Source: Anaerolineae bacterium (GTDB lineage Bacteria > Chloroflexota > Anaerolineae > UBA1429). Taken from it: DNA of 64,000 nucleotides. The notes beneath the pieces are model-generated. The model saw only the letters and a program-made list of their open reading frames with translations. It was not told where the DNA came from and ran no database searches. The position numbers and the translations under genes were made by a program. Where the stretch lies: positions 1,184,001 through 1,248,000 of the forward strand of contig OY776562.1 of NCBI GenBank assembly GCA_963675785.1. The letters are read 5' to 3'. Position 1 is the stretch's first letter. Each line of letters starts with the position of its first letter. Below are positions 1 to 64,000 of the stretch, piece by piece.

Positions 1-946
1 TAGCGCTGTTTTGGCGGATATCCTGCGCTTTTTGGAGCGGCGCGCCATATCTCGTGAGGCAGGGCGGCTCTTTACCCGACTGGCCAAGGGGAATCGCCTA
101 GCCTGCGGCGGGCAGCATATCGACACCAGCGAACTATCGCCGGATATCGTACGACATGTAGATACTGTGCTCTCTAGCATTCCCACAGAAAACCTGTTGT
201 TCCCTATGGGCTATGCTACATTGGAGGATTTGCTGCCCTCGGGGTTGACACTTGCTGATGATGAACTCGCGCTCGTCAATCTGTATGTGCGCGGCGTACG
301 GCGCTGGGTACGGGCCTCTTCGTTGCCGACGGAGGATTTGGTGCTGACCATCGCCCAGGATATTTTCGATACAGAGACAGAGCTGGCCATCGTGCACGTG
401 GTGGCTTCTTCGCTGAGCTCTATGGCGATGCTGCACCCCGAATGGCATATCGGCGACCTGGCTCACGAACTCGACCTTATCGCCCGCAACCGACGCGCAT
501 TGGGTTCGCTTTCGCTGGCGGATAGCGGCTATATCGCCAAACCCGGTGCTGTGGTGGTGACCACTATGCACAAGGCCAAAGGATTAGAGTGGGACCTGGT
601 TTTTGTTACTGGCCTGAACAGCCTGGACTTTCCTACAGCGTTGGATGATCGTTTTCGGGACGAGCCTTTTTTCATGCCCGGGCGGGCACCAGCCATCGAA
701 GCGCGCAAAGAGCTGGAGATGTTGGTGGGCACGGATTTCGCCCCTCAGGCGGGCGCTGATCTGGTGATCGAATCGCACCGCGAGTACATTTGTGAGCGCC
801 TACGCCTGTTGTATGTGGCCCTAACGCGCGCTCGATCCAACCTGATCATTACGTGCAGCCGCTCTTTGGGCGAGCGTCAACGCCCCGTCCAGCCTTCGCG
901 TCTATACACGCTGCTGCTCGAATTCACACAGGGGAGCATGCCATGA
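1..946 (+). CDS. UvrD/REP-family SF1 helicase, C-terminal part (5' truncated by window)
   Basis: Motif V 'VTTMHKAKGLEWDLVFV' and motif VI 'ERLRLLYVALTRAR'; the frame is open to the window edge. Confidence 0.9.
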   Translation, partial: SAVLADILRFLERRAISREAGRLFTRLAKGNRLACGGQHIDTSELSPDIVRHVDTVLSSIPTENLLFPMGYATLEDLLPSGLTLADDELALVNLYVRGVRRWVRASSLPTEDLVLTIAQDIFDTETELAIVHVVASSLSSMAMLHPEWHIGDLAHELDLIARNRRALGSLSLADSGYIAKPGAVVVTTMHKAKGLEWDLVFVTGLNSLDFPTALDDRFRDEPFFMPGRAPAIEARKELEMLVGTDFAPQAGADLVIESHREYICERLRLLYVALTRARSNLIITCSRSLGERQRPVQPSRLYTLLLEFTQGSMP

Positions 947-1785
947 AAGAGACGCATTTCGAGGAGGGGCATGTTTTCAGCCAACATGGGCTCAACACCT
1001 ATGTGCGCTGTCCACGGCGTTTTTACTGGCACTATGTGGTAGAGCAACCCTGGCCCACGGCAGAAGGTGAACAGGCCGCCTTACAGCGCCAGGCGTTGGC
1101 GCGAGGAAGGATCTTTCATCAGTGGATGGCTCGACGCTATACAGGTATCTCGATGGATGCGCTGGCCCAAGCCAGCACTGATCCCAATTTGGTGCGCTGG
1201 TGGAAGGCAGCAGAAACACTTGACATAAACAATTATGAGGTAGGGAAATGGCTGCCTGAGGTGCCGCTGGTGGTGCCTATCGGCCGATTCAATCTCTATG
1301 CCCGCTTTGATCTTGTCTCTGCAGGGCAGGAGGGCGCGGTGACCGTGGTGGACTGGAAAACACTGGAACGTCGACCTACTGACGAGGTGATGCAGCGCCG
1401 CATGCAAACCCGTGTTTACCTGTATGCCGCAGCTCAGGCTGGCCAGGCCCTGCTAAGCGGTGATGGGGTGGTGCTGCCCGAGAAGACGCGCATGGTCTAT
1501 TGGTTTACCAATGCGCCGGATGAGTTGTGCGTGGTGGATTATTCACGCGAGCAGATGCAAAAGGATGGCGCCTGGTTTACTGCCCTGGCAGAAGAGATTG
1601 CCAGCAGGGGGGCGGGCGAGTTTGAAAAGACGGAGGACCTTCGCCAGTGTGCCCGCTGTATGTTCAAACCCTTGTGCGATCGTGATGATATTGTGCTAGC
1701 ACCGGATGAGCAAGCCAGCAGTTGGACGGAAGAAGAGTTAGACCTTTCGCTCGATGCCGAAGGCGGAGAAGAGTTAGAGTTCTAG
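943..1785 (+). CDS. PD-(D/E)XK (RecB/Cas4-like) nuclease with Fe-S cysteines
   Basis: 'YVRCPRRF', 'ARFDLV...VVDWKT', 'QTRVY', 'CARCMFKPLC'. ATG at 943 overlaps the helicase stop (ATGA) and follows a GGGGAG RBS. Confidence 0.88.
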   Translation: MKETHFEEGHVFSQHGLNTYVRCPRRFYWHYVVEQPWPTAEGEQAALQRQALARGRIFHQWMARRYTGISMDALAQASTDPNLVRWWKAAETLDINNYEVGKWLPEVPLVVPIGRFNLYARFDLVSAGQEGAVTVVDWKTLERRPTDEVMQRRMQTRVYLYAAAQAGQALLSGDGVVLPEKTRMVYWFTNAPDELCVVDYSREQMQKDGAWFTALAEEIASRGAGEFEKTEDLRQCARCMFKPLCDRDDIVLAPDEQASSWTEEELDLSLDAEGGEELEF

Positions 1786-1804
1786 AGAAGTTAAGGATAA
1801 GCAG

Positions 1805-1840
1805 CGAGCCTAAGGGATTCTCTTTAGGCTCGTTATTTTT
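1805..1840 (+). terminator. Intrinsic terminator between convergent genes
   Basis: CGAGCCTAAGGGA-ttc-TCTTTAGGCTCG followed by a T tract. Confidence 0.75.
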
Positions 1841-1860
1841 GCAAGCAAAAGCTATTGGAA

Positions 1861-2646
1861 CTAGATGGCCAACTCAGCCAATGAAGCGGCTGTCTTGGTG
1901 TAGGAACAAGGGCCAGTCTGCTCAAAACCGCGCTTGATATAGAATTCGGGATCGGCGCTATCACGCAGAACGACCTCTTGCACATAAGGGGGGCCGGCGA
2001 GAACAAAGGGAACAATATTTGCCGAGTTGGCAGTTGCCTGGGATGCTGCTGCCCGAATCAGCCTGCAAGCATCCGCTGGTGCCAGATGGACGGCAAGCTG
2101 AGGCGCAATACCGCGTTTGACGCGCGCACAAGAGATATTGGGTATCAGGGCATGGGCTTCGCGATACATGGCATCATCGCCACTTACAAATACAGTGGGG
2201 ATACCAAAGGAACCAGCCAGGGCTGCGCGACAGCCAAACTCACCTAGCTCAAGGCCATTGAGTTTGTAGTACTCGATGTCACGCGCATAGGTATGGGGGA
2301 GATTGGCGTCAGGGGTGTTTGACATGGTGTGCTGCCCCAAAAAGAAGAGGCCGTCGAACTGCTCGAGATTCATACAATATGGCGGATCGATGGGGGCATT
2401 GTTGAGCAATCGGGCCCCTTTGGGGAATCTGGTCAGGTCAAGGGAGCCATGATAATGGCCATCCCATACCCAGATTTCTGCGTCAGGGGCGGCTTGCAGA
2501 ATACCTTCTACGCAGGCCGCCAATTCTTGGGTACACAGTTTAACGGCAGCTAGAAACTCGGGCGTGTTGCCCTCAATGCCCAACTGATCCCAGCGGGCAA
2601 CACCAGCGACTCCTTCGAGATCAACAATGACGTAAAAACGTTTCAT
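1861..2646 (-). CDS. M55 family D-aminopeptidase (DppA-like)
   Basis: 'VDLEGVAGV', 'DGH', 'GQH', 'HTY', 'LGEFG', 'VSGDD'. Confidence 0.88.
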   Translation of the reverse strand: MKRFYVIVDLEGVAGVARWDQLGIEGNTPEFLAAVKLCTQELAACVEGILQAAPDAEIWVWDGHYHGSLDLTRFPKGARLLNNAPIDPPYCMNLEQFDGLFFLGQHTMSNTPDANLPHTYARDIEYYKLNGLELGEFGCRAALAGSFGIPTVFVSGDDAMYREAHALIPNISCARVKRGIAPQLAVHLAPADACRLIRAAASQATANSANIVPFVLAGPPYVQEVVLRDSADPEFYIKRGFEQTGPCSYTKTAASLAELAI

Positions 2647-2655
2647 GGCTTGGCG

Positions 2656-2943
2656 TTAGTATCTGGCAAATTGGTCGACATCCAGGACAAAGACTGTTGC
2701 CCGATGGGGCGGATGGGTACTGGGAGCGAGTTCAGGATCGATTTCGGGGCCAGCGTTGTCATCGATGATCGTTAGAACCTTTTCAATCTCATCCTCTTCA
2801 ACGCCAATGAGCATGGTCACATAACCTTTGCGCCAGAAACCGCCCGTTGAGGCAATGCGTGTGCACTGCAAATCGGCGGCGTTTAGTCGTGAGCTTACAT
2901 CAAGAGCATATTCATCTCGGACAATGGCTGTGAGAAGCTTCAT
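2656..2943 (-). CDS. darA: PII-like c-di-AMP receptor (DarA/PstA family)
   Basis: 'MKLLTAIV', 'TRIASTGGF', 'TMLIGVE', 'ATVFVLDV'. Confidence 0.82.
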   Translation of the reverse strand: MKLLTAIVRDEYALDVSSRLNAADLQCTRIASTGGFWRKGYVTMLIGVEEDEIEKVLTIIDDNAGPEIDPELAPSTHPPHRATVFVLDVDQFARY

Positions 2944-2986
2944 TGGTGGCTCCTTTCGGTCTGCCCGGCCATCTTGGTCCGGGCGT

Positions 2987-5900
2987 TCACTCGGGTCGTG
3001 TGACAGGCACTGTCAGTGTCTTTTCATCTCCTACAATGCGGATAACCGCTCGTTCCGGGTCCCAGTCGGCCTCACCCTGCCAGTGTATAGCAATGCGGAC
3101 GCGTTTGCCCGGTTTGACATCGCAAAAAGTGCGGGTAACCACCAATTGAGGCATCCCCGGGATTAGCTCAACGTGTGCAGAGTCCAACCCTTGATTCAAG
3201 AGTATCAAACGCCCTGTAAGGTCGCCGCTAGCGAGATCCATTACCAAGTCTACTCTATTATCCACTACTATGAGGTCAGGTTCAAGCATAACATTTACCG
3301 CGGCAGATAGTTCCATATCGCCGCCATTGCTTTCCACTTGGATTTTGGCCGTTTCATAGAGCGAATCAGCAGGGAATTCGTCCATATCAGTGGTGGCGGT
3401 GATGATCACCGAGCGGCCTGTAGAGGCTTCAAAGGATACGTGATCCAACACCAGCCAACGCTGGTCCGAGCGCACGGTGCCTGTGAGTGTGCCCATGCCA
3501 TAGTTAAAGAGCCTCAACGTTGCGCTAACCGGAACACGGTTGATACTCTCTCCCAGGTCCAGGAAGGCGGTGTGGCAAGCAAGTCGCGGATTTGCTACCC
3601 CGACAATCAAGGGAACCTTGGCGCGTCCACCGTCGCTGTTGATGATCAAGGTATTTTCGGTGCTATCGACGCCTTTTTCCAAGCCCATGCCGTAGGCAGT
3701 GGCGGTGATGGTTACAGATTCGCCAGAAAGCAAGCGTCCTTCGGTCTGCGAGAATTCGACCCACAGCGCATCGATCAGAGCCTGCCAGCTGAGCGCCCCG
3801 GTACCACTATTCGTAAGCACCAGTTCGCGCTGCACGGGCGTGGCCAGATCGACATAACCAAAATCGATCGTCTCTGGTTCGACGGTAAGCTGCGGTCGTT
3901 GGACAATGACACTCGCTCGCACAACGAACGATGCGGTACCCGCCTTGACCAACAGAGCATCGACCAAAGAGAACTCGGCGTTAGCCTCGAATGCTGTGGG
4001 ATCCAGATGCACCACGAGATGTGCATTTTGCCCAGGCTCAATCTGTATGGTCTGTTTGTTGGGCTGCAGCCAGGGCACCAGTGGGGTAATCTGAACGGAC
4101 AGAGGGGCCCTTCCCGTGTTGGCAATATCCACGGGCTGTTCGGCGGTTTGACCGAATGGCAGTGTACCAAAGTCAATGTGTGATGTACGCAGTGCAAGCC
4201 GAGGCTTGAGCACATCCAGATGCAGTGCAATATCCTGCGTGCCGCCATTGCTCTCGATCAGTAAGGCCCGGTTGGCGTGGTTGGGGCCGTCCAGGTTCTT
4301 GATGTCAATAAACAGATTAATGGTGGCTGCCTCGCCGGGGCCGAGAGCAAATTCAGAAGGACTGGCATGAAGCCAATCATCGTGAGCACGTATTGTTCCG
4401 GTGAGCAAGGCATTGCCTTTGTTGGCCAACATAAAAGTCAGCTCGGGCGCATCTCCCTCGTGCAGTGCACCAAGGTCAAAAATCGTATTCTCGACGTAAA
4501 GCACTGGGCTGCGCCGTGAGACCCTGGCGGCAATTTTGTCCTGTCCGGCATCGCTATCCAGCAAGATAGCGTCGGCCAGATCATAGCGGCCGCTTTCGAG
4601 GCGTTCGGGCAGCAATTTAACTGGGATGGCCAGCATCTCGTTTTCGCCCAATGTAAACTGTTTTTGGGCGATGGTCAGCCAGGGCACGCGTGAGCCGACA
4701 GTGCCAGTGAGCGTTGCCCCACCTGCATTGCGAATGACGATGTCGCGTTCGTACTCAGAATCCCCCGTGATTGCACCAAAATCCAGCAGCGGTGTTTCAA
4801 CCTGCAGTCGGGCTTGCGCCGGGACAAAGGCGTGCACATCGATTTTGAGCGGTGCTCCCTCCCAGGTTACGACGACATTGCCTTGCTGGCTCATATCGCC
4901 CGGAGGTAGCATCGCCGAGTTCACCGCAAAGATGAGCTGGGCGGTTTTGCCCTGTTTGAGGGTAAAGGTTTTGTCTGGCACATGCAGCCAGGGTGCCGTG
5001 CTTTTGCAGGACACACGAGCTGGAGCAGTGCCGATATTCCGTATCTTGATATTTTCGCGGTGTTCTTCCAGGCCATCGAGCACCAGACTAAAGCGCCCCG
5101 GCGTTACCGAGAGTTCTGCCTTGCCAATTGCAACGGGCTTGGCAGGTGTGGGCATCTGCTGAACAGGTGCTGTCATAGAGATCGGCTCCCTGCTCTGGCC
5201 AAAACGGGGATCGGGATCGAACCCCAGCGTGGCCATGCTCATGCCCCTGGATGAAGTACGCCCTGCGCTGCTTCCATTCGATGTTCCACCTGATTGCTCC
5301 CAAGCGTTATCCATCTGCCGCGCCTGAGCAAGCTGAACCCAACCATTTACAGGCACCAATTCGCCATCCATGCCACTCCACAACTCTCGCGTCAGGTCAT
5401 CAATTGTGGCAAAGCGAGCTTCGGGTTCGCGCCGGGCTGCCCGGGCGATCGTTTTGACCAGTTGTTGCGAGATGCCAGGAACTGCACGTTGCAGAGGAAC
5501 GGGTTTACTGCCCATCTCTAAAAGGCGCTCTGTCAGCAGGGCATAGAGAATACGTCCAACGGCAAACTGGTCAGTTTCGGCTGATGGTTTGCCCGTTTTG
5601 AGTTCAGGGGCGGCATAACCAGTGACACTGCCATAGGGGCCAAAAGTACGTGGCATGAACAGTGCTGTGAGTCCCAGATCGATGATTTTGACCTCGCCTG
5701 CGGCCGAAACCATGATGTGCTGCGGTGCCAGAAAAGGTACATGCAAGCCAGGGTTTGAGGTGTAGAGTGCCGAGAGAGAGGTACAAAGCTGAGCCGCCCA
5801 GTTTCGTGCCAGATCAGGTGTCGTACGAATGCGCTGCTCTTCGATGATGCGCTTCATACTCCAGCCATCGATGTATTCAGAGACCACATAATAGCGCTCG

Positions 5901-6349
5901 CGTTCGGCAAAAACGTCGACAATGCGGGCAATGCCCTGGTTGTCTATGGTACGCCAGGTATCACAGAGGGCATGAAACTGCCGATCCAACTCGCGTTTTT
6001 CATCAGCGCGGAACATCGCCACGGGAAACAGTTCTTTGATGGCATAGTCGACGGTGGGATTTGCCGTATCTACGCCTCTGTAGACGCGGGAAACCGCGCC
6101 AGAAGCCAGTCGAACGCGCAGCTCGTAGCGTTCACCAACGATGTTGCGGGTCTTTTCGCCAAAGGCCTCATGAAAAAGAGCCGTATCCTTGGGGATAGCA
6201 GCGCAATGAGGGCAATCTGCGACGAACCAGGGGCGGATAGTTCCGCACTTGGGGCATGTAAGCGTCAGCGGTGCGCCACAATTGGCGCAGTTAACAGCAT
6301 CCGAGGTGTTAGGATGCCCACATTTGGGGCATCGACGTTTAACTGGCAT
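2987..6349 (-). CDS. Double zinc-ribbon + Ser/Thr kinase-like domain + tandem Ig-like (BACON/ASH-type) repeats; probable pseudokinase
   Basis: Four CxxC pairs; 'YAIKE', 'IIDLG', 'YAAPE'; repeated 'LDFG...I.N.G...L......PWL'. Catalytic loop reads HVPFLAPQH. Confidence 0.85.
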   Translation of the reverse strand: MPVKRRCPKCGHPNTSDAVNCANCGAPLTLTCPKCGTIRPWFVADCPHCAAIPKDTALFHEAFGEKTRNIVGERYELRVRLASGAVSRVYRGVDTANPTVDYAIKELFPVAMFRADEKRELDRQFHALCDTWRTIDNQGIARIVDVFAERERYYVVSEYIDGWSMKRIIEEQRIRTTPDLARNWAAQLCTSLSALYTSNPGLHVPFLAPQHIMVSAAGEVKIIDLGLTALFMPRTFGPYGSVTGYAAPELKTGKPSAETDQFAVGRILYALLTERLLEMGSKPVPLQRAVPGISQQLVKTIARAARREPEARFATIDDLTRELWSGMDGELVPVNGWVQLAQARQMDNAWEQSGGTSNGSSAGRTSSRGMSMATLGFDPDPRFGQSREPISMTAPVQQMPTPAKPVAIGKAELSVTPGRFSLVLDGLEEHRENIKIRNIGTAPARVSCKSTAPWLHVPDKTFTLKQGKTAQLIFAVNSAMLPPGDMSQQGNVVVTWEGAPLKIDVHAFVPAQARLQVETPLLDFGAITGDSEYERDIVIRNAGGATLTGTVGSRVPWLTIAQKQFTLGENEMLAIPVKLLPERLESGRYDLADAILLDSDAGQDKIAARVSRRSPVLYVENTIFDLGALHEGDAPELTFMLANKGNALLTGTIRAHDDWLHASPSEFALGPGEAATINLFIDIKNLDGPNHANRALLIESNGGTQDIALHLDVLKPRLALRTSHIDFGTLPFGQTAEQPVDIANTGRAPLSVQITPLVPWLQPNKQTIQIEPGQNAHLVVHLDPTAFEANAEFSLVDALLVKAGTASFVVRASVIVQRPQLTVEPETIDFGYVDLATPVQRELVLTNSGTGALSWQALIDALWVEFSQTEGRLLSGESVTITATAYGMGLEKGVDSTENTLIINSDGGRAKVPLIVGVANPRLACHTAFLDLGESINRVPVSATLRLFNYGMGTLTGTVRSDQRWLVLDHVSFEASTGRSVIITATTDMDEFPADSLYETAKIQVESNGGDMELSAAVNVMLEPDLIVVDNRVDLVMDLASGDLTGRLILLNQGLDSAHVELIPGMPQLVVTRTFCDVKPGKRVRIAIHWQGEADWDPERAVIRIVGDEKTLTVPVTRPE

Positions 6350-6492
6350 ATATTTATCGCCTCGCGTGGTCGCAATCAAGAGTTAGCTGCAGGGGCGGCA
6401 CCGATGGGGTAGTGGAGCATGTACGCATGAACAATGGTGTGCGCACGAAGAAGTCGTTCGCTCCGCGGGCTTTTACCCTGCAAGGATAGGTT

Positions 6493-6522
6493 ATTATAGT
6501 CGCGTTATGTGCAGTTTGTCAA
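6493..6522 (-). promoter_or_regulatory. Sigma70-type promoter of the kinase-like operon
   Basis: TTGACA-18 nt-TATAAT on the minus strand. Confidence 0.75.
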
Positions 6523-6556
6523 AGCTATTAAGCCGTCTGGCTGAATTCTGCATCCA

Positions 6557-6594
6557 TAATAGTCTCATCGAGACTATTAGTCCAGCATGGACTA
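6557..6594. promoter_or_regulatory. Two tandem palindromic operator-like sites, TAGTC-N7-GACTA
   Basis: TAGTCTCatcGAGACTA (6560-6576) and TAGTCCAgcaTGGACTA (6578-6594). Confidence 0.55.
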
Positions 6595-7072
6595 TGCTCT
6601 CTTGCCCTAACATAGACGCTTGCTTTTAGAGGAGGGGCAATAAGTGTATCTATTTACATAATCATGTACCTTAACGTGTCTGGTGGGGGAGTGCCCGAAA
6701 AGGCGCTGTTTTCAATCAAGGCTGGTCTTGTCAGGGGGAAGGACATGACCTCGTTGCTGTGTGAGCGTGTAGTTTATGGGTGCAGCGTTATGCGGATTGA
6801 CTTGTGTTCAGCAAGCGCGCTGGCTTGTATAAACTGTGCACTGGATGTGATGGCAATGCGTAGATAAACCAAGAGACAGATGGTGAGAGGTTCTGGCAAA
6901 TATGTGCTGTGTACGAGGTTATACTGTCGGGAGAGGCCGAGGCTTTTGAATGGAGCGTTCGTGGTAGAGGACTTGGAATTCAGATAGATGTGCGCACATT
7001 TTACCTGTAAATGAAAAGACACCTTTCGAGAGCATTTCGGGGCGGCAGCGGCATGTTTTGGCCCATCAGGGC

Positions 7073-7101
7073 TTGACAAAGATCATTTTAGATAATATGA
7101 T
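7073..7101 (+). promoter_or_regulatory. Sigma70-type promoter of the recombinase
   Basis: TTGACA-17 nt-TATGAT. Confidence 0.75.
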
Positions 7102-7112
7102 TTATTGCAGAT
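7085..7112. other. dif-like Xer recombination site candidate
   Basis: ATTTTAGATAA-TATGAT-TTATTGCAGAT: 11-6-11 layout with inner ATAA/TTAT, 28 bp upstream of the recombinase ATG. Confidence 0.45.
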
Positions 7113-7140
7113 TAACTAAAATACTCAAAGAAGAAATCAC

Positions 7141-8268
7141 ATGGCTGATTCCAAGTTAAGCTCCCCTGCTGCTGGTGCAACTACAGGCGACGTTGCGACG
7201 CTAAACGACGCTGCGGCACTCATGCTGTCTGATCTCGAGCTGAGCCCCCTCTCTCAGCGTACCTATGGGTTTGGGCTTGATGCTCTGGTGCGCTGCCTTC
7301 ATGTGCTGCACAACGAGTTTGAGGCTGCCGATGCATTGGCCCCCTGCCCTCTTACATATGTCACCGAGGAGACATTGGCAGAGTTTAACCGCTGGCTACG
7401 TGAGGCCTATCCCGACGAGCGCTATGACTCGCCCGATGCTGCGGTTACGCGTACCGCCCGCACCTATATGGTGGCCGCCCGCCGCCTGATGAACTGGCTC
7501 GACTTGCGGGATTTGCTGCCTGAGGGCGTCTCGTACGAGCGTATGGTTCGTCGGATTGATCAGGGCCGCGGGCAGCGGCGTAGCGGCTACAAGCGCCGCC
7601 CCACCGATCCTGATGTGATTCGCGTATTGTCGCACTATATGCGGCAGACGCTGCCCGAGAAAAAGGGTGCGCGGAGGCTGGCTTTGCTGCGCAATCGGGC
7701 GCTGATGGCTTTTCTGTATGATACGGGAACGCGCATCAGCGAGGCACTGGCGCTATCTCGTTCTGATGTACTAGATGGTCGTGCACGTAAGATACGGCTG
7801 GTGCGCACAAAGAACGGCAAGCCGCGAACAGTTTTTCTCTCTGATGAGACGCGTGAACTGCTGCGTGCCTATACCCGTGAACGCGCAGATGGCCCTTTTG
7901 CACCGCTCTTTGCCTCTCACGGAAGGGGAAAAGGTACTCCCATTACACCGGCACATGCCTGGAATCTGGTCAAGCAAGCTGCGCTTGCCGAGGGCCTTTA
8001 TGAGAATACCTCGCCGCACTCGCTACGGCACCGCCGCGCCCAGGATTTGTTGGACGAAGGTATGCCCCTCGAATGGGTTGCGGCGCTGCTGGGCCATGAG
8101 CATTCTGATACGACCCGCATTGTCTATGCTTATGAGACGGACGAAGATCGTCTGTCCGATATGGTGGGCACCTACGGCCTGAGTTTGAAAGATGCCCAAT
8201 CCAGGGCAAAGCCGGAAGACATGCTGGGCGCGAATATCGATCCGGACTATGACGAGACAGAACCATAA
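7141..8268 (+). CDS. Tyrosine recombinase (XerC/XerD family)
   Basis: Full catalytic set: 'TGTRISEAL' (R), 'TKNGK' (K), 'HSLRH' (HxxR), 'LLGH', 'TTRIVYA' (Y). Confidence 0.93.
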   Translation: MADSKLSSPAAGATTGDVATLNDAAALMLSDLELSPLSQRTYGFGLDALVRCLHVLHNEFEAADALAPCPLTYVTEETLAEFNRWLREAYPDERYDSPDAAVTRTARTYMVAARRLMNWLDLRDLLPEGVSYERMVRRIDQGRGQRRSGYKRRPTDPDVIRVLSHYMRQTLPEKKGARRLALLRNRALMAFLYDTGTRISEALALSRSDVLDGRARKIRLVRTKNGKPRTVFLSDETRELLRAYTRERADGPFAPLFASHGRGKGTPITPAHAWNLVKQAALAEGLYENTSPHSLRHRRAQDLLDEGMPLEWVAALLGHEHSDTTRIVYAYETDEDRLSDMVGTYGLSLKDAQSRAKPEDMLGANIDPDYDETEP

Positions 8269-9245
8269 GATGAATGGGTGGCGGCTAGTGTGGCCGCACC
8301 AATAGCACCTGAGAGATCCCCCAGTGCGGCTTTGGCAATCGTAAAGCCCTCCATGTCACGCTTGTTGAGGATATGCTGATAGGCAGAGAGTGCCACAGCA
8401 TCCACGTATTCCTGCCCGATGCGGTCGATGATTCCCCCGCCCAAAACCACAATTTCGGGATCAAACATATTGACGCAATTGGCGACAAGCAGCCCCAGAT
8501 AATGCTGTGCACTGCGTAAGGCTTCGATTGTTACCTCATCCCCTGCTCGGTAGGCCTCATCGATAACACTGGAAGTCATCATTGTCTTGTTACGACTGGT
8601 GAGAATCTCTTGCGCAATACTAGGACGTCCGCCGGCAATTGATTCTTGAATATAGCGTTCCACAGCCCGGCGGCTGGCGAGTGCTTCGGCGTGTCCCCGC
8701 TGCCCACAACTGCATAACGGTCCATCAGCCAGCAGCGTGGTATGGCCCACTTCACCAGCGCCAAAGCGTGCGCCGGCGCGCAGTTTGTTATCGAGGATCA
8801 AACCTCCACCAATACCCGTTCCTACAAAAATCACCAGGGCATCACGATAGCCGCGCGCCGCCCCGTAGGTATGCTCCCCCACGGCAGCCACGTTGACATC
8901 GTTTTCAATGTATGGGCGAACGCCGATGCGTTCCTGTAGTACATCAGCCAAGTCGAGGTCGGTCCAGCTTTCACCGAGGTTAGCACAGAGGAATACGTGG
9001 CCTGTACTAGGATCAACTGGGCCGGGAATGCCGATTCCCACCCCACCGAGGTCGTCATCAGTTAGCAGTGCTGAGACCAGTACTTTTCTGATGAGTGATA
9101 CGATACGGTTCGCCACGCCTTTGGCACCCAGCTCAGCCCTGGCCTTGCGTCCGGCAGACTTTAGAACAGTCCCCTGCTCATCCATCACGATGGCAAGCAT
9201 GCTTGTTCCACCGAGATCGACCCCAACATAATACTTGCCTGTCAT
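8247..9245 (-). CDS. ROK family sugar kinase (glucokinase-like)
   Basis: 'GVDLGGT', 'ENDVN', 'GTGIGGG', 'GEVGH', 'CSCG..GHAE'; ATG at 9245 after a GAGG RBS. Confidence 0.92.
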   Translation of the reverse strand: MTGKYYVGVDLGGTSMLAIVMDEQGTVLKSAGRKARAELGAKGVANRIVSLIRKVLVSALLTDDDLGGVGIGIPGPVDPSTGHVFLCANLGESWTDLDLADVLQERIGVRPYIENDVNVAAVGEHTYGAARGYRDALVIFVGTGIGGGLILDNKLRAGARFGAGEVGHTTLLADGPLCSCGQRGHAEALASRRAVERYIQESIAGGRPSIAQEILTSRNKTMMTSSVIDEAYRAGDEVTIEALRSAQHYLGLLVANCVNMFDPEIVVLGGGIIDRIGQEYVDAVALSAYQHILNKRDMEGFTIAKAALGDLSGAIGAATLAATHSSYGSVSS

Positions 9246-9422
9246 GTTTGTCCTCACACTTTTGATAGATAATGTTATCACGCGCAACAGGCAGTGGTCA
9301 AACATCTTTGGGTTGAACCGTCCCTCGGTGTATAATGTCAACTCAGATGCACATGGCAGAGAACACGCTGAGCAGAACACGGGATTGGGCTAATATATAG
9401 CCTAAAATACGGGGAAAAGATA

Positions 9423-10706
9423 GTGGAAGAGTCCAAGAACACCAACAAACACAGCTTGCGCGTTCTTTTGATTATAGTTGCGTTTCTTTTTACTTTTATC
9501 CTTGGTGGTTTTGCTGGAGCCGGTTCCTTTTGGTTAATTGATAGCTATTACCCACTTTCATCGCTTCGCGCTGCTTTGTCGGCAACAGACGGCAATACGG
9601 ATTCGTCGGAAGTGATCCAAACACGCGATGACCTGGTTTCTATTCTATGGGAAGCCTGGGACATTATCGAGTCTGACTATCTAGAAGCCGACTCTCTCGA
9701 CACGACCGAGCTGATGCGTGGCGCCGTGCGGGGCATGGTAGACGCGGTCGGCGATTCGCACACCCTCGTTCTCGACCCTGTAGCCGCCTCGATTGTCTCC
9801 GAAGACATGAGCGGCGAGTTTCAGGGAATAGGCGTTACAGTGGGTATGCCCGACACTGCTGATCGCCTGGTGGCTGTCGATATTCTCGATGGCTCTCCTG
9901 CAGAAGAAGTGGGTATGCAGGTCGGTGATGCGATCATTGCCGTGGATGGTACTCTCATCGAGGGACTATCGATGAACGATGCCATTACTCTGATTCGAGG
10001 ACCGGAGGGCACCGACGTTTTACTGACGATTGAACGTGACGAAGAGACCTTTGATCTGACGGTGACACGACGCGCTATCGAATATCCCAGTGTGTCGTTT
10101 GAGATGCTTGATGATAATATCGGTTATGTCGCCTTGACAGAGTTCAACGCCAATGCTGATGATCAGCTTGTCGAGGCGCTGACTGAGCTGCAGGATAAAG
10201 GCGCTGAGGCGCTTGTGCTCGATTTGCGCGGAAACCCCGGCGGTCTGCTTGATCAAGCCGTACAGATATCTGGCGAGTTCCTGCCCGACGAGACGTTGGT
10301 GGTTACCGAACACGGGCGTAATGAGACCGTCAACTCTTATCGTGTGAACGGCGAGGGAGCCGCCCTGAATGTTCCCATGGTCGTGTTGATTGATGGAAAT
10401 TCTGCCAGTGCCTCTGAGATTGTGGCGGGCGCATTGCAGGATTTGGGGCGCGCAGAACTGCTGGGTACCCAGAGTTATGGCAAGGGGTCTGTGCAAACAC
10501 TGCACACTCTGAGCGACGGTTCGCAACTGCGCGTTACCATCGCCAAATACGCCTTGCCCAGTGGTACCTTTATCGACGGGATAGGGTTGACCCCCGATTA
10601 TGTGGTTGAATTGGATGAAGACGCCTGGTACGAAGGGGTCGATACACAACTGGATGCGGCTATCGAGCTGCTTCTGAACGGAGAAATTACGAGCAATGCC
10701 GAGTGA
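9423..10706 (+). CDS. ctpA: S41 carboxyl-terminal processing protease with PDZ domain
   Basis: N-terminal TM segment, 'FQGIGV', 'LDLRGNPGG', 'SASASEIVAGAL', 'YGKGSVQ'. Confidence 0.92.
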   Translation: MEESKNTNKHSLRVLLIIVAFLFTFILGGFAGAGSFWLIDSYYPLSSLRAALSATDGNTDSSEVIQTRDDLVSILWEAWDIIESDYLEADSLDTTELMRGAVRGMVDAVGDSHTLVLDPVAASIVSEDMSGEFQGIGVTVGMPDTADRLVAVDILDGSPAEEVGMQVGDAIIAVDGTLIEGLSMNDAITLIRGPEGTDVLLTIERDEETFDLTVTRRAIEYPSVSFEMLDDNIGYVALTEFNANADDQLVEALTELQDKGAEALVLDLRGNPGGLLDQAVQISGEFLPDETLVVTEHGRNETVNSYRVNGEGAALNVPMVVLIDGNSASASEIVAGALQDLGRAELLGTQSYGKGSVQTLHTLSDGSQLRVTIAKYALPSGTFIDGIGLTPDYVVELDEDAWYEGVDTQLDAAIELLLNGEITSNAE

Positions 10707-11178
10707 CAAAGAGCGCGGCGGCGACCGTACCATAGCGACAAATCGCAAAGCGTTCCATGATTATACCATTGAGGACACGCTCGAGGCGGGTATCGTGCTG
10801 GTCGGTTCCGAGATCAAGTCAATCCGAGACAGCAAAGTGAATCTGGGTGACAGCTATGTCACCATTCGCCATGGTGAGGTTTGGCTCATTGGCACACATA
10901 TCAGCGGTTACAAAGAGGCTAGCTATCAGGATCACGATCCTCGCCGCGACCGCAAGTTGTTGCTGCACAAACGAGAGATCTGGCGTTGGGTGGCTCGTGC
11001 CGAGCAAAAGGGTTATACCATCGTGCCACTCAAGATATATCTCAAGGACAACCGTGCCAAGGTAGAAATAGGCCTTGCCAAGGGCAAGCATCAGCACGAC
11101 AAACGAGATGCGATCGCTGAGCGTGAATCTCAGCGGGATATTGCCCGGGCGCTGAAACAGAGCCGTTACGACGAGTAG
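10696..11178 (+). CDS. smpB: SsrA-binding protein
   Basis: 'IATNRKAFHDY', 'EAGIVLVGSEIKSIR', 'RKLLLHKREI', 'AKGKHQHDKR'. Confidence 0.97.
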   Translation: MPSDKERGGDRTIATNRKAFHDYTIEDTLEAGIVLVGSEIKSIRDSKVNLGDSYVTIRHGEVWLIGTHISGYKEASYQDHDPRRDRKLLLHKREIWRWVARAEQKGYTIVPLKIYLKDNRAKVEIGLAKGKHQHDKRDAIAERESQRDIARALKQSRYDE

Positions 11179-11192
11179 TATGAGTAAAACAT

Positions 11193-11223
11193 AAACGAGC
11201 AGGTGTCGAGCCTGCTCGTTTCT
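11193..11223 (+). terminator. Intrinsic terminator after smpB
   Basis: AAACGAGCAGG-tgtcgag-CCTGCTCGTTT. Confidence 0.7.
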
Positions 11224-11282
11224 CATTCCCCTACCCTGCTCTCACGGCGGGAAAATCGAGTGTTGGAAGTGGAGGCTCAAGA

Positions 11283-11504
11283 ATGAGCAAGCAGAGATTC
11301 GCAAGGATTTGTAGGGTAATTGGCATTGTATTGATCTTTGTCATGATAGGCCATGTCACAATAGCGTGGTATCATCATTTGCAGCATCCGGAATACAGTG
11401 CCCCCGCCTGGATCAATCTGAGCATTTCTCTCTATTATCTGATTCCTATAGCGGCATTGTTTGTTGGATCACGGATGTTGGACAAGCAAACAGACCGTAC
11501 CTAG
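11283..11504 (+). CDS. Small two-TM membrane protein
   Basis: GGAGG RBS; two hydrophobic segments flanking 'YSAPAW'. Confidence 0.7.
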   Translation: MSKQRFARICRVIGIVLIFVMIGHVTIAWYHHLQHPEYSAPAWINLSISLYYLIPIAALFVGSRMLDKQTDRT

Positions 11505-11567
11505 CGCAATGCCTTTTGGCCCACAGCGAGAAAATATCAGCATCGTGGATTTGGAGAGGGGTAGGAA

Positions 11568-12116
11568 ATGAACAAGGCCCTGGTACTGGTGGACATTCAA
11601 AACGACTATTTCATGCGTGTACAATCTCGCCTTGATGCTCCTGAAAAAGCCGCGGCTCAGGCCAAGCAGGCTCTGGAGTATTTCAGAAAGAACAACTGGC
11701 CTGTCATTTTTGTGCAGCATATCAGTTTGAAGGAGAACGCCCAATCTTTCGCACCCGGAACCCCAGGTGCAGAGATCTATGAGGGCGTTGCACCCCTGCC
11801 CGAAGAGAAGATTATCATCAAACATGAGCCGAGCAGCTTTTACGAGACCGAGCTCAAGGATGCGTTATACGCCAAGGGTGTTGGTCACATTGTGGTTTGC
11901 GGCATGATGAGCCATATGTGCATCGATACGACGGTGAGAGCTGCCAAGGATCTCGGATTTGCGGTCACGTTGTTGGAGGATGCCTGCACCACCAGGAATC
12001 TCCTCTGGCATGACACCGTTATTCCGGCCACGACGGTCCATCAGGCCTTTATGGCCTCGCTGGATGGCACTTTTGCCACTGTGAAAACGACGGCAGAATT
12101 TATCGCCGAGTCCTGA
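11568..12116 (+). CDS. Isochorismatase-family cysteine hydrolase
   Basis: 'LVDIQNDYF', 'IIKHEPSSF', 'GMMSHMCIDTT'. Confidence 0.92.
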   Translation: MNKALVLVDIQNDYFMRVQSRLDAPEKAAAQAKQALEYFRKNNWPVIFVQHISLKENAQSFAPGTPGAEIYEGVAPLPEEKIIIKHEPSSFYETELKDALYAKGVGHIVVCGMMSHMCIDTTVRAAKDLGFAVTLLEDACTTRNLLWHDTVIPATTVHQAFMASLDGTFATVKTTAEFIAES

Positions 12117-12133
12117 GGATAGAGCTAAATGTT

Positions 12134-12180
12134 ACCTCCCCACTGTGCTCATTAGGGGCATTTGTGGGGAGGTTTGTTTT
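12134..12180. terminator. Terminator between convergent genes
   Basis: ACCTCCCCA...TGGGGAGGT followed by a T tract. Confidence 0.65.
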
Positions 12181-12199
12181 CTCGGTAGTGCAGCAAGTC

Positions 12200-13078
12200 C
12201 TACTTGTCGAGAAACAAAGCGAGCTGGCGGCGTTTGTTCTCGGGGTAGCGATCAGGGGCGGTCATGATGGCGCCTTCCAGCGCATGGCGGCAGGCACAAT
12301 CCGTGTCAATATCCTGTGTCAGCTTGGGCACAGCCAGTCGAATGATCTCGCGGGCATTGGCCACATTGGCATTCACGTTGGCTACCACCATGTCTACAGT
12401 AACTGCCTCTTCTTCCTCATGCCAACAGTCATAGTCGGTTACCATGGCCACGGTGGCATAGCATATCTCGGCCTCACGAGCGAGCTTGGCCTCGGGCAGC
12501 GCTGTCATGCCGATCACATCACCGCCAATCTGACGGTAGAAAAGGGATTCGGCCTTGGTGGAGAACTGCGGGCCTTCCATTACGACCATCGTCCCCGTTT
12601 CATGAACGGTCACACCAACCTGACGAGCGGCCTCGGCAGCGATTTTTGATACATGGGAGCAATAGGGTTCGCCAAAGGCCACATGGGCTACGATGCCGTC
12701 GCCAAAGAAACTAGCCGGGCGGATTCCCTTGGTCCTGTCCAGAATCTGATCAGGTATGACGAAATCTCGCGGTATCAGTCCTTCACGCAGGCTGCCCACA
12801 GCACTAAAGGATAGCAGGCTTTTGACGCCCAGGCTCTTTAATGCCCAAATGTTGGCCCGAACAGGGAGTTCACTGGGGCTAATGCGGTGCCCCTTGCCAT
12901 GGCGTGGCAAAAAGGCAACACGCACGCCATCCAGACTTCCGACAAGGAGATCATCACTCGTAGCCCCAAAGGGTGTCTCGATGGTCAATTCTTGTATATC
13001 TGCCAGGCCATCAATCTCGTATAGCCCACTTCCACCAATGACACCAATCTGGACTGGTTTATCAACAGGTTGATACAT
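12200..13078 (-). CDS. mtnP: S-methyl-5'-thioadenosine phosphorylase
   Basis: 'GVIGGSG', 'LPRHG', 'EGPQFSTKAES', 'GMT..PEAKLARE', 'VTDYDCW'; ATG at 13078 after GGAGG. Confidence 0.93.
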   Translation of the reverse strand: MYQPVDKPVQIGVIGGSGLYEIDGLADIQELTIETPFGATSDDLLVGSLDGVRVAFLPRHGKGHRISPSELPVRANIWALKSLGVKSLLSFSAVGSLREGLIPRDFVIPDQILDRTKGIRPASFFGDGIVAHVAFGEPYCSHVSKIAAEAARQVGVTVHETGTMVVMEGPQFSTKAESLFYRQIGGDVIGMTALPEAKLAREAEICYATVAMVTDYDCWHEEEEAVTVDMVVANVNANVANAREIIRLAVPKLTQDIDTDCACRHALEGAIMTAPDRYPENKRRQLALFLDK

Positions 13079-13187
13079 AGCTGCCTCCGTTATTTGATAT
13101 CGCAAGGTTTGCTGATAGCCGTGATTGCTGCCGCGAATTTCTATCTAGTTTCTGTTATTCTGGCAGTGTATGCTGCCACACCTGTAC

Positions 13188-13216
13188 AGCATACGCGACG
13201 GCGTTCAGAGGGTCAA
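13188..13216 (-). promoter_or_regulatory. Sigma70-type promoter of mtnP
   Basis: TTGACC-17 nt-TATGCT on the minus strand. Confidence 0.55.
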
Positions 13217-13238
13217 ACTTGTGCCGGGGTATGGCAGC

Positions 13239-13268
13239 TTGCATCAAAGATATGGACTATGATATAAT
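13239..13268 (+). promoter_or_regulatory. Promoter of ssrA
   Basis: TTGCAT-18 nt-TATAAT with an extended TGn. Confidence 0.7.
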
Positions 13269-13278
13269 TCTGTTTGCA

Positions 13279-13666
13279 GGGGATGACTGGCTTCGACAGG
13301 GACGGCTGGTCAGAGATTGCAGGTCGGGGCGCCTGGACCTCGTTATTAACTGGGCAAAATTTAGGTGCCAACAACACTTTTGAACCGGAATATGCTTTCG
13401 CCGCGTAGGCGATAGCCTCTGTTCCATTGACTGACTCAAGTCAGTCACGTTTGACCCGAGCTTTGTCCGAGAGGTCGGTGTCAGGCGTCGAACAATTCGG
13501 ATTGCTGCCAACCAGGACGCCGCTAGCGGTTGGCTCAAGACAAGGCGGCTGGTGTCGATAGACCTGTCTATTGGTAACATCGACGCGAGATAACATAGAT
13601 AGACTAAACCTGTAGTATATCGCTGGTCGAACTCTTTGGACGCGGGTTCGATTCCCGCCATCTCCA
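13279..13666 (+). ncRNA. ssrA: tmRNA; tag peptide ANNTFEPEYAFAA (13367-13408)
   Basis: 5' GGGGATGACTGGCTTCGACAG; 3' GACGCGGGTTCGATTCCCGCCATCTCCA with the G3-U acceptor pair; tag ends in FAA-stop; smpB is nearby. Confidence 0.97.
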
Positions 13667-13673
13667 CAGAACT

Positions 13674-13721
13674 TTGCTCGCGGGTTCGCCTATTGATGGT
13701 GATCCGCGGGCAATGTTTTTT
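13674..13721 (+). terminator. ssrA terminator
   Basis: TTGCTCGCGGGTTCGCC...GGTGATCCGCGGGCAA followed by a T tract. Confidence 0.7.
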
Positions 13722-13760
13722 CCACGTTTGCATTTACTCAAGTCAGGGAGGGACACAATT

Positions 13761-14846
13761 ATGAATCGCCGACGACTGGTGCTTTTGCTATGCTTGCTCA
13801 TAGCCTCCGCATTACTGCTGGCATCGTGCAAGCCGCAGGAAGCAACCCCAGCCGCTTCAGGTGCTACCGGTGACAGTACTTCTGTTGCCGCGAATTCCAC
13901 AGCTACATCTGCACCAACTGTTGAGCCGACGGCGACAGAGTCAGTGGAGACTGCCAGTTTGGCAGATGTTCCGGGCTACCGTGCTGAATTTACAAGTGAA
14001 TACAGTATGGGTGAAGAGGGTTATAGCTCAACAACGACCATGGCCTATGTGGCTGATCCTCTGGCTTGGAGCATGACCAGCGATTCGGGCGATGGTGTCA
14101 CGAGCGAAACTCGCTATGTTGACGGAACGATGTACACCCGTGTTAGCGATACATGGACAGCTATCGTTCTATCTCCTGAAGATGCCGAAGATTATACTGG
14201 CCTCCTATTGGAAGATGATCTTGGCCTCGACGAGATGGACGATGCCTGTGACGACATGGGCAAAGAGGTTATCAACGGTTTCGATACTCGCCATTACAGC
14301 TGCGATGCCGTCGCACTTGACGAGTTGGCCGCTATGGCCGGGGAATTGGATGATGATAGTGCCCAGATCAAAGAGGGAACCTATGAACTTTGGGTTTCTG
14401 AAGAGTATGGTGTAGCGATCAAGATGATCATGTCCATGACTTATGAAGACCCTGATGAGGGGACATTCACCTGGAACTATAGCCAAACAATCCTCGAGAT
14501 TGGGGATGATGTCGTGATTGAAGCGCCCGAGGACGTTGAATCGACCTACGACTTTAGTGGCGTGGTATCTGAAGAGTTTGAGTTGCCGGTTATGGATGGC
14601 GCTACTGAGTTTTACACCATGATGGGCATGTCGGGATATGATGTTGTGGCTACTGCGGACGAGGTTAGCGAGTTTTACATGAACGCCATGGAAGCAGATG
14701 GTTGGACGTACGACACGACTAGCTCTGCGCCAGAGTATGGCTCTTATATGTGGACTCGTGGCACCCAGACGACGACCTTGATGGTTTCTGAAGATGAGGG
14801 GACGTCATCCGTTATGCTCGTGCTGGATGATGGCTCTGGTAGCTAG
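13761..14846 (+). CDS. Acidic lipoprotein, LppX/LprAFG (LolA-like) type domain
   Basis: Lipobox LLASC, Ala/Thr/Pro linker, 'GKEVINGFDTRHY', 'ELWVS'. Confidence 0.75.
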   Translation: MNRRRLVLLLCLLIASALLLASCKPQEATPAASGATGDSTSVAANSTATSAPTVEPTATESVETASLADVPGYRAEFTSEYSMGEEGYSSTTTMAYVADPLAWSMTSDSGDGVTSETRYVDGTMYTRVSDTWTAIVLSPEDAEDYTGLLLEDDLGLDEMDDACDDMGKEVINGFDTRHYSCDAVALDELAAMAGELDDDSAQIKEGTYELWVSEEYGVAIKMIMSMTYEDPDEGTFTWNYSQTILEIGDDVVIEAPEDVESTYDFSGVVSEEFELPVMDGATEFYTMMGMSGYDVVATADEVSEFYMNAMEADGWTYDTTSSAPEYGSYMWTRGTQTTTLMVSEDEGTSSVMLVLDDGSGS

Positions 14847-14865
14847 TTTGCTCTATCGATAAAGG

Positions 14866-14905
14866 AAGGACGGTGCAGCTTGAGCTGCACCGTCCTTTTT
14901 GTTTT
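14866..14905. terminator. Bidirectional terminator
   Basis: AAGGACGGTGCAGCT-tg-AGCTGCACCGTCCTT followed by a T tract. Confidence 0.85.
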
Positions 14906-14940
14906 ACGTCTCTGTCACTTGATCATGATGGCGTTGATTT

Positions 14941-17900
14941 CTAATTATTCAAAACCAACGGCAAGTACTGGAAGGCCTGACCGGAAATTACCTTGCTCAG
15001 CTCAAAAGTGCCCCCATCCATAGTAACACTGGCCTGGGTCGTAAGCGACGTGCCGTCAGGATACGTACTCCCCAGTTGGAATGTCAGGCGCAGAGTTTTT
15101 GTCTGCCCCTCTGCCAGTGTGCCGCTCCAGCTCAAGTGGCCGCTAGCATAAGTGCCGCCATCTGAGGAGACATAGATGGCGTCATCGGGCAAGGGTAGAT
15201 CGCCCTCGGCAGTAACAGTGGTTGCTGCAGCGTGTCGCAACGTCAGTAGGAGTGTTACTGTCTCCCCGGCTCGAGCCGGACCGCCAGAAGATGTAAAGGT
15301 TGAGGAACCTCCCAGAACTGGGTTCACCGTACATGTGTTGATGGCCGAATGCCCCAAAGAATCGTTGACTTGGACGGTAACAGTGATTGGCCGCCCGTTT
15401 TCCTCTGGAATCAGCGAGATAGAAGACCCTGTGGTTTCTACAATTCGTGTAGAGAGGCCATCATCAATCTGCCAGCGATAGCCCGAGAGGTTGCCATACG
15501 ATGACGCCGCAGAACAGGAAACCTGCACTGGTTCGTTGGCCTCTGCTGTCAGGTCATTACAGGTAACGTTTACCTGATCGTTCAGCCAATCGATAAGGCC
15601 CCCAAGCAATTCGGAGGCGCTTGTTGGCGAATTGCTGGCGATACCTTCGAGGCCAAAGCCAAGATAGGCCGTGCGGTAGGGTAAATCGAGATCGGGGTAC
15701 TCGATGGAAGGTTCAGCGGACTTGGCCACAGCTACCCCCCCATCCCCCACTGTGCTGTTCGAGGCTACACCCAACAAGGGAGAAACCAACATGGCGTCCG
15801 AGCCATCGGATAATCCGCCGAGTCCCAGTTCATCGACGGATGCCTGGTTTACCAGCGTGAGCTGCATATCTTGCAATGCGCCATTTGCTATGCCAAAAGC
15901 GGTCCCCGAGCTTGCGTCGAGAGCATCATTAGTCAAGAGATGTGCACCTAAATAGGTGTGAACCAGCGTCGAGAATCCCCACATTGTGTCTTCGTCACTG
16001 TTGACATCGCTGGCAGCCGCCAGATTCTGTCCAATAGCCAGCAGGTGCCCTCCTGATTCCAGGTATCTAGCTAACAGAGCCTGATCTGCCGAGGTAAGCG
16101 GCGTGGATACCAAATAATAGCCATCAGGATTGATGTTGTCGCCTGTAAGCCATACAACCGTCTCAAAAGCCAGCAGCTCGTCCAGATCGGGTATGGTGGT
16201 TTCTCCGCCATAGTTGATGTCGGCATCCCAATAGGTGACGCTATAGCCCGCGGCCTCCAAAGCCTGAAGAGTCAATTCACCATAGTCGGCATTACTCTCA
16301 AAGTGCGAGAAGTCGTTGTCGATGAGCAGCACATCCGCAGCAGCTGTCGGATTACGCAAGCTTGCCCAGAGCGGCACTGCGGTAACGTGAGTTCCATCAC
16401 TTATCAGCAGCCTGGCACTGGCGTCGCCCGGGGTAGCACTACTGTAGGTAGAAACACTCAAGCTGACGACTGTTTCTTGGCCAGGACTCATCGTAATGTC
16501 CGAAGGAAGCTGCAGGCGCAGTCGGCTATCGGCGCTGGCTGAAAAGGCATATGTCTGCGCTACCCCCGTGGTGCGGATGTCTCTTAGGGTGATATTGATC
16601 GTGGTCTGTTGGCCTGTGACCAGATTGGGAATGGCGATAGCGGATGGTTCTGCTATCAGGGTCAATGTATTTGAGGTTGCTATGTTGACATAGCCCGCAC
16701 CAGCATCCAAGGCTGAGGCAGTGGTGAGTGCACCATCCTCTTCTAGCGTAGCAGATGAAGCACCACCTTTGAGTGCTGCTTCCAGCGTCTCAGCTGACCA
16801 AGTTGAATGGGTAGACCACAGGTCCGCAGCAATGCCAGCGGCAGAAGCCGCTGCAGCAAGACTACTGGACATGACGCCGTAGGTGTTGCTGGGCAAAGCC
16901 GCAAGCACGTTGACGCCAGATGAGACCAGATCCGGCGCACTGAGACTGGAAAAGGCTGGTCCGCGCCCACTGAAATCGGCTACGGTACCTGCGGTAGTGT
17001 CTACCTCTCGTGCCCGAGGGTCGATCACCACAGCGGCGGTGCTATAAAGCGTAGCCCAGGCTTTTAAGCGTTCGCCATCACCCTGGCCGACGGCAATAAC
17101 GGGAATCGTGACACTGCTGCAAAGATCACCAGTGCAAGCCATCTCCAACTCGTCATCATCGCTGTTGATGATAATCACTGCCAAAGCACCGGCATCCTGG
17201 GCGTTTATCGCTTTTTCGACAAAGGTACAGCCGCCGCGCTCGATCAAAACGGCCGCCCCACTCAGATTTGCATTGATGGCAGAACACGCCTGGGCGTTAT
17301 CGGATTCCAGGTTTTCCAGATCTAGCAACTTGAGTTGAGCAGTAGGAAGACTAAGACGTTGTCCGAACAAAGCTGGGTACGTTTGGATATTCTGCAGAGA
17401 ATCAGGCACGCTACCAGAAGGTGCGGTAACATCCATCAAGTTTTGGAGTATCGCGGTTTCCCCAGAGGCCGCACCGACAACCAACACATCATCGACACTG
17501 GAAGCCGCATCTGTGGCAGTGCCAGCAGCGGGCCCTTCATCACCAGAGGGAACGACAACAAGAACACCCGCTGCAGTAGCCGCTGCCAACGCTTGCGAAA
17601 CAGGATCATTGCTGATACCCAAGGCGGCGGGACGAGTCCAGGGAGCCAGAATGATGTCGGCGCCATCGGCGACTGCGTCGTCAATCGCTTGAACCAATTC
17701 AACCGAGCTGGCAGAGGTACCATCCGGATCAAGACTGCCCGGGTAAAAGGCGCGATAGTTCATCAGCCAGGCCAAGGGGGCAAGCCCTTCTGTGGTGATG
17801 CTCGAACCCTGATATGAGGCAGTTACAGCATCACCGGCTGCCAGCGAGGCGGCAAAAGTGCCCAAGCCAGAATCATTATCGCCGGGGGAAGCATAACCTT

Positions 17901-18516
17901 CGCCGGTGATGGGAGTATTGCCGGGTTGTAGGTACATTCGTGCTACGATGACACGTTCGGTTGTGAAACGAGAATCGCCCCGAGGATAACCCGAAGGGGC
18001 CGACCAGCCATCTGCATCCAGCATGGGATGGGTCTCGTCGATGCCGCTGCTGATGACAGCGATCTTGATCCCCTGCCCTTCTGACGTCGCTTGCAGGGTC
18101 TGCTCGCTGCTGGTTTCACTAACCCAGTTTTCCAGTTCGACGGGGAGAGATGCGCTATCAAGAGTGTAGGTTGCTTCAGGGTAGACGGCCTGTACGCCGG
18201 GTGCAGCCAAGAGAGCAGCAGTAACTTGGTCAACCTGGTCATTGAAAACAGTGAGCACCGCCCCACTGAATACCGTGCCGCCCAGAGATTCGAGCGCTTG
18301 GTCCGAATAGGTTTGTACTGCGTCAATCTGCGAGGCCAAACTTTCGGCAGCGTTGATCGACGTAGCATCCGATGAGGAAGAGGTAAACTCGACAATCAGA
18401 CGAACCTGGCTTCTGTCCTCTGCGGCGCTTGCAGCCCGGTATACTGGCAGACATAGCGTGAGGACAAAGAGGATAGACAGCAGACTGCGAGTAAGGCGCG
18501 ATTGTATCAAGCGCAT
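14941..18516 (-). CDS. Secreted S8 subtilase-like protein with PA domain; catalytic triad degenerate
   Basis: Signal peptide, 'GQGIKIAVISSGIDETHP', PA domain 'LIERGGCTFVEKAINAQDAGA', 'FSGRGP', 'PDLVSSG', C-terminal 'YLPLV'. Confidence 0.88.
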   Translation of the reverse strand: MRLIQSRLTRSLLSILFVLTLCLPVYRAASAAEDRSQVRLIVEFTSSSSDATSINAAESLASQIDAVQTYSDQALESLGGTVFSGAVLTVFNDQVDQVTAALLAAPGVQAVYPEATYTLDSASLPVELENWVSETSSEQTLQATSEGQGIKIAVISSGIDETHPMLDADGWSAPSGYPRGDSRFTTERVIVARMYLQPGNTPITGEGYASPGDNDSGLGTFAASLAAGDAVTASYQGSSITTEGLAPLAWLMNYRAFYPGSLDPDGTSASSVELVQAIDDAVADGADIILAPWTRPAALGISNDPVSQALAAATAAGVLVVVPSGDEGPAAGTATDAASSVDDVLVVGAASGETAILQNLMDVTAPSGSVPDSLQNIQTYPALFGQRLSLPTAQLKLLDLENLESDNAQACSAINANLSGAAVLIERGGCTFVEKAINAQDAGALAVIIINSDDDELEMACTGDLCSSVTIPVIAVGQGDGERLKAWATLYSTAAVVIDPRAREVDTTAGTVADFSGRGPAFSSLSAPDLVSSGVNVLAALPSNTYGVMSSSLAAAASAAGIAADLWSTHSTWSAETLEAALKGGASSATLEEDGALTTASALDAGAGYVNIATSNTLTLIAEPSAIAIPNLVTGQQTTINITLRDIRTTGVAQTYAFSASADSRLRLQLPSDITMSPGQETVVSLSVSTYSSATPGDASARLLISDGTHVTAVPLWASLRNPTAAADVLLIDNDFSHFESNADYGELTLQALEAAGYSVTYWDADINYGGETTIPDLDELLAFETVVWLTGDNINPDGYYLVSTPLTSADQALLARYLESGGHLLAIGQNLAAASDVNSDEDTMWGFSTLVHTYLGAHLLTNDALDASSGTAFGIANGALQDMQLTLVNQASVDELGLGGLSDGSDAMLVSPLLGVASNSTVGDGGVAVAKSAEPSIEYPDLDLPYRTAYLGFGLEGIASNSPTSASELLGGLIDWLNDQVNVTCNDLTAEANEPVQVSCSAASSYGNLSGYRWQIDDGLSTRIVETTGSSISLIPEENGRPITVTVQVNDSLGHSAINTCTVNPVLGGSSTFTSSGGPARAGETVTLLLTLRHAAATTVTAEGDLPLPDDAIYVSSDGGTYASGHLSWSGTLAEGQTKTLRLTFQLGSTYPDGTSLTTQASVTMDGGTFELSKVISGQAFQYLPLVLNN

Positions 18517-18613
18517 GGGCCCTCCACAAGATGCTATAATTATGTAAACTATGGGACTATCTTGACGATAGCCCCATTCTTTGCCAATGCTCTATCACAT
18601 GCGTTTGGCGGTG

Positions 18614-19885
18614 TCAGTAGGTGTCGTCATCAATCCATAATTGGTGACTGTTCCACAACTGTACAAGCTGGGGTTTTTTGCTGCCAAACACCGAAGCAAT
18701 ATCCTCGATGAGGTCGTCCCGAGATACGGCAGTAACCTCTCTGAGCTGTCGTATGTAGGCGGCGGTACGTGCATAATAGATTGGTAAGAGCGATTCAGCT
18801 ACACGATCTGGATCGCCATCTCCCTGATTGAACACAACAGCGAATTCGGTGACAATTTGGGCCCATAGGTCGACGGGAAAAGCGAATTCGGTAGTAGGCT
18901 GGTCGCGCAGCTCGATGAGGTGTTCATAAACGCCGGCGGATAGAATCTGCTGCCAACGATCCCCCTGCTCTTCACATCCTTGGCTAAAAGCTGTCAATAG
19001 CCTGGGGATATAGCGGTAACTCTTGTCGGTTTTGAGCTGTCGAGCTCCCTTGATGACAGGAATTGTGGTTAAGGGATTATTCTGTTGCCAAATTTCATAG
19101 TGTACAGAAAGAAAACGGAAAAGTGTGCTTGCCAGATGCATAAAACGCATATCGCTGAGATCGCCAGGATCACAATGCGCGTCTCCTCTGAACCCCAACT
19201 CTACCTGGACGATCTCTGCACCAGAGACCATGGCTTCACTGCTCACCCAGGCACCAACCCCAAATCGGGCAATATCTGTTTCCCAAACATCCTGAGCTAC
19301 CAATCCTCGGGTCAGTCTGTCAGAGACACAGAACTCGGTACAGATAGGTTGGCGGAAGACCACATTACCAAAGAGACGAAACAATGGCGAAGCAAGATTG
19401 TCAGCTAGAGAAGAAGTAAACGTACTTTGAGAATAAGCTCCCACAGTAAGGTCGCTGCCTTCTAGCACTGGTTCAATCAGAGCCTGTACCCACTCGGGTT
19501 TGATTCCGGGCGCCTGAGCCTCAAATATGGCACAAGCCTTGGCCTGGGCCAGATAGGCAGCTTCGAGGATGGCAAGAATGCCCCGCCCTTTGCCTTGGCC
19601 GTCCTGATAAGTTGTAACGAGCCGTGTTGTATTCGGTGGAAGTTTGGTCTCTGATACAACGCGGGTGGTGTTATCGGATGATCCGCCGTCGGCATTGATC
19701 AAGAGCACGCTGTAATCGGAGAGGTACATTGTGATGCCCTGACAGATAGCTCCCACCACTTCGCCAATTGTGCGACCGTTCCGGTGGCTTGGTATGCCAA
19801 TGACGATATCGGGCTTTTGCCGCGAGAGCATCCGGTGAGCTTCTCTATTGAGAGCTGGTTCCAAATAGATCCCAAGTGAACTCAT
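18614..19885 (-). CDS. GT-A glycosyltransferase of the glucosylglycerate/mannosylglycerate synthase type (degenerate)
   Basis: 'DIVIGIPS', 'NADGGSSDNT', 'GKGRG', 'RQPI', 'WETDIARFG'. Confidence 0.75.
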   Translation of the reverse strand: MSSLGIYLEPALNREAHRMLSRQKPDIVIGIPSHRNGRTIGEVVGAICQGITMYLSDYSVLLINADGGSSDNTTRVVSETKLPPNTTRLVTTYQDGQGKGRGILAILEAAYLAQAKACAIFEAQAPGIKPEWVQALIEPVLEGSDLTVGAYSQSTFTSSLADNLASPLFRLFGNVVFRQPICTEFCVSDRLTRGLVAQDVWETDIARFGVGAWVSSEAMVSGAEIVQVELGFRGDAHCDPGDLSDMRFMHLASTLFRFLSVHYEIWQQNNPLTTIPVIKGARQLKTDKSYRYIPRLLTAFSQGCEEQGDRWQQILSAGVYEHLIELRDQPTTEFAFPVDLWAQIVTEFAVVFNQGDGDPDRVAESLLPIYYARTAAYIRQLREVTAVSRDDLIEDIASVFGSKKPQLVQLWNSHQLWIDDDTY

Positions 19886-20041
19886 ACAACCTCACTTGAT
19901 CCGTTTTAGACGAATGGGCCGAGCACATCCCGGCTGATTATACCATAGAAAATGACTAACAGTCACCCTGATGAGCCTAGAATCCCATTTTTTTCTTACG
20001 GCCAGTTTTTCTGTTCTGCGATGTCGTGTGTCAAAGTGAAT

Positions 20042-20067
20042 AAAAAAGGGTGCCCATAGGCACCCTT
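20042..20067 (-). terminator. Terminator of the CarD-like gene
   Basis: AAGGGTGCC-cata-GGCACCCTT with an A tract on + (U tract on -). Confidence 0.8.
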
Positions 20068-20079
20068 CACTGGTATCGT

Positions 20080-20607
20080 TTACTTTTCGGCGAGAACTTC
20101 TTCAGCCACGGGCCTTACGATAATGGACAAACTGTCTTCGATCTGCCGTAGACCTTCTTTATAATCTACATTGCTGGCCAGAGCGTATTCTGCTGCCATA
20201 AGCTCTTTGCCTAGTTCATACAGGCTACGATCCACAGTGCCGAGCGGGCGAGAGACGCTTAAAAAGCAAAGATGTCGTACAACGTCGGTAACCACCTCAA
20301 AATCGCCGCTCTTGAGAAGCTCGCGCATGTCCTTTTGTCGATCTTTGTGATCCTGACTGATGGTTTCCTCGTCAAGAGCCTCGAATGGGGCATCTAGAAT
20401 CTCTTCGATACTGGATCGCTCGCCGACCGGATGGATTCCAATCTCTTCGGCCTTGTCGACAGGAACAAAAAGCCGTCTTCCCTTGGCTGCGGTATCAATG
20501 ACGTAATAGAGGCAAACCGTATCTCCCAGACTCTTTTCCTGAATCCGAGTGATGGTTCCGGCTCCGCAAGAAGGATGTACTACCTTGTGGCCGATACAAT
20601 AATCCAT
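20080..20607 (-). CDS. CarD-family transcriptional regulator
   Basis: 'GHKVVHPSCGAGTI', 'LFVPVDKAEEIGI', 'LKSGD...VVRHL', 'DRSLYE'. Confidence 0.85.
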   Translation of the reverse strand: MDYCIGHKVVHPSCGAGTITRIQEKSLGDTVCLYYVIDTAAKGRRLFVPVDKAEEIGIHPVGERSSIEEILDAPFEALDEETISQDHKDRQKDMRELLKSGDFEVVTDVVRHLCFLSVSRPLGTVDRSLYELGKELMAAEYALASNVDYKEGLRQIEDSLSIIVRPVAEEVLAEK

Positions 20608-20800
20608 GGAGATTCTCCCCCCTTGCTGTGGCGCACAAATAAATCGCAACTCTCATTGCTGATTTGTTGCGGTATGCACCACGACGGTGTGCTGCTCTTG
20701 TGGGTTGGATTTCTGGCGGATTGCCCACTGTTCGGAGATGTACCCTGTTTGAGGAATGTGTAGCCTGTAATACATACAAGATATGTCCAAACTAGCACAT

Positions 20801-20829
20801 ATAATACCACAGAAAGTGTTCTTCTGCAA
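20801..20829 (-). promoter_or_regulatory. Promoter of the CarD-like gene
   Basis: TTGCAG-17 nt-TATTAT with an extended TGn. Confidence 0.6.
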
Positions 20830-20908
20830 TGCCCTCCGCACAGGTCGCAAATCAAAAGAGCAACACATCTTGCTCATGAATGATGTGCTGCTCTTTATTC
20901 AGCGCTGC

Positions 20909-22021
20909 CTACGCTTCCAGTTCGGACACCTCACGATGGGCCTCATCAAGCCAGGTTTGCTTGATGGTGACACCCCATCCAGGCGTGTCGCTCAAAGCGC
21001 AGACGCCATCATGTACCTCTAGCAGTGGTTCGTATATGCTGCCACCGACATTGTGCGGCTCGATAGAGAACTCAAAGTGGGGACCAGCGTTAGGTATACC
21101 TGCCAGCAGATGAGCAGAGAATACCTGTACCAGTGAGTTGTTTGACGCGTGCGGTACGATGGGACGATTATATTCGGCCGCCATGCGGGCAACGGTCAGA
21201 GCACGGGTCATACCGCCGACATAGCAGATATCTGGCTGAGCGATATCGACTGCACCAGTAGTTAGGATCCGCCGCCATTGCATGAGGTCATAGTCCTGTT
21301 CGCCTGCTGCCACTGCGATATCCAGTGTTTCGGCAACTGTAGCCAGTGCTTCGATATCCCAATAGGGACAGGGTTCCTCATAGTGAGCGTATCCCTGATC
21401 TTCGAGCATGTGCCCCACCTGAATGGCCCGCCCAACACTGAACCCGCTATTCGCATCCACCATGAGCCGCACGTCTGGCCCCAGCGCTTGACGGATAAGC
21501 GGAATAATCTCTTCGGTTCTGCCAGGGCGCTCGTCCACGTCATGCCCCATGCGTTTGCCGACACGCACCTTGAAGGCCTCAAAGCCGTTCTGTTCACGAC
21601 AAAGTACCATACGTGCGGCTTCGTCGCGTGGCTCAATAATGCGTGAAGTACTGGATGCATAGGCAGGCGCGATCAGTTCTCGGGCACCTATCAGTCGTGC
21701 AACTGGCTGACCTTCCAGCTTGCCGTAGAGATCCCACAGCGCTGTATCGATGCCTGCCAGTGCCCGGCAGATATAGGTTCCAGGAAACTTGTAAGAGGTC
21801 TCGATGACGTGTTGGCTGATGCTATCACGATCCAGCGCATCCTGACCGAGCACGAGCGAGGTGACCTGGCGATGCAGCACCATCTGTGAGATATCCGCGT
21901 TCGTGGGGGCCATTTGCCCCCACCCACTAGCCCCCGATTCGGTGACGACACGAACGAGCCCCAAGCGATTATTGTTCTGGACGTAAGATTCAATACGTTT
22001 AATCGTCAATTCCGCCATCAT
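20909..22021 (-). CDS. Mandelate racemase/muconate lactonizing (enolase superfamily) enzyme
   Basis: 'GIDTALWDLYGK', 'FKVRVG', 'MVDANS', 'YEEP', 'GEQ', 'QPD', 'PH'. Confidence 0.9.
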   Translation of the reverse strand: MMAELTIKRIESYVQNNNRLGLVRVVTESGASGWGQMAPTNADISQMVLHRQVTSLVLGQDALDRDSISQHVIETSYKFPGTYICRALAGIDTALWDLYGKLEGQPVARLIGARELIAPAYASSTSRIIEPRDEAARMVLCREQNGFEAFKVRVGKRMGHDVDERPGRTEEIIPLIRQALGPDVRLMVDANSGFSVGRAIQVGHMLEDQGYAHYEEPCPYWDIEALATVAETLDIAVAAGEQDYDLMQWRRILTTGAVDIAQPDICYVGGMTRALTVARMAAEYNRPIVPHASNNSLVQVFSAHLLAGIPNAGPHFEFSIEPHNVGGSIYEPLLEVHDGVCALSDTPGWGVTIKQTWLDEAHREVSELEA

Positions 22022-23124
22022 CGCGCCTCCTGTTGGCTCCAAAGATTGCCCTCATCAACCATGGCCAAATAGCTATCGAGGGGCACATAATTTGCCACCG
22101 AATTGCCAGTGCCAAGGCAGTACCCACCCCCGACATGGCAGGCCTCGAGAGTTTCGCGCACGCGTTGTCGGATTGCCTGTTCTGGAGCGCGGCACAAAAA
22201 GTCGACATCAATACCGCCCAACAGTGTCAATCGATCGCCATAGCGTTTCTTGGTCTCACGTACGTCTTTGATGGTGTCTTCAAAGGAATGCAGTGCATCG
22301 ATGCCCACGTCTTCCAACAGATCAGGCATGATCGCATCGAGTTTGCCGCAGGAATGAAGCAGATAGGGACGACCAGCATCGTGGGCCATTTCGGCCAGGG
22401 CCTTGTGCGCGGGAAGCACAAACTCACGCAGGTCGTTGGGGCCGATAAGGGTGCCAGAGCGAAAGCCCATGTCATCACTGGCCCAAACTGCCTTGACGCA
22501 GTCAAAGGAGAGCACATGCTCCAAGGCACGCTTGGAGATATCCAAGAGCTTTTCTGAAACTGCGGCAACCAGATTACGATTATCAAAGAGTGCGTAACAG
22601 AGCGGCTCATAGCCAAAGAGCCAACTTAGGTGCTCACAGAAATGGCCAAAGCCTCCCTGGGCAACAATGCACATATCGGCGGCCAAGTACTTTTCATACC
22701 ATTCCAACTGCCGTGTAACGCCGAGCACATCTGGGTCGGGCCAGATGTAAGCATCAAAAGAAGCTTTATCTGAGATGGGGCCACTATGCTCATCTTGATA
22801 GGCGCGACCGCCAGAGCGGCGAAGGTCGGCAGTGTCTTCTGCCTCGACGCGGTTAAAGTGGTGATCGACCTTTTCCAGGCAGCCGCGCACATAATCATAA
22901 CCCATAAAACGCTGTAGAGCCTGCTCCCGCTCCAGATCAGCAAAGGGTGTATCGGCGGCAATATTGTCCCAGACGCCGAAGCGTGCCGCGACGGCCTCTT
23001 TCATCTCATCGTCTAGAAAGAGTTCACAATGATGGACCCGCTGCGGCGTGCCTCCCTGGCGGGTAAGGCAGTCGATAAAAGCCTGGGCGTTCGGACGAAC
23101 AGCATCATCAAAGTACTCTGACAT
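22018..23124 (-). CDS. Uroporphyrinogen decarboxylase-family (MtaA/CmuA-like) protein
   Basis: 'SDDMG', 'LHSCG', 'LGGIDVD', 'GTGNSVANYVP'. Confidence 0.85.
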   Translation of the reverse strand: MSEYFDDAVRPNAQAFIDCLTRQGGTPQRVHHCELFLDDEMKEAVAARFGVWDNIAADTPFADLEREQALQRFMGYDYVRGCLEKVDHHFNRVEAEDTADLRRSGGRAYQDEHSGPISDKASFDAYIWPDPDVLGVTRQLEWYEKYLAADMCIVAQGGFGHFCEHLSWLFGYEPLCYALFDNRNLVAAVSEKLLDISKRALEHVLSFDCVKAVWASDDMGFRSGTLIGPNDLREFVLPAHKALAEMAHDAGRPYLLHSCGKLDAIMPDLLEDVGIDALHSFEDTIKDVRETKKRYGDRLTLLGGIDVDFLCRAPEQAIRQRVRETLEACHVGGGYCLGTGNSVANYVPLDSYLAMVDEGNLWSQQEAR

Positions 23125-23232
23125 TGGGTCTCCCCCTAGTTTGTAGGACAGGAAATGCTTATTGGGCACTACCTATGGATGACTGTGAATTATGATGGTT
23201 TTCGAGAGCCATGATCGCCTGGCGATCCACTG

Positions 23233-23410
23233 TAATGACCGGGAATCCCACCCCAATCAGTGTTTCTGGATCTGGAATCAGCCGGGCAAGATCACCCACC
23301 ATCGGATGTATCGCGTTGTTGTAACTGCTCTGCAATGGCCTGGGCTACAAGCAGAGTATTCCTGGTGTTCCCCGTGCCAAAAAGACGTAAATCTGAGCCC
23401 TTTTGAACAT
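23233..23410 (-). pseudogene. Frameshifted remnant of an EFR1-type flavodoxin
   Basis: GGAG RBS + MFKRAQIYVF; another frame gives GTGNT(RNT)LLVAQAIAEQLQQR; a further fragment gives ETLIGVGFPV. Confidence 0.65.
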
Positions 23411-23526
23411 GTGCTGTTCTCCAATCCTTATCATATTGCAGCAGGGCGTATTATGAGACGGCTATATCAGTTTGACAAGGGTGTGTACCGCATCTAACAT
23501 CAACTAAATTAGCCAGTGAGGCAAGC

Positions 23527-24351
23527 ATGGGATCGAGGACATTTTACGGCCTGTTGGGGGCGCTCTTGGCCCTCGCTATCATCGTTATTGCTGTTGGGCT
23601 GATGTTGAACAATACCTCAGTGGATGAGACGTTCAGCAACATTGAGCGGGCACAGCAGACGGCGACCGCAGTTGCAAAATCTACTCTTCCCGTGACCTTG
23701 CCAAGTGCGACGGCCGAACCCACTACAAGTGCTAGTAACTCTGTATCAGCAGCGCTTTTGCTACCCTACGATGAGCTGGACCTTTTGGGCTCTCATACCC
23801 TGTCATCTGAGTTGGTTTCTTCTGGGCCGATAACGACGACCACTATCTCGACGGTGTGGGAGACGAATATAGATACTGCCCTGAGACGTGTCGTAGTCAC
23901 GATCACAGAAGCATCGGCGGCAAACACACTCACCTTTGTAACTGAAACGATCTACTTGGCTGATACTGCCTATCAGCGACAGGATGACGGCCCCTGGACG
24001 ATGCGCTCCACCACTATGACAGAACTCGATACCTATGCACGCGATTGGCTGGGCGGCTATGACACTGAATTGCTGGATTGTCCTCTAACGCTCGTTGGGC
24101 GCGAGACGTTGCAAGGGATTCAGGTGAACCGCTACGCTGTGTCGCCCGACTGCATCAAAGAGATTGAATCTGGCGCTGTACTCTGGACTGTCGAAGCCAG
24201 CTTGTGGGCTACTGAAAGCGAGGGGCTGATCATTCAGGCTAGCATCTATCTTGAAGGTGTTGACAGCGAGGGCCAGCCTTTTGGTTATGAGATTGATGCC
24301 GAGGTTCAGAGTATCGGTGTCAACCCTGCCATTACGGTGCCAACTCTTTAA
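23527..24351 (+). CDS. Membrane-anchored protein, LppX/LolA-like domain
   Basis: N-terminal TM segment, Thr-rich linker, 'GRETLQGIQVNRY', 'SLWAT'. Confidence 0.7.
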   Translation: MGSRTFYGLLGALLALAIIVIAVGLMLNNTSVDETFSNIERAQQTATAVAKSTLPVTLPSATAEPTTSASNSVSAALLLPYDELDLLGSHTLSSELVSSGPITTTTISTVWETNIDTALRRVVVTITEASAANTLTFVTETIYLADTAYQRQDDGPWTMRSTTMTELDTYARDWLGGYDTELLDCPLTLVGRETLQGIQVNRYAVSPDCIKEIESGAVLWTVEASLWATESEGLIIQASIYLEGVDSEGQPFGYEIDAEVQSIGVNPAITVPTL

Positions 24352-24436
24352 CTCCCTTTTTATCTTTTCGCGCTTGCGCAGTATAGAGATGCTCTCTAGT
24401 ATTCAGATATCCACCCCATCGCATTAGGAGAACTCG

Positions 24437-27193
24437 ATGAAAGAACGGATTAGCTGGCATATAGCGGCCGTGCTCTTGGCCGCTTTTGTGTGTGCTTCGC
24501 CGCTGGCAGGCTGCAAAGCGCCTGCGCCGGAGGCTACCTCTACGCCACAACCCTCAACAAAGGCAACTGCTACTCCGACGATCGATACCGCAAGCACCGA
24601 AGTTCCTTCGGTATCCAAAGATGACCTGGATGAGATGCTGGACAGTTATGTGCTCAATATTCGTTTTAACATCTCTGACCCGGAGACCGAAGACGTGGCT
24701 CTCGATATTGAGCTTCAGCATCAATCTGAGCCGATGCGTGAATTGATGGATATTGTGGGGGCCAGCGCAGAGGAAGAGCAGCATCTCAAGATCTATAACG
24801 ATGACGATTTGACAGCCATCATGGATCTGACAGCGCAATCGGCTGAATGGGAGGAAGACGAATCGGCTTATTGGATGATTAATACCTATGCGAGCATCGT
24901 CTCAATGACTATCGATCCGATGGTAACCGTTGCCGAACCCGCTTATAAGGGGACAGAAGCCATCGATGGACGTCAGGCTTATCATTATGCACTCGACGAG
25001 GATGCTCTTCGTGCTGCAATGGCCAACGATGACGCCGGCATTGTACTAACCAGCGCCTCATGCGAGCTGTGGGTTGATACTCAATTGGGCGTGGTGCTCA
25101 AGGCTGAATTGCAGGGTGAAGGTAAGGATAATGCAGACGCCGAGTACTTGGTCGACATCGTTTGGGAAGTGAGCGATATCAACACTGACCTTGGTTTGAT
25201 GATGCCAGATATTGCGGAAGCTTTATCGCAAACTGGCGACATCATCCCCTTTCTTTCGGTCGAAGCTGCAAATTCTTTCCAGCTACAGACTTTTGTCACC
25301 CTCACCAATGATGATGACACGCTGTACTATGAAGCCCGATATGATTTTTGCCAAGAGGGGCCGACGCTCGTGCGGATGTTTGATTTCTCATTTGACGAGC
25401 CTGATGGCCTAACCACACTCTCGATCTATGCAGAAGATGATAATGCCTGGATAAGTGTCAATGGCGGAGATTACGCGGTCGCCGATGGGAATTATTCTTA
25501 TGTGTTGGATTATATTAACGGCTGGTGGCTTGTTGTTCCGGCTGGTCTTGTAAGTGATGCTCTAGGTGAGGTGTCGGGTACCGGCAATATCAATGGATTC
25601 GACGCTATGTACTATATAGCGGACACATCGACTATTGCAGAGCATCCAGATATTTCAACTGCCGAATCAGATGGCACGCTGGAGTATTGGATCAGTGATG
25701 ACGCGACCCCATATTTGCTTCAGGTCGTGATGAATGTTGTGGCAACGCCTGCGGTTTTCTCCAAAACCAACACCTTTGAGATTGACTATGAATCCGAGGT
25801 GTTCAATATCGACGAATTGGAGGATATCGAAAGGCCAGCAAATCTCCCCGAGATCGAGACCAGTGCAGAGACATCTTTTGTTGAGACATCATCGAGCCTT
25901 ATGGTGGGAGGCGTTGCTCCTGAAGAGTTCTGGATTGACGATCTGGTGATGCCAGAGGATTTGAACTCATATCGCCTCTATCAGTACATGTTCGACGATA
26001 GTCAAGACTCTAGCCCTGACGTTATCATGGAGAGTATCGAGGAGACGAATTGCCGCGAGGGCGAGCGCCATGTTGCTCTGTGCACCAGGACCGGCAGCAC
26101 GCAATGGGAAGAATACATCCAAACGGCGGATGGAACCTGGTTTTGTGATAATGACGTGTTCGAAACGAGCGACGTAAATATTCTCGATGACGATTCACTG
26201 AGTGACCCCTGGATTGATACAGATTGGGACTTGCTGGCTGATGAGGCGGGAACTCTGGTCGGCGTTGATAAATTTATGGGGCGTGACGCGTGTTGCTATG
26301 CCTGGCAGATCGATGATTTTGGCGATGTTGGCCCGGTCGAAGCTGTGCTGTGGGTGGATGCCTACGAGTGGACACCACTGCTTCTTTCCATTGCTGACAC
26401 TTCAGAGGGTTTGTATTTTCGTTATGAATACAGCTTGACCAATGCCAATGAGACCGTTCGCATTGATACACCAGACGAGCTCCCATCTGCTGATGCGCCC
26501 TACTTTACCAATGACATGAACCTGTATACAACTGTCGATACGGAAAGTACCTGGTTCAAGCTAATCGTCAAGCCCTACGAATTATTGGATACGCACCTGG
26601 GTCCAGATGATTCCACTCAGGATTTGGTATTGACTGTGTATGACAGCGCAGGCAACGAACTTGCTTGGGGCGATGATAGCCCCGAGAACTATATGCCATG
26701 GGTCGTTTATCGCCCCAAGAATGCTGGCATTGTTTTCTTGGAAGTGGAAGTTTATGATCAGGATTCTGCGGGAACCTTTGAACTGAGACAGCGAACATTC
26801 GAGGGCAGTATCCTGCAGGATGCTCCTGAGCTCGAAACGGACAGCGTTGAAGGGGTCATCACTGCGAACGACTATGTCGGAATCGAGTATTATAACGAGG
26901 TTTGTTACGGCCATGCTTGGTATGTATATCTCGATAGAGGGGACACTATTGATATCACCTGCCTCGCTGATATGATGGGTTCTCCACTCGATCCAGGCGT
27001 GCATCTGCTGGATTCTGAAGGTGTGGCCCTGGTCAGCGATGATGACAGCTATGGGGATGGCAGTTCGCTGGATTCTCACCTGGTGTATGAGATTGAAGAG
27101 ACGGGGCGCTACTATATTCTTGTTCAGTCTGTGAACATGCCGCCCTATGGCGATGACTATACGTTCAACTTGATTGTGGATGGAATCAACTGA
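24437..27193 (+). CDS. Large acidic lipoprotein: three LppX/LolA-like repeats + two PPC-like domains
   Basis: Lipobox LAGC; three G-x-E/D-x-I/F-x-G...Y...W repeats; 'LDPGVHLLDSEG...DDD...DSHL...TGRYYI'. Confidence 0.75.
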   Translation: MKERISWHIAAVLLAAFVCASPLAGCKAPAPEATSTPQPSTKATATPTIDTASTEVPSVSKDDLDEMLDSYVLNIRFNISDPETEDVALDIELQHQSEPMRELMDIVGASAEEEQHLKIYNDDDLTAIMDLTAQSAEWEEDESAYWMINTYASIVSMTIDPMVTVAEPAYKGTEAIDGRQAYHYALDEDALRAAMANDDAGIVLTSASCELWVDTQLGVVLKAELQGEGKDNADAEYLVDIVWEVSDINTDLGLMMPDIAEALSQTGDIIPFLSVEAANSFQLQTFVTLTNDDDTLYYEARYDFCQEGPTLVRMFDFSFDEPDGLTTLSIYAEDDNAWISVNGGDYAVADGNYSYVLDYINGWWLVVPAGLVSDALGEVSGTGNINGFDAMYYIADTSTIAEHPDISTAESDGTLEYWISDDATPYLLQVVMNVVATPAVFSKTNTFEIDYESEVFNIDELEDIERPANLPEIETSAETSFVETSSSLMVGGVAPEEFWIDDLVMPEDLNSYRLYQYMFDDSQDSSPDVIMESIEETNCREGERHVALCTRTGSTQWEEYIQTADGTWFCDNDVFETSDVNILDDDSLSDPWIDTDWDLLADEAGTLVGVDKFMGRDACCYAWQIDDFGDVGPVEAVLWVDAYEWTPLLLSIADTSEGLYFRYEYSLTNANETVRIDTPDELPSADAPYFTNDMNLYTTVDTESTWFKLIVKPYELLDTHLGPDDSTQDLVLTVYDSAGNELAWGDDSPENYMPWVVYRPKNAGIVFLEVEVYDQDSAGTFELRQRTFEGSILQDAPELETDSVEGVITANDYVGIEYYNEVCYGHAWYVYLDRGDTIDITCLADMMGSPLDPGVHLLDSEGVALVSDDDSYGDGSSLDSHLVYEIEETGRYYILVQSVNMPPYGDDYTFNLIVDGIN

Positions 27194-27211
27194 GTAGATA
27201 GGAGAGTTAGC

Positions 27212-27745
27212 ATGGACGTTTTTGAAGCCATTGAAAAAAGATACAGCCACAAGGTGGCCTTTGATCCCCAAAGTGCGCCTTCACGTAAAGAGCTGGAGCA
27301 GATTGTACAGGCGGGCATCGTTGCGCCTTCGGGCATGAATGCTCAGTCTTGCGAATTCATCATCGTTACCGACAAAGAGCAGTTGAAGAAGATCGCCGAG
27401 ATCGTCAAGGGGACTCCCCTCAAAACGGCTCCAGCGATGATTGCCGTTGTGAGCGACACCTCACCGAGGTTTGGGGATATTTCTTTTTACAAAGAGGATT
27501 ATTCAGCGGCCATCGAGAATATGTTACTTGCGGCTATTGCTCTGGGCTACTCGGCTGGTTGGATCGACGCCATCTTTCATGATGATGCCGTACGCCTGCC
27601 AGTAAGCGAGGTGTTGGGTCTGCCTGCGGATCGCCTGCTTACCGTCATCATGCCCATTGGCAAGCCTGGTGAGGCGCCCACACGGCGCGGCAAAAAGCCC
27701 TTTGAGCAGAGGGCCAGCTGGGATCGTTATAGCGTCAAGCGCTGA
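27212..27745 (+). CDS. Nitroreductase family protein
   Basis: 'AIEKRYS', 'APSGMNAQ', 'ENMLLAAIALG'. Confidence 0.9.
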   Translation: MDVFEAIEKRYSHKVAFDPQSAPSRKELEQIVQAGIVAPSGMNAQSCEFIIVTDKEQLKKIAEIVKGTPLKTAPAMIAVVSDTSPRFGDISFYKEDYSAAIENMLLAAIALGYSAGWIDAIFHDDAVRLPVSEVLGLPADRLLTVIMPIGKPGEAPTRRGKKPFEQRASWDRYSVKR

Positions 27746-27767
27746 TTGTAACAATGCAAAATAAGCG

Positions 27768-27804
27768 AACAGGCCCCAGATATCATTCATCTGGGGCCTG
27801 TTTT
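27768..27804. terminator. Terminator between convergent genes
   Basis: AACAGGCCCCAGAT-loop-ATCTGGGGCCTGTT. Confidence 0.8.
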
Positions 27805-27813
27805 GATCTGGAT

Positions 27814-29022
27814 CTATTCGACCTCTATCCGAACAAAGATACGTTTGCGCCAGATGATGGCCAGGATGATGGTCAAAATGGCGGCCATGAGGGCGCAGGC
27901 GCCATACATGTTGCGTACACCGATGGTATCATACAGGCTGCCAGCAAATGACGTAAGCGCGCTACGGCCGAGCATACTGATCAGCCCTGTCACTAATGCC
28001 TGGGAAGTGGCTTCGAGTCCCTTGGGGGCATAGCGCGCTGCACAATCTACTGCTGCAAGAAAAGCGGGTGGAAAGGTGATCATGGTCAGAATGTTGATGA
28101 TGCCGGCTACCGCTACCGAAGGAGCCAAGGTCCATCCGGCAAAGCGCAGTGCGAAAAAGAACACAGCCAGTACCAGCAGGCGCTCACTTCCCCATTTTTG
28201 AATGCGCCCCGGCAGGATGAAACTCATCATCAGCACGTTTCCCATAGAAGGGATGGCTTGCCACAGGCCGATCATTGCCTCCGAAGCGCCTAGTTCATCC
28301 ATATACAGCGTAAAGTAACTAAAGGCCACTCCCTGCAACCCCATGGTAAAGAAAACACCGATCATCAGCGTAATCCATCCGGGAGCCCGAACAAGTTTCC
28401 CCAGTCCCCGGCCGATGCTGGTTCGTAATACGACATCCTCTGTTTGCAATCGAGTAGATATCAACGCCGCAAGGGCAGCAAAAGCACCGCAGGCAATAAA
28501 GATAAAGCGAATATCCCAGTATGAAAGCAGTAATCCCGTGGCATAGGCAGTGATGCCAAAAGAGAGAGAGCCAAAGGAACGTATGGTGCCATATTTGTGT
28601 TTATCCTGGCCAAGCAAGTCCATGGTTACGCTGTCCATCAGAGGCTGAATAGGGCCACCGATGAGCGATCCCAACGCTGTGAGGAAAATCAGCCAGCCAA
28701 ATTCGCTGGTTGTGCCCAGTAAAAGCGTTGGGATGACAGAGCAGGCCAGTAGCACAGAAAGCAACCGCTTGCGAATACCAAGGCGATCGGCCAGTAGACT
28801 CCAGGCTGGCCCGGCGATAAGAGATAGAATAGGCTGCAAACCGATCAAAAGCCCAATCTCAGCGTTACTTAGCCCTACGCGCCGAAAATAAAGCAGCTGA
28901 TAGGCCCCAGTGAAACCAAAAGAGGCAAACAGTGTGAAATAGAGCAATCTGGCCCAGGTTAAGGATGTTACTTTGTCCAAAAAGGACACATACGCTTTGT
29001 TTGGCTCTTTATCTGCCGTCAT
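27814..29022 (-). CDS. MFS transporter (HcaT/MFS_1-like)
   Basis: About 12 hydrophobic segments, 'WSLLADRLG', 'YGTIRSFGS'. Confidence 0.88.
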   Translation of the reverse strand: MTADKEPNKAYVSFLDKVTSLTWARLLYFTLFASFGFTGAYQLLYFRRVGLSNAEIGLLIGLQPILSLIAGPAWSLLADRLGIRKRLLSVLLACSVIPTLLLGTTSEFGWLIFLTALGSLIGGPIQPLMDSVTMDLLGQDKHKYGTIRSFGSLSFGITAYATGLLLSYWDIRFIFIACGAFAALAALISTRLQTEDVVLRTSIGRGLGKLVRAPGWITLMIGVFFTMGLQGVAFSYFTLYMDELGASEAMIGLWQAIPSMGNVLMMSFILPGRIQKWGSERLLVLAVFFFALRFAGWTLAPSVAVAGIINILTMITFPPAFLAAVDCAARYAPKGLEATSQALVTGLISMLGRSALTSFAGSLYDTIGVRNMYGACALMAAILTIILAIIWRKRIFVRIEVE

Positions 29023-29818
29023 CGTCTAGCTCCACGGTCATGCTGTCAAGGGCAAAGCGCGCCCAGGGTGGTAGATTCGGCTCTTCTGTAATAAAGTCGA
29101 TATCGTGAGCCAGGTGCGTGAAAAGGCACCGCCGGGGGGCGATACGCTCGGCATAGGTCAGGCTCTCTTGCAAGGAGAGGTGAGTATGATGCGGCCGATA
29201 ACGCAAGCAATTGAGAATGAGCAAATCCAAGCCCTCTAGCAAAGGGAAGGTACTCTCGGGGATTGCTTTGACATCAGGGATATAGGCCACGTTGCCCACA
29301 CGGTAGCCATGAGCTCCTTTCAAAGAGCCATGAATTACGGGTAAGGGGGTAATCGCGGTTTTACCAATACAGAAGGCACCATCGACTGTATGAGTAAGCA
29401 ATGTAGGAATCCCCCCACCAGCGTCCCCATGGGGCCTAAAGATATAAGAAAAACTTTCGATTAGGGCATCAATCGTTTCTTGAGAACCATATACATCGAT
29501 AGGGCCGCCCTGATGATGACAATAGGAGCGAATATCCGGCAGGCCAAAGATGTGATCAGCGTGAGCATGGGTGAACAACACAGCATCAATGCGACGCACC
29601 TGATTGGCAAACATCTGCTGGCGGAAATCCTGGGAAGTATCGATCAGGAGTGACAATCCCTCCGTCTCGACGAGGATTGAGGAGCGCGTTCGCCGATAGC
29701 GGGGATCACTCTGAGCCTTGAGGCAGACACCATTGGGGCAGCGAACATAGTCCGAAAGCATGCAATCTAGCATGGGTACACCGTGAGATGTGCCAGTTCC
29801 AAGGAACGTGATCCGCAT
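29009..29818 (-). CDS. MBL-fold phosphodiesterase (PhnP/YycJ-like)
   Basis: 'FLGTGTSHGVP', 'THAHADHIFG', 'THL'. Confidence 0.9.
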   Translation of the reverse strand: MRITFLGTGTSHGVPMLDCMLSDYVRCPNGVCLKAQSDPRYRRTRSSILVETEGLSLLIDTSQDFRQQMFANQVRRIDAVLFTHAHADHIFGLPDIRSYCHHQGGPIDVYGSQETIDALIESFSYIFRPHGDAGGGIPTLLTHTVDGAFCIGKTAITPLPVIHGSLKGAHGYRVGNVAYIPDVKAIPESTFPLLEGLDLLILNCLRYRPHHTHLSLQESLTYAERIAPRRCLFTHLAHDIDFITEEPNLPPWARFALDSMTVELDDDGR

Positions 29819-29981
29819 GAATTGCTCACTTTACAGGTTGCAGGATATCGTAGGGGTGATAGTAGACGCAAAGCGTCTTTCGCGCAACAGCACTGTGCTT
29901 GCCGCTCAGGTGATTGCCTTGCCAGCAGGCCAGGCCCGAATTAGTATAAGTTAGGTGACGCTATACACAGGAGGGAATGAC

Positions 29982-30497
29982 GTGGAGTTCGAGGAATTGA
30001 TTCGATCGCGCTACAGCGTCCGCCGGTATACCGACCGCGCTGTGCCCGATGACGTTCTAGAGCGCATCATCGAGGCTTTTGTTCTGGCGCCTACGGCAGC
30101 CAACCGCCAACCTCTAGGTTTGGTAGTGATTAAAACAGCGGGCCGCGAGGACGACCTTCGCCGCATCTACAACTCTGATTGGTTTGCTGCCCAGCCGCCC
30201 TATGTACTGGCTGTGTGTGCAGATAAAGAACAGGCTTGGGTAAGACGCTCTGATCACAAGAGCTTTGCCGATGTGGATGCCGCCATTGCTATGGATCATC
30301 TAGTGCTCGCTGCTGCCAATGAAGGCCTGGGAACTTGCTGGATTGGCGCCTTTGATCCCGAGGCTGCACGGCAGGTATTGGCCTTACCCGATACAGTCGA
30401 GTGTATTACTCTGACACCATTGGGATATCCGGCGGATATAGCAGGTGAGAAACGGCGCAAAAGCCCGGATCAGCTCGTTCATCGTGAGCGCTGGTAG
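29982..30497 (+). CDS. Nitroreductase family protein
   Basis: 'RYSVRRY', 'APTAANRQP', 'GLGTCWIGAF'; GTG after AGGAGG. Confidence 0.9.
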   Translation: MEFEELIRSRYSVRRYTDRAVPDDVLERIIEAFVLAPTAANRQPLGLVVIKTAGREDDLRRIYNSDWFAAQPPYVLAVCADKEQAWVRRSDHKSFADVDAAIAMDHLVLAAANEGLGTCWIGAFDPEAARQVLALPDTVECITLTPLGYPADIAGEKRRKSPDQLVHRERW

Positions 30498-30498
30498 A

Positions 30499-30540
30499 CA
30501 AAAAGAACCGATGCTGGAGATGTATTCCAGCATCGGTCTT
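30499..30540. terminator. Terminator; U tract on the minus strand, probably bidirectional
   Basis: ACCGATGCTGGA-gatgtat-TCCAGCATCGGT preceded by AAAAAG on +. Confidence 0.85.
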
Positions 30541-30542
30541 GA

Positions 30543-30758
30543 ACAGGAGGCTGCTATCGTCACACTGACTGCACATGTTGCAGATTTCACTGCGCGCCGT
30601 TGGACGTCTGTTTCCTGTGTCTCGCCTACTCAAGGACCACAGACCGCCATGTGATGGATAACTCGCCGCTTGCCATCGCTTGGTCGATTATGCCGCTCTT
30701 GCCAAATCCAACTGTCGCGTTACGTGCCTGCCAAGCGTTCGATCAGTCAGTCCCCTGT
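30543..30758 (-). ncRNA. Candidate structured non-coding RNA (~216 nt), family unknown
   Basis: Own promoter and terminator; paired 5'/3' ends (ACAGGGG/CTCCTGT, ACTGACTG/CAGTCAGT); nested helices; no credible ORF. Confidence 0.65.
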
Positions 30759-30764
30759 ACTTAT

Positions 30765-30794
30765 ACTATAGCGGAAAATATCATATTATGTCAA
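30765..30794 (-). promoter_or_regulatory. Sigma70-type promoter of the candidate ncRNA
   Basis: TTGACA-18 nt-TATAGT; predicted +1 at about 30758. Confidence 0.7.
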
Positions 30795-30841
30795 TAGTCA
30801 TAAGCTTTTCTTAACCCTTGCCAATGCTTTGCGACCTCTGA

Positions 30842-31666
30842 CTAGGCTAGATTGGCCACATCCAACCCCTCGTTTTCCAGCATCAGGTTCAATTGCCGGG
30901 CATTCTGAATAGCATAATCTGCAGCGTTATTGTTAAACAACAGATGCAGCTCATCTACGCCCTGCGCAGCCAATTCGTGAATTCGCGGAACCCACTCTCC
31001 TAGCTCCTTGCCGCTGTAGAGATAGTCAAAGCGCTCGCCAGTGGTTTTGACCTTGGCATACCACATCTGAGCATTGCGTCCATGAAAACGAACTAGGGTT
31101 GTTGCAGGATTGGTCACCGCCAATACAGTGGGCACACTGCCCATGCCCAACTGAGGCTCATCCACAATGGTGAGTCCCAATCTGGCCGAGTGCAATTGGC
31201 TCACCAATTCCGGAACATGGTCGCCAACAAGCCAACTGCGATGGCGGAATTCAACCGAGAGTTGGTCGTCGGGAAAAGCTTGACGCAATCCTAGAATGTA
31301 GGACACATTCTCCGGTCGATAAACATACCAGGGCGGGAACTGACAATTGATCACACCCAGCTTGTCAGCTTCTCGTAGTGGTCCGATGCTCTTGGAAAAA
31401 GCGGCCGTATTGGCCGCCTCTGGTGGGTTCTGGCGGTCGTGCCAGGTGATCTGTTTGTAGGGTTTGATATCAAAGACGAACCTGGGTGGCGTGCGTTCTG
31501 CCCACAGTGCATAATTGCGCTCAGGCATCATACGGTAATAGCTGCTATTGATCTCGACCAGGCTAAAATGCTGTGCATAATACCCGATTTGTTGATTCGA
31601 TGGCAGCCCCGGTGGGTAAAAGCCGGTATGGTCGCTCCAACTACAGGTGCCCACATAGATGCGCAT
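30842..31666 (-). CDS. DUF72 (YecE/YunF) family protein
   Basis: 'IYVGTCSW', 'VEINSSYY', 'QFPPW', 'EFRHRSW', 'RFHGRN', 'FNNN'. Confidence 0.92.
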   Translation of the reverse strand: MRIYVGTCSWSDHTGFYPPGLPSNQQIGYYAQHFSLVEINSSYYRMMPERNYALWAERTPPRFVFDIKPYKQITWHDRQNPPEAANTAAFSKSIGPLREADKLGVINCQFPPWYVYRPENVSYILGLRQAFPDDQLSVEFRHRSWLVGDHVPELVSQLHSARLGLTIVDEPQLGMGSVPTVLAVTNPATTLVRFHGRNAQMWYAKVKTTGERFDYLYSGKELGEWVPRIHELAAQGVDELHLLFNNNAADYAIQNARQLNLMLENEGLDVANLA

Positions 31667-31668
31667 GG

Positions 31669-32868
31669 CTACGCCTGACCTCCATTTCCTGCAGGCATTT
31701 TCATCTCCTGCAAGAGCTTCCAGCAGCGCAGCAGTGCACGGGGAACGTGAAAGGGGCCTTTCCACATCGAGCCTTTCAGTTGCAGGGCTACCGAACCGTC
31801 GCGATGGAGATAGCCGTACCACTCGCCATATTCTGGATCGGGGAAATGGCCCCAGGCATAGTTGTGGATGCGCTCATACCACATCTCATAAGCCTCATTG
31901 CTAGTGAGTTGGTAAGCTAGCAACAACGCATAGAGAGCCTCTGTGTGGGGCCACCACAGCTTCATATCCCACTCTAGCTGCTCTGGCGGGTAGCCTTTGG
32001 TGTCTACAAAGGAGAATAGCCCACCGTACTCCTTATCCCAGCCCCACTCTAGCGACCATTCGAGGATTTGTAGCGCATTCAATAGCATGTGGTCATCATG
32101 ACTGCGGCGCGCTTCTTCCATGAGAAACCAGGATGTCTCGATAGCATGGCCTGGGTTGATGCAGCGCCCCAGTGGCCCCTCCAGCAGAGCGCCCTCGGGT
32201 GAGACTGTCTCAAACAGTGCGTGTTCTTCCGGATGCACAAAGTGGGACACGATCTCATCAGCACATTCGCGGATAACCTGTTCATAAAGTGGATCAGGAT
32301 CAACCCGTAAAAGCTCTTGGCTGGTGGCAATGAGAATCATGGGCATAGCGTGGCCCTTGGTGGGCCTGACTTCAGGATTGATCTTTGGATCCAACAAGCC
32401 CGGAACACGGTGGTAACGCAACACAAGGCGGTAGAGCTTGCGAGCGCGGTCAAGTGCCTCCTCATCGCCAGCGGCCAAAGCATATTCGCAGCAAGCGATG
32501 GTGGCAAAGGATTCGGTGAACAAGTAGCGGCGTTTGCGCAGAGGTTGCCCCTTGCGCGTCATCCAAAAGAACAGGCGGCCGTCTTCATCGAAACCATGCT
32601 GTGTCAAAAAACGATAACCGCTGGCCGCCGCCTCGAACCATTCGGACCGCTGTTCGACGCTGTTATACAATCGGGCGTACAGCCAGGTGCCGCGACCCTG
32701 CATCCACATGGCCTTGTCGGTGCCGTAACGTGTCCCATCGCGATCTAGTTGGGTGATGAACCCGTCATACTCACGATCCAGGCCGTATTTTAACCAGAAT
32801 GGAGCAACATCATCCAGCAAAGCAGCCTTATAAAGTTGGCTCAATTCGTTGAGGCGTTCGTCTCGCAT
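31669..32868 (-). CDS. N-acylglucosamine 2-epimerase (AGE family)
   Basis: 'WMQGR', 'NPGHAIETSWF', 'KLWWPHTE', 'KGPFHVPR'. Confidence 0.92.
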   Translation of the reverse strand: MRDERLNELSQLYKAALLDDVAPFWLKYGLDREYDGFITQLDRDGTRYGTDKAMWMQGRGTWLYARLYNSVEQRSEWFEAAASGYRFLTQHGFDEDGRLFFWMTRKGQPLRKRRYLFTESFATIACCEYALAAGDEEALDRARKLYRLVLRYHRVPGLLDPKINPEVRPTKGHAMPMILIATSQELLRVDPDPLYEQVIRECADEIVSHFVHPEEHALFETVSPEGALLEGPLGRCINPGHAIETSWFLMEEARRSHDDHMLLNALQILEWSLEWGWDKEYGGLFSFVDTKGYPPEQLEWDMKLWWPHTEALYALLLAYQLTSNEAYEMWYERIHNYAWGHFPDPEYGEWYGYLHRDGSVALQLKGSMWKGPFHVPRALLRCWKLLQEMKMPAGNGGQA

Positions 32869-32926
32869 GAAATCATTCCTTCTCTATCTCTCATACCAGT
32901 AGATCTCGTGTCATCGCCTTGATAGG

Positions 32927-33937
32927 CTATCCTTCGTACTGCCGTTTCAAAATCCGCATTGCTCTAAGCGTAATCCATTTGCTCTGTTCGCTTTTTTGCC
33001 CCATGGGTATTAAAAGCCGATCGCTATTGTAGGTATTCTCGATTCTCCATCTGCCCATGTTATCCTGTTTAGACCTGACGAGGTCTAGGGCCTCGCCCAT
33101 GCGGCTATCATTTATGCCGAGCCCGGTCAAGATATCCAGTATTTCCAGCACATCGGTTTGATACATCAAGGGAAAACCGAATTTGAGCCAACCGGGCTTT
33201 GAAGTCCGATTTAGATTATGACTGCGCCTATAAATATGGTGGATTAGCATAAACTCTGCGGCTTTGGCTATTGTATCTTTGACCGCTTGTGTCCTTCTCT
33301 CCTCCGGTATGGCGCTTGATGCTTTGAGCACCTTGACCACGCCCATATGACAAGTATGTTTGCCCCAACACATTTCGTAGCGGTCATACGGCGGGGCCTG
33401 AAGCACGTCCTCAACACCGTCGTTAAAGCGCATATAATGGGTGATCCAGTCAATACCTTTTTGCACTCTTGGATCATCGAGATAACCAAAGCGTATCAGA
33501 CTCCATACCATATTCCCGGTTAGGCATGGGATGACTTCGGTTTTCCTTCCGCCGCCCTTTTTCACGGCAGTATGCATGGAAAATCCGCCGTCCTCGGTTT
33601 CCTGCGAATTGCTGAGTATGTACTCACATTGCTCTCGAATTTGTGGATTGGTCTCAGCGCCCAACTCTGCGAGCACGATCAACGACCACACAAGCCCTTT
33701 GTACTTGTATGTGTAAAATCGAGGATAGGCCTGAAGGTACGCAAGTTCCTTTTGTTTTCCAAGAATATCGGGCACATTGCCGGATTGCATGATCTCATAT
33801 TTGGCTTGTTGTACTGCTGGATCGTGTTCGGGTTTGTCCAAAATATCCGTTAACGTAAAATACCGCACCGAAGGGTTTTCTTCTTCCAACAACCAATTCG
33901 TGGGGTCTGCTTTGAGCATAGCTTTCCAATCGCTCAT
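32927..33937 (-). CDS. Conserved alpha-barrel (prenyltransferase/squalene cyclase-like) protein
   Basis: 'WLLEEENPSVRY', 'PCLTGN', 'FGFPLMYQTDVLE', 'SKWITLRA'; ATG at 33937 after AAGGAG. Confidence 0.7.
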   Translation of the reverse strand: MSDWKAMLKADPTNWLLEEENPSVRYFTLTDILDKPEHDPAVQQAKYEIMQSGNVPDILGKQKELAYLQAYPRFYTYKYKGLVWSLIVLAELGAETNPQIREQCEYILSNSQETEDGGFSMHTAVKKGGGRKTEVIPCLTGNMVWSLIRFGYLDDPRVQKGIDWITHYMRFNDGVEDVLQAPPYDRYEMCWGKHTCHMGVVKVLKASSAIPEERRTQAVKDTIAKAAEFMLIHHIYRRSHNLNRTSKPGWLKFGFPLMYQTDVLEILDILTGLGINDSRMGEALDLVRSKQDNMGRWRIENTYNSDRLLIPMGQKSEQSKWITLRAMRILKRQYEG

Positions 33938-34102
33938 CTTTTCTCCTTTAGGCGATGAACATGGAATGATGCTGATGCAGTTATCCGTATGTACAAGAGT
34001 ATAGAATTGCCTGGGGTATGCTGCAACCGCTTGAACCGCAACCGGGATTCGCCTAGAATGGCGCCCATACTTGATTGCCAAATGTGGAGATAAAGCACGT
34101 AA

Positions 34103-35167
34103 ATGAAAACAACCACTGAAATGCATCCCATGCATACAATACCGGGTTATTATTCGAGCATGCCAGGCATTCAAATCGGCACCCAGCTTGCTGAGGACGC
34201 AGACGAAGAACAGTTGGCTCTGGCCAGGCAGTTGGGCATTGAATGGGTGATGACTACGGTACACCGCCTGGAAGATCAGAATGCGGCACACTATCGGCAG
34301 GTTGTAGAACGCTTTGCTTCATACGGGCTCAAGATCTATCGATTGGCTAACCATAGCTGCCACAACATGGAGGCCATTACGCTCAAGCTGCCCAATCGTC
34401 AGGAGAAAATGGACGAGTATCTGGCGTATATTCGCAATCTGGGTGAAGCAGGCATCCATTATTCCACCTATGCCCACATGGCTAACGGCATCTGGAGCAC
34501 AGAAGCTGAGGAAATTCGCGGCGGAGCCATGGCCCGTGCTTTGCGGTTGGACAAGGCCGATTCGGGGTATTGGATCGACAAGACCTGGCATACACCATTG
34601 AGCCACGGCCGCCTTTATACTTGTGAAGAGTTGTGGGACAATTATCGCTGGTTCATGGAACGCGTGGTGCCTGTCGCTGAGGATGCTGGTGTCTACATTG
34701 GCGTGCATCCCGATGATCCGCCAGTTTATCCCCTAGCTGGTATTCCCCGCTGTATATTTGGTAGTTTTGAGGGGTATCGGCAGGCGCTGGAATTCGCCGA
34801 TAGCCCCAACATCGGCATGTGCCTGTGCGTGGGCTGCTGGTTGGAAGGGGGTGAACAGATGGGCAAGAGCGTGACCGAAACCATCCGCTACTTTGGTTCT
34901 CGCAACAGGTTATTCAAAGTGCATTTTCGTAATGTTACCGCCCCACTGCCTGAAGGATTTCGTGAGACCTTTCTTGACAATGGTTATTGTGACATGGTTG
35001 ACGTCATGACAGCCCTGCATGAGGTAGGATTTGATGGGGCTGTGATTTCGGATCACCTGCCTCGCCAGATGGCCGGTGGAAGAACTGCTGCAGAATCCTA
35101 CAGCATCGGTTATATTCGCGGACTGCTGCAATCTATCGAACGCCGTACGGACACCCGTCCCTGCTAG
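34103..35167 (+). CDS. Mannonate dehydratase family protein (UxuA-like)
   Basis: 'ELWDNYRWF', 'HPDDPP', 'VHFRNV', 'ETFLDNG', 'SDH'. Confidence 0.85.
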   Translation: MKTTTEMHPMHTIPGYYSSMPGIQIGTQLAEDADEEQLALARQLGIEWVMTTVHRLEDQNAAHYRQVVERFASYGLKIYRLANHSCHNMEAITLKLPNRQEKMDEYLAYIRNLGEAGIHYSTYAHMANGIWSTEAEEIRGGAMARALRLDKADSGYWIDKTWHTPLSHGRLYTCEELWDNYRWFMERVVPVAEDAGVYIGVHPDDPPVYPLAGIPRCIFGSFEGYRQALEFADSPNIGMCLCVGCWLEGGEQMGKSVTETIRYFGSRNRLFKVHFRNVTAPLPEGFRETFLDNGYCDMVDVMTALHEVGFDGAVISDHLPRQMAGGRTAAESYSIGYIRGLLQSIERRTDTRPC

Positions 35168-35206
35168 TCATTGCAGCTACTTTTACGTTCTATGGAGAAG
35201 AGAGAC

Positions 35207-35788
35207 ATGAATATCGAAATACGTAGATTGGCTCCTGCGTTAATCAATGATTATCTATACTTTTTTGAAAATGTGGCTTATTCAGACAACAAAGAATGGG
35301 ATCGCTGTTATTGTGTGGGTTATTGCAGTGATGCTAATGCAGGAAATGATTTCTCATCTGCTCAAGTACGAAGAGATTATGCTATCCAGTACGTGGAGTC
35401 TGGGAAAATACAAGGATACTTGGCATATTGCGATGGTCAGGTTGTTGGATGGTGCAATGCCAATCGCAAATCGGACTGTTTGAAATGCGGCGGATGGAAA
35501 TTCACTGTGGGAAATGTTGAGTGGCTCGATGTCGGTCAAGTAAAATCCATATTCTGCTTTACAGTCGCTCCCGCTATGCGAAGGCAGGGCATTGCTACAC
35601 AACTTTTGAGCCGTGTCTGTCAGGATGCGGCAGACGAAGGCTTTGACTATATTGAGGCTTATCCCAACAAAGTCTACACCAATATGTATTATGACTATGT
35701 AGGACCTTTGGGGCTATATAAGAAATTCGGATTCGTTTTGAGCGGGGAAACAGAACAAAGATTAGTCATGCAAAAGCATCTAAAATGA
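35207..35788 (+). CDS. GNAT acetyltransferase
   Basis: 'CYC', 'VVGWC', 'CFTVAPAMRRQGIATQLL', 'IEAYP', 'LYKKFGF'. Confidence 0.9.
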   Translation: MNIEIRRLAPALINDYLYFFENVAYSDNKEWDRCYCVGYCSDANAGNDFSSAQVRRDYAIQYVESGKIQGYLAYCDGQVVGWCNANRKSDCLKCGGWKFTVGNVEWLDVGQVKSIFCFTVAPAMRRQGIATQLLSRVCQDAADEGFDYIEAYPNKVYTNMYYDYVGPLGLYKKFGFVLSGETEQRLVMQKHLK

Positions 35789-35901
35789 CTTTTCTATGAT
35801 CCGCAGTTTGGCAAAAAGCAAGCTGTTACGTAAACTCGGCGCATCACGTATCGAGCAGGCCAGCGAGAAGAGCGGTCTGCATCTTTGGAGGAGAAACCAT
35901 T

Positions 35902-36594
35902 GTGAATGCCTTGCTTATCTGCAGCGAGCCAGATGAATCTGCTCTGCTTAGCTATGCATTACACAGAACAGGCCTCTCTACCACCACCATTGACACTTTG
36001 GACCACGCCCCCGAAACGCTGCGTTCTGCTCGTTTCGATATGGTGCTTTCAGCAGCCAATCTGGATCCTGCTGAGGTTTGTCAGATCGTGCGAAAAGCGT
36101 CCGAAGCAGCCCTGGTGTTGTTGGTCTATACCCATCAAGAAGATAGCGCCGTGCATGCCCTGGAGGATGGCGCCGATCTGATTGTGATGCGCCCCTACAA
36201 CATGCGTTTGTTGATAGCCCAGTTCAAGGCGCTGCTACGTTGTTCACGATTGAGCACGGCCGCCGATCTTCCCCGATACAGTGTCGGCGCGCTTTCTCTC
36301 GATCCGACGACGCGCATGGTGCAAATTGAGGGACGCCAGCCGCGCCGCCTCACGCAGCTCGAGTTTCGCCTCTTGCATACGTTGATGATGGAGGAAGGCC
36401 GGACAGTAACTAGCGGTTCTATCGTAGAACGCGTTTGGGGATTTGATGGCGCTGGTGGTATGGAGCTGGTTCGAGGATTGGTGCGCCGGCTGCGAGCCAA
36501 GGTCGAGGCCGATCCGCGACATCCCAGGCTTGTTCTAACCGAGCCGGGCATTGGCTATCGCTTGGATACATCCAGCCTGCGTCCGCCTCAATAA
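35902..36594 (+). CDS. OmpR-family wHTH regulator with an atypical receiver domain
   Basis: 'LTQLEFRLL', 'VRRLRAKVE', 'TEPGIGYRL'; receiver lacks the DD pair, phospho-Asp and Lys. Confidence 0.88.
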   Translation: MNALLICSEPDESALLSYALHRTGLSTTTIDTLDHAPETLRSARFDMVLSAANLDPAEVCQIVRKASEAALVLLVYTHQEDSAVHALEDGADLIVMRPYNMRLLIAQFKALLRCSRLSTAADLPRYSVGALSLDPTTRMVQIEGRQPRRLTQLEFRLLHTLMMEEGRTVTSGSIVERVWGFDGAGGMELVRGLVRRLRAKVEADPRHPRLVLTEPGIGYRLDTSSLRPPQ

Positions 36595-36605
36595 ACTGAA
36601 TATTA

Positions 36606-36710
36606 TGTCAATTATTGGCAATTTGACACATATTTGCCACGCAGAATTGCAAATTGGTACGCCCGGCGTCACGAAAATTGCACCGATTTTGCACACAATC
36701 ATGCTATTCT
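36606..36710 (+). promoter_or_regulatory. Array of TTG(A/C)CA-type repeats and an extended -10 upstream of the LysW-like gene
   Basis: TGTCAA, TGGCAA, TTGACAC, TTGCCAC, TTGCACC, TTGCACA in pairs 10-11 bp apart; TGcTATTCT. Confidence 0.5.
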
Positions 36711-36764
36711 TCCAGCGTCGATGCCAGTTGTTACTGGTGCCTTTGTGCGTTTGGAGGAAACGCA

Positions 36765-36944
36765 ATGCCTACCACTATTTGTCCGGGTTGTGATTACGAG
36801 TTTTCGATTTCGAGGCCCCGCCTCGGCCAGAAGGTACGCTGCCCTGGCTGTGATGCACAGCTTGAAGTCGTGTATCTGGACCCGCTTGAGGTCGACTGGA
36901 TTGAGGATGAGTACGAAGATTGGGACGAAGACGAAGACGAATAG
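36765..36944 (+). CDS. LysW-like zinc-ribbon protein with an acidic tail
   Basis: GGAGG RBS; CPGC...GQKVRCPGC...LEVV..DPLE; ends EDWDEDEDE. Confidence 0.85.
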   Translation: MPTTICPGCDYEFSISRPRLGQKVRCPGCDAQLEVVYLDPLEVDWIEDEYEDWDEDEDE

Positions 36945-36980
36945 TCCTGTGAAGCGTGCCGGGTTATAGCACACATAGAG

Positions 36981-37019
36981 GAACCGGATGAGACAATCGC
37001 CTCATCCGGTTCTTTCTTT
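36981..37019. terminator. Terminator between convergent genes
   Basis: GAACCGGATGAG-loop-CTCATCCGGTTC followed by a T tract. Confidence 0.8.
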
Positions 37020-37035
37020 ATAGTTTTGCGAGAGG

Positions 37036-37557
37036 CTATAAAAGGTCAACCAAATACTTGTGTATCAATTGCTGAAAGACCACCAGACCCATTACACCAG
37101 CCACCGCAGTGAGGGCGTGCAGCCAGGTTTCTGCCTGAATGACTGCGCCACCACCAAGTACAAGAGATAGCGCCATGCCGGCTGCGGGCGGATGCTCAAG
37201 GTTCAGCACAGCCATGCCCAAGACGGCAGCTGAAACGCCTATGCCACCAAAAACTGCCGACACCCAGCCGCCTTCCCAGGCATCGGCGCTGAATGGAAGA
37301 GAATCGGCGACAAGCAGAGCTAACATGCCTGAAAGAATGCCAATCGCATAGCCCCCCAGCACGTTTTGCGGCCGAGCTACCTGGCGCGATGGCATGACAA
37401 ACAGGATAAAGGCACTAGCCCCTAATGAGGCAACTACGGCAGGATCACCGATTACATCCAGCGCAAGTATAACCGCCATGACCGAAAGACCGGCCAGCAA
37501 ACTCTGCAATACATAGCGTTTACCATGGCCTTTTAAAACACTATCAAACCGCTTCAA
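37036..37557 (-). CDS. HPP family membrane protein
   Basis: 'ASLGASAFILF', 'ARPQNVLGG', 'HPPAAG'. Confidence 0.88.
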   Translation of the reverse strand: MKRFDSVLKGHGKRYVLQSLLAGLSVMAVILALDVIGDPAVVASLGASAFILFVMPSRQVARPQNVLGGYAIGILSGMLALLVADSLPFSADAWEGGWVSAVFGGIGVSAAVLGMAVLNLEHPPAAGMALSLVLGGGAVIQAETWLHALTAVAGVMGLVVFQQLIHKYLVDLL

Positions 37558-37569
37558 AACGCGCCTCCG

Positions 37570-38904
37570 CTAGTCCATTTCGGCAGCCGCTTCGCGCTGT
37601 CGCGTTTCTTTGTCTTGTTCAGACCTCAGGGCCCACAGACGGCTTGCCTCTGGCTCTTCAACCATGCTGTAGGTCAACCGATCACCTTCGCGAACATCGA
37701 CAATCAGGCGCACATTCTCCGCTAGCGAAGCTGGCAAGAGGTCTTCTTCCAAGGCTGCCGATGCTTCAACCAGTTCGCCGCGTATGCCAAGGCTGCCCAT
37801 TCCTTCGAGGATACTTCCTGCTTCAAGGTCGGTCTTGGCAACAGCGATGACATCGGCGCAACGCACATCACGCGGTGCACCGGTGGCTGTGCCACAAAGC
37901 GCTGCCTTGATGACAGACATGTTGGCTTCGCCTCCACAGAGATGATGCGGCCGATACAGCACACCATACGCGTGGTCTTCAGTTGTAAAAGTCATGTAGC
38001 GCTTCATATAATCACGATCTGCTTCAGGCAAGGCCACAACGATCCATGTGCCGTTTACCAGGCGCGATTCGATAAGGGTGATGCCGTCTGCATCAAGGCA
38101 ATCAACAGCATCGATAACGCCTTCGCGATGCAGCGATCCTCCCTCTGTTTGGGGGCGAAAATACCCCGGAATCTCTGAGAGGGACGCTGTTGGCAGATGA
38201 GGACCACCGATATCTGGGCGTAGACCGGTGGCATTAGCCACAGAGCACAGTTCCACGTAGGTCTTGGTTCCATCATCATATTCCCGGTCTTGTCGCCGTT
38301 CGCTGGGCTGCTCTTGCATGCGTACAGCGCGGTGATGCGGGTAAAAACGTGTACCCTTGCCAGCCGCCATCACCCTAAAGCCAAGGGTGCGAGCCCAGGC
38401 GATGAATTCGGTGAGATTGCCCGGCTGGTCACCATCAGCAATGGTGTATACGACGCCGGCTCGGTCTGCACGTTGGCGCAGTACTGTCCCAACGGTGCAA
38501 TCTGTCTCGACAGTAACCATGACAATATGTTTGCCATAGTCGATAGCCATCTCTGCCACGCGTGCAGCAGTCTCGGGCAGACCAGTGGCTTCTACAACAA
38601 CATCTACACTGGATTGGCAAGCAACACTCAGATACTCGGTAACGACGGCTTTGCCCTGGCAGATAGCTGCATTGGCCTCTTCAACTGTACTAACGACTAC
38701 AATATCGGCACTGTCTCTTCCTGCAGCAAGAAAGGTTTGTGCGGCCCGTTCAGTATTCAGATCAGAGATGATCGCAGGATACAATCCGCGAATGCGGTGC
38801 GCACGGAGCTGCATACCACGGCCAAAATCGCCCGAACCTACCCAACTGATACGAACTGGTTGGCCAGACAAGTCGCGTTCGGCGAGCTCGTCGCAGAGAA
38901 TCAT
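37570..38904 (-). CDS. NAD(P)-dependent oxidoreductase with C-terminal SAF domain
   Basis: 'VGSGDFG', 'VVEATG', 'GDQPG', 'ANATGL', 'YRPHHL', 'AKTDLEAG'. Confidence 0.85.
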   Translation of the reverse strand: MILCDELAERDLSGQPVRISWVGSGDFGRGMQLRAHRIRGLYPAIISDLNTERAAQTFLAAGRDSADIVVVSTVEEANAAICQGKAVVTEYLSVACQSSVDVVVEATGLPETAARVAEMAIDYGKHIVMVTVETDCTVGTVLRQRADRAGVVYTIADGDQPGNLTEFIAWARTLGFRVMAAGKGTRFYPHHRAVRMQEQPSERRQDREYDDGTKTYVELCSVANATGLRPDIGGPHLPTASLSEIPGYFRPQTEGGSLHREGVIDAVDCLDADGITLIESRLVNGTWIVVALPEADRDYMKRYMTFTTEDHAYGVLYRPHHLCGGEANMSVIKAALCGTATGAPRDVRCADVIAVAKTDLEAGSILEGMGSLGIRGELVEASAALEEDLLPASLAENVRLIVDVREGDRLTYSMVEEPEASRLWALRSEQDKETRQREAAAEMD

Positions 38905-39058
38905 TGGGGTCCCTCCATCAATCGTAAGGCTCACTAATGCAAGATAGTTAATCATTGATCTGTTGGCATTATAAGCTACATGGTGCAAAGGTTCTAGAGC
39001 GGCATTCCCTTCCTTCGCAGATGTTAGGAAATTGTAATAGCACGCAGCTGCGCATTTC

Positions 39059-42000
39059 TTATACCTGTGTAGCCCCTGCCCCGGCCTGGCGCACCTGATC
39101 CAGGCTCAACATCACTAGCGCAGGACCGGGGCGTAAGAAACAGAGCCAGGCCTCCACATCCTGATCAAGCAGATATGCTGCTGCTGCAGCATAGGCGTCG
39201 AGTTTGGCGCAATAGTCGTTCCTGGAACTCGCCAACAGGCTTTCATAGGTCTCTCCCGGCGCGAGTCGGTCGGTTTTGAACTCGACGATGTGCCAGCGCC
39301 CATCCTCTTGGAACATCAAGTCAACAATGCCCAATTCATGATCACCTTTACCAGTCATTGTTGATGGTATAGCATAGGCAACTTCATGCTCTCGGCGCGA
39401 GGCCATGGATACCCGGTGATGCAGTTCAGAGGACAAATAGGCATCAAGAATGGCACGAGCCTGACTGGCCAATTTGCTAATTGCACTATTGTCGATGACG
39501 CCATAGGTATGCGCACGCTGCTCAATAAAGGTCGACATATCCGGACGATTGTTTGGTAATTCATAGACCCAGCCAGCGATGGCATCATGCACAATAGCTC
39601 CCAGAGCCCAGGCGTTGGGCTTTTCGCCTCTTTCATAGACCACTCGCCAAGTTTTAGGCGGTGGACTTTGCTCTTCCTCGGCGCTCTTTTCGTCAATCTG
39701 AGGTACAACGCCATGGATCGAGCCCAGCAGCGGTGGTTTTCCACGGCAAATAGCAGGATTGGCTGCAGATTTGTGCGCTGGCAACCGCAAGACGCACTCG
39801 CTACCATAGAGCGTGACCAACACCTCTGTTCCGCGGCATACAAGGGTCTCTGAGCGCATGCCCTCAGGAGCATCCTTGGCTTCTTTGAAGAGGTCACTCA
39901 AGCCGTCGAGTTCGGCCGTCAACATGCCAAACCAGCATTTGTTGTTGATAGAGACAGTTGCCCCATTGACGATGAGCAGCTCACGGGCGCGTGTGGCTGC
40001 TACATACAAAAGTCGCTGGCTTTCGGCTGCATCCATATCACTCTGACGCTGGCATGCCGCCTCCCAAACAGCCCCATTTTTCTTGGCATCTTGCTCATCA
40101 GAGAGTTTGATTACTGGGCCAAAGCGATCGTCTATCAAAGGAGAGCGAATGCGGGTGTTGCTGTATCCTGCATCGCCGATGGCTACGACGGGGAACTCGA
40201 GTCCCTTGGCGCCATGCACGCTCATCAATGTAATAGAGCCTTCCTCAATGGCTCGGGCTTCACCTTCGCGGGTGTCACTCTGTTTCAATTGATCGATGTG
40301 GCGCAGAAATCGCGAAAGATTAGTCAGGCCGCTGCTTTGAGCGTCACGCACCAACTTTTGCAGATTCCGTGCGCTACGTGCGCCGCCTGCCCGTTCCAAC
40401 GCAGCAAGATAACCGGTCTCTGCCAGAAAACGGCTGATCAGTTGATCGACCGGTACACGCCCTGCTTCCTGATGCAACGCATTGGTCAGCGCTAGACCAT
40501 ATTCCACGGCCGCACGATCGGCTGGTGAGAGCGGCGCCAGCAGTTCCTCGCGCCCCTTTACTTTTGCAAAGATTGTGATCAGAGGAACGCGAGGCTGGCT
40601 GTGAGTTGTATCCTTGTGCTTTCCATAGAGCCAAAACAGGGCCGCATCACTGGCGCCGATGGCCGGAGAGCGCAGCAGACCGCACAACGCTAGATCATCT
40701 GTTGGATCAGCAATGGCCGCCAGCGCATTCAAAAGGTCGCGAACTTCGGCGCGATCGTAAAAGCCTTTGCCCGCTACGGTGTAGAAAGGCAAGCCGGCCC
40801 GTTCAAAGGCATCCTCATAGGCCTCAAAGGCGTTGCCCGAACGGCAAAGTACGGCGATATCGCCATAGTTGAGAGGGCGCTCTTGGCCGTCTTCCTGAAT
40901 GGTATGATGGTCATCGTTCACCAGCTCGCTCAGTCGCAAAGCCAATGCATCAGCCGCGCGCGAATCGGCACCGCCACTCTTGGGGCCCACAACGATCTCC
41001 AGTTCAATATGTGGCGCATCAAAGCCTCCACCTGGTTCTTGACGATGGGCTATCAGGCCAGCAAAGGGCTCACGCCAGGGTCTGGCGGCATCGGCAGTCG
41101 TGCCAAGCACAGGCTCCAGCAAGGTATTGAGCGCTTTAACCAACGGTTGGTGGCCGCGATAGGACTCATTGAGGTCAACGACAAGACTGTTGCCATTGCT
41201 GGTCTGCCCGACAATGCTCTGGCGCAGTCCGCGGAATACGGCGACATCGGCGCCCCGAAAGGCATAGATGGACTGCTTGGCGTCTCCTACACAAAAGAGG
41301 CTGGTTCTTGGGCCGCAAAGCGCCTCTACCAGAGCTAACTGCGTGGCATTGGTATCCTGAAACTCGTCTACCAGCAGTGCCTTCACCTGATCCTGCCAAC
41401 GGACAGCTACAGTCTCGCTGTTCATGAGCAGGCGCAATGCATATTGTTCCAGATCGTCATAGTCGATAGCTCGCTGGCGTTCTTTGGTTGTGTTATACAA
41501 TTGGGCTGCCGTGCGATAAGCTTTGCGCAGGGCCGGCATGTGTTCAGCGAGCTGTCGATCCAGTTCGTTGAACTCTAGCGTCTCGATACTGGCTGTTCTG
41601 GCGATCTCGCGCATCGTTTTAAGTGCTTCTTTAATGGCGGAACAACTTTCTTTGCCGCCCCAGTTACCCTGACTTCCCCCCTGCAGGTTCACACTGGTGA
41701 GTGTCTCAAAGAGGCGAGACAGCATTTCTATATCATCGGGAAGATTGCCAGTGCAGGCCCGAGCAGCTACCCAAGCGGGGTAGAGTTTGTCGCCGGCATT
41801 GCTCGGTTCGATAGACCGCACCGTTTGGGCTGCCTCGTGCCACGCCGAAAGTGCGAGAATGCCCCTGACGCGCTCTTGCAACACGTTAGCCAGTGCCTCT
41901 TGCCAGGCTGTCTCGATTTCGGCAGTAGATTCGGGGAGACGATCGAAGGCATCGCGCACGCACTGTCCGCCGGTGAGCAAATCTTGAAGCAGTTGCAAAA

Positions 42001-42523
42001 GTACTCTCTCGCTCAACAGGGTAAACAGATTGCTGCCCAGATCGTCATCGGCCATTAACCCCAGGGTTTGCTCGATTGCATCCGCCCGTGCCAGCACACC
42101 CTGGGCATCGTCCAGTACCTCAAAAAGAGGATCGAGTCCTGTCTCAGCAGGACTGCTGCGCAGAATCATGCCGCACAGTGCATGAATGGTGCCGATGTGC
42201 GCGCCATCGATTTCACGATAGTGAGCCATCCATGTAGAACGTTCGACAGCGTCCTCTTGCGGATCGAGGGAGGCGACATAGTTCCCGATTTCGTGGCGCA
42301 CGCGATTGCGCATCTCGCGTGCCGCCTTGCGGGTAAAGGTTATAGCGACGATGCTGCGCATGGGCACGCCATTGGCAAGCAGTGCCAAGTAACGGGCCAC
42401 CAGTGTGCGCGTTTTGCCAGTGCCTGCGCCAGCTGTCACGATGATGCGAGAAGCATCCGAAAGCACGGCGGGGAGTTGTTCTTTGCTGGGCGGTGTGAGC
42501 TTTAGGATCGGTTTATATTGCAT
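39059..42523 (-). CDS. addA: AddA-like helicase-nuclease
   Basis: 'AGAGTGKT', 'VDEFQDTN', 'VGDAKQSIYAFRGA', 'HGAKGLEF', 'LYVAATRA', nuclease 'GIVDL...EFKTD'. Confidence 0.88.
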   Translation of the reverse strand: MQYKPILKLTPPSKEQLPAVLSDASRIIVTAGAGTGKTRTLVARYLALLANGVPMRSIVAITFTRKAAREMRNRVRHEIGNYVASLDPQEDAVERSTWMAHYREIDGAHIGTIHALCGMILRSSPAETGLDPLFEVLDDAQGVLARADAIEQTLGLMADDDLGSNLFTLLSERVLLQLLQDLLTGGQCVRDAFDRLPESTAEIETAWQEALANVLQERVRGILALSAWHEAAQTVRSIEPSNAGDKLYPAWVAARACTGNLPDDIEMLSRLFETLTSVNLQGGSQGNWGGKESCSAIKEALKTMREIARTASIETLEFNELDRQLAEHMPALRKAYRTAAQLYNTTKERQRAIDYDDLEQYALRLLMNSETVAVRWQDQVKALLVDEFQDTNATQLALVEALCGPRTSLFCVGDAKQSIYAFRGADVAVFRGLRQSIVGQTSNGNSLVVDLNESYRGHQPLVKALNTLLEPVLGTTADAARPWREPFAGLIAHRQEPGGGFDAPHIELEIVVGPKSGGADSRAADALALRLSELVNDDHHTIQEDGQERPLNYGDIAVLCRSGNAFEAYEDAFERAGLPFYTVAGKGFYDRAEVRDLLNALAAIADPTDDLALCGLLRSPAIGASDAALFWLYGKHKDTTHSQPRVPLITIFAKVKGREELLAPLSPADRAAVEYGLALTNALHQEAGRVPVDQLISRFLAETGYLAALERAGGARSARNLQKLVRDAQSSGLTNLSRFLRHIDQLKQSDTREGEARAIEEGSITLMSVHGAKGLEFPVVAIGDAGYSNTRIRSPLIDDRFGPVIKLSDEQDAKKNGAVWEAACQRQSDMDAAESQRLLYVAATRARELLIVNGATVSINNKCWFGMLTAELDGLSDLFKEAKDAPEGMRSETLVCRGTEVLVTLYGSECVLRLPAHKSAANPAICRGKPPLLGSIHGVVPQIDEKSAEEEQSPPPKTWRVVYERGEKPNAWALGAIVHDAIAGWVYELPNNRPDMSTFIEQRAHTYGVIDNSAISKLASQARAILDAYLSSELHHRVSMASRREHEVAYAIPSTMTGKGDHELGIVDLMFQEDGRWHIVEFKTDRLAPGETYESLLASSRNDYCAKLDAYAAAAAYLLDQDVEAWLCFLRPGPALVMLSLDQVRQAGAGATQV

Positions 42524-42525
42524 GA

Positions 42526-45500
42526 CTATTGCCCCCATCCCCCTCGATAATGGCTGCAAAAACCCGCGGCAGGGCAATAACTTGGGCACCCTTTTGAGGG
42601 AGGTGACGGCACGAACTGCCCGGCCATAATGCCTTCAATGGCCTTCCAGGCGTTGCACATGGCTGTTACAGAAGCAGGTTCGGCGTGCTTGGTATCATAG
42701 TCAGCGAGGTTTAGTGCGCTGGCTTGAGCCGCGAGGATATGCCAGTAAAAGCCATCGCGCACCTTGCCCAGCTCAAAGATTTGCTCAGCAGCGAGGGCAT
42801 ACAGGGGCATCTGCAACAGTTCGCCATCCTCTACACGCTTGTTGGTATAACTCGATGCTCCTCCGGTCTTGTAATCGATGATACGCACATGTCCTTGTTC
42901 GTCACGATCGACTCTGTCGATGACGCCGCGCAGGTATAGTTGGAGCGTTTCGCCGTTTACCTCCACCGAAACGGGCTTTTGTCCGGCAAAATAAGCCTCT
43001 AGCCTTTCAGCATGCCAACCTTCATCTTGTTCGATGGTTCGTATAGTGCGCTCCAGTGCCTCGCGCAACTGCTGCCGGGTTTGTTCCCACCAGGCAGTCT
43101 CACGAAAGCCCTCTGTATAGGGCGCGGCCACCAATTCCTCTTCACATACGGTATCGAGATAATTAAGCAGATTCTCCGTGGAGACATCGTCCTGCTCTAG
43201 CGCCGCTCTGTAAGTTTTTTCCAGGATGCGGTGCAAAAGGCTACCGAGTTGTCTGGCATCTGGTCCAAGCCGGGGCTCCTCACGGGGTTCAAGGCGCAAC
43301 ACATCGTTCACAAAGAACCAAAACGGGCAGGCAGTGTAACGCTCTAGCCGTGTGGGAGACCACACCGTTTCGGCATTGAATCGCTGCTGCAACGTTTCTG
43401 CGAGATCAGCCAGATAGCCGTCGCATTCATCACCCTGATATCCCGCAGTACGGGAATGCAGTATGCTGACACTGGCATTCACATGATCGAGCTTTTGTTC
43501 GAGCTCTTGATTCTGCCATTCAATCCGACCGCGTGATGCTGCCAGCACAACCTCGTCCCACGAGGCGCAGGACTCCCAGGCCGTCAGGCTCGAAGATGTC
43601 AATTGCGTTGGGGAAGTTGCGCACAGGCTGGCCAATTCCTCCCAATATGGTGAGGGCGCCCATTCTGCGCCATCTGCGGTCAATCGCGGACGTGTACACA
43701 GCAACTTGTCGCGGGCGCAAGCTGTAACCTTGTATAGCAGTGCCTGTTCCATGCTGCGCAATGGTTGCCTTAGTGGCAGGCCCTGTAAGCGTAGCTTGTG
43801 CCGCACAGCCTCTGGCAAAAGAATGTCATCACGTAGTGTTTGGGGAAATTCGCCCTCTGCCAGGCCAACCAGGGCAACAGCAGAAAAGCTTAATCCTTGG
43901 CATCGCGGTGCCGAAAGCACTTGCACGGCGGGCTCATAACCACGGGTCTCTGGCAAATAGGTGGCAGCGCGGGTTGCCGCGCGCAACTCGTCCAAAAAAG
44001 CTGGATAACCCAACAGCTCTGCTCCCAAGGTGGCTTCTGCCTCGACCAGCGCACGCAGAATGTCTTTTAGAGCAAGCAGTGCGCCACGGTCACGGCTAGC
44101 GCGCAAGGGATCCTGAACGATGAGCCGGGCAATGCCCAGCGAGTTCTGCTCCATCGGCGTCTCTGCCTCGTCACCGATGAGATTCTCAAACCAGCCCACC
44201 CAATCTCGGTAGCTGGCCATGACGGGCGGTGCTAGGCGTTCAACCATACGCTCAAAGCGTTCGCTGATTTGCCTGGCATTTGTAAAAGGGGGACGCTGTG
44301 TATCATCTAAATCATCGTCAAACGACGCGGTGTTCTCTCTTGTCTCTCCCTGGCTGGCCATATCAAGTGCCTCGCGCCATTGGGTGAGCCCTTGAATGAC
44401 AACGCCATCGCGAGCAATACGGTCGAGCTGATGGGTATCCTGCAAAAGCCAGCCCAAAGGCGCACCGTCAGCGCCAATTGCGTGTTGGAAATCCATATAA
44501 GGGCTGGCCAGTACCTCGATGAGCTCTCGAGGGGGCAGCGCCATTGGCTCGTTAACCAGGGGCGAAAGCGCCTCGAGCAGCATTAGCATGATGGCAATGC
44601 AGGGGTTTTGTCCGAGAGGCTGCCCTTGCTCTATGCGCACAGGCAACTCGAATTCCTGGGCCAACTGTTCAATCATGGGAATGCGATCGCCCAAACTGCG
44701 CATCACCAGTGCCGTGTCCTCTGGCGCGACGCCATCCAACATGATGCGCGCCTTGAGCCAACGCAAGGCTTCACGGATTTCATGCTCAGTGTTGGGTGCT
44801 GCCAGCAGCTCGAGTTCTGCGATAGGGGACACTTGGTTGCCCGAAAAAAGGTTAGTGCTGATAGCCCCCAGGGGATTGGCGTAAAAATCTTGGGGTAGAA
44901 ATACTGGCCAAGTACCAAGTTTTTCGCTGATGAGCGCCAAATCCTCGGTCAAGGGACTGCCGATCCTATCGCTTGTGGCATCAGCGGGTTCGCAGTCCAA
45001 CAGAACGATCATGCGGCCCACACGGGGTGCTAATTCTTGCAGCAGGCAGGCTTGAACAACCGTATAATCGCTCAGACCGTCGATAATGAGCAGGTCACAG
45101 ATGGTTCTCGTATTTGTTTCGGAAAGGCTCTTGATTGCCTGCCAGGCCAAACCGGCTGAATCGATCTTGTCGAGTCTGGCCAGTTCGTGGATGTAAGTAT
45201 CATAGATCAGCGCCAACTCGCAGACGCCTGCCAGATCAAGGGAATGGGCTGCCGCGTCGAGTTCTGCTGGAGTGATCATGGCGTGCTCTAGTTCATTCAG
45301 CAGACGCGTCAACTCGACCGCAAAGCCGGGTTGAGCTTGTATAGCGCTGTAATAAGAAAGCTCCAGGTTAACAAGCAACGAACGCAAGAGTCTGTATTGC
45401 AGGTTATCATCCAAAACGTCGGGCGATTGCCCTGAACGGGAAAGACAAAGCCGCGCCAGACCCTGGAAAGTTAGTACCTGCACGCCAATGGCGCCCCCCT

Positions 45501-45657
45501 GCTTTGCGATGCGCCGCTGCCACTCTCGTCGCTGCAGCGCATTTTCGACACACACGACGGGGCGCATGACAAGATTGCGAGATTCCTGCAGTGCTTGCTC
45601 AACCGCCCAATGGGTTTTCCCGGTTCCAGGGGGTGCTTTGTAAAGTTCAACGGGCAT
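42526..45657 (-). CDS. addB: AddB-like subunit with Fe-S PD-(D/E)XK nuclease
   Basis: 'PPGTGKT', 'SPTRLERYTACPF', 'GVIDRVD...IDYKTG', 'QMPLY', 'CPSYC....C'. Confidence 0.85.
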   Translation of the reverse strand: MPVELYKAPPGTGKTHWAVEQALQESRNLVMRPVVCVENALQRREWQRRIAKQGGAIGVQVLTFQGLARLCLSRSGQSPDVLDDNLQYRLLRSLLVNLELSYYSAIQAQPGFAVELTRLLNELEHAMITPAELDAAAHSLDLAGVCELALIYDTYIHELARLDKIDSAGLAWQAIKSLSETNTRTICDLLIIDGLSDYTVVQACLLQELAPRVGRMIVLLDCEPADATSDRIGSPLTEDLALISEKLGTWPVFLPQDFYANPLGAISTNLFSGNQVSPIAELELLAAPNTEHEIREALRWLKARIMLDGVAPEDTALVMRSLGDRIPMIEQLAQEFELPVRIEQGQPLGQNPCIAIMLMLLEALSPLVNEPMALPPRELIEVLASPYMDFQHAIGADGAPLGWLLQDTHQLDRIARDGVVIQGLTQWREALDMASQGETRENTASFDDDLDDTQRPPFTNARQISERFERMVERLAPPVMASYRDWVGWFENLIGDEAETPMEQNSLGIARLIVQDPLRASRDRGALLALKDILRALVEAEATLGAELLGYPAFLDELRAATRAATYLPETRGYEPAVQVLSAPRCQGLSFSAVALVGLAEGEFPQTLRDDILLPEAVRHKLRLQGLPLRQPLRSMEQALLYKVTACARDKLLCTRPRLTADGAEWAPSPYWEELASLCATSPTQLTSSSLTAWESCASWDEVVLAASRGRIEWQNQELEQKLDHVNASVSILHSRTAGYQGDECDGYLADLAETLQQRFNAETVWSPTRLERYTACPFWFFVNDVLRLEPREEPRLGPDARQLGSLLHRILEKTYRAALEQDDVSTENLLNYLDTVCEEELVAAPYTEGFRETAWWEQTRQQLREALERTIRTIEQDEGWHAERLEAYFAGQKPVSVEVNGETLQLYLRGVIDRVDRDEQGHVRIIDYKTGGASSYTNKRVEDGELLQMPLYALAAEQIFELGKVRDGFYWHILAAQASALNLADYDTKHAEPASVTAMCNAWKAIEGIMAGQFVPSPPSKGCPSYCPAAGFCSHYRGGWGQ

Positions 45658-45803
45658 CAGGCGCCTCCGCCATAAAGGAATGAAAGGCAAAGCACTAACA
45701 TACTAGACAATAGCTGGCTCAACATCAAGCCTGTGTGCCACTTGCCCTCTGACCATTTTAGGGTAATCTTGGACACTGGAATTCGTCGCAAGGACTGGTC
45801 ACG

Positions 45804-46928
45804 ATGCAGATTAAGCTTGTAGATCCATCCAATCCCAAAGATTGCCGCGCCTTTGCCCAATTTCCTTTTGCTCTTTATCGCAACGATCGACAATGGGTTC
45901 CGCCGCTCTTGTCAGGCGAGCTCACTGTACTCGATCCCCAAAAACACCCTTTCTATGAGCATTCACAAGCGGCTTTTTTCACCGCGGTGGATGGCGGCCA
46001 TGTTGTTGGCCGTATCGGCGTTATGGACAACCGCAATTATAATGCCTGGCACAAATCCGACACGGCTTTTTTCAACTTTTTTGAATGCATCGATGATCAG
46101 GTAACCGCTTCTGCACTTGTTGATGCTGCCGCAAACTGGGCCCGCAACCGTAGCCTGAATCGCATTATTGGCCCCAAAGGGATGACCCGCGCAGATGCCA
46201 TGGGTCTGCTGATTTCGGGTCATCAGGAGCATATGGTGGTTGGTCGTCCCTATCACCCGCCCTACTACAAAGAGCTGATCGAAGGGGCGGGATTCACCAA
46301 AGAAATCGACTATATGTCTGGCAACGTTCTCTATGAACAGGGGTTCGATCCTCGCTATATTGAGTTAGGCGATCGGGTGCAAGAACGGCGCGGCTTTCGT
46401 GTGCGTTCCTTCAAGGATATCGATGATCTGCGCACGGCAATTCCGTATATTAAGCGTGTTTTCAACGAAGCTTTTACCGGCATTTGGGGTTACTATCCCA
46501 TGACCGCCGCTGAAATTGACATGGCTGCCAACGATTTAACGACCATTGCGCAACCCGGATTGGTCAAGCTGGTATTTAAGGGAGATGAACTGGCCGGGTT
46601 CGCCATGGGTTTTCCGGATGTCAGTGAGGGCTTACGCCGTGCCAAAGGAAAACTACTTCCCCTGGGATGGTACCACCTCTTGCACGCCAAGACCCATTCA
46701 CAGTGTATCACGTTTCAGGGGGTAGGCATGCTGCCCGCTTATCAGGGCGTTGGCGCTAGTGCCCTGCTTTATAGTGAGATCGCCAAAACAGTCTTGTCAT
46801 CATCTTTCAGACTGGCTGATTTTGGCCAGGTTGCCGAAACCAACCCTCGCAGCCTGGCTGATATGGAAGCCATTGGCGTTCGGTGGAATCGCATTCATCG
46901 CATTTATCAGATGAGCATTTCGGTTTAG
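45804..46928 (+). CDS. YghO-like GNAT-fold protein
   Basis: 'LYRNDRQWVPPL', 'HPFY', 'VGRI', 'FFECIDD', 'YHPPYY', 'HRIY'. Confidence 0.8.
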   Translation: MQIKLVDPSNPKDCRAFAQFPFALYRNDRQWVPPLLSGELTVLDPQKHPFYEHSQAAFFTAVDGGHVVGRIGVMDNRNYNAWHKSDTAFFNFFECIDDQVTASALVDAAANWARNRSLNRIIGPKGMTRADAMGLLISGHQEHMVVGRPYHPPYYKELIEGAGFTKEIDYMSGNVLYEQGFDPRYIELGDRVQERRGFRVRSFKDIDDLRTAIPYIKRVFNEAFTGIWGYYPMTAAEIDMAANDLTTIAQPGLVKLVFKGDELAGFAMGFPDVSEGLRRAKGKLLPLGWYHLLHAKTHSQCITFQGVGMLPAYQGVGASALLYSEIAKTVLSSSFRLADFGQVAETNPRSLADMEAIGVRWNRIHRIYQMSISV

Positions 46929-46951
46929 CATCCTGCAGGAGGCGCCGCATT

Positions 46952-48421
46952 ATGGCCACAACAACCAATACTGAGAAACGGCCGGGGTTGCCCCTCTGGC
47001 TCAAGTCGCTTTACGGCACTTGTGAGTTAGGCATTGCCGGCTTTAACACGCTCCGCCAGATTTTTTATGCCATCTTTGTGACCGATGTCGTCGGCCTCGC
47101 ACCGGGATTGGCCTCGATTGCCATTGTAATCGGCGTCGTTTGGGATGCTATCAACGATCCGCTTGTGGGCACCCTAAGCGATCGACTTAATACTCGCTGG
47201 GGTAAACGCCGTCCCTTTATGGCCCTGTTTGCCATACCCTTTGGGCTGGTTTTTCTGGCACTATGGTGGGCGCCTCCTATCGAACAACAAGGCTGGTTGA
47301 TGGTCTATGTGCTCGCATCCTATATGCTGAGCGATACCATGCAGACTCTGGTAACTGTGCCCTATTATTCCCTTACGCCCGCCATGACATCCGATTATGA
47401 CGAACGCACCGCCCTAACCAGTTTTCGTATGGGTTTTAACCTCTTTGCCTCATTGGCCACAGCAGTAGCGGCGCCGATGATCGTTGACAGCGTAGCTGCA
47501 GCAGGTGGCACACAGCAGCAGGGCTATCTTTTGATGGCCGGTATTTTCGGCTTGATTGGTGCGGTTCCTTTTCTCACCACGGCCATCTTTGCCCGTGAGA
47601 CGGTTCAAGAAGACCAAGTGGGAGAAGAGCGTTCCGTTCGAGAAACTCTTAAAACCGCCAAGGACAATGTGCCCTTTCGTTACGCCACAGCCATCTATGT
47701 GCTCAACTGGATCACCGTGGACCTCGTTTCGTTGATGTTGCCCTATTTCCTGACCTACTGGGTAGCCAGGGGGCAGCTCCAGGCGCAGATGACTATCGCT
47801 GGTATGAACATCGCGATCGAGTCTGTCATACTGGGCGTGCTGCTGCTTACGGCATTTCTTGCGCTGCCTTTGTGGACTTGGCTTTCACGCCGATTGGACA
47901 AACGGATTGCCTATATAATAGGCATGAGTTCATGGTTCGTTGTGCAATTACTGTTGATCACCGTACAGCCCCAGCAGACAAACCTGATCCTTATTTTCAC
48001 AGCACTTGCCGGTATTGGTGTCAGCGCAGCGCATGTGCTGCCTGATGCGATATTCCCCGACGTTATCGAGTGGGACGAACTGCACACAGGCCATCGTAAC
48101 GAGGGCATCTACTATGGAACCAAGAACTTTTTGCGCAAAGCTACCAGTGCTATTGCCACGTTCATAGCCCTGCAGGCATTGGGTGCAGCTGGCTATCAAG
48201 CTCCTCCGGATGGCGCTGCTGTATTCATGCAAAGTGACACCACTTTGGCCGTCATTCGAATGCTGACCGGACCAGCTGGAGCCGTATTGCTTGTTGGTGC
48301 CATCGCCACTGCTTGGATCTATCCCTTGAACCGCAGAAAGCATGCGCGAATGCAAATGCTCCTCCAACGCCGCCGTGAGAGACGGGCCAGGCGTCGTAGC
48401 GAGCGCCTAAAGAGCGCCTGA
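46952..48421 (+). CDS. GPH-family (MelB-like) sugar:cation symporter
   Basis: 'WDAINDPLVG..SDR..TRWGKRRPF', 'DYDERT', 'DVIEWDEL.TG.R.EG'. Confidence 0.92.
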   Translation: MATTTNTEKRPGLPLWLKSLYGTCELGIAGFNTLRQIFYAIFVTDVVGLAPGLASIAIVIGVVWDAINDPLVGTLSDRLNTRWGKRRPFMALFAIPFGLVFLALWWAPPIEQQGWLMVYVLASYMLSDTMQTLVTVPYYSLTPAMTSDYDERTALTSFRMGFNLFASLATAVAAPMIVDSVAAAGGTQQQGYLLMAGIFGLIGAVPFLTTAIFARETVQEDQVGEERSVRETLKTAKDNVPFRYATAIYVLNWITVDLVSLMLPYFLTYWVARGQLQAQMTIAGMNIAIESVILGVLLLTAFLALPLWTWLSRRLDKRIAYIIGMSSWFVVQLLLITVQPQQTNLILIFTALAGIGVSAAHVLPDAIFPDVIEWDELHTGHRNEGIYYGTKNFLRKATSAIATFIALQALGAAGYQAPPDGAAVFMQSDTTLAVIRMLTGPAGAVLLVGAIATAWIYPLNRRKHARMQMLLQRRRERRARRRSERLKSA

Positions 48422-48616
48422 TTCGAGCCAATAGAGGGATATCCTTTGAGAGTTTAGACCTTGAAGGATGTCCCTTTAACATATACAATGTTAAGATACT
48501 TGGCTTGGGCTTGGCAATTTGTTTTCAATATCCCCACTCTCTCGAGTACGGCTCAAACCTTGTGTGGTTCTCCTCTTCTACTTGCCAGTTACTGCAAGAA
48601 ACTATGGAGGCTAGAT

Positions 48617-49075
48617 ATGCTCAAACTTGGGATTCCTGCCCCCCGTTTTCGCCTCTTGGATACCAGCGACCATGATGCCAGTTTGGCTGATTATCAGGGC
48701 TCCAAGAATCTGGTGCTCGTGTTTTTACGAGGATTCTCTTGACCCTATGCTCGTGCGCACCTGGAGCGGTTGCGCAATGATTATGACAAGTTTATCGAGC
48801 AGGATACGGAGATACTGGTTATTGGACCTGATAACCACCAGGCATTCAAAGAGTACTGGGCAAAGAATGATTTGCCGTTCCCTGGGCTTGCCGATCCTAA
48901 ACACCATGTGGCTCGCGCTTACCATCAGCAAGTAAAGATCCTTAGCCTTGGTCGAATGCCGGCCCTGGTAGTCGTCGACAAGTTAAGCATGGTGCGTTAC
49001 GTGCACTATGGCCAGAGTATGAAAGATATTCCGAGCAATGAGGACGTGTGGGCAGTACTTGATGGACTCGACTAG
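48617..49075 (+). CDS. AhpC/TSA peroxiredoxin-like selenoprotein (Sec at TGA 48740-48742)
   Basis: GGAGG + MLKLGIPAPRFRL...VLVFLRGFS-TGA-PYARAHL continues in frame into the Prx fold ('LADP', 'GRMPALVVVD'); hairpin 11 nt downstream. Confidence 0.85.
48754..48776 (+). promoter_or_regulatory. Putative bacterial SECIS hairpin
   Basis: TGCGCACC-tggagc-GG(T)TGCGCA starting 11 nt after the TGA. Confidence 0.65.
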
Positions 49076-49080
49076 AAAGT

Positions 49081-49426
49081 ATGCTCAGAAATCAGTGGTA
49101 TAGCATATCGAATTAGCAATTGTTTCGCCGTGACCGTGTTTTTTGCGCCAATTGACGAAGAGAATACACTGCTCTATGTTCGTTTCTGGCAGCATCTGGC
49201 CACTTGGCCTGTCATTGGCAAAGTAATGTGCGAATTGGCAAATCTATTCAACCGGATCATTGTTCGTCAGGACAAGCGCGTAGTGATCACACAACAACCC
49301 CTCAAGAGCGCGCTACGTATGGGCGAAAAACTAGTTTTGGGTGACAGCCCGATTATTGCCTATCGTCGACGGCGTGCCGCGCTCAAAGCGGCTACCAGCA
49401 ATCCAGAGGAGGCTCTTTCATCATGA
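49081..49426 (+). pseudogene. Internally deleted Rieske oxygenase (VanA-like) remnant
   Basis: N-terminus MLRNQWY joined out of frame to the C-terminal 'FAPIDEENTLLY...RQDKRVV...D.PIIAYRR'; Rieske CxH/CxxH motifs are absent. Confidence 0.7.
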
Positions 49427-49752
49427 TCTATGAACTTCGCACCTATATTATCGTCCCCGGCCGCATTCAGGATATCAAGGCGCGTTTTCGCGACCACACA
49501 ATCGGCCTCTTTGAAAAGCATGGCATGCAAGTTGTAGGTTTCTGGCAGACGGTGGAGAGCGAGGAACCGGCCGATGAGCTGGTTTATCTGCTTGCTTTTG
49601 AGGATATGAAAGCCCGCAACGCCGCTTTTGATGCTTTCCGCAATGATCCAGAATGGCAAGCTGTCTACAAAGCCAGTCGGATTAACGGCCCTTTGGTAGC
49701 ACGGGTTACCAGCAAGTTCTTGCAGCCCACTGATTTCTCTGCGTTGAAATGA
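49423..49752 (+). CDS. NIPSNAP family protein
   Basis: 'MIYELRTY', 'LFEKHGM..VGFW', 'F..DPEW', 'PTDFS'. Confidence 0.9.
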   Translation: MIYELRTYIIVPGRIQDIKARFRDHTIGLFEKHGMQVVGFWQTVESEEPADELVYLLAFEDMKARNAAFDAFRNDPEWQAVYKASRINGPLVARVTSKFLQPTDFSALK

Positions 49753-50660
49753 AAAAGGATCGAACAGAGGCAGCGGACGAACCATTCAACATTCTCACGC
49801 TCGATATCGAAGATTGGCAACAGAGCGCACCGGATACCTTTTCGCATGATGTACCCGGGCATCGTAAACCTGTACGTCCGTCTCGTCGCATTATCGGCAA
49901 CGTGCAACATCTGCTAGAGATATTGAATGCCTGCGAGGTCCATGCAACCTGCTTTATTTTGGGTTCTGTGGCCGAGGACTTTCCTGCGCTGGTGCGTGAA
50001 ATAGCCGCAGCCGGTCACGAGATCGGCACCCACGGATACGGGCATCGCCCCGTATATACGCTGGAGCGCGAGGAATTTCAAAAAGATGTTCGCCGCTCTG
50101 TACAACTTTTAGAGGATGCAGCCGGTGTACCCGTGATCGCGCATCGGGCACCTTATTTTTCTATCACGTCGCAGAATGATTGGGCCTTTGACGCACTAGC
50201 CGAGATTGGTATCCAAGTCGATGCCAGTACATTCCCACTAAAGTCTCGTTTCTACCGAGTTCCGGGATGGATCGGATGTCCTGACTGGCCGAGATACCCA
50301 CATATTCTCGAAACGGAACATGGTCCACTGCTGGAATTGCCCTCCACGACCGTTCGCCTTGCGGGGAATAACTTGCCTCTGGCGGGAGGAGCCTATCTTC
50401 GGATGGTCCCCTTGGGGTTTTTTCATGCAGCAGTACGCTCAGCAAATCGACATGGAGCACCGGCGGTCTTTTACCTGCATCCGCACGATCTCGATACAGA
50501 TGAGTTGCACATACCGATGCCTGGCGAAACCATTCGCGATGCGATGCTTCGCAGGTTCTTGAGATTAGGGCGAGGTCGCAACCCTAAACGTCTCACCAAG
50601 CTGCTTCGAGCGCACAAGTTTGGCCCGATTGCGGAATGGCATAAGCAAAGCAACATGTAA
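49749..50660 (+). CDS. Polysaccharide deacetylase (DUF3473-associated type)
   Basis: 'TLDIEDW', 'ATCFILG', 'GHEIGTHGYGH', 'RAP.FS', 'GGAYLR', 'YLHP'. Confidence 0.88.
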   Translation: MKKDRTEAADEPFNILTLDIEDWQQSAPDTFSHDVPGHRKPVRPSRRIIGNVQHLLEILNACEVHATCFILGSVAEDFPALVREIAAAGHEIGTHGYGHRPVYTLEREEFQKDVRRSVQLLEDAAGVPVIAHRAPYFSITSQNDWAFDALAEIGIQVDASTFPLKSRFYRVPGWIGCPDWPRYPHILETEHGPLLELPSTTVRLAGNNLPLAGGAYLRMVPLGFFHAAVRSANRHGAPAVFYLHPHDLDTDELHIPMPGETIRDAMLRRFLRLGRGRNPKRLTKLLRAHKFGPIAEWHKQSNM

Positions 50661-50695
50661 AAAGAGGGGACGCATTAGCGTCCCCTCTTTTGTTT
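50659..50695. terminator. Bidirectional terminator
   Basis: AAAAGAGGGGACGC-atta-GCGTCCCCTCTTTT. Confidence 0.88.
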
Positions 50696-52018
50696 CTATG
50701 AAGCGTCCCCCGCAATTGATTTGCTGTAGAGTTCTAGTAATCGCTCTTTGCTTATCCACATTGGGCGAACACCAAACGCTTTAGGCGGTCTATCTATGGC
50801 ACTCGCCGGGTTGAAGGCCTTGCGCAAAAGCCATGTCCAGATACGGCGTACCCATACGGCAGCTCGGTCATACAGGCTGCGGGCCTTTAGTGGTGGCAAC
50901 ACTTCCAGCCCAAGCCTATCGAGCAAGCGAATAGTTGCTTTTGAAAACGGCAATGCACTGATATTGCCAACCGCTCGGATTGATTCGAAAGCAGGTGATT
51001 GGCTTACGTAATTGGCAAGTAGATGCATAGAATATTCCAGCATACACCGCATCTTTCTCGCCCAGACCAGGTCAGCCCCATCGCTGGGCATGGAAGGTAC
51101 GTGATCGCTCCAGAGATGCAGCAGCAAAACCTTTTCTCCCTTTTTCAGCTTGACGCCGTCATTCAGCGTAAAATCTGCAGGGCATTCACCCCTCTCAAGT
51201 CGGAATATACACTGCGGATCATCCGTGAACTCGTAGATGCCAAGTTTGCGCCGCTGTCGCCGATCAAAGGAGCGGACGAGTCGGCCAAGTGATCCTGTTT
51301 TGTCTGCCTCTTTTTCCTTGTCCCAGGCTCGGCGTTCTCGTCGAATGCGCCGTACCATCTTGAGAAAACGGCGCGTATCACGGACGGGTTTGAACCCACT
51401 TTTCCGTTCGGGCAGATAGATGGTTTTGACAGGAACCCAGGCAATGGGTAAATCATGTTTGACAGCCTGCCAGATCATCTCAACTTCCATCTCGAAACCA
51501 TCTGTTTCCAATGAAATCGTTTCGATGCAGTGGCGAGTCAATAAACGGTAACCGCATTGATTATCGGTCACTTTGATGCCGAGAGCGCGAGAAAGCAGCC
51601 AGGCGCCTGTTGGCGTCGTAATCCAACGCGGAAACGGCATGTGCTCAAATGTGCGCTGGCCGATGATCATCTCGCCCACACCCGCAGCATACGCCTCACA
51701 GAACAGGGGTATCTCGTCGGGATCGTGCTGTCCATCAGCATCGAGAGCAAGTACGGCGTCGTAACCCATAGCCAAAGCCTGACTATAGCCGGTTTTGAGC
51801 GCCTTTCCTTTGCCCTGATTGGCAACATGCGAGATAACTGTCGCTCCTGCCGCGGCAGCCAATTTGGCTGTATCATCGGTTGATCCATCATCAACGACCA
51901 GCACAGGCAGATATTGAGAAATGTGTGTCACAACTGCGCTGATGGTCGCAGACTCATTCCATGCAGGAACAAGCGCTATGATTTTTTGCCAAGCTTCTGA
52001 CGGGGTGTTTTGAGTCAT
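50696..52018 (-). CDS. GT2 (DPM1-like) glycosyltransferase fused to a YkoP-like domain
   Basis: 'VDDGSTD', 'LDADGQH', 'DNQCGYR'; C-terminal 'CIFRL...L.DG...GE.VL.LHLW'. Confidence 0.85.
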   Translation of the reverse strand: MTQNTPSEAWQKIIALVPAWNESATISAVVTHISQYLPVLVVDDGSTDDTAKLAAAAGATVISHVANQGKGKALKTGYSQALAMGYDAVLALDADGQHDPDEIPLFCEAYAAGVGEMIIGQRTFEHMPFPRWITTPTGAWLLSRALGIKVTDNQCGYRLLTRHCIETISLETDGFEMEVEMIWQAVKHDLPIAWVPVKTIYLPERKSGFKPVRDTRRFLKMVRRIRRERRAWDKEKEADKTGSLGRLVRSFDRRQRRKLGIYEFTDDPQCIFRLERGECPADFTLNDGVKLKKGEKVLLLHLWSDHVPSMPSDGADLVWARKMRCMLEYSMHLLANYVSQSPAFESIRAVGNISALPFSKATIRLLDRLGLEVLPPLKARSLYDRAAVWVRRIWTWLLRKAFNPASAIDRPPKAFGVRPMWISKERLLELYSKSIAGDAS

Positions 52019-52032
52019 CTTTGCACCTCTAT

Positions 52033-52734
52033 CTATGCATCAAGTGTGCCATCCATGAGACTCCGTGCACGTTTGACTGCTCCAAAGAAGCGGAACGAAT
52101 CCCAAATCGGATCAAAATAACTGGTCTTGTCGATACCATAGATGGTTTTGACAGGAACCCACTCGATAGGGATCTGCCTGGCGACTGCTTGGGCGATCAC
52201 TTCGACTTCGAATTCAAAACCGGCTGTAGTCATATGCATACGTGCCAAAAAGCTGTCAGGATACAAACGAAATCCACACTGATTATCGTGGATACGCGTT
52301 TTTAGGGCAATGGAAACCATCTCTGAACCGATCGCATTTGCGATTCGACGCGTCAAGGGCATCTGCCGTCGGTTGCGACGGCCAATAATGAGGGCATCAG
52401 GTTTCTGATCGAAAACTGCCAAAAAAGCGGGAATATCAGCCGGATCATGTTGACCATCGGCATCAAGTGTTACAACAGCTTTGTAGCCATTACGTCGAGC
52501 CCAGTAAAAACCTGTTTTGAGTGCCGTTCCTTTGCCGCAATTGGCCACATGTTTGATTACAGTAGCTCCAGATTGCAGCGCTACATCGCCAGTTCCGTCA
52601 GATGAACCATCATCAACCACAGCGACAGGTAAAAAAGCGGAGGCGGTTTGAATAACGGGGCTTATTCTTGATGCCTCATTATAGGCAGGTATAAGGGCCA
52701 CAATATCACTTCTCACAATACTAAACTCCCTCAT
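52033..52734 (-). CDS. GT2 (DPM1-like) glycosyltransferase
   Basis: 'IPAYNE', 'VDDGSSD', 'LDADGQH', 'DNQCGFR', 'FEFEVE'. Confidence 0.9.
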   Translation of the reverse strand: MREFSIVRSDIVALIPAYNEASRISPVIQTASAFLPVAVVDDGSSDGTGDVALQSGATVIKHVANCGKGTALKTGFYWARRNGYKAVVTLDADGQHDPADIPAFLAVFDQKPDALIIGRRNRRQMPLTRRIANAIGSEMVSIALKTRIHDNQCGFRLYPDSFLARMHMTTAGFEFEVEVIAQAVARQIPIEWVPVKTIYGIDKTSYFDPIWDSFRFFGAVKRARSLMDGTLDA

Positions 52735-52839
52735 ATATCATCAAGTCTGCGCACTATCATAACACATCTGGCGCCCGTTCGAAATGGCCTCTTTCGATTT
52801 GACCTTTGAAGCCTGAGCGCATAGTCTACATACTCAAAT

Positions 52840-54144
52840 ATGGAGCTGCAGACCATGCAAATGAAAAATCACATTCCCGGATTGACGCTTACCGATCACG
52901 TTTTTGAGCTGCCACTTGACTACAGCCATCCCTCTAGCGCGGCCATCAAGGTCTTTGCACGGGAGTGCGTCGACCCTGAAAAAGCAGATCATGATCTGCC
53001 CTGGTTGCTTTTTTTGCAAGGAGGCCCGGGCTTTGGTTCTCCCCGCCCCACTGGGCGTAACGGCTGGCTCAAGCGCGCCTTGCAGGAATACCGTGTGCTA
53101 CTGCTGGACCAGCGTGGTACTGGTAACAGTACGCCTGTTCATGCCCGTACGTTGCGGGGAATGTCACCAAAAGTTCAGGCCGAGTATTTGGCACACATGC
53201 GTGCTGACAATATCGTTCGTGACGCTGAAGCCATTCGAAAACAACTAGCCGGAGACAAACCTTGGGCGGTGCTGGGACAAAGTTTTGGGGGCTTTTGCGC
53301 TCTACGGTATCTCTCAGCTGCTCCAGATGGCCTTTCTGCCTGTTATTTCACTGGCGGTTTGCCCTCTATCTGGCGAAACATCGATGATGTTTACGAAAAG
53401 ACCTATGCCACCTGCCTGAAAAAGAATCAAGCCTACTATGATCGATATCCTCAGGATGTAGAAATCGTGCACGACATTGTCAATTATCTGACCAAGCACG
53501 AGGTTTATCTTCCTGAGGGGGATCCGCTGACGGTGCGTCGTTTTCAACAGATGGGTATGGGATTCGGTGCTACCGATGGCTATGAGAACACACATTATGC
53601 TCTGGAGGGAGCTTTTGTCCAGGGGCCAGCCGGATTAGAACTAGGCTATGGTTTCTTGGCGGATTGCAGTGACGCGTCGCGATTCGATACCAATCCCATC
53701 TATGCCGTCTTGCATGAAGCTATCTATTGCCAGGGATTCGCATCCAATTGGTCAGCACAACGCATCCGTGAATGCCACCCCGAATTCGACGACATTTCGG
53801 GAGAGCGCGTGCTTTTCACTGGCGAGATGATCTACCCATGGATGTTCGATGACATGGCCGAACTCACACCTCTCAAACAGGTCGCAGAGATATTGGCTGC
53901 TAAAGAGGACTGGCCCACCTTGTACGATGCTGATGCACTGGCACAAAATGTAGTGCCCTGTGCTGCCGCCGTCTATTTCAACGATCTCTATGTTCCGGTC
54001 GAATTCTCTCTGGAGACGGCTGCCGCTGTACCGAATCTGCGCCCCTGGGTAACCAGTGAATATGAGCACAATGCCTTGCGCGCCGATGGCGAACATGTAC
54101 TGGATCGCCTTATTGGTATGACGCGTGGACAGGTATACTGCTAA
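52840..54144 (+). CDS. pip: Proline iminopeptidase (alpha/beta hydrolase, S33)
   Basis: 'QGGPG', 'LDQRGTG', 'RADNIVRD', 'GQSFGG', 'EHNAL'. Confidence 0.88.
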   Translation: MELQTMQMKNHIPGLTLTDHVFELPLDYSHPSSAAIKVFARECVDPEKADHDLPWLLFLQGGPGFGSPRPTGRNGWLKRALQEYRVLLLDQRGTGNSTPVHARTLRGMSPKVQAEYLAHMRADNIVRDAEAIRKQLAGDKPWAVLGQSFGGFCALRYLSAAPDGLSACYFTGGLPSIWRNIDDVYEKTYATCLKKNQAYYDRYPQDVEIVHDIVNYLTKHEVYLPEGDPLTVRRFQQMGMGFGATDGYENTHYALEGAFVQGPAGLELGYGFLADCSDASRFDTNPIYAVLHEAIYCQGFASNWSAQRIRECHPEFDDISGERVLFTGEMIYPWMFDDMAELTPLKQVAEILAAKEDWPTLYDADALAQNVVPCAAAVYFNDLYVPVEFSLETAAAVPNLRPWVTSEYEHNALRADGEHVLDRLIGMTRGQVYC

Positions 54145-54155
54145 CTTTTCCTATT

Positions 54156-54193
54156 AAAACACTCCCGAATCTTGAATTCGGGAGTGTTTTTTT
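54156..54193. terminator. Bidirectional terminator
   Basis: AAAACACTCCCGAAT-loop-ATTCGGGAGTGTTTT. Confidence 0.85.
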
Positions 54194-54221
54194 GTACGCG
54201 TGTGCCGAGAAAAGCTCGTAT

Positions 54222-57200
54222 TTATTCTGCGACGTCAGTTATGGTGATGGTCCACGTATGGGTTGTGCTTAACTCACCGGTGTCAGTAGATTGCACCGTC
54301 AGGCTATAGCTTGGCGTAGTTTCAAAGTCCAATGCGGCGTTTACGCGCAGCTCATTCCCGACGATAGTAAAGGCAGCTTGGGCCGCAGCGGTACCCGTGA
54401 TGGTATAGATGTGCGTATCTCCCGCATCCTGGTCTGTTGTGCTGAGTGTGCCCACTACTGTTCCAATGGCGGCATCTTCAGCGATTGACGTGTTTGTCAG
54501 CGCAATGGCAGTGGGTGCCTCATTGACATTCGTTACTGTAATGGTCCAAGTCTCTGTCGTACTCTGGCTAGGGGTACCATTATCTGTGGAACGTATGGTG
54601 ATGCTGTAACTGGGTGTTGTCTCAAAGTCCAATGCGGCGTTTACGCGCAGCTCATTCCCGACGATGGTAAATGCAGCTTGAGCGGCAGCACCGGCCGTGA
54701 TGGTATAGGTGTGCGCATCTCCCGCATCCTGATCCGTTGTGCTGAGCGTCCCTACTACTGTTCCAACTGTTGCATTCTCTGCCACAGTAGTGGCACTCAG
54801 CGCAATGGCCGTGGGAGCGTCGTTGGCGTCCGTTACAGTAATAGTCCAAGTATGGGTTGTGGTCAGACCACCACTGTCGGTAGATCTCACTGTCAAACTA
54901 TAGCTCGGTGTGGTTTCGTAATCCAGCGCAGCAGCCACACGCAGTTCGTTCCCGACTATGGTAAAAGCCGCCTGGGCCGCGGCGCTAGCTGTGATGGTAT
55001 AGGTGTGCGTATCATTCGTATCAGGATCGGTTGTGCTAAGCGTGCCCACTACCGTCCCCACCGTTGCACTTTCGGCTACAGTTGTAGCGCTCAGGGCGAT
55101 AGCCGTGGGTGCTTCGTTCACATTGGTGATAGTAACCTGCAGGGCCTGCTCAAACGTATTGCTAGCCGAATCCGTCACACGTACGCGAATGCTGTAGGAG
55201 CTTTTAACCTCATAGTTAAAGGAGGCAGCGGTCAGAAGGTTACTGCCGCTAATCTGGAAACTGGCGTTATTCGTATCACCTGTTCCAGCAACCAGAGCAT
55301 AGGTGAAAGTCTCATCATCGATGTCATCTGCCGAAAGTGCTCCTACGATAGTATCAGAAGGCTGATTTTCTGCAACCGAAGAAGGATCCAAGTTAATCGC
55401 AGTAGGTGCATCATTGGTATCTGTTACCTGAATCGTAAAGGCTCGCTCGTAGAAATCTCCATCACTGTCAACGACGCGCACACGGATGCTGCGAGTTGCT
55501 CCGGCCTCATAGTCGAGGATAGCGGCGGTTTTTAATTGATTCCCGCTTGCCACCTGGAACTCGGCATTATCATCATCGCCGGTGCCAGAAACCAACGAGA
55601 AAGTGAATGTCTCCCCAGCATCTTGGTCAGTAGCAGATAACGTACCAACAAGCGTGCCGCTCGGTTCGTTTTCAGCAATGCTGGAATTGGAAAGAGCAAT
55701 CGCTGTTGGCGGATCGTTTTGATCGAGTGCGGTGATGGTAAAGGCTTGTTCAACCGTGCCGCCATCTGCGTCTGAGCCACGAACGCGGATGCTAAAGCTG
55801 GATTGGGCTTCATAGTTGATGGCAACTGCTGTCTCGAGACTATCGCCGTCGATGGAGAACTTGGCATTATCGCCAGACCCTGTACCGCTTACCAACACAA
55901 AGCTGTATGGCGTAGGACCATCCACATCGGTCAGGTCAAGAGTTCCTACGGCTGTACCAATCGCCACATTTTCGTTGATTGTACTGCTCGACAGAGTCAC
56001 CGCGGTTGGATAGTCATTGATGTCAACCACCGTGATGACAAAGTTTCGCTCGAACGTCCCACCATCCAGGTCATCTACCGCAACGTGAATGTTGTAGGAA
56101 GATTTGGTCTCATAGTCAAAGACTGCGGCCGTACGTAGGATGTTTCCATCAATCGTGAATTTGTTGTTATCAGCATCACCATCTCCAGGAGTGCTTTCCA
56201 GGGAGTATGTGAAGGTGTCGCTATCTACGTCAGTTGCCAAGAAGGAGCCAACGGGGGAACCGATGGGCATGTTTTCATCTACATCAGTAGACGACAAATC
56301 CAAAGCAGTAGGTGCATCGTTAACCGGCGTTACGGTGATGGACACACGAGCAATCGCGCTAGCACCGAGGGCATCTACAACACGATAGTAGAATCTATCA
56401 CTCGTTGTCTCACTGCCATCGTGCACATAGGTAAACGTACCATTGGCGTAGAGTGTAAGATCACCGTGCAGCGTATCAGTCACAGGTGTCGTCACAACAG
56501 TCAGGGCATCGCCTTCACTGTCATAGTCGTTAGCCAATACACCTTCCGATGTCTTGGTGATACTCAAAGTCTCGCCTTCATCAACTGTATAGCTGTCGGC
56601 AACAGCATCAGGTGGATCGTTAACGGCAATCGTAGCCGAATCCAAATTGTTCGTTAGGTCGGTGTCTCGGAAGTCACTCGACAGCGATCCAATTGCGAAT
56701 TCGAGATCAGTGCCACCTGTTCCTTCATCGGGAGAGGCCTTAATTTCTATTTCAACGCTTTGACCAACTAGCAGAGTTCCAAGCTCCCAAACATCATCAG
56801 CAAATGTTCCTTGATCTGCGACATAATCGCTTATTGTCAATCCATCAGGCACGTCTAGTTCTGCGATAGCATTTGGCGCGTCACCAGGCCCGAGGTTATT
56901 GACTGTCAAGGTAAAGACGACATCTTCGTCTTCATTCACTCGAGTAGCAGAAGCGTTGATTCTACCGCGAAGGTCAGCTTGACCATCAATCGCTGTTTCG
57001 ATGGTCAGTATTTCATTGGGAGGCAGACTGTCGATTACTGCACTAGATACAGTTGCAGTAATCGGCATAGTCACTGTCACTGTCTGCGAAGTCGCGAGAT
57101 CGCCTGTCACATAAACTGTTACAGACTGCCCTGCAGCGAGATCAAAGTCTTGGTCGAATGCGTAGGTAGTGCCAGTATAGACTGTGCTGCCTACCACATA

Positions 57201-60200
57201 TTCCCAACTTGCATCCAAAAGGCAGGTTGGGATGTTGAACTTGAGTTCAGTGCCACTAGCAATGCTAGGCCCGACATTACCCAGTATTACTTCATACCCC
57301 GCTGAAAGACCAGGTACAAATGGATCGGGTATGGCTGTGGCTTCCACCGAAACATCCACACGAGGGACTATGCCAGAGTAAAGATATCGATCAACGTAAA
57401 AGGCTACCACTGTGCCTTCACCACTCAAGGCAAGATCGTGCACATTTAAACTACTCTTGTAGATATTTGTCAGAACGTTTCCGGCTGTATCATAGACATA
57501 GAGATTGTTATCATTCTCGATAAAAGCAACGCGTAACCCATCGGCACAAATCCGAACCTCAGAGTATTCGCTACCCCCAGTCGCTTCGATCACACTTAGG
57601 GAATACTGGCTACCCTGCCAAGAGGCTAACACTATAGAATTTCCCGAAAGGAAAGCCAGATGTTCTCCAGAGGCATCGATTTGCACACCATGGACTGCAA
57701 TAGAAGAATCCGGCGTAGTGATATTGGTTACCTGAGTCCATGTTCCACTGGCAATATCGCATACAAATATCTCGGCGCTGTGGTCTGCATTGCCCACGGA
57801 TGTATCCCAGTTTCCGGTAGATACAACGGCCAGTTTTTGACCATCGCTACTCAAAACAGGGCCATCGTTGACCACGCCTGCAACACTGGTGCTCAAGCGC
57901 CTGATCTCACCAGTAGTGGTGTCGAGCAAAAAGACATCTTGCACACCCTCGGCAACTTTTTGCCCTTCCACAAGTTGACGATCCGACAAGAACGCAACCA
58001 GCGTACCATCCTCGTTGAGGCTTGGCTGCATATTGACGCCGCCAGTTGTATGTGTCCGTTGGGTAAGTATGCCGGCGCTCCAGGTAAATATCTCAAAGTT
58101 AGCATCGGCGTTCTCTCCAACAAGGTCCCGGTCAGAGAAGAAAGCCAGAGAACTTCCATCGGCACTTTCGACAGGAGATAGGTTGAACCCTCCCAAAACG
58201 CTGCCGGCAGATTCAGATACCTGACTGAGTGTCCAACTTGTGCCCGACTTTTTGGCGCTATAGACTTCGATACTGCCATCACTATTCCGGTTGGTGGGGT
58301 TGATGGTAGACCAAAATGCCAATTTGGTTCCATCATAGTTCAGCGACGTATTAGCCCCTACACCCCAATACGCTGCCACGTAGGAGGTAGTCATTGCGTA
58401 AGGCGTTCCTACTGTTACAGTGATGACATCCCCTACGGAATTGATCGAAATATCCGAGTTCTCAACCAATATGCTCTCAACAGCAAGGTTCAAGTTTTGC
58501 TGCTCTACCCACAATGGTGCTGCGGCAACTTGTGCAACATTTTGGCTTTGTGTTGCCAATGATACAGTTGACTCGGCGCTCTGTATAGATGAAGCTAGGT
58601 CAATATTTTCTGTGGATTCGCCCTGGCCATTAACTACAAGGGGAATATCTACTGTCAGACCGTCATTAACTGAACTTCCGAAAGAGATAGTGTAAAAAGT
58701 GCTGACTTCACGGACCACTGGTGTGGCCTCGCTTTGAACAGTCAGCGTCACCACATAAACACCGTTTTCAGTGTAGGTATGCTCGACAGTTTGACCCTGA
58801 TCAGTGGAACCATCACCAAAGTCCCAAATGAAGCTCAAAACACCTGTGCCGTGTCCCACACTACCTTCGAAACTAATCGCAGTACCCACTGAGAATTCGG
58901 TTTGCTCAATAGTTATAGAGGGATCCTCAGGCCAAACTTCAGTGACACCTCTGACCCGGAACGAGGGGCTTGTTCCAGAGACACTTGAACGATTCGTGCC
59001 TTCCGAGTTATCACTAACGACTGTAACACGAAACAGCGCTTGATCACTGATTGCCTCATCAGCAACCGCATCCCAGAGGAATGTGCCCTCTTGTCCAAGA
59101 CGACTCGTGGTGGTGATTGGCTCAGGTGATGAGGTCGCAGGTGTAGCTATCTGCCAAGTTCCACCATCATCTAGTGAAAACTCAAAGGTAGTCGAAAGAA
59201 TTAGGTCGCCTACCGCATCGCTTTCTAAATCAGGACGGCGCGAACCATCAGGATCGTAAACGGTATAATGAATAGTCACTTCAGGGTCATCTGGACCAGA
59301 AAGAACCTCAGACGATGTCATTCCATATGCACTATCTGTCGTGCCAGGTTTTTCTACTGCGACATAGGTCGAGTTATTGGGCAAAGTCATGCCAGCCTCG
59401 TAGCCGGTGGCCATATGTGCAGGCACGATATAATTGTTCTCATAATAGCCCGAGTTTCCATCTGATGCAGAGACAGCCAAGTCAAGATCGCCGTCTTCAT
59501 CCACATCACCCCAGGCTAGATCAGTTGTTCCATAAGCAGGTGAAGTCCATGCCCAATGCAAACGTGGTTCACTGTCGGCCTGAGTGCCATTGTTGAGATA
59601 TACCTGATCTCCCTCTCCAGAGTTGCCTACGGCGAGATCGGGGTAACTATCATTGTTACAATCTCCCCAAGCTATAGAAACTGTATTAGCAGTATCCTCC
59701 GAAACCCAAGAAGGGGCTGCCTCTAGTTCTCCGTCTATATTGAGATAGATGGTGTTGGCTTGCCCATAATTGCCAAAGGAAAGGTCCATATCACCATCAG
59801 CATCTACATCAATCCAAGCTACAGAAGTCGTACTAGAGATAAACGTCGAACTCCAAATAAGGGTCATGCCAGTACCGTCATTGCGATAGACACGGTTGGG
59901 TTGATTGTAGTTGGCGACGGCTAGATCCAGATCGAGGTCGCCATCTATATCCGCCCAAGCTAGAGCTCTACTGTCATCAGTCTCTTCTGAAGTCCAGAAG
60001 GCTGAATCCTGTAACATCCCCTCATCGTTGAGATAGACGGCATTGGCTCCCTTGTTGGCGACTGACAAGTCCAACCAGCCGTCCATATCGAAATCGACCC
60101 AAGCACAGCTTTTGGAGGCAGAACCAGCTGATGACATCTCCCAATCTGGTAAACTATCGAGCTCCCTGATATAGACTTGTACGCCAGAACGGGTACCCAA

Positions 60201-62156
60201 GGCGATAGCAACATCCAAACTCCCATCGCCATCCATATCTCCGAAAGACGCTTCTTGAGGACCAAAACCGCTGGACAGATAGGATGTAGAGTAAGATGCG
60301 TTGAAAACGGCACTACGATTTAAATAGGCACGGCTAGCTACGGTACCGCTGCCTGCTCCAAAGAGTAGATCTACGTCTTCATCGCCATCAACATCTCCCC
60401 AAGCAACACTGCTCAACGCCGTAGTACCGAGTCCCGTCACCTTGGTGAGTTCAGTAGTCAGCATGGCTACAGCCGAACTGAAGGTCATACTAGCGCCATC
60501 ACGATTTGTCATGGCAATATCGAGATCTCCATCACCATCCGCATCGGCGGCCTCAAGAGACCAGATTTGACCTTGCACCGCCGAGCTGGGCAAGGTCATG
60601 ATCTCGTTCCAATCCGTTCCGTCAAAGCCGTAGACGCGAGGAGGTTGGTCAGCCAGGATGAGATCGAGCATGCCATCGCCATCCATATCGCCCCAATCGA
60701 GGGCTAATGGCGTTCGGAACACATTTGTGCGAATTTCGTACGCTTCCGTCAGCGAACCATTGGCAGAGGCATGATAGATACGTGCACAACGTTCGAGAGG
60801 ATATGCCGCAGCCAGGTCCAAGAGACCATCGGCGTCATAGTCGCCCCAGGCAAAATCATAGGGGAGAAATTGTGGCGTGGTATCGTAAGATCCCCATGTA
60901 AATTGATCCAAGGTCGATCCCAAAAAGGTCAGCATATAGTTGGGGAATAGACCCAAGGCCAGATCCAAGTCACCATCCTGATTTAGGTCGTAGGAACTAA
61001 GTGCAGCTGTGGCATATGACCAATCCGTGCTGTAGTACTGCAGCGGCGTAGATCCTCCATCAAACCAGTGTTCAGCCACTCCCGAGTTTTTATAAACCAG
61101 TATGGGATCATCTGCATTTACTGCATTTGTAGAGACGATCAAGTCCTGATCGCCATCCTCGTCATAGTCTCCCGGGGCAACACGGACGAGCTGCAAATCC
61201 GAAGCGAACGAAATAGAACGGAACGTTTCGCCATCCGGAATGTAGATATAGTTAGAACCTGCCGTACTGGGTGTGCCATCAGCAGATTCGCCCACGGCGA
61301 CTAATGCCAGGGTGCCATCCTGCATCAGGTCAAACCAGGCAACGCCAAAGGTTAATAGCTCGTTGTTCCATACGGGGATGAGGTCGCCGTCATCATTGCG
61401 ATAGATATAGGTACCCACGGTCGAAGCAATGGCCATGTCCTGGTCACCGTCACCGTCATAGTCACCCCAGTCAAGCGTCAAGCTGCCACCCAGGTCATCT
61501 GAGAGCCAGGTAGGAGCCGATGAAAAGGACGCTTCGCCGTCTTCTTCATACGAGACATTGACAATAGTCCTGATCTTGTTGCTCATGCCCGAGTTACGTT
61601 CGCCATCTTGCGTGTACTCGATAAAAGCCACGTTGGTCAAAACTGTGCCATCCGTCTGACCAACGATTCTTCCAGAAAAAGTGGTTGTGACAGAAGAATT
61701 CGGCGCCACTTCTGTCAATTCCCAACGTATTTGTCGAGTACGCGTCACGGTGATGCTCTCGCCCAAAGGATCGGGGACAGTCTGAGACTCGTAATCAGCT
61801 TCACACTCTGGCGGCAGAACAAAGTCCTCTAGCGCATCCTCAGGCAGTAGGTCAATCACTGTGACATCAATCAAGGGAATATCAGTGCTGTTTGAAATAG
61901 TCAAAGTATAGGTGATGGCTTCACCGTTGATGGCAGAAGTGCTGCTGCCAGTCGTGCTGACAGCAGTTTTGATCAGAGTGACTTGATCGTCAGCTTGTAT
62001 GGACACATCATTTGTCAACAGCGTCTCTGCCCAATCGGGTAGCTCAGCTGTTGAATCAGCCGAAACTTGCCACGGCGAGACAACGAAAGTCAAGCCCATA
62101 AGGAGCAAGCCCAGGCTAATGGGCAAAAGCATGTGGCGAGCTCGCAATACAGTCAT
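54222..62156 (-). CDS. Giant secreted surface protein (2644 aa): DUF11, FG-GAP repeats, PKD, TolB-like propeller, cadherin repeats
   Basis: Signal peptide; many 'WGDxDxDGDxDL' repeats; 'WDFGDG'; 'NADxxxEIF'; six cadherin-like units with DYE/NYE/DFE. ATG at 62156 after GGGAG. Confidence 0.9.
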   Translation of the reverse strand: MTVLRARHMLLPISLGLLLMGLTFVVSPWQVSADSTAELPDWAETLLTNDVSIQADDQVTLIKTAVSTTGSSTSAINGEAITYTLTISNSTDIPLIDVTVIDLLPEDALEDFVLPPECEADYESQTVPDPLGESITVTRTRQIRWELTEVAPNSSVTTTFSGRIVGQTDGTVLTNVAFIEYTQDGERNSGMSNKIRTIVNVSYEEDGEASFSSAPTWLSDDLGGSLTLDWGDYDGDGDQDMAIASTVGTYIYRNDDGDLIPVWNNELLTFGVAWFDLMQDGTLALVAVGESADGTPSTAGSNYIYIPDGETFRSISFASDLQLVRVAPGDYDEDGDQDLIVSTNAVNADDPILVYKNSGVAEHWFDGGSTPLQYYSTDWSYATAALSSYDLNQDGDLDLALGLFPNYMLTFLGSTLDQFTWGSYDTTPQFLPYDFAWGDYDADGLLDLAAAYPLERCARIYHASANGSLTEAYEIRTNVFRTPLALDWGDMDGDGMLDLILADQPPRVYGFDGTDWNEIMTLPSSAVQGQIWSLEAADADGDGDLDIAMTNRDGASMTFSSAVAMLTTELTKVTGLGTTALSSVAWGDVDGDEDVDLLFGAGSGTVASRAYLNRSAVFNASYSTSYLSSGFGPQEASFGDMDGDGSLDVAIALGTRSGVQVYIRELDSLPDWEMSSAGSASKSCAWVDFDMDGWLDLSVANKGANAVYLNDEGMLQDSAFWTSEETDDSRALAWADIDGDLDLDLAVANYNQPNRVYRNDGTGMTLIWSSTFISSTTSVAWIDVDADGDMDLSFGNYGQANTIYLNIDGELEAAPSWVSEDTANTVSIAWGDCNNDSYPDLAVGNSGEGDQVYLNNGTQADSEPRLHWAWTSPAYGTTDLAWGDVDEDGDLDLAVSASDGNSGYYENNYIVPAHMATGYEAGMTLPNNSTYVAVEKPGTTDSAYGMTSSEVLSGPDDPEVTIHYTVYDPDGSRRPDLESDAVGDLILSTTFEFSLDDGGTWQIATPATSSPEPITTTSRLGQEGTFLWDAVADEAISDQALFRVTVVSDNSEGTNRSSVSGTSPSFRVRGVTEVWPEDPSITIEQTEFSVGTAISFEGSVGHGTGVLSFIWDFGDGSTDQGQTVEHTYTENGVYVVTLTVQSEATPVVREVSTFYTISFGSSVNDGLTVDIPLVVNGQGESTENIDLASSIQSAESTVSLATQSQNVAQVAAAPLWVEQQNLNLAVESILVENSDISINSVGDVITVTVGTPYAMTTSYVAAYWGVGANTSLNYDGTKLAFWSTINPTNRNSDGSIEVYSAKKSGTSWTLSQVSESAGSVLGGFNLSPVESADGSSLAFFSDRDLVGENADANFEIFTWSAGILTQRTHTTGGVNMQPSLNEDGTLVAFLSDRQLVEGQKVAEGVQDVFLLDTTTGEIRRLSTSVAGVVNDGPVLSSDGQKLAVVSTGNWDTSVGNADHSAEIFVCDIASGTWTQVTNITTPDSSIAVHGVQIDASGEHLAFLSGNSIVLASWQGSQYSLSVIEATGGSEYSEVRICADGLRVAFIENDNNLYVYDTAGNVLTNIYKSSLNVHDLALSGEGTVVAFYVDRYLYSGIVPRVDVSVEATAIPDPFVPGLSAGYEVILGNVGPSIASGTELKFNIPTCLLDASWEYVVGSTVYTGTTYAFDQDFDLAAGQSVTVYVTGDLATSQTVTVTMPITATVSSAVIDSLPPNEILTIETAIDGQADLRGRINASATRVNEDEDVVFTLTVNNLGPGDAPNAIAELDVPDGLTISDYVADQGTFADDVWELGTLLVGQSVEIEIKASPDEGTGGTDLEFAIGSLSSDFRDTDLTNNLDSATIAVNDPPDAVADSYTVDEGETLSITKTSEGVLANDYDSEGDALTVVTTPVTDTLHGDLTLYANGTFTYVHDGSETTSDRFYYRVVDALGASAIARVSITVTPVNDAPTALDLSSTDVDENMPIGSPVGSFLATDVDSDTFTYSLESTPGDGDADNNKFTIDGNILRTAAVFDYETKSSYNIHVAVDDLDGGTFERNFVITVVDINDYPTAVTLSSSTINENVAIGTAVGTLDLTDVDGPTPYSFVLVSGTGSGDNAKFSIDGDSLETAVAINYEAQSSFSIRVRGSDADGGTVEQAFTITALDQNDPPTAIALSNSSIAENEPSGTLVGTLSATDQDAGETFTFSLVSGTGDDDNAEFQVASGNQLKTAAILDYEAGATRSIRVRVVDSDGDFYERAFTIQVTDTNDAPTAINLDPSSVAENQPSDTIVGALSADDIDDETFTYALVAGTGDTNNASFQISGSNLLTAASFNYEVKSSYSIRVRVTDSASNTFEQALQVTITNVNEAPTAIALSATTVAESATVGTVVGTLSTTDPDTNDTHTYTITASAAAQAAFTIVGNELRVAAALDYETTPSYSLTVRSTDSGGLTTTHTWTITVTDANDAPTAIALSATTVAENATVGTVVGTLSTTDQDAGDAHTYTITAGAAAQAAFTIVGNELRVNAALDFETTPSYSITIRSTDNGTPSQSTTETWTITVTNVNEAPTAIALTNTSIAEDAAIGTVVGTLSTTDQDAGDTHIYTITGTAAAQAAFTIVGNELRVNAALDFETTPSYSLTVQSTDTGELSTTHTWTITITDVAE
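54232..55125. repeat. Three tandem ~300-bp cadherin-domain repeats
   Basis: Identical 44-mer at 54322-54365 and 54622-54665; 'AAAQAAFTIVGNELRV' occurs three times. Confidence 0.88.
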
Positions 62157-62175
62157 ATCTACTCCCATAAGTGGA

Positions 62176-64000
62176 TCAAGGACAGCTCGGGCTATACCAG
62201 CTCGTTGTGCTGGCCCCTGTCTCTTTTTCTGTCTCAGTGACAATATCGTCATAGACTGCAACCACATAATACGCCGTGTCGCAAGGGCTGGCTTCTTCAT
62301 CAGTCCAACCTGTAGCACTCGGATCGTATTCGGTCCAAACAGCTATAAAGATACCGTCTGTGGCTAAATTGGCACGATAGATGCGGAACCCGGTGATACC
62401 AGCTCGGTCTGTAGTGCGATACGACCAACTCAGCACTGCCTGGCTGTCCACTACCTTCCCCGTTACGTTAAAGGGTGCTGGAGGTGGATCTGGAGCTTCG
62501 ACATTAAAGCGCAGATATGATTTGGTAGAGACGCCGCTGGCATTGGTTGCCGTAAGAGTCAATGTGGTAGACTTGACCACTGCATTAGGAATCTCGAACG
62601 TGCTGGAGGCAGGTTGTGGCCCATAACCCTCTAGCTCAACTGTCTCTGCATTTGCAGCGTCCCAACTGAGTTCGACCATGGCCCCCGCTTCTATAGTATA
62701 AGCATATATGGGGCCGCTCGATGTAGATGTAGTTCCACTAAATGTTACTTTGCTAGCGTCAGCATCAATTCCCGCTGCCTTGAAAAAGCTGATGATTGCA
62801 GGTAAAGGCGTAGGTGTAGCAGTCGCAGTTGGTTCGGGTGTGGGGGTTGGGTCTTCACCGCCTACTTCCAATGGCGTACTGGCACTGAGGTCGCCATTCT
62901 TGGCCGTGAGCACAAAGAGTGTCACATCACTCACCGTCATTGTAATGCTATCTGTTGCTGAAAGACCGGTCAGCGTGGCCGATGGCGACGTAATTTGGAT
63001 GTCTGTTGTAGCGCCTGTTACCGACCAGGTCAGCATAATCTCGGTCGCATCACCTTTGACGAGCTCATTAGGAGTTGCTGCAAACAGCTCAATGACCGGG
63101 GCTACAGGAACAGGTGTGGCTGTAGGCGCAGGATTTACGATAATTTCGCGCAACAGTGATTCGGCGCTGGCCTGGGTACCGTCTGGTCCAGTGAATGTGG
63201 CCGAAAGTCGGTACGTCGTTAAGGCCTGAGGCTGAGCGCTCATCTGGCCCTTGAGCGGCAATCCTGTGCCAAGCGGATCAATATCGACTGAATCTGCCCC
63301 CTCGACTTCCCAGACGATCGTTATAGTGTCACCTTGGGTAATCTCAAGAGGCGACACATCAAACTGTACGATAACTGGTTCCGGAACCTCAACAGTGATC
63401 TGCAGAGGTTTGCGCACCTCTTCATCCCAAGAGGGGTTAGTAGCCACGAGCTCGATGGTACTCGTACGATCGAGCGTTAGTTCGCGCGTTCCGCGAGATA
63501 GCTCATCGCCCTGCAAACTTTCTTCGGAGCCGTTCACAATCAATGAGAGTGTATCCGCGTCCTGTACTACCCAGCGAATGGACACAGTTTCACCCAAAGA
63601 GACTGTAGCGGGAGCCGCCTCAAAGATTTGTACATCGGGCTGCACGGGGGTTATGTAAACAGGAATTTCGCTGCTAAAAGTAGACAGCGACGGCACCATG
63701 CTAGAAACGAACGATTCTACACGCAGGCGATAGCGTCCATTGCTGATAGGTACAGTTTTGAGCTGACCATTAATTGCCTCAAAATCGGCAGGCCCAAGGA
63801 CAGTCTGCCAGTCATCATTTTCACCCTTGAATTCCAAATAGAGATTGACTGCAAATCCAGCCAAGCGATTGATCGGATTGACAGAACTCAAACCACTAAA
63901 GCGATTGGCATCATAAGTCAATTCAACGGCTTCTTCTGGTAGCACAGAAGCTTCAGCAATCGTCAAGATTGGCGTAGGGGTGGGGCGTAAATAGTAGATC
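62176..64000 (-). CDS. Ig-like repeat protein with Pro/Thr linkers and a C-terminal FN3-like domain (5' truncated)
   Basis: Repeated 'I..F.A.P..I..G....L.W' units; 'LSW...GFRIYR...YYVVA'; the frame is open to the window edge. Confidence 0.78.
   Translation of the reverse strand, partial: IYYLRPTPTPILTIAEASVLPEEAVELTYDANRFSGLSSVNPINRLAGFAVNLYLEFKGENDDWQTVLGPADFEAINGQLKTVPISNGRYRLRVESFVSSMVPSLSTFSSEIPVYITPVQPDVQIFEAAPATVSLGETVSIRWVVQDADTLSLIVNGSEESLQGDELSRGTRELTLDRTSTIELVATNPSWDEEVRKPLQITVEVPEPVIVQFDVSPLEITQGDTITIVWEVEGADSVDIDPLGTGLPLKGQMSAQPQALTTYRLSATFTGPDGTQASAESLLREIIVNPAPTATPVPVAPVIELFAATPNELVKGDATEIMLTWSVTGATTDIQITSPSATLTGLSATDSITMTVSDVTLFVLTAKNGDLSASTPLEVGGEDPTPTPEPTATATPTPLPAIISFFKAAGIDADASKVTFSGTTSTSSGPIYAYTIEAGAMVELSWDAANAETVELEGYGPQPASSTFEIPNAVVKSTTLTLTATNASGVSTKSYLRFNVEAPDPPPAPFNVTGKVVDSQAVLSWSYRTTDRAGITGFRIYRANLATDGIFIAVWTEYDPSATGWTDEEASPCDTAYYVVAVYDDIVTETEKETGASTTSWYSPSCP

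What the first reader, a model, noticed from the sequence alone, without database searches (positions are those of the whole stretch)
30499..30794. Unannotated ~216-nt structured RNA gene with its own promoter and terminator
Seen: on the minus strand, TTGACA-18-TATAGT puts +1 at about 30758, exactly where a terminal stem begins. ACAGGGG pairs with CTCCTGT (30543-30549), and ACTGACTG pairs perfectly with CAGTCAGT. Further in, GCAG/CTGC, CAC/GTG, CGCG/CGCG and GTTGGA/TCCAAC extend an irregular rod. The rod is capped by a junction of three hairpins (TTGG..CCAA, GATGG..CCATC, GTCTGT..TCCT..AGGA..ACAGAC). GGC(A/G)AG occurs four times in the cap. A 12-bp terminator with a U tract follows the stem directly, and there is no credible ORF. 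Knowledge: it lacks the SRP helix-8, RNase P (GAGGAAAGTCC) and tRNA signatures. Inference: an independently transcribed ncRNA, either a divergent RNAP-binding (6S/Ms1-like) RNA, a protein-sponge RNA with repeated motifs, or a new class.
Basis: partly seen in the sequence, partly recalled or inferred. Interest (0 to 1): 0.82.

Follow-up and report, generated by a model that had tools for sequence, protein, structure and literature searches.

The report
Orphan small RNA gene in Anaerolineae
Between two ordinary metabolic genes of an Anaerolineae bacterium lies a real, expressed gene for a roughly 255-base noncoding RNA, but it has no relatives outside its own lineage, so its fold and its function remain unproven.

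Summary
The promoter (TTGACA-18-TATAGT, 11/12), the 12-13 bp terminator with a T run and the lack of a credible ORF are confirmed. Three metatranscriptome runs from three studies each hold one contig of 184-194 nt. Each is 100% identical to the window and lies wholly inside the predicted RNA (30534-30748); none covers the 2-kb flanks. So an RNA is made here, though its strand was not shown.

The body without the terminator has z = -2.3 to -2.7, against -4.8 for the genome's own 6S.

No Rfam family matches. The genome holds 6S, SRP, RNase P and tmRNA elsewhere. Ro, Hfq, CsrA and ProQ were not found.

No homologue was found in 39-41 family genomes, in 150 (CM) or 400 (BLAST) class genomes, next to DUF72 orthologues, or in phage and plasmid collections. 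A control model built the same way from the 6S found 37 of 39. Covariation is therefore untestable.

Verdict: a genuine lineage-restricted sRNA gene, not 6S-like, mechanism unknown.

The parts
30765..30794 (-). Sigma-70-type promoter, TTGACA (30794-30789), 18-nt spacer, TATAGT (30770-30765)
   Evidence: 11 of 12 matches; 159 such sites genome-wide against 8-16 per strand in shuffles; no listed difference inside it in a roughly 95% identical metagenome strain (X9, contig 6).
30758..30758 (-). Predicted transcription start (A), 7 nt after the -10 hexamer
   Evidence: Inferred. RNA-library contigs reach 30744, 30748 and 30717, and none passes 30758. The start has not been mapped.
30543..30758 (-). 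RNA body, 216 nt
   Evidence: MFE -79.3 kcal/mol, z = -2.69; covered by contigs from three metatranscriptome runs (union 30534-30748).
30706..30758 (-). 5' strand of the long imperfect closing rod (RNA positions 1-53)
   Evidence: pairs with positions 154-216, most pairs at p > 0.9. Thermodynamic prediction only.
30543..30605 (-). 3' strand of the closing rod (RNA positions 154-216), including a small side hairpin at 30580-30593
30687..30705 (-). Junction strand UUGGCAAGAGCGGCAUAAU, predicted mostly unpaired (RNA positions 54-72)
Evidence: only two weak pairs (p about 0.55).
30645..30686 (-). Cap hairpin A (RNA positions 73-114), containing GAUGG/CCAUC and the motifs GGCAAG and GGCGAG
   Evidence: pairs at p 0.9-1.0.
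30606..30644 (-). Cap hairpin B (RNA positions 115-153), GUCUGU/ACAGAC with a GGCGAG loop
   Evidence: outer pairs at p about 0.9, apical pairs at p 0.4-0.6.
30496..30538 (-). Intrinsic terminator: hairpin at 30538-30506 followed by a T run that overlaps the stop codon of the convergent nitroreductase gene
   Evidence: 13 pairs, 7 G-C, tail CTTTTTGTCT. (12-nt arms, 100% complementary).
30842..31822 (-). Upstream DUF72 gene. No terminator lies between its stop codon and the RNA, so the RNA may also be its 3' UTR.
   Evidence: PF01904, E = 1.5e-54; no terminator-like site between 30842 and 30538.
29955..30497 (+). Convergent nitroreductase-family gene. It is not part of the RNA unit but bounds it.
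   Evidence: PF00881, E = 3.7e-26.

Best explanation
This is a lineage-restricted, independently transcribed noncoding RNA of about 255 nt. It runs on the minus strand from about 30758 to about 30500, in an Anaerolineae genome.

Shown:
- A near-consensus sigma-70 promoter and a strong intrinsic terminator bracket it.
- It holds no translatable ORF.
- RNA libraries from three studies contain exactly this piece and nothing from the flanking genes.

Inferred from thermodynamics only: the two ends pair into a long imperfect rod. The rod leads to a three-way junction with two hairpins and a 19-nt unpaired strand.

Inferred mechanism, with low confidence: the rod and the terminator hairpin protect both ends and make the RNA long-lived. 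The RNA then acts in trans through the exposed junction strand and the G-rich loops (UGGCAAG, GGCGAG). It would do so by binding a partner without the classical chaperones. My split is base-pairing to another RNA slightly ahead of titrating a protein.

My odds are about 0.8 that it is a real ncRNA gene and about 0.3 that the stated way of acting is right.
For: - Promoter match of 11/12. Such sites are about 5-10 times more frequent than in shuffles.
- Of 8 other ORF-less promoter-terminator units in this genome, 3 are tRNA loci and 1 is a T-box leader. The promoter model therefore finds real RNA starts.
- Terminator.
- RNA-library contigs X17 30551-30744, X18 30534-30717 and X20 30564-30748 each have 0 differences. 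All other bins of the 2001-nt stretch have depth 0.
- In a related strain (X9 contig 30692-30924), the 8 listed differences out of 9 all lie at or above 30760. None lies in the promoter hexamers or spacer.
- No start codon has a Shine-Dalgarno motif upstream. The overlapping ORFs have no Pfam family and no protein homologue.
- The fold is well defined, with most pairs at p > 0.9 and z = -2.3 to -2.7.
- It is single-copy.
- It is not tRNA, tmRNA, 6S, SRP or RNase P, all of which lie elsewhere.
Against: - Contigs do not show strand, ends or amount. The minus-strand assignment rests on the orientation of the promoter and terminator alone.
- The ninth X9 difference is not listed. It may lie in 30692-30722, inside the RNA.
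- Structure is supported only modestly: body z = -2.3 to -2.7, against -4.8 for the 6S.
- There is no covariation evidence, because no homologue was found anywhere. R1 gave 0 of 41 and 0 of 39 family genomes and 0 of 150 class genomes. BLAST gave no real match in 60 relatives (its one hit, in G038, lies inside an ORF) and 0 of 400 class genomes.
- Restriction to one lineage also fits a young transcript with no function.
- The genome-wide scan for complementary targets gave nothing above what chance allows.
- Hfq, ProQ and CsrA were not found, so no known partner can be named.
- No terminator separates it from DUF72. Part of the signal could therefore be a stable 3'-UTR fragment.
Confidence: 0.6

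Rival explanations
1. It is a protein-titrating (sponge or scaffold) RNA. The repeated UGGCAAG/GGCGAG elements, two of them in similar hairpins (UGGCAAG-GCGGC...CCA), would bind several copies of an unidentified RNA-binding protein.
For: Four GGC(A/G)AG copies against about 0.19 expected. The junction strand and cap hairpin A begin with nearly the same sequence (sequence shown). The long end-pairing rod is typical of stable protein-bound RNAs (my own knowledge).
Against: The motif was picked after seeing it. Its copies sit in non-equivalent contexts: one unpaired, one half in a stem, two in loops. UUGGCAA is nearly self-complementary, so the repeats may simply reflect pairing (I5). CsrA, Hfq, ProQ and Ro were not found. 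The motif marks no obvious regulon in the genome.
Confidence: 0.15
2. It is a second, divergent RNA polymerase-binding RNA of the 6S or Ms1 type.
For: The size (about 216-255 nt), the paired ends, the apparent abundance and the independent transcription unit fit. Some bacteria have two 6S RNAs (my own knowledge).
Against: RF00013 gives no hit even at E <= 10. The genome's canonical 6S scores 68.9 bits elsewhere. The predicted rod has only small internal loops and ends in a branched cap, not a central bubble. 6S is conserved across the family, at 37 of 39 genomes with a single-sequence model, whereas this RNA gives 0 of 39.
Confidence: 0.04
3. It is a stable by-product without a function of its own. 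It could be the structured 3' UTR of the DUF72 mRNA, or a young transcript from a chance promoter, that persists because its rod and terminator resist nucleases.
For: No terminator lies between the DUF72 stop codon (30842) and the RNA. It was found in no other genus. The thermodynamic signal is modest.
Against: A promoter match of 11/12 is rarely due to chance in this genome. It shows no listed change in the X9 strain, whereas the discriminator and the region upstream of -35 do change. The RNA contigs stop short of the promoter and include no DUF72 sequence in 3 of 3 RNA runs.
Confidence: 0.15
4. It is a relic of a mobile element (MITE-like, with terminal inverted repeats giving the rod) or of a degraded gene, and happens to be transcribed.
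For: Pairing of the two ends, including a perfect 8-bp inverted repeat (I3). The gene order on the nitroreductase side is not shared with relatives.
Against: It is single-copy in the genome. There is no match in phages, plasmids or viral contigs. No Pfam or protein similarity appears in any frame tested. Base composition is unremarkable.
Confidence: 0.04
5. It is an mRNA for a very small protein or a type I toxin, folded to hide its ribosome-binding site.
For: The 5' AGGGGA pairs with the 3' CCUCCU, which resembles an SD/anti-SD clamp. A 16-codon ATG ORF exists.
Against: 0 of 6 minus-strand starts have an SD-like motif upstream. The 16-aa peptide is not hydrophobic. No canonical start codon follows AGGGGA at the proper distance.
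Confidence: 0.02

Closest known systems
Lineage-specific bacterial sRNA genes with their own promoter and Rho-independent terminator, including those placed just after a coding gene (recalled examples: DapZ, MicL)
   Same: Sigma-70 promoter, intrinsic terminator and no ORF. It sits directly downstream of a co-oriented gene with no terminator between them. Its taxonomic range is narrow.
   Different: It is longer (about 255 nt) and far more base-paired than typical seed-bearing sRNAs. Hfq and ProQ were not found in the genome. No target has been identified.
6S RNA (Rfam RF00013)
   Same: About 200 nt, with the 5' and 3' ends paired into a long imperfect rod. It appears to be stable and abundant.
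   Different: It does not match the model, lacks a central bubble and is not conserved in the family as 6S is. A true 6S exists elsewhere in the genome.
CsrB/RsmZ-type protein sponge RNAs
   Same: A short G-rich motif is repeated within a structured, independently transcribed RNA.
   Different: The body has only 3 GGA triplets (read from the sequence). The repeated motif is GGC(A/G)AG, with 4 copies rather than many, and not all copies are in loops. No CsrA was found in the genome.
Bacterial Y RNAs (YrlA) bound by Ro/Rsr
   Same: A closing stem formed by both ends, with a branched distal module.
   Different: No TROVE/Ro protein was found in the genome. There is no tRNA-like module by ARAGORN and no Rfam hit.
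Orphan large structured RNAs such as the raiA motif RNA (in Rfam)
   Same: About 200 nt, multi-stem, its own terminator and unknown function.
   Different: Those families are defined by wide conservation and covariation. This RNA has no detectable homologue and matches none of the 4227 Rfam models.

Membership tests
Independent bacterial sRNA gene (generic kind) | Own promoter upstream of the RNA | tested here: met
   (11/12 match). (enrichment over shuffles). (the same promoter type precedes tRNAs and a T-box leader). It is a prediction and has not been mapped.
Independent bacterial sRNA gene (generic kind) | Intrinsic terminator at the 3' end | tested here: met
Independent bacterial sRNA gene (generic kind) | A transcript is detected and is more abundant than the flanking mRNAs | tested here: inconclusive
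   3 of 3 RNA runs laid (3 studies) hold one contig each, confined to 30534-30748. Strand, ends and level cannot be read from contigs.
Independent bacterial sRNA gene (generic kind) | No translated ORF | tested here: met
6S RNA (RF00013) | Matches the Rfam covariance model at the gathering score (46.4 bits) | tested here: not met
   no hit, even at E <= 10. The genome's own 6S scores 68.9 bits at another place.
6S RNA (RF00013) | Large central bubble that mimics an open promoter (feature recalled from the literature) | tested here: not met
   the predicted rod has internal loops of 1-3 nt and a distal three-way junction. Prediction only.
6S RNA (RF00013) | Binds the RNA polymerase holoenzyme | not testable with these tools
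   Needs a pull-down.
Any family of Rfam 15 (4227 models, which should cover SRP, RNase P, tmRNA, Y RNA, the raiA motif, riboswitches and ribozymes; I did not check the model list) | Covariance-model match | tested here: not met
   gathering thresholds; E <= 10. The only hits are chance matches of miRNA and sRNA models to the terminator hairpin.
Y RNA / YrlA | Ro60/Rsr (TROVE domain) encoded in the genome, usually nearby | tested here: not met
   PF05731 has no match in the 94.8%-complete single-contig genome.
CsrB/RsmZ-type sponge | CsrA/RsmA partner encoded in the genome | tested here: not met
   PF02599 has no match.
CsrB/RsmZ-type sponge | Many GGA motifs in hairpin loops | tested here: not met
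   3 GGA in the 216-nt body (sequence).
Hfq- or ProQ-dependent base-pairing sRNA | Chaperone encoded in the genome | tested here: not met
   no Hfq and no ProQ. Chaperone-independent base-pairing is not excluded.
Riboswitch or cis-regulatory leader | A co-oriented gene directly downstream | tested here: not met
   the next gene downstream is the convergent nitroreductase on the other strand.
MITE/REP-type repeat element | Multiple copies in the genome | tested here: not met
   single copy.
Conserved structured RNA class (the usual standard for a new class) | Homologues with compensatory base changes | tested here: not met
   No homologue was found, so covariation could not be assessed. The method control worked.

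The most novel reading that the evidence does not exclude
This would be the founding member of a new family of abundant, nuclease-resistant regulatory RNAs in Anaerolineae from wastewater. Its twin UGGCAAG-GCGGC elements and exposed junction strand would capture a still unknown RNA-binding protein, or a set of RNAs. This lineage shows no Hfq, ProQ, CsrA or Ro, so the RNA would reveal a riboregulation system that works without any of the known bacterial RNA chaperones.
Probability: 0.15. Interest if true: 0.65.

Novelty: new member of a known kind. Interest (0 to 1): 0.4.

Why it matters
To my knowledge Chloroflexota, and Anaerolineae in particular, have almost no experimentally studied regulatory RNAs. 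My two literature searches returned only survey-type papers. The unit described here has a clear promoter and terminator, and three metatranscriptomes point to expression in natural communities. That makes it a good first candidate for experimental work on RNA-based regulation in a lineage where the usual chaperones were not found. Its limits are that it is confined to one lineage and that its structure and function are only predicted. It does not by itself open a long-standing question.

Tried and rejected
- BLAST of the 302-nt unit in 60 relatives gave one hit (G038, E = 0.004, 58 nt). It lies inside a 624-aa ORF, so I rejected it as chance.
- The single-sequence covariance model R1 gave only short hairpin matches of at most 15.9 bits in 24 DUF72 orthologue loci, and 11.7 bits in 4 metagenome loci. 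I rejected these.
- Synteny: the nitroreductase gene is not next to DUF72 in any fetched locus. Most gaps after DUF72 orthologues are short.
- The metagenome scan with the DUF72 protein returned only 4 loci at 63-78% identity. The genome-contig scan returned 1, an Anaerolineae MAG.
- Phage and plasmid blastn and one viral contigs pattern scan gave nothing.
- The target scan for sites complementary to the junction strand found 203 sites sharing a 10-mer. The best non-self duplex (-35 kcal/mol) lies in a divergent intergenic region at genome position 2108447. With this many trials and no conservation it is not evidence.
- The genome-wide motif scan for GGCAAG-GCGGC found 13 scattered sites and no pattern.
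- The promoter scan upstream of the 6S and tmRNA genes found no consensus site on their strand. It was uninformative.
- Six other ORF-less promoter-terminator units share no sequence with this RNA.
- Parts of the stretch without cover in the RNA runs are reported only as "no contig laid", not as proof of silence.
- Papers: I saw only the search listings (PMC10477309, PMC2864571, PMC1950547, PMC2258182). I read none and opened no supplements. I make no claim that the RNA is absent from print beyond these two searches.

Full report
WHAT IS THERE

On the minus strand, between the stop codon of a DUF72 gene (30842-31822, PF01904) and the stop codon of a convergent nitroreductase-family gene (29955-30497, PF00881), lies a 344-nt gap. 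The promoter scan finds TTGACA-18-TATAGT at 30794..30765, 11 of 12 matches. The terminator scan finds a 13-pair hairpin at 30538..30506 followed by CTTTTTGT. The repeat finder confirms 12-nt arms with 100% complementarity. This predicts an RNA from about 30758 to about 30500, roughly 255 nt including the terminator.

No start codon with an ORF of at least 8 codons has a Shine-Dalgarno-like word upstream on either strand: 0 of 6 on the minus strand and 0 of 15 on the plus strand. The six longer overlapping ORFs match no Pfam family at a meaningful level. The 65-aa plus-strand ORF that covers most of the RNA has no homologue among 5.8 billion proteins (only lengths of 35-114 aa were searched). 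ARAGORN finds no tRNA or tmRNA here.

IS THE PROMOTER CREDIBLE IN THIS ORGANISM?

The genome has 159 sites with at least 11 of 12 matches on both strands. Composition-preserving block shuffles give 8-16 per strand. Of these 159 sites, 8 others are followed by a terminator within 50-450 nt with no ORF of 40 aa or more. Three of the 8 are tRNA loci that begin 4-5 nt after the predicted start. One is a T-box leader, at 75.3 bits and below its gathering score of 93. One gives weak leader-like hits, and three match nothing. The promoter model therefore finds real RNA starts in this genome.

IS IT EXPRESSED?

I searched for public runs with a 2001-nt stretch (29900-31900) that covers both flanking genes. 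Five rows labelled RNA, two of them only guessed to be RNA, each held the same small share of its words (0.07). I laid three of them, from three different studies (wastewater, wastewater, freshwater), together with one DNA metagenome.

Each RNA run holds exactly one contig on the stretch:
- 30551-30744 (194 nt)
- 30534-17 (184 nt), that is 30534-30717
- 30564-30748 (185 nt)

Each contig is aligned over its whole length with 0 differences. Every bin outside 30503-30770 has depth 0 in all three runs. Any 100-nt part of the 2 kb would have qualified a run as a holder, so it is not a selection effect that all three coincide with the predicted unit.

Contigs cannot show strand, ends or level, and the tool itself calls this kind of pattern a weak hint. 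I read it as good evidence that an RNA from this interval outlasts or outnumbers the flanking mRNAs. It is consistent with, but does not prove, a 5' end at about 30758.

The DNA metagenome X9 holds a related strain, with its pieces 93-99% identical. Its contig 30692-30924 has 9 differences. The 8 that are listed lie at 30760-30762 (between the -10 hexamer and +1), at 30802 and 30825 (upstream of -35), and at 30849, 30854 and 30893 (in DUF72). None lies in the promoter hexamers or spacer, or in 30723-30758. The ninth is unlisted and must lie near a contig end, so it may fall in 30692-30722. This is weak evidence of constraint on the promoter and the 5' part of the RNA.

IS IT STRUCTURED?

With the terminator included, the fold has z = -4.92, but the perfect terminator hairpin drives much of that. 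The 216-nt body alone has an MFE of -79.3 kcal/mol. Its z is -2.69 with 0 of 200 shuffles as stable, or -2.32 with 6 of 300 by my own shuffle. The reverse complement gives z = -1.56 and the genome's own 6S gives -4.81.

The ensemble is well defined, with most pairs above p = 0.9. It consists of:
- a long imperfect rod, positions 1-53 paired with 154-216, bearing a small side hairpin;
- a three-way junction with a 19-nt mostly unpaired strand (UUGGCAAGAGCGGCAUAAU);
- two hairpins on that junction.

The perfect 8-bp ACUGACUG/CAGUCAGU pairing and the UUGG/CCAA hairpin are not. Forcing them costs 9.1 and 4.6 kcal/mol respectively.

GGC(A/G)AG occurs four times, against about 0.19 expected. The copies sit in different structural contexts, and UUGGCAA is nearly self-complementary (I5).

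WHAT IT IS NOT

No Rfam 15 family matches at gathering thresholds over the whole window except the tmRNA at 13279-13669. At E <= 10 over 30400-30900, only chance matches to the terminator hairpin appear. The genome carries a canonical 6S (68.9 bits), a small SRP RNA (72.1 bits) and an RNase P RNA (315 bits) elsewhere.

TROVE/Ro, Hfq, CsrA and ProQ are not found in the single-contig genome, which is 94.8% complete. The unit is single-copy. It has no match in phage or plasmid collections, and one pattern scan of viral contigs found nothing. Base composition is unremarkable.

RELATIVES

A relative's record names the class Anaerolineae. The searches found the following:
- BLAST of the unit found nothing real in 60 relatives. 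The one hit lies inside a 624-aa ORF.
- BLAST of the 216-nt body found nothing in 400 genomes of the class.
- The single-sequence covariance model R1 (216 positions, 74 pairs) found no match in 41 other family genomes with strict filters.
- R1 found none in 39 family genomes with default filters at E <= 1.
- R1 found none in 150 genomes sampled from the class.
- R1 found nothing above hairpin noise in 24 DUF72 orthologue loci with filters off, or in 4 metagenome DUF72 loci.

As a control I built a model in the same way from the genome's own 6S. It found a match in 37 of 39 other family genomes at E <= 0.01. The method works at this evolutionary distance. The RNA is therefore either absent from the other genera of the family or evolves much faster than 6S. 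DUF72 orthologues in the family are at most 69% identical in protein, and the genus holds only this genome among the representatives. Closer relatives that could show covariation are simply not in the collections.

HOW IT MOST LIKELY WORKS

Shown: a bracketed transcription unit, the presence of RNA, and no coding potential.

Inferred from the predicted fold: pairing of both ends plus the terminator hairpin would protect against exonucleases and give a long-lived RNA. The junction strand and the G-rich loops are the only extended accessible parts, so they are the likely contact surface.

Narrow-range, independently transcribed bacterial RNAs are mostly trans-acting regulators (my own knowledge). 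I therefore put base-pairing to another RNA slightly ahead of protein titration, and both well ahead of a 6S-like role. A scan for complementary sites gave nothing beyond chance, and no known partner protein is encoded. A functionless stable 3'-UTR or a young transcript remains a serious rival at 0.15.

NOVELTY AND SCORE

The gene is unannotated in the sense that it matches no known RNA family, and it would seed a new family. Its kind, a lineage-specific sRNA gene, is familiar. Without homologues, the standard for a new structured RNA class (covariation) cannot be met. Interest is 0.4.

Noticed in passing
window 13279-13669 (+): A canonical tmRNA gene (RF00023, 180.7 bits), found in the whole-window Rfam scan.
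   Followed up: no
window 6522 (-) and 7073 (+): Two more near-perfect sigma-70 promoter matches (12/12 and 11/12), about 550 nt apart on opposite strands and pointing away from each other.
   Followed up: no
G003:C79:173-341 and 432-598: One family genome has two adjacent matches to the 6S model on the same strand (39.1 and 74.8 bits). This may be a tandem 6S duplication.
   Followed up: no
L042, L045, L046 (G000:C1:1724826-1725326, 507402-507902, 2120409-2120909): Three other units in the same genome have a promoter match of at least 11/12 and a terminator 74-124 nt downstream. They have no ORF of 40 aa or more, no Rfam match at E <= 0.01 and no tRNA. They are possible further small RNAs or leaders, and are unrelated in sequence to this one.
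   Followed up: partly
L048 148-407 (-) (G000:C1:217737-218237): A T-box leader that scores 75.3 bits, below Rfam's gathering score of 93. A gathering-threshold annotation would therefore miss it.
   Followed up: partly
window 31669-31822: The longest DUF72 ORF overlaps the end of the upstream GlcNAc 2-epimerase gene by about 150 nt. Orthologues align only from residue 45-54 onward, so the true DUF72 start is probably further downstream.
   Followed up: no
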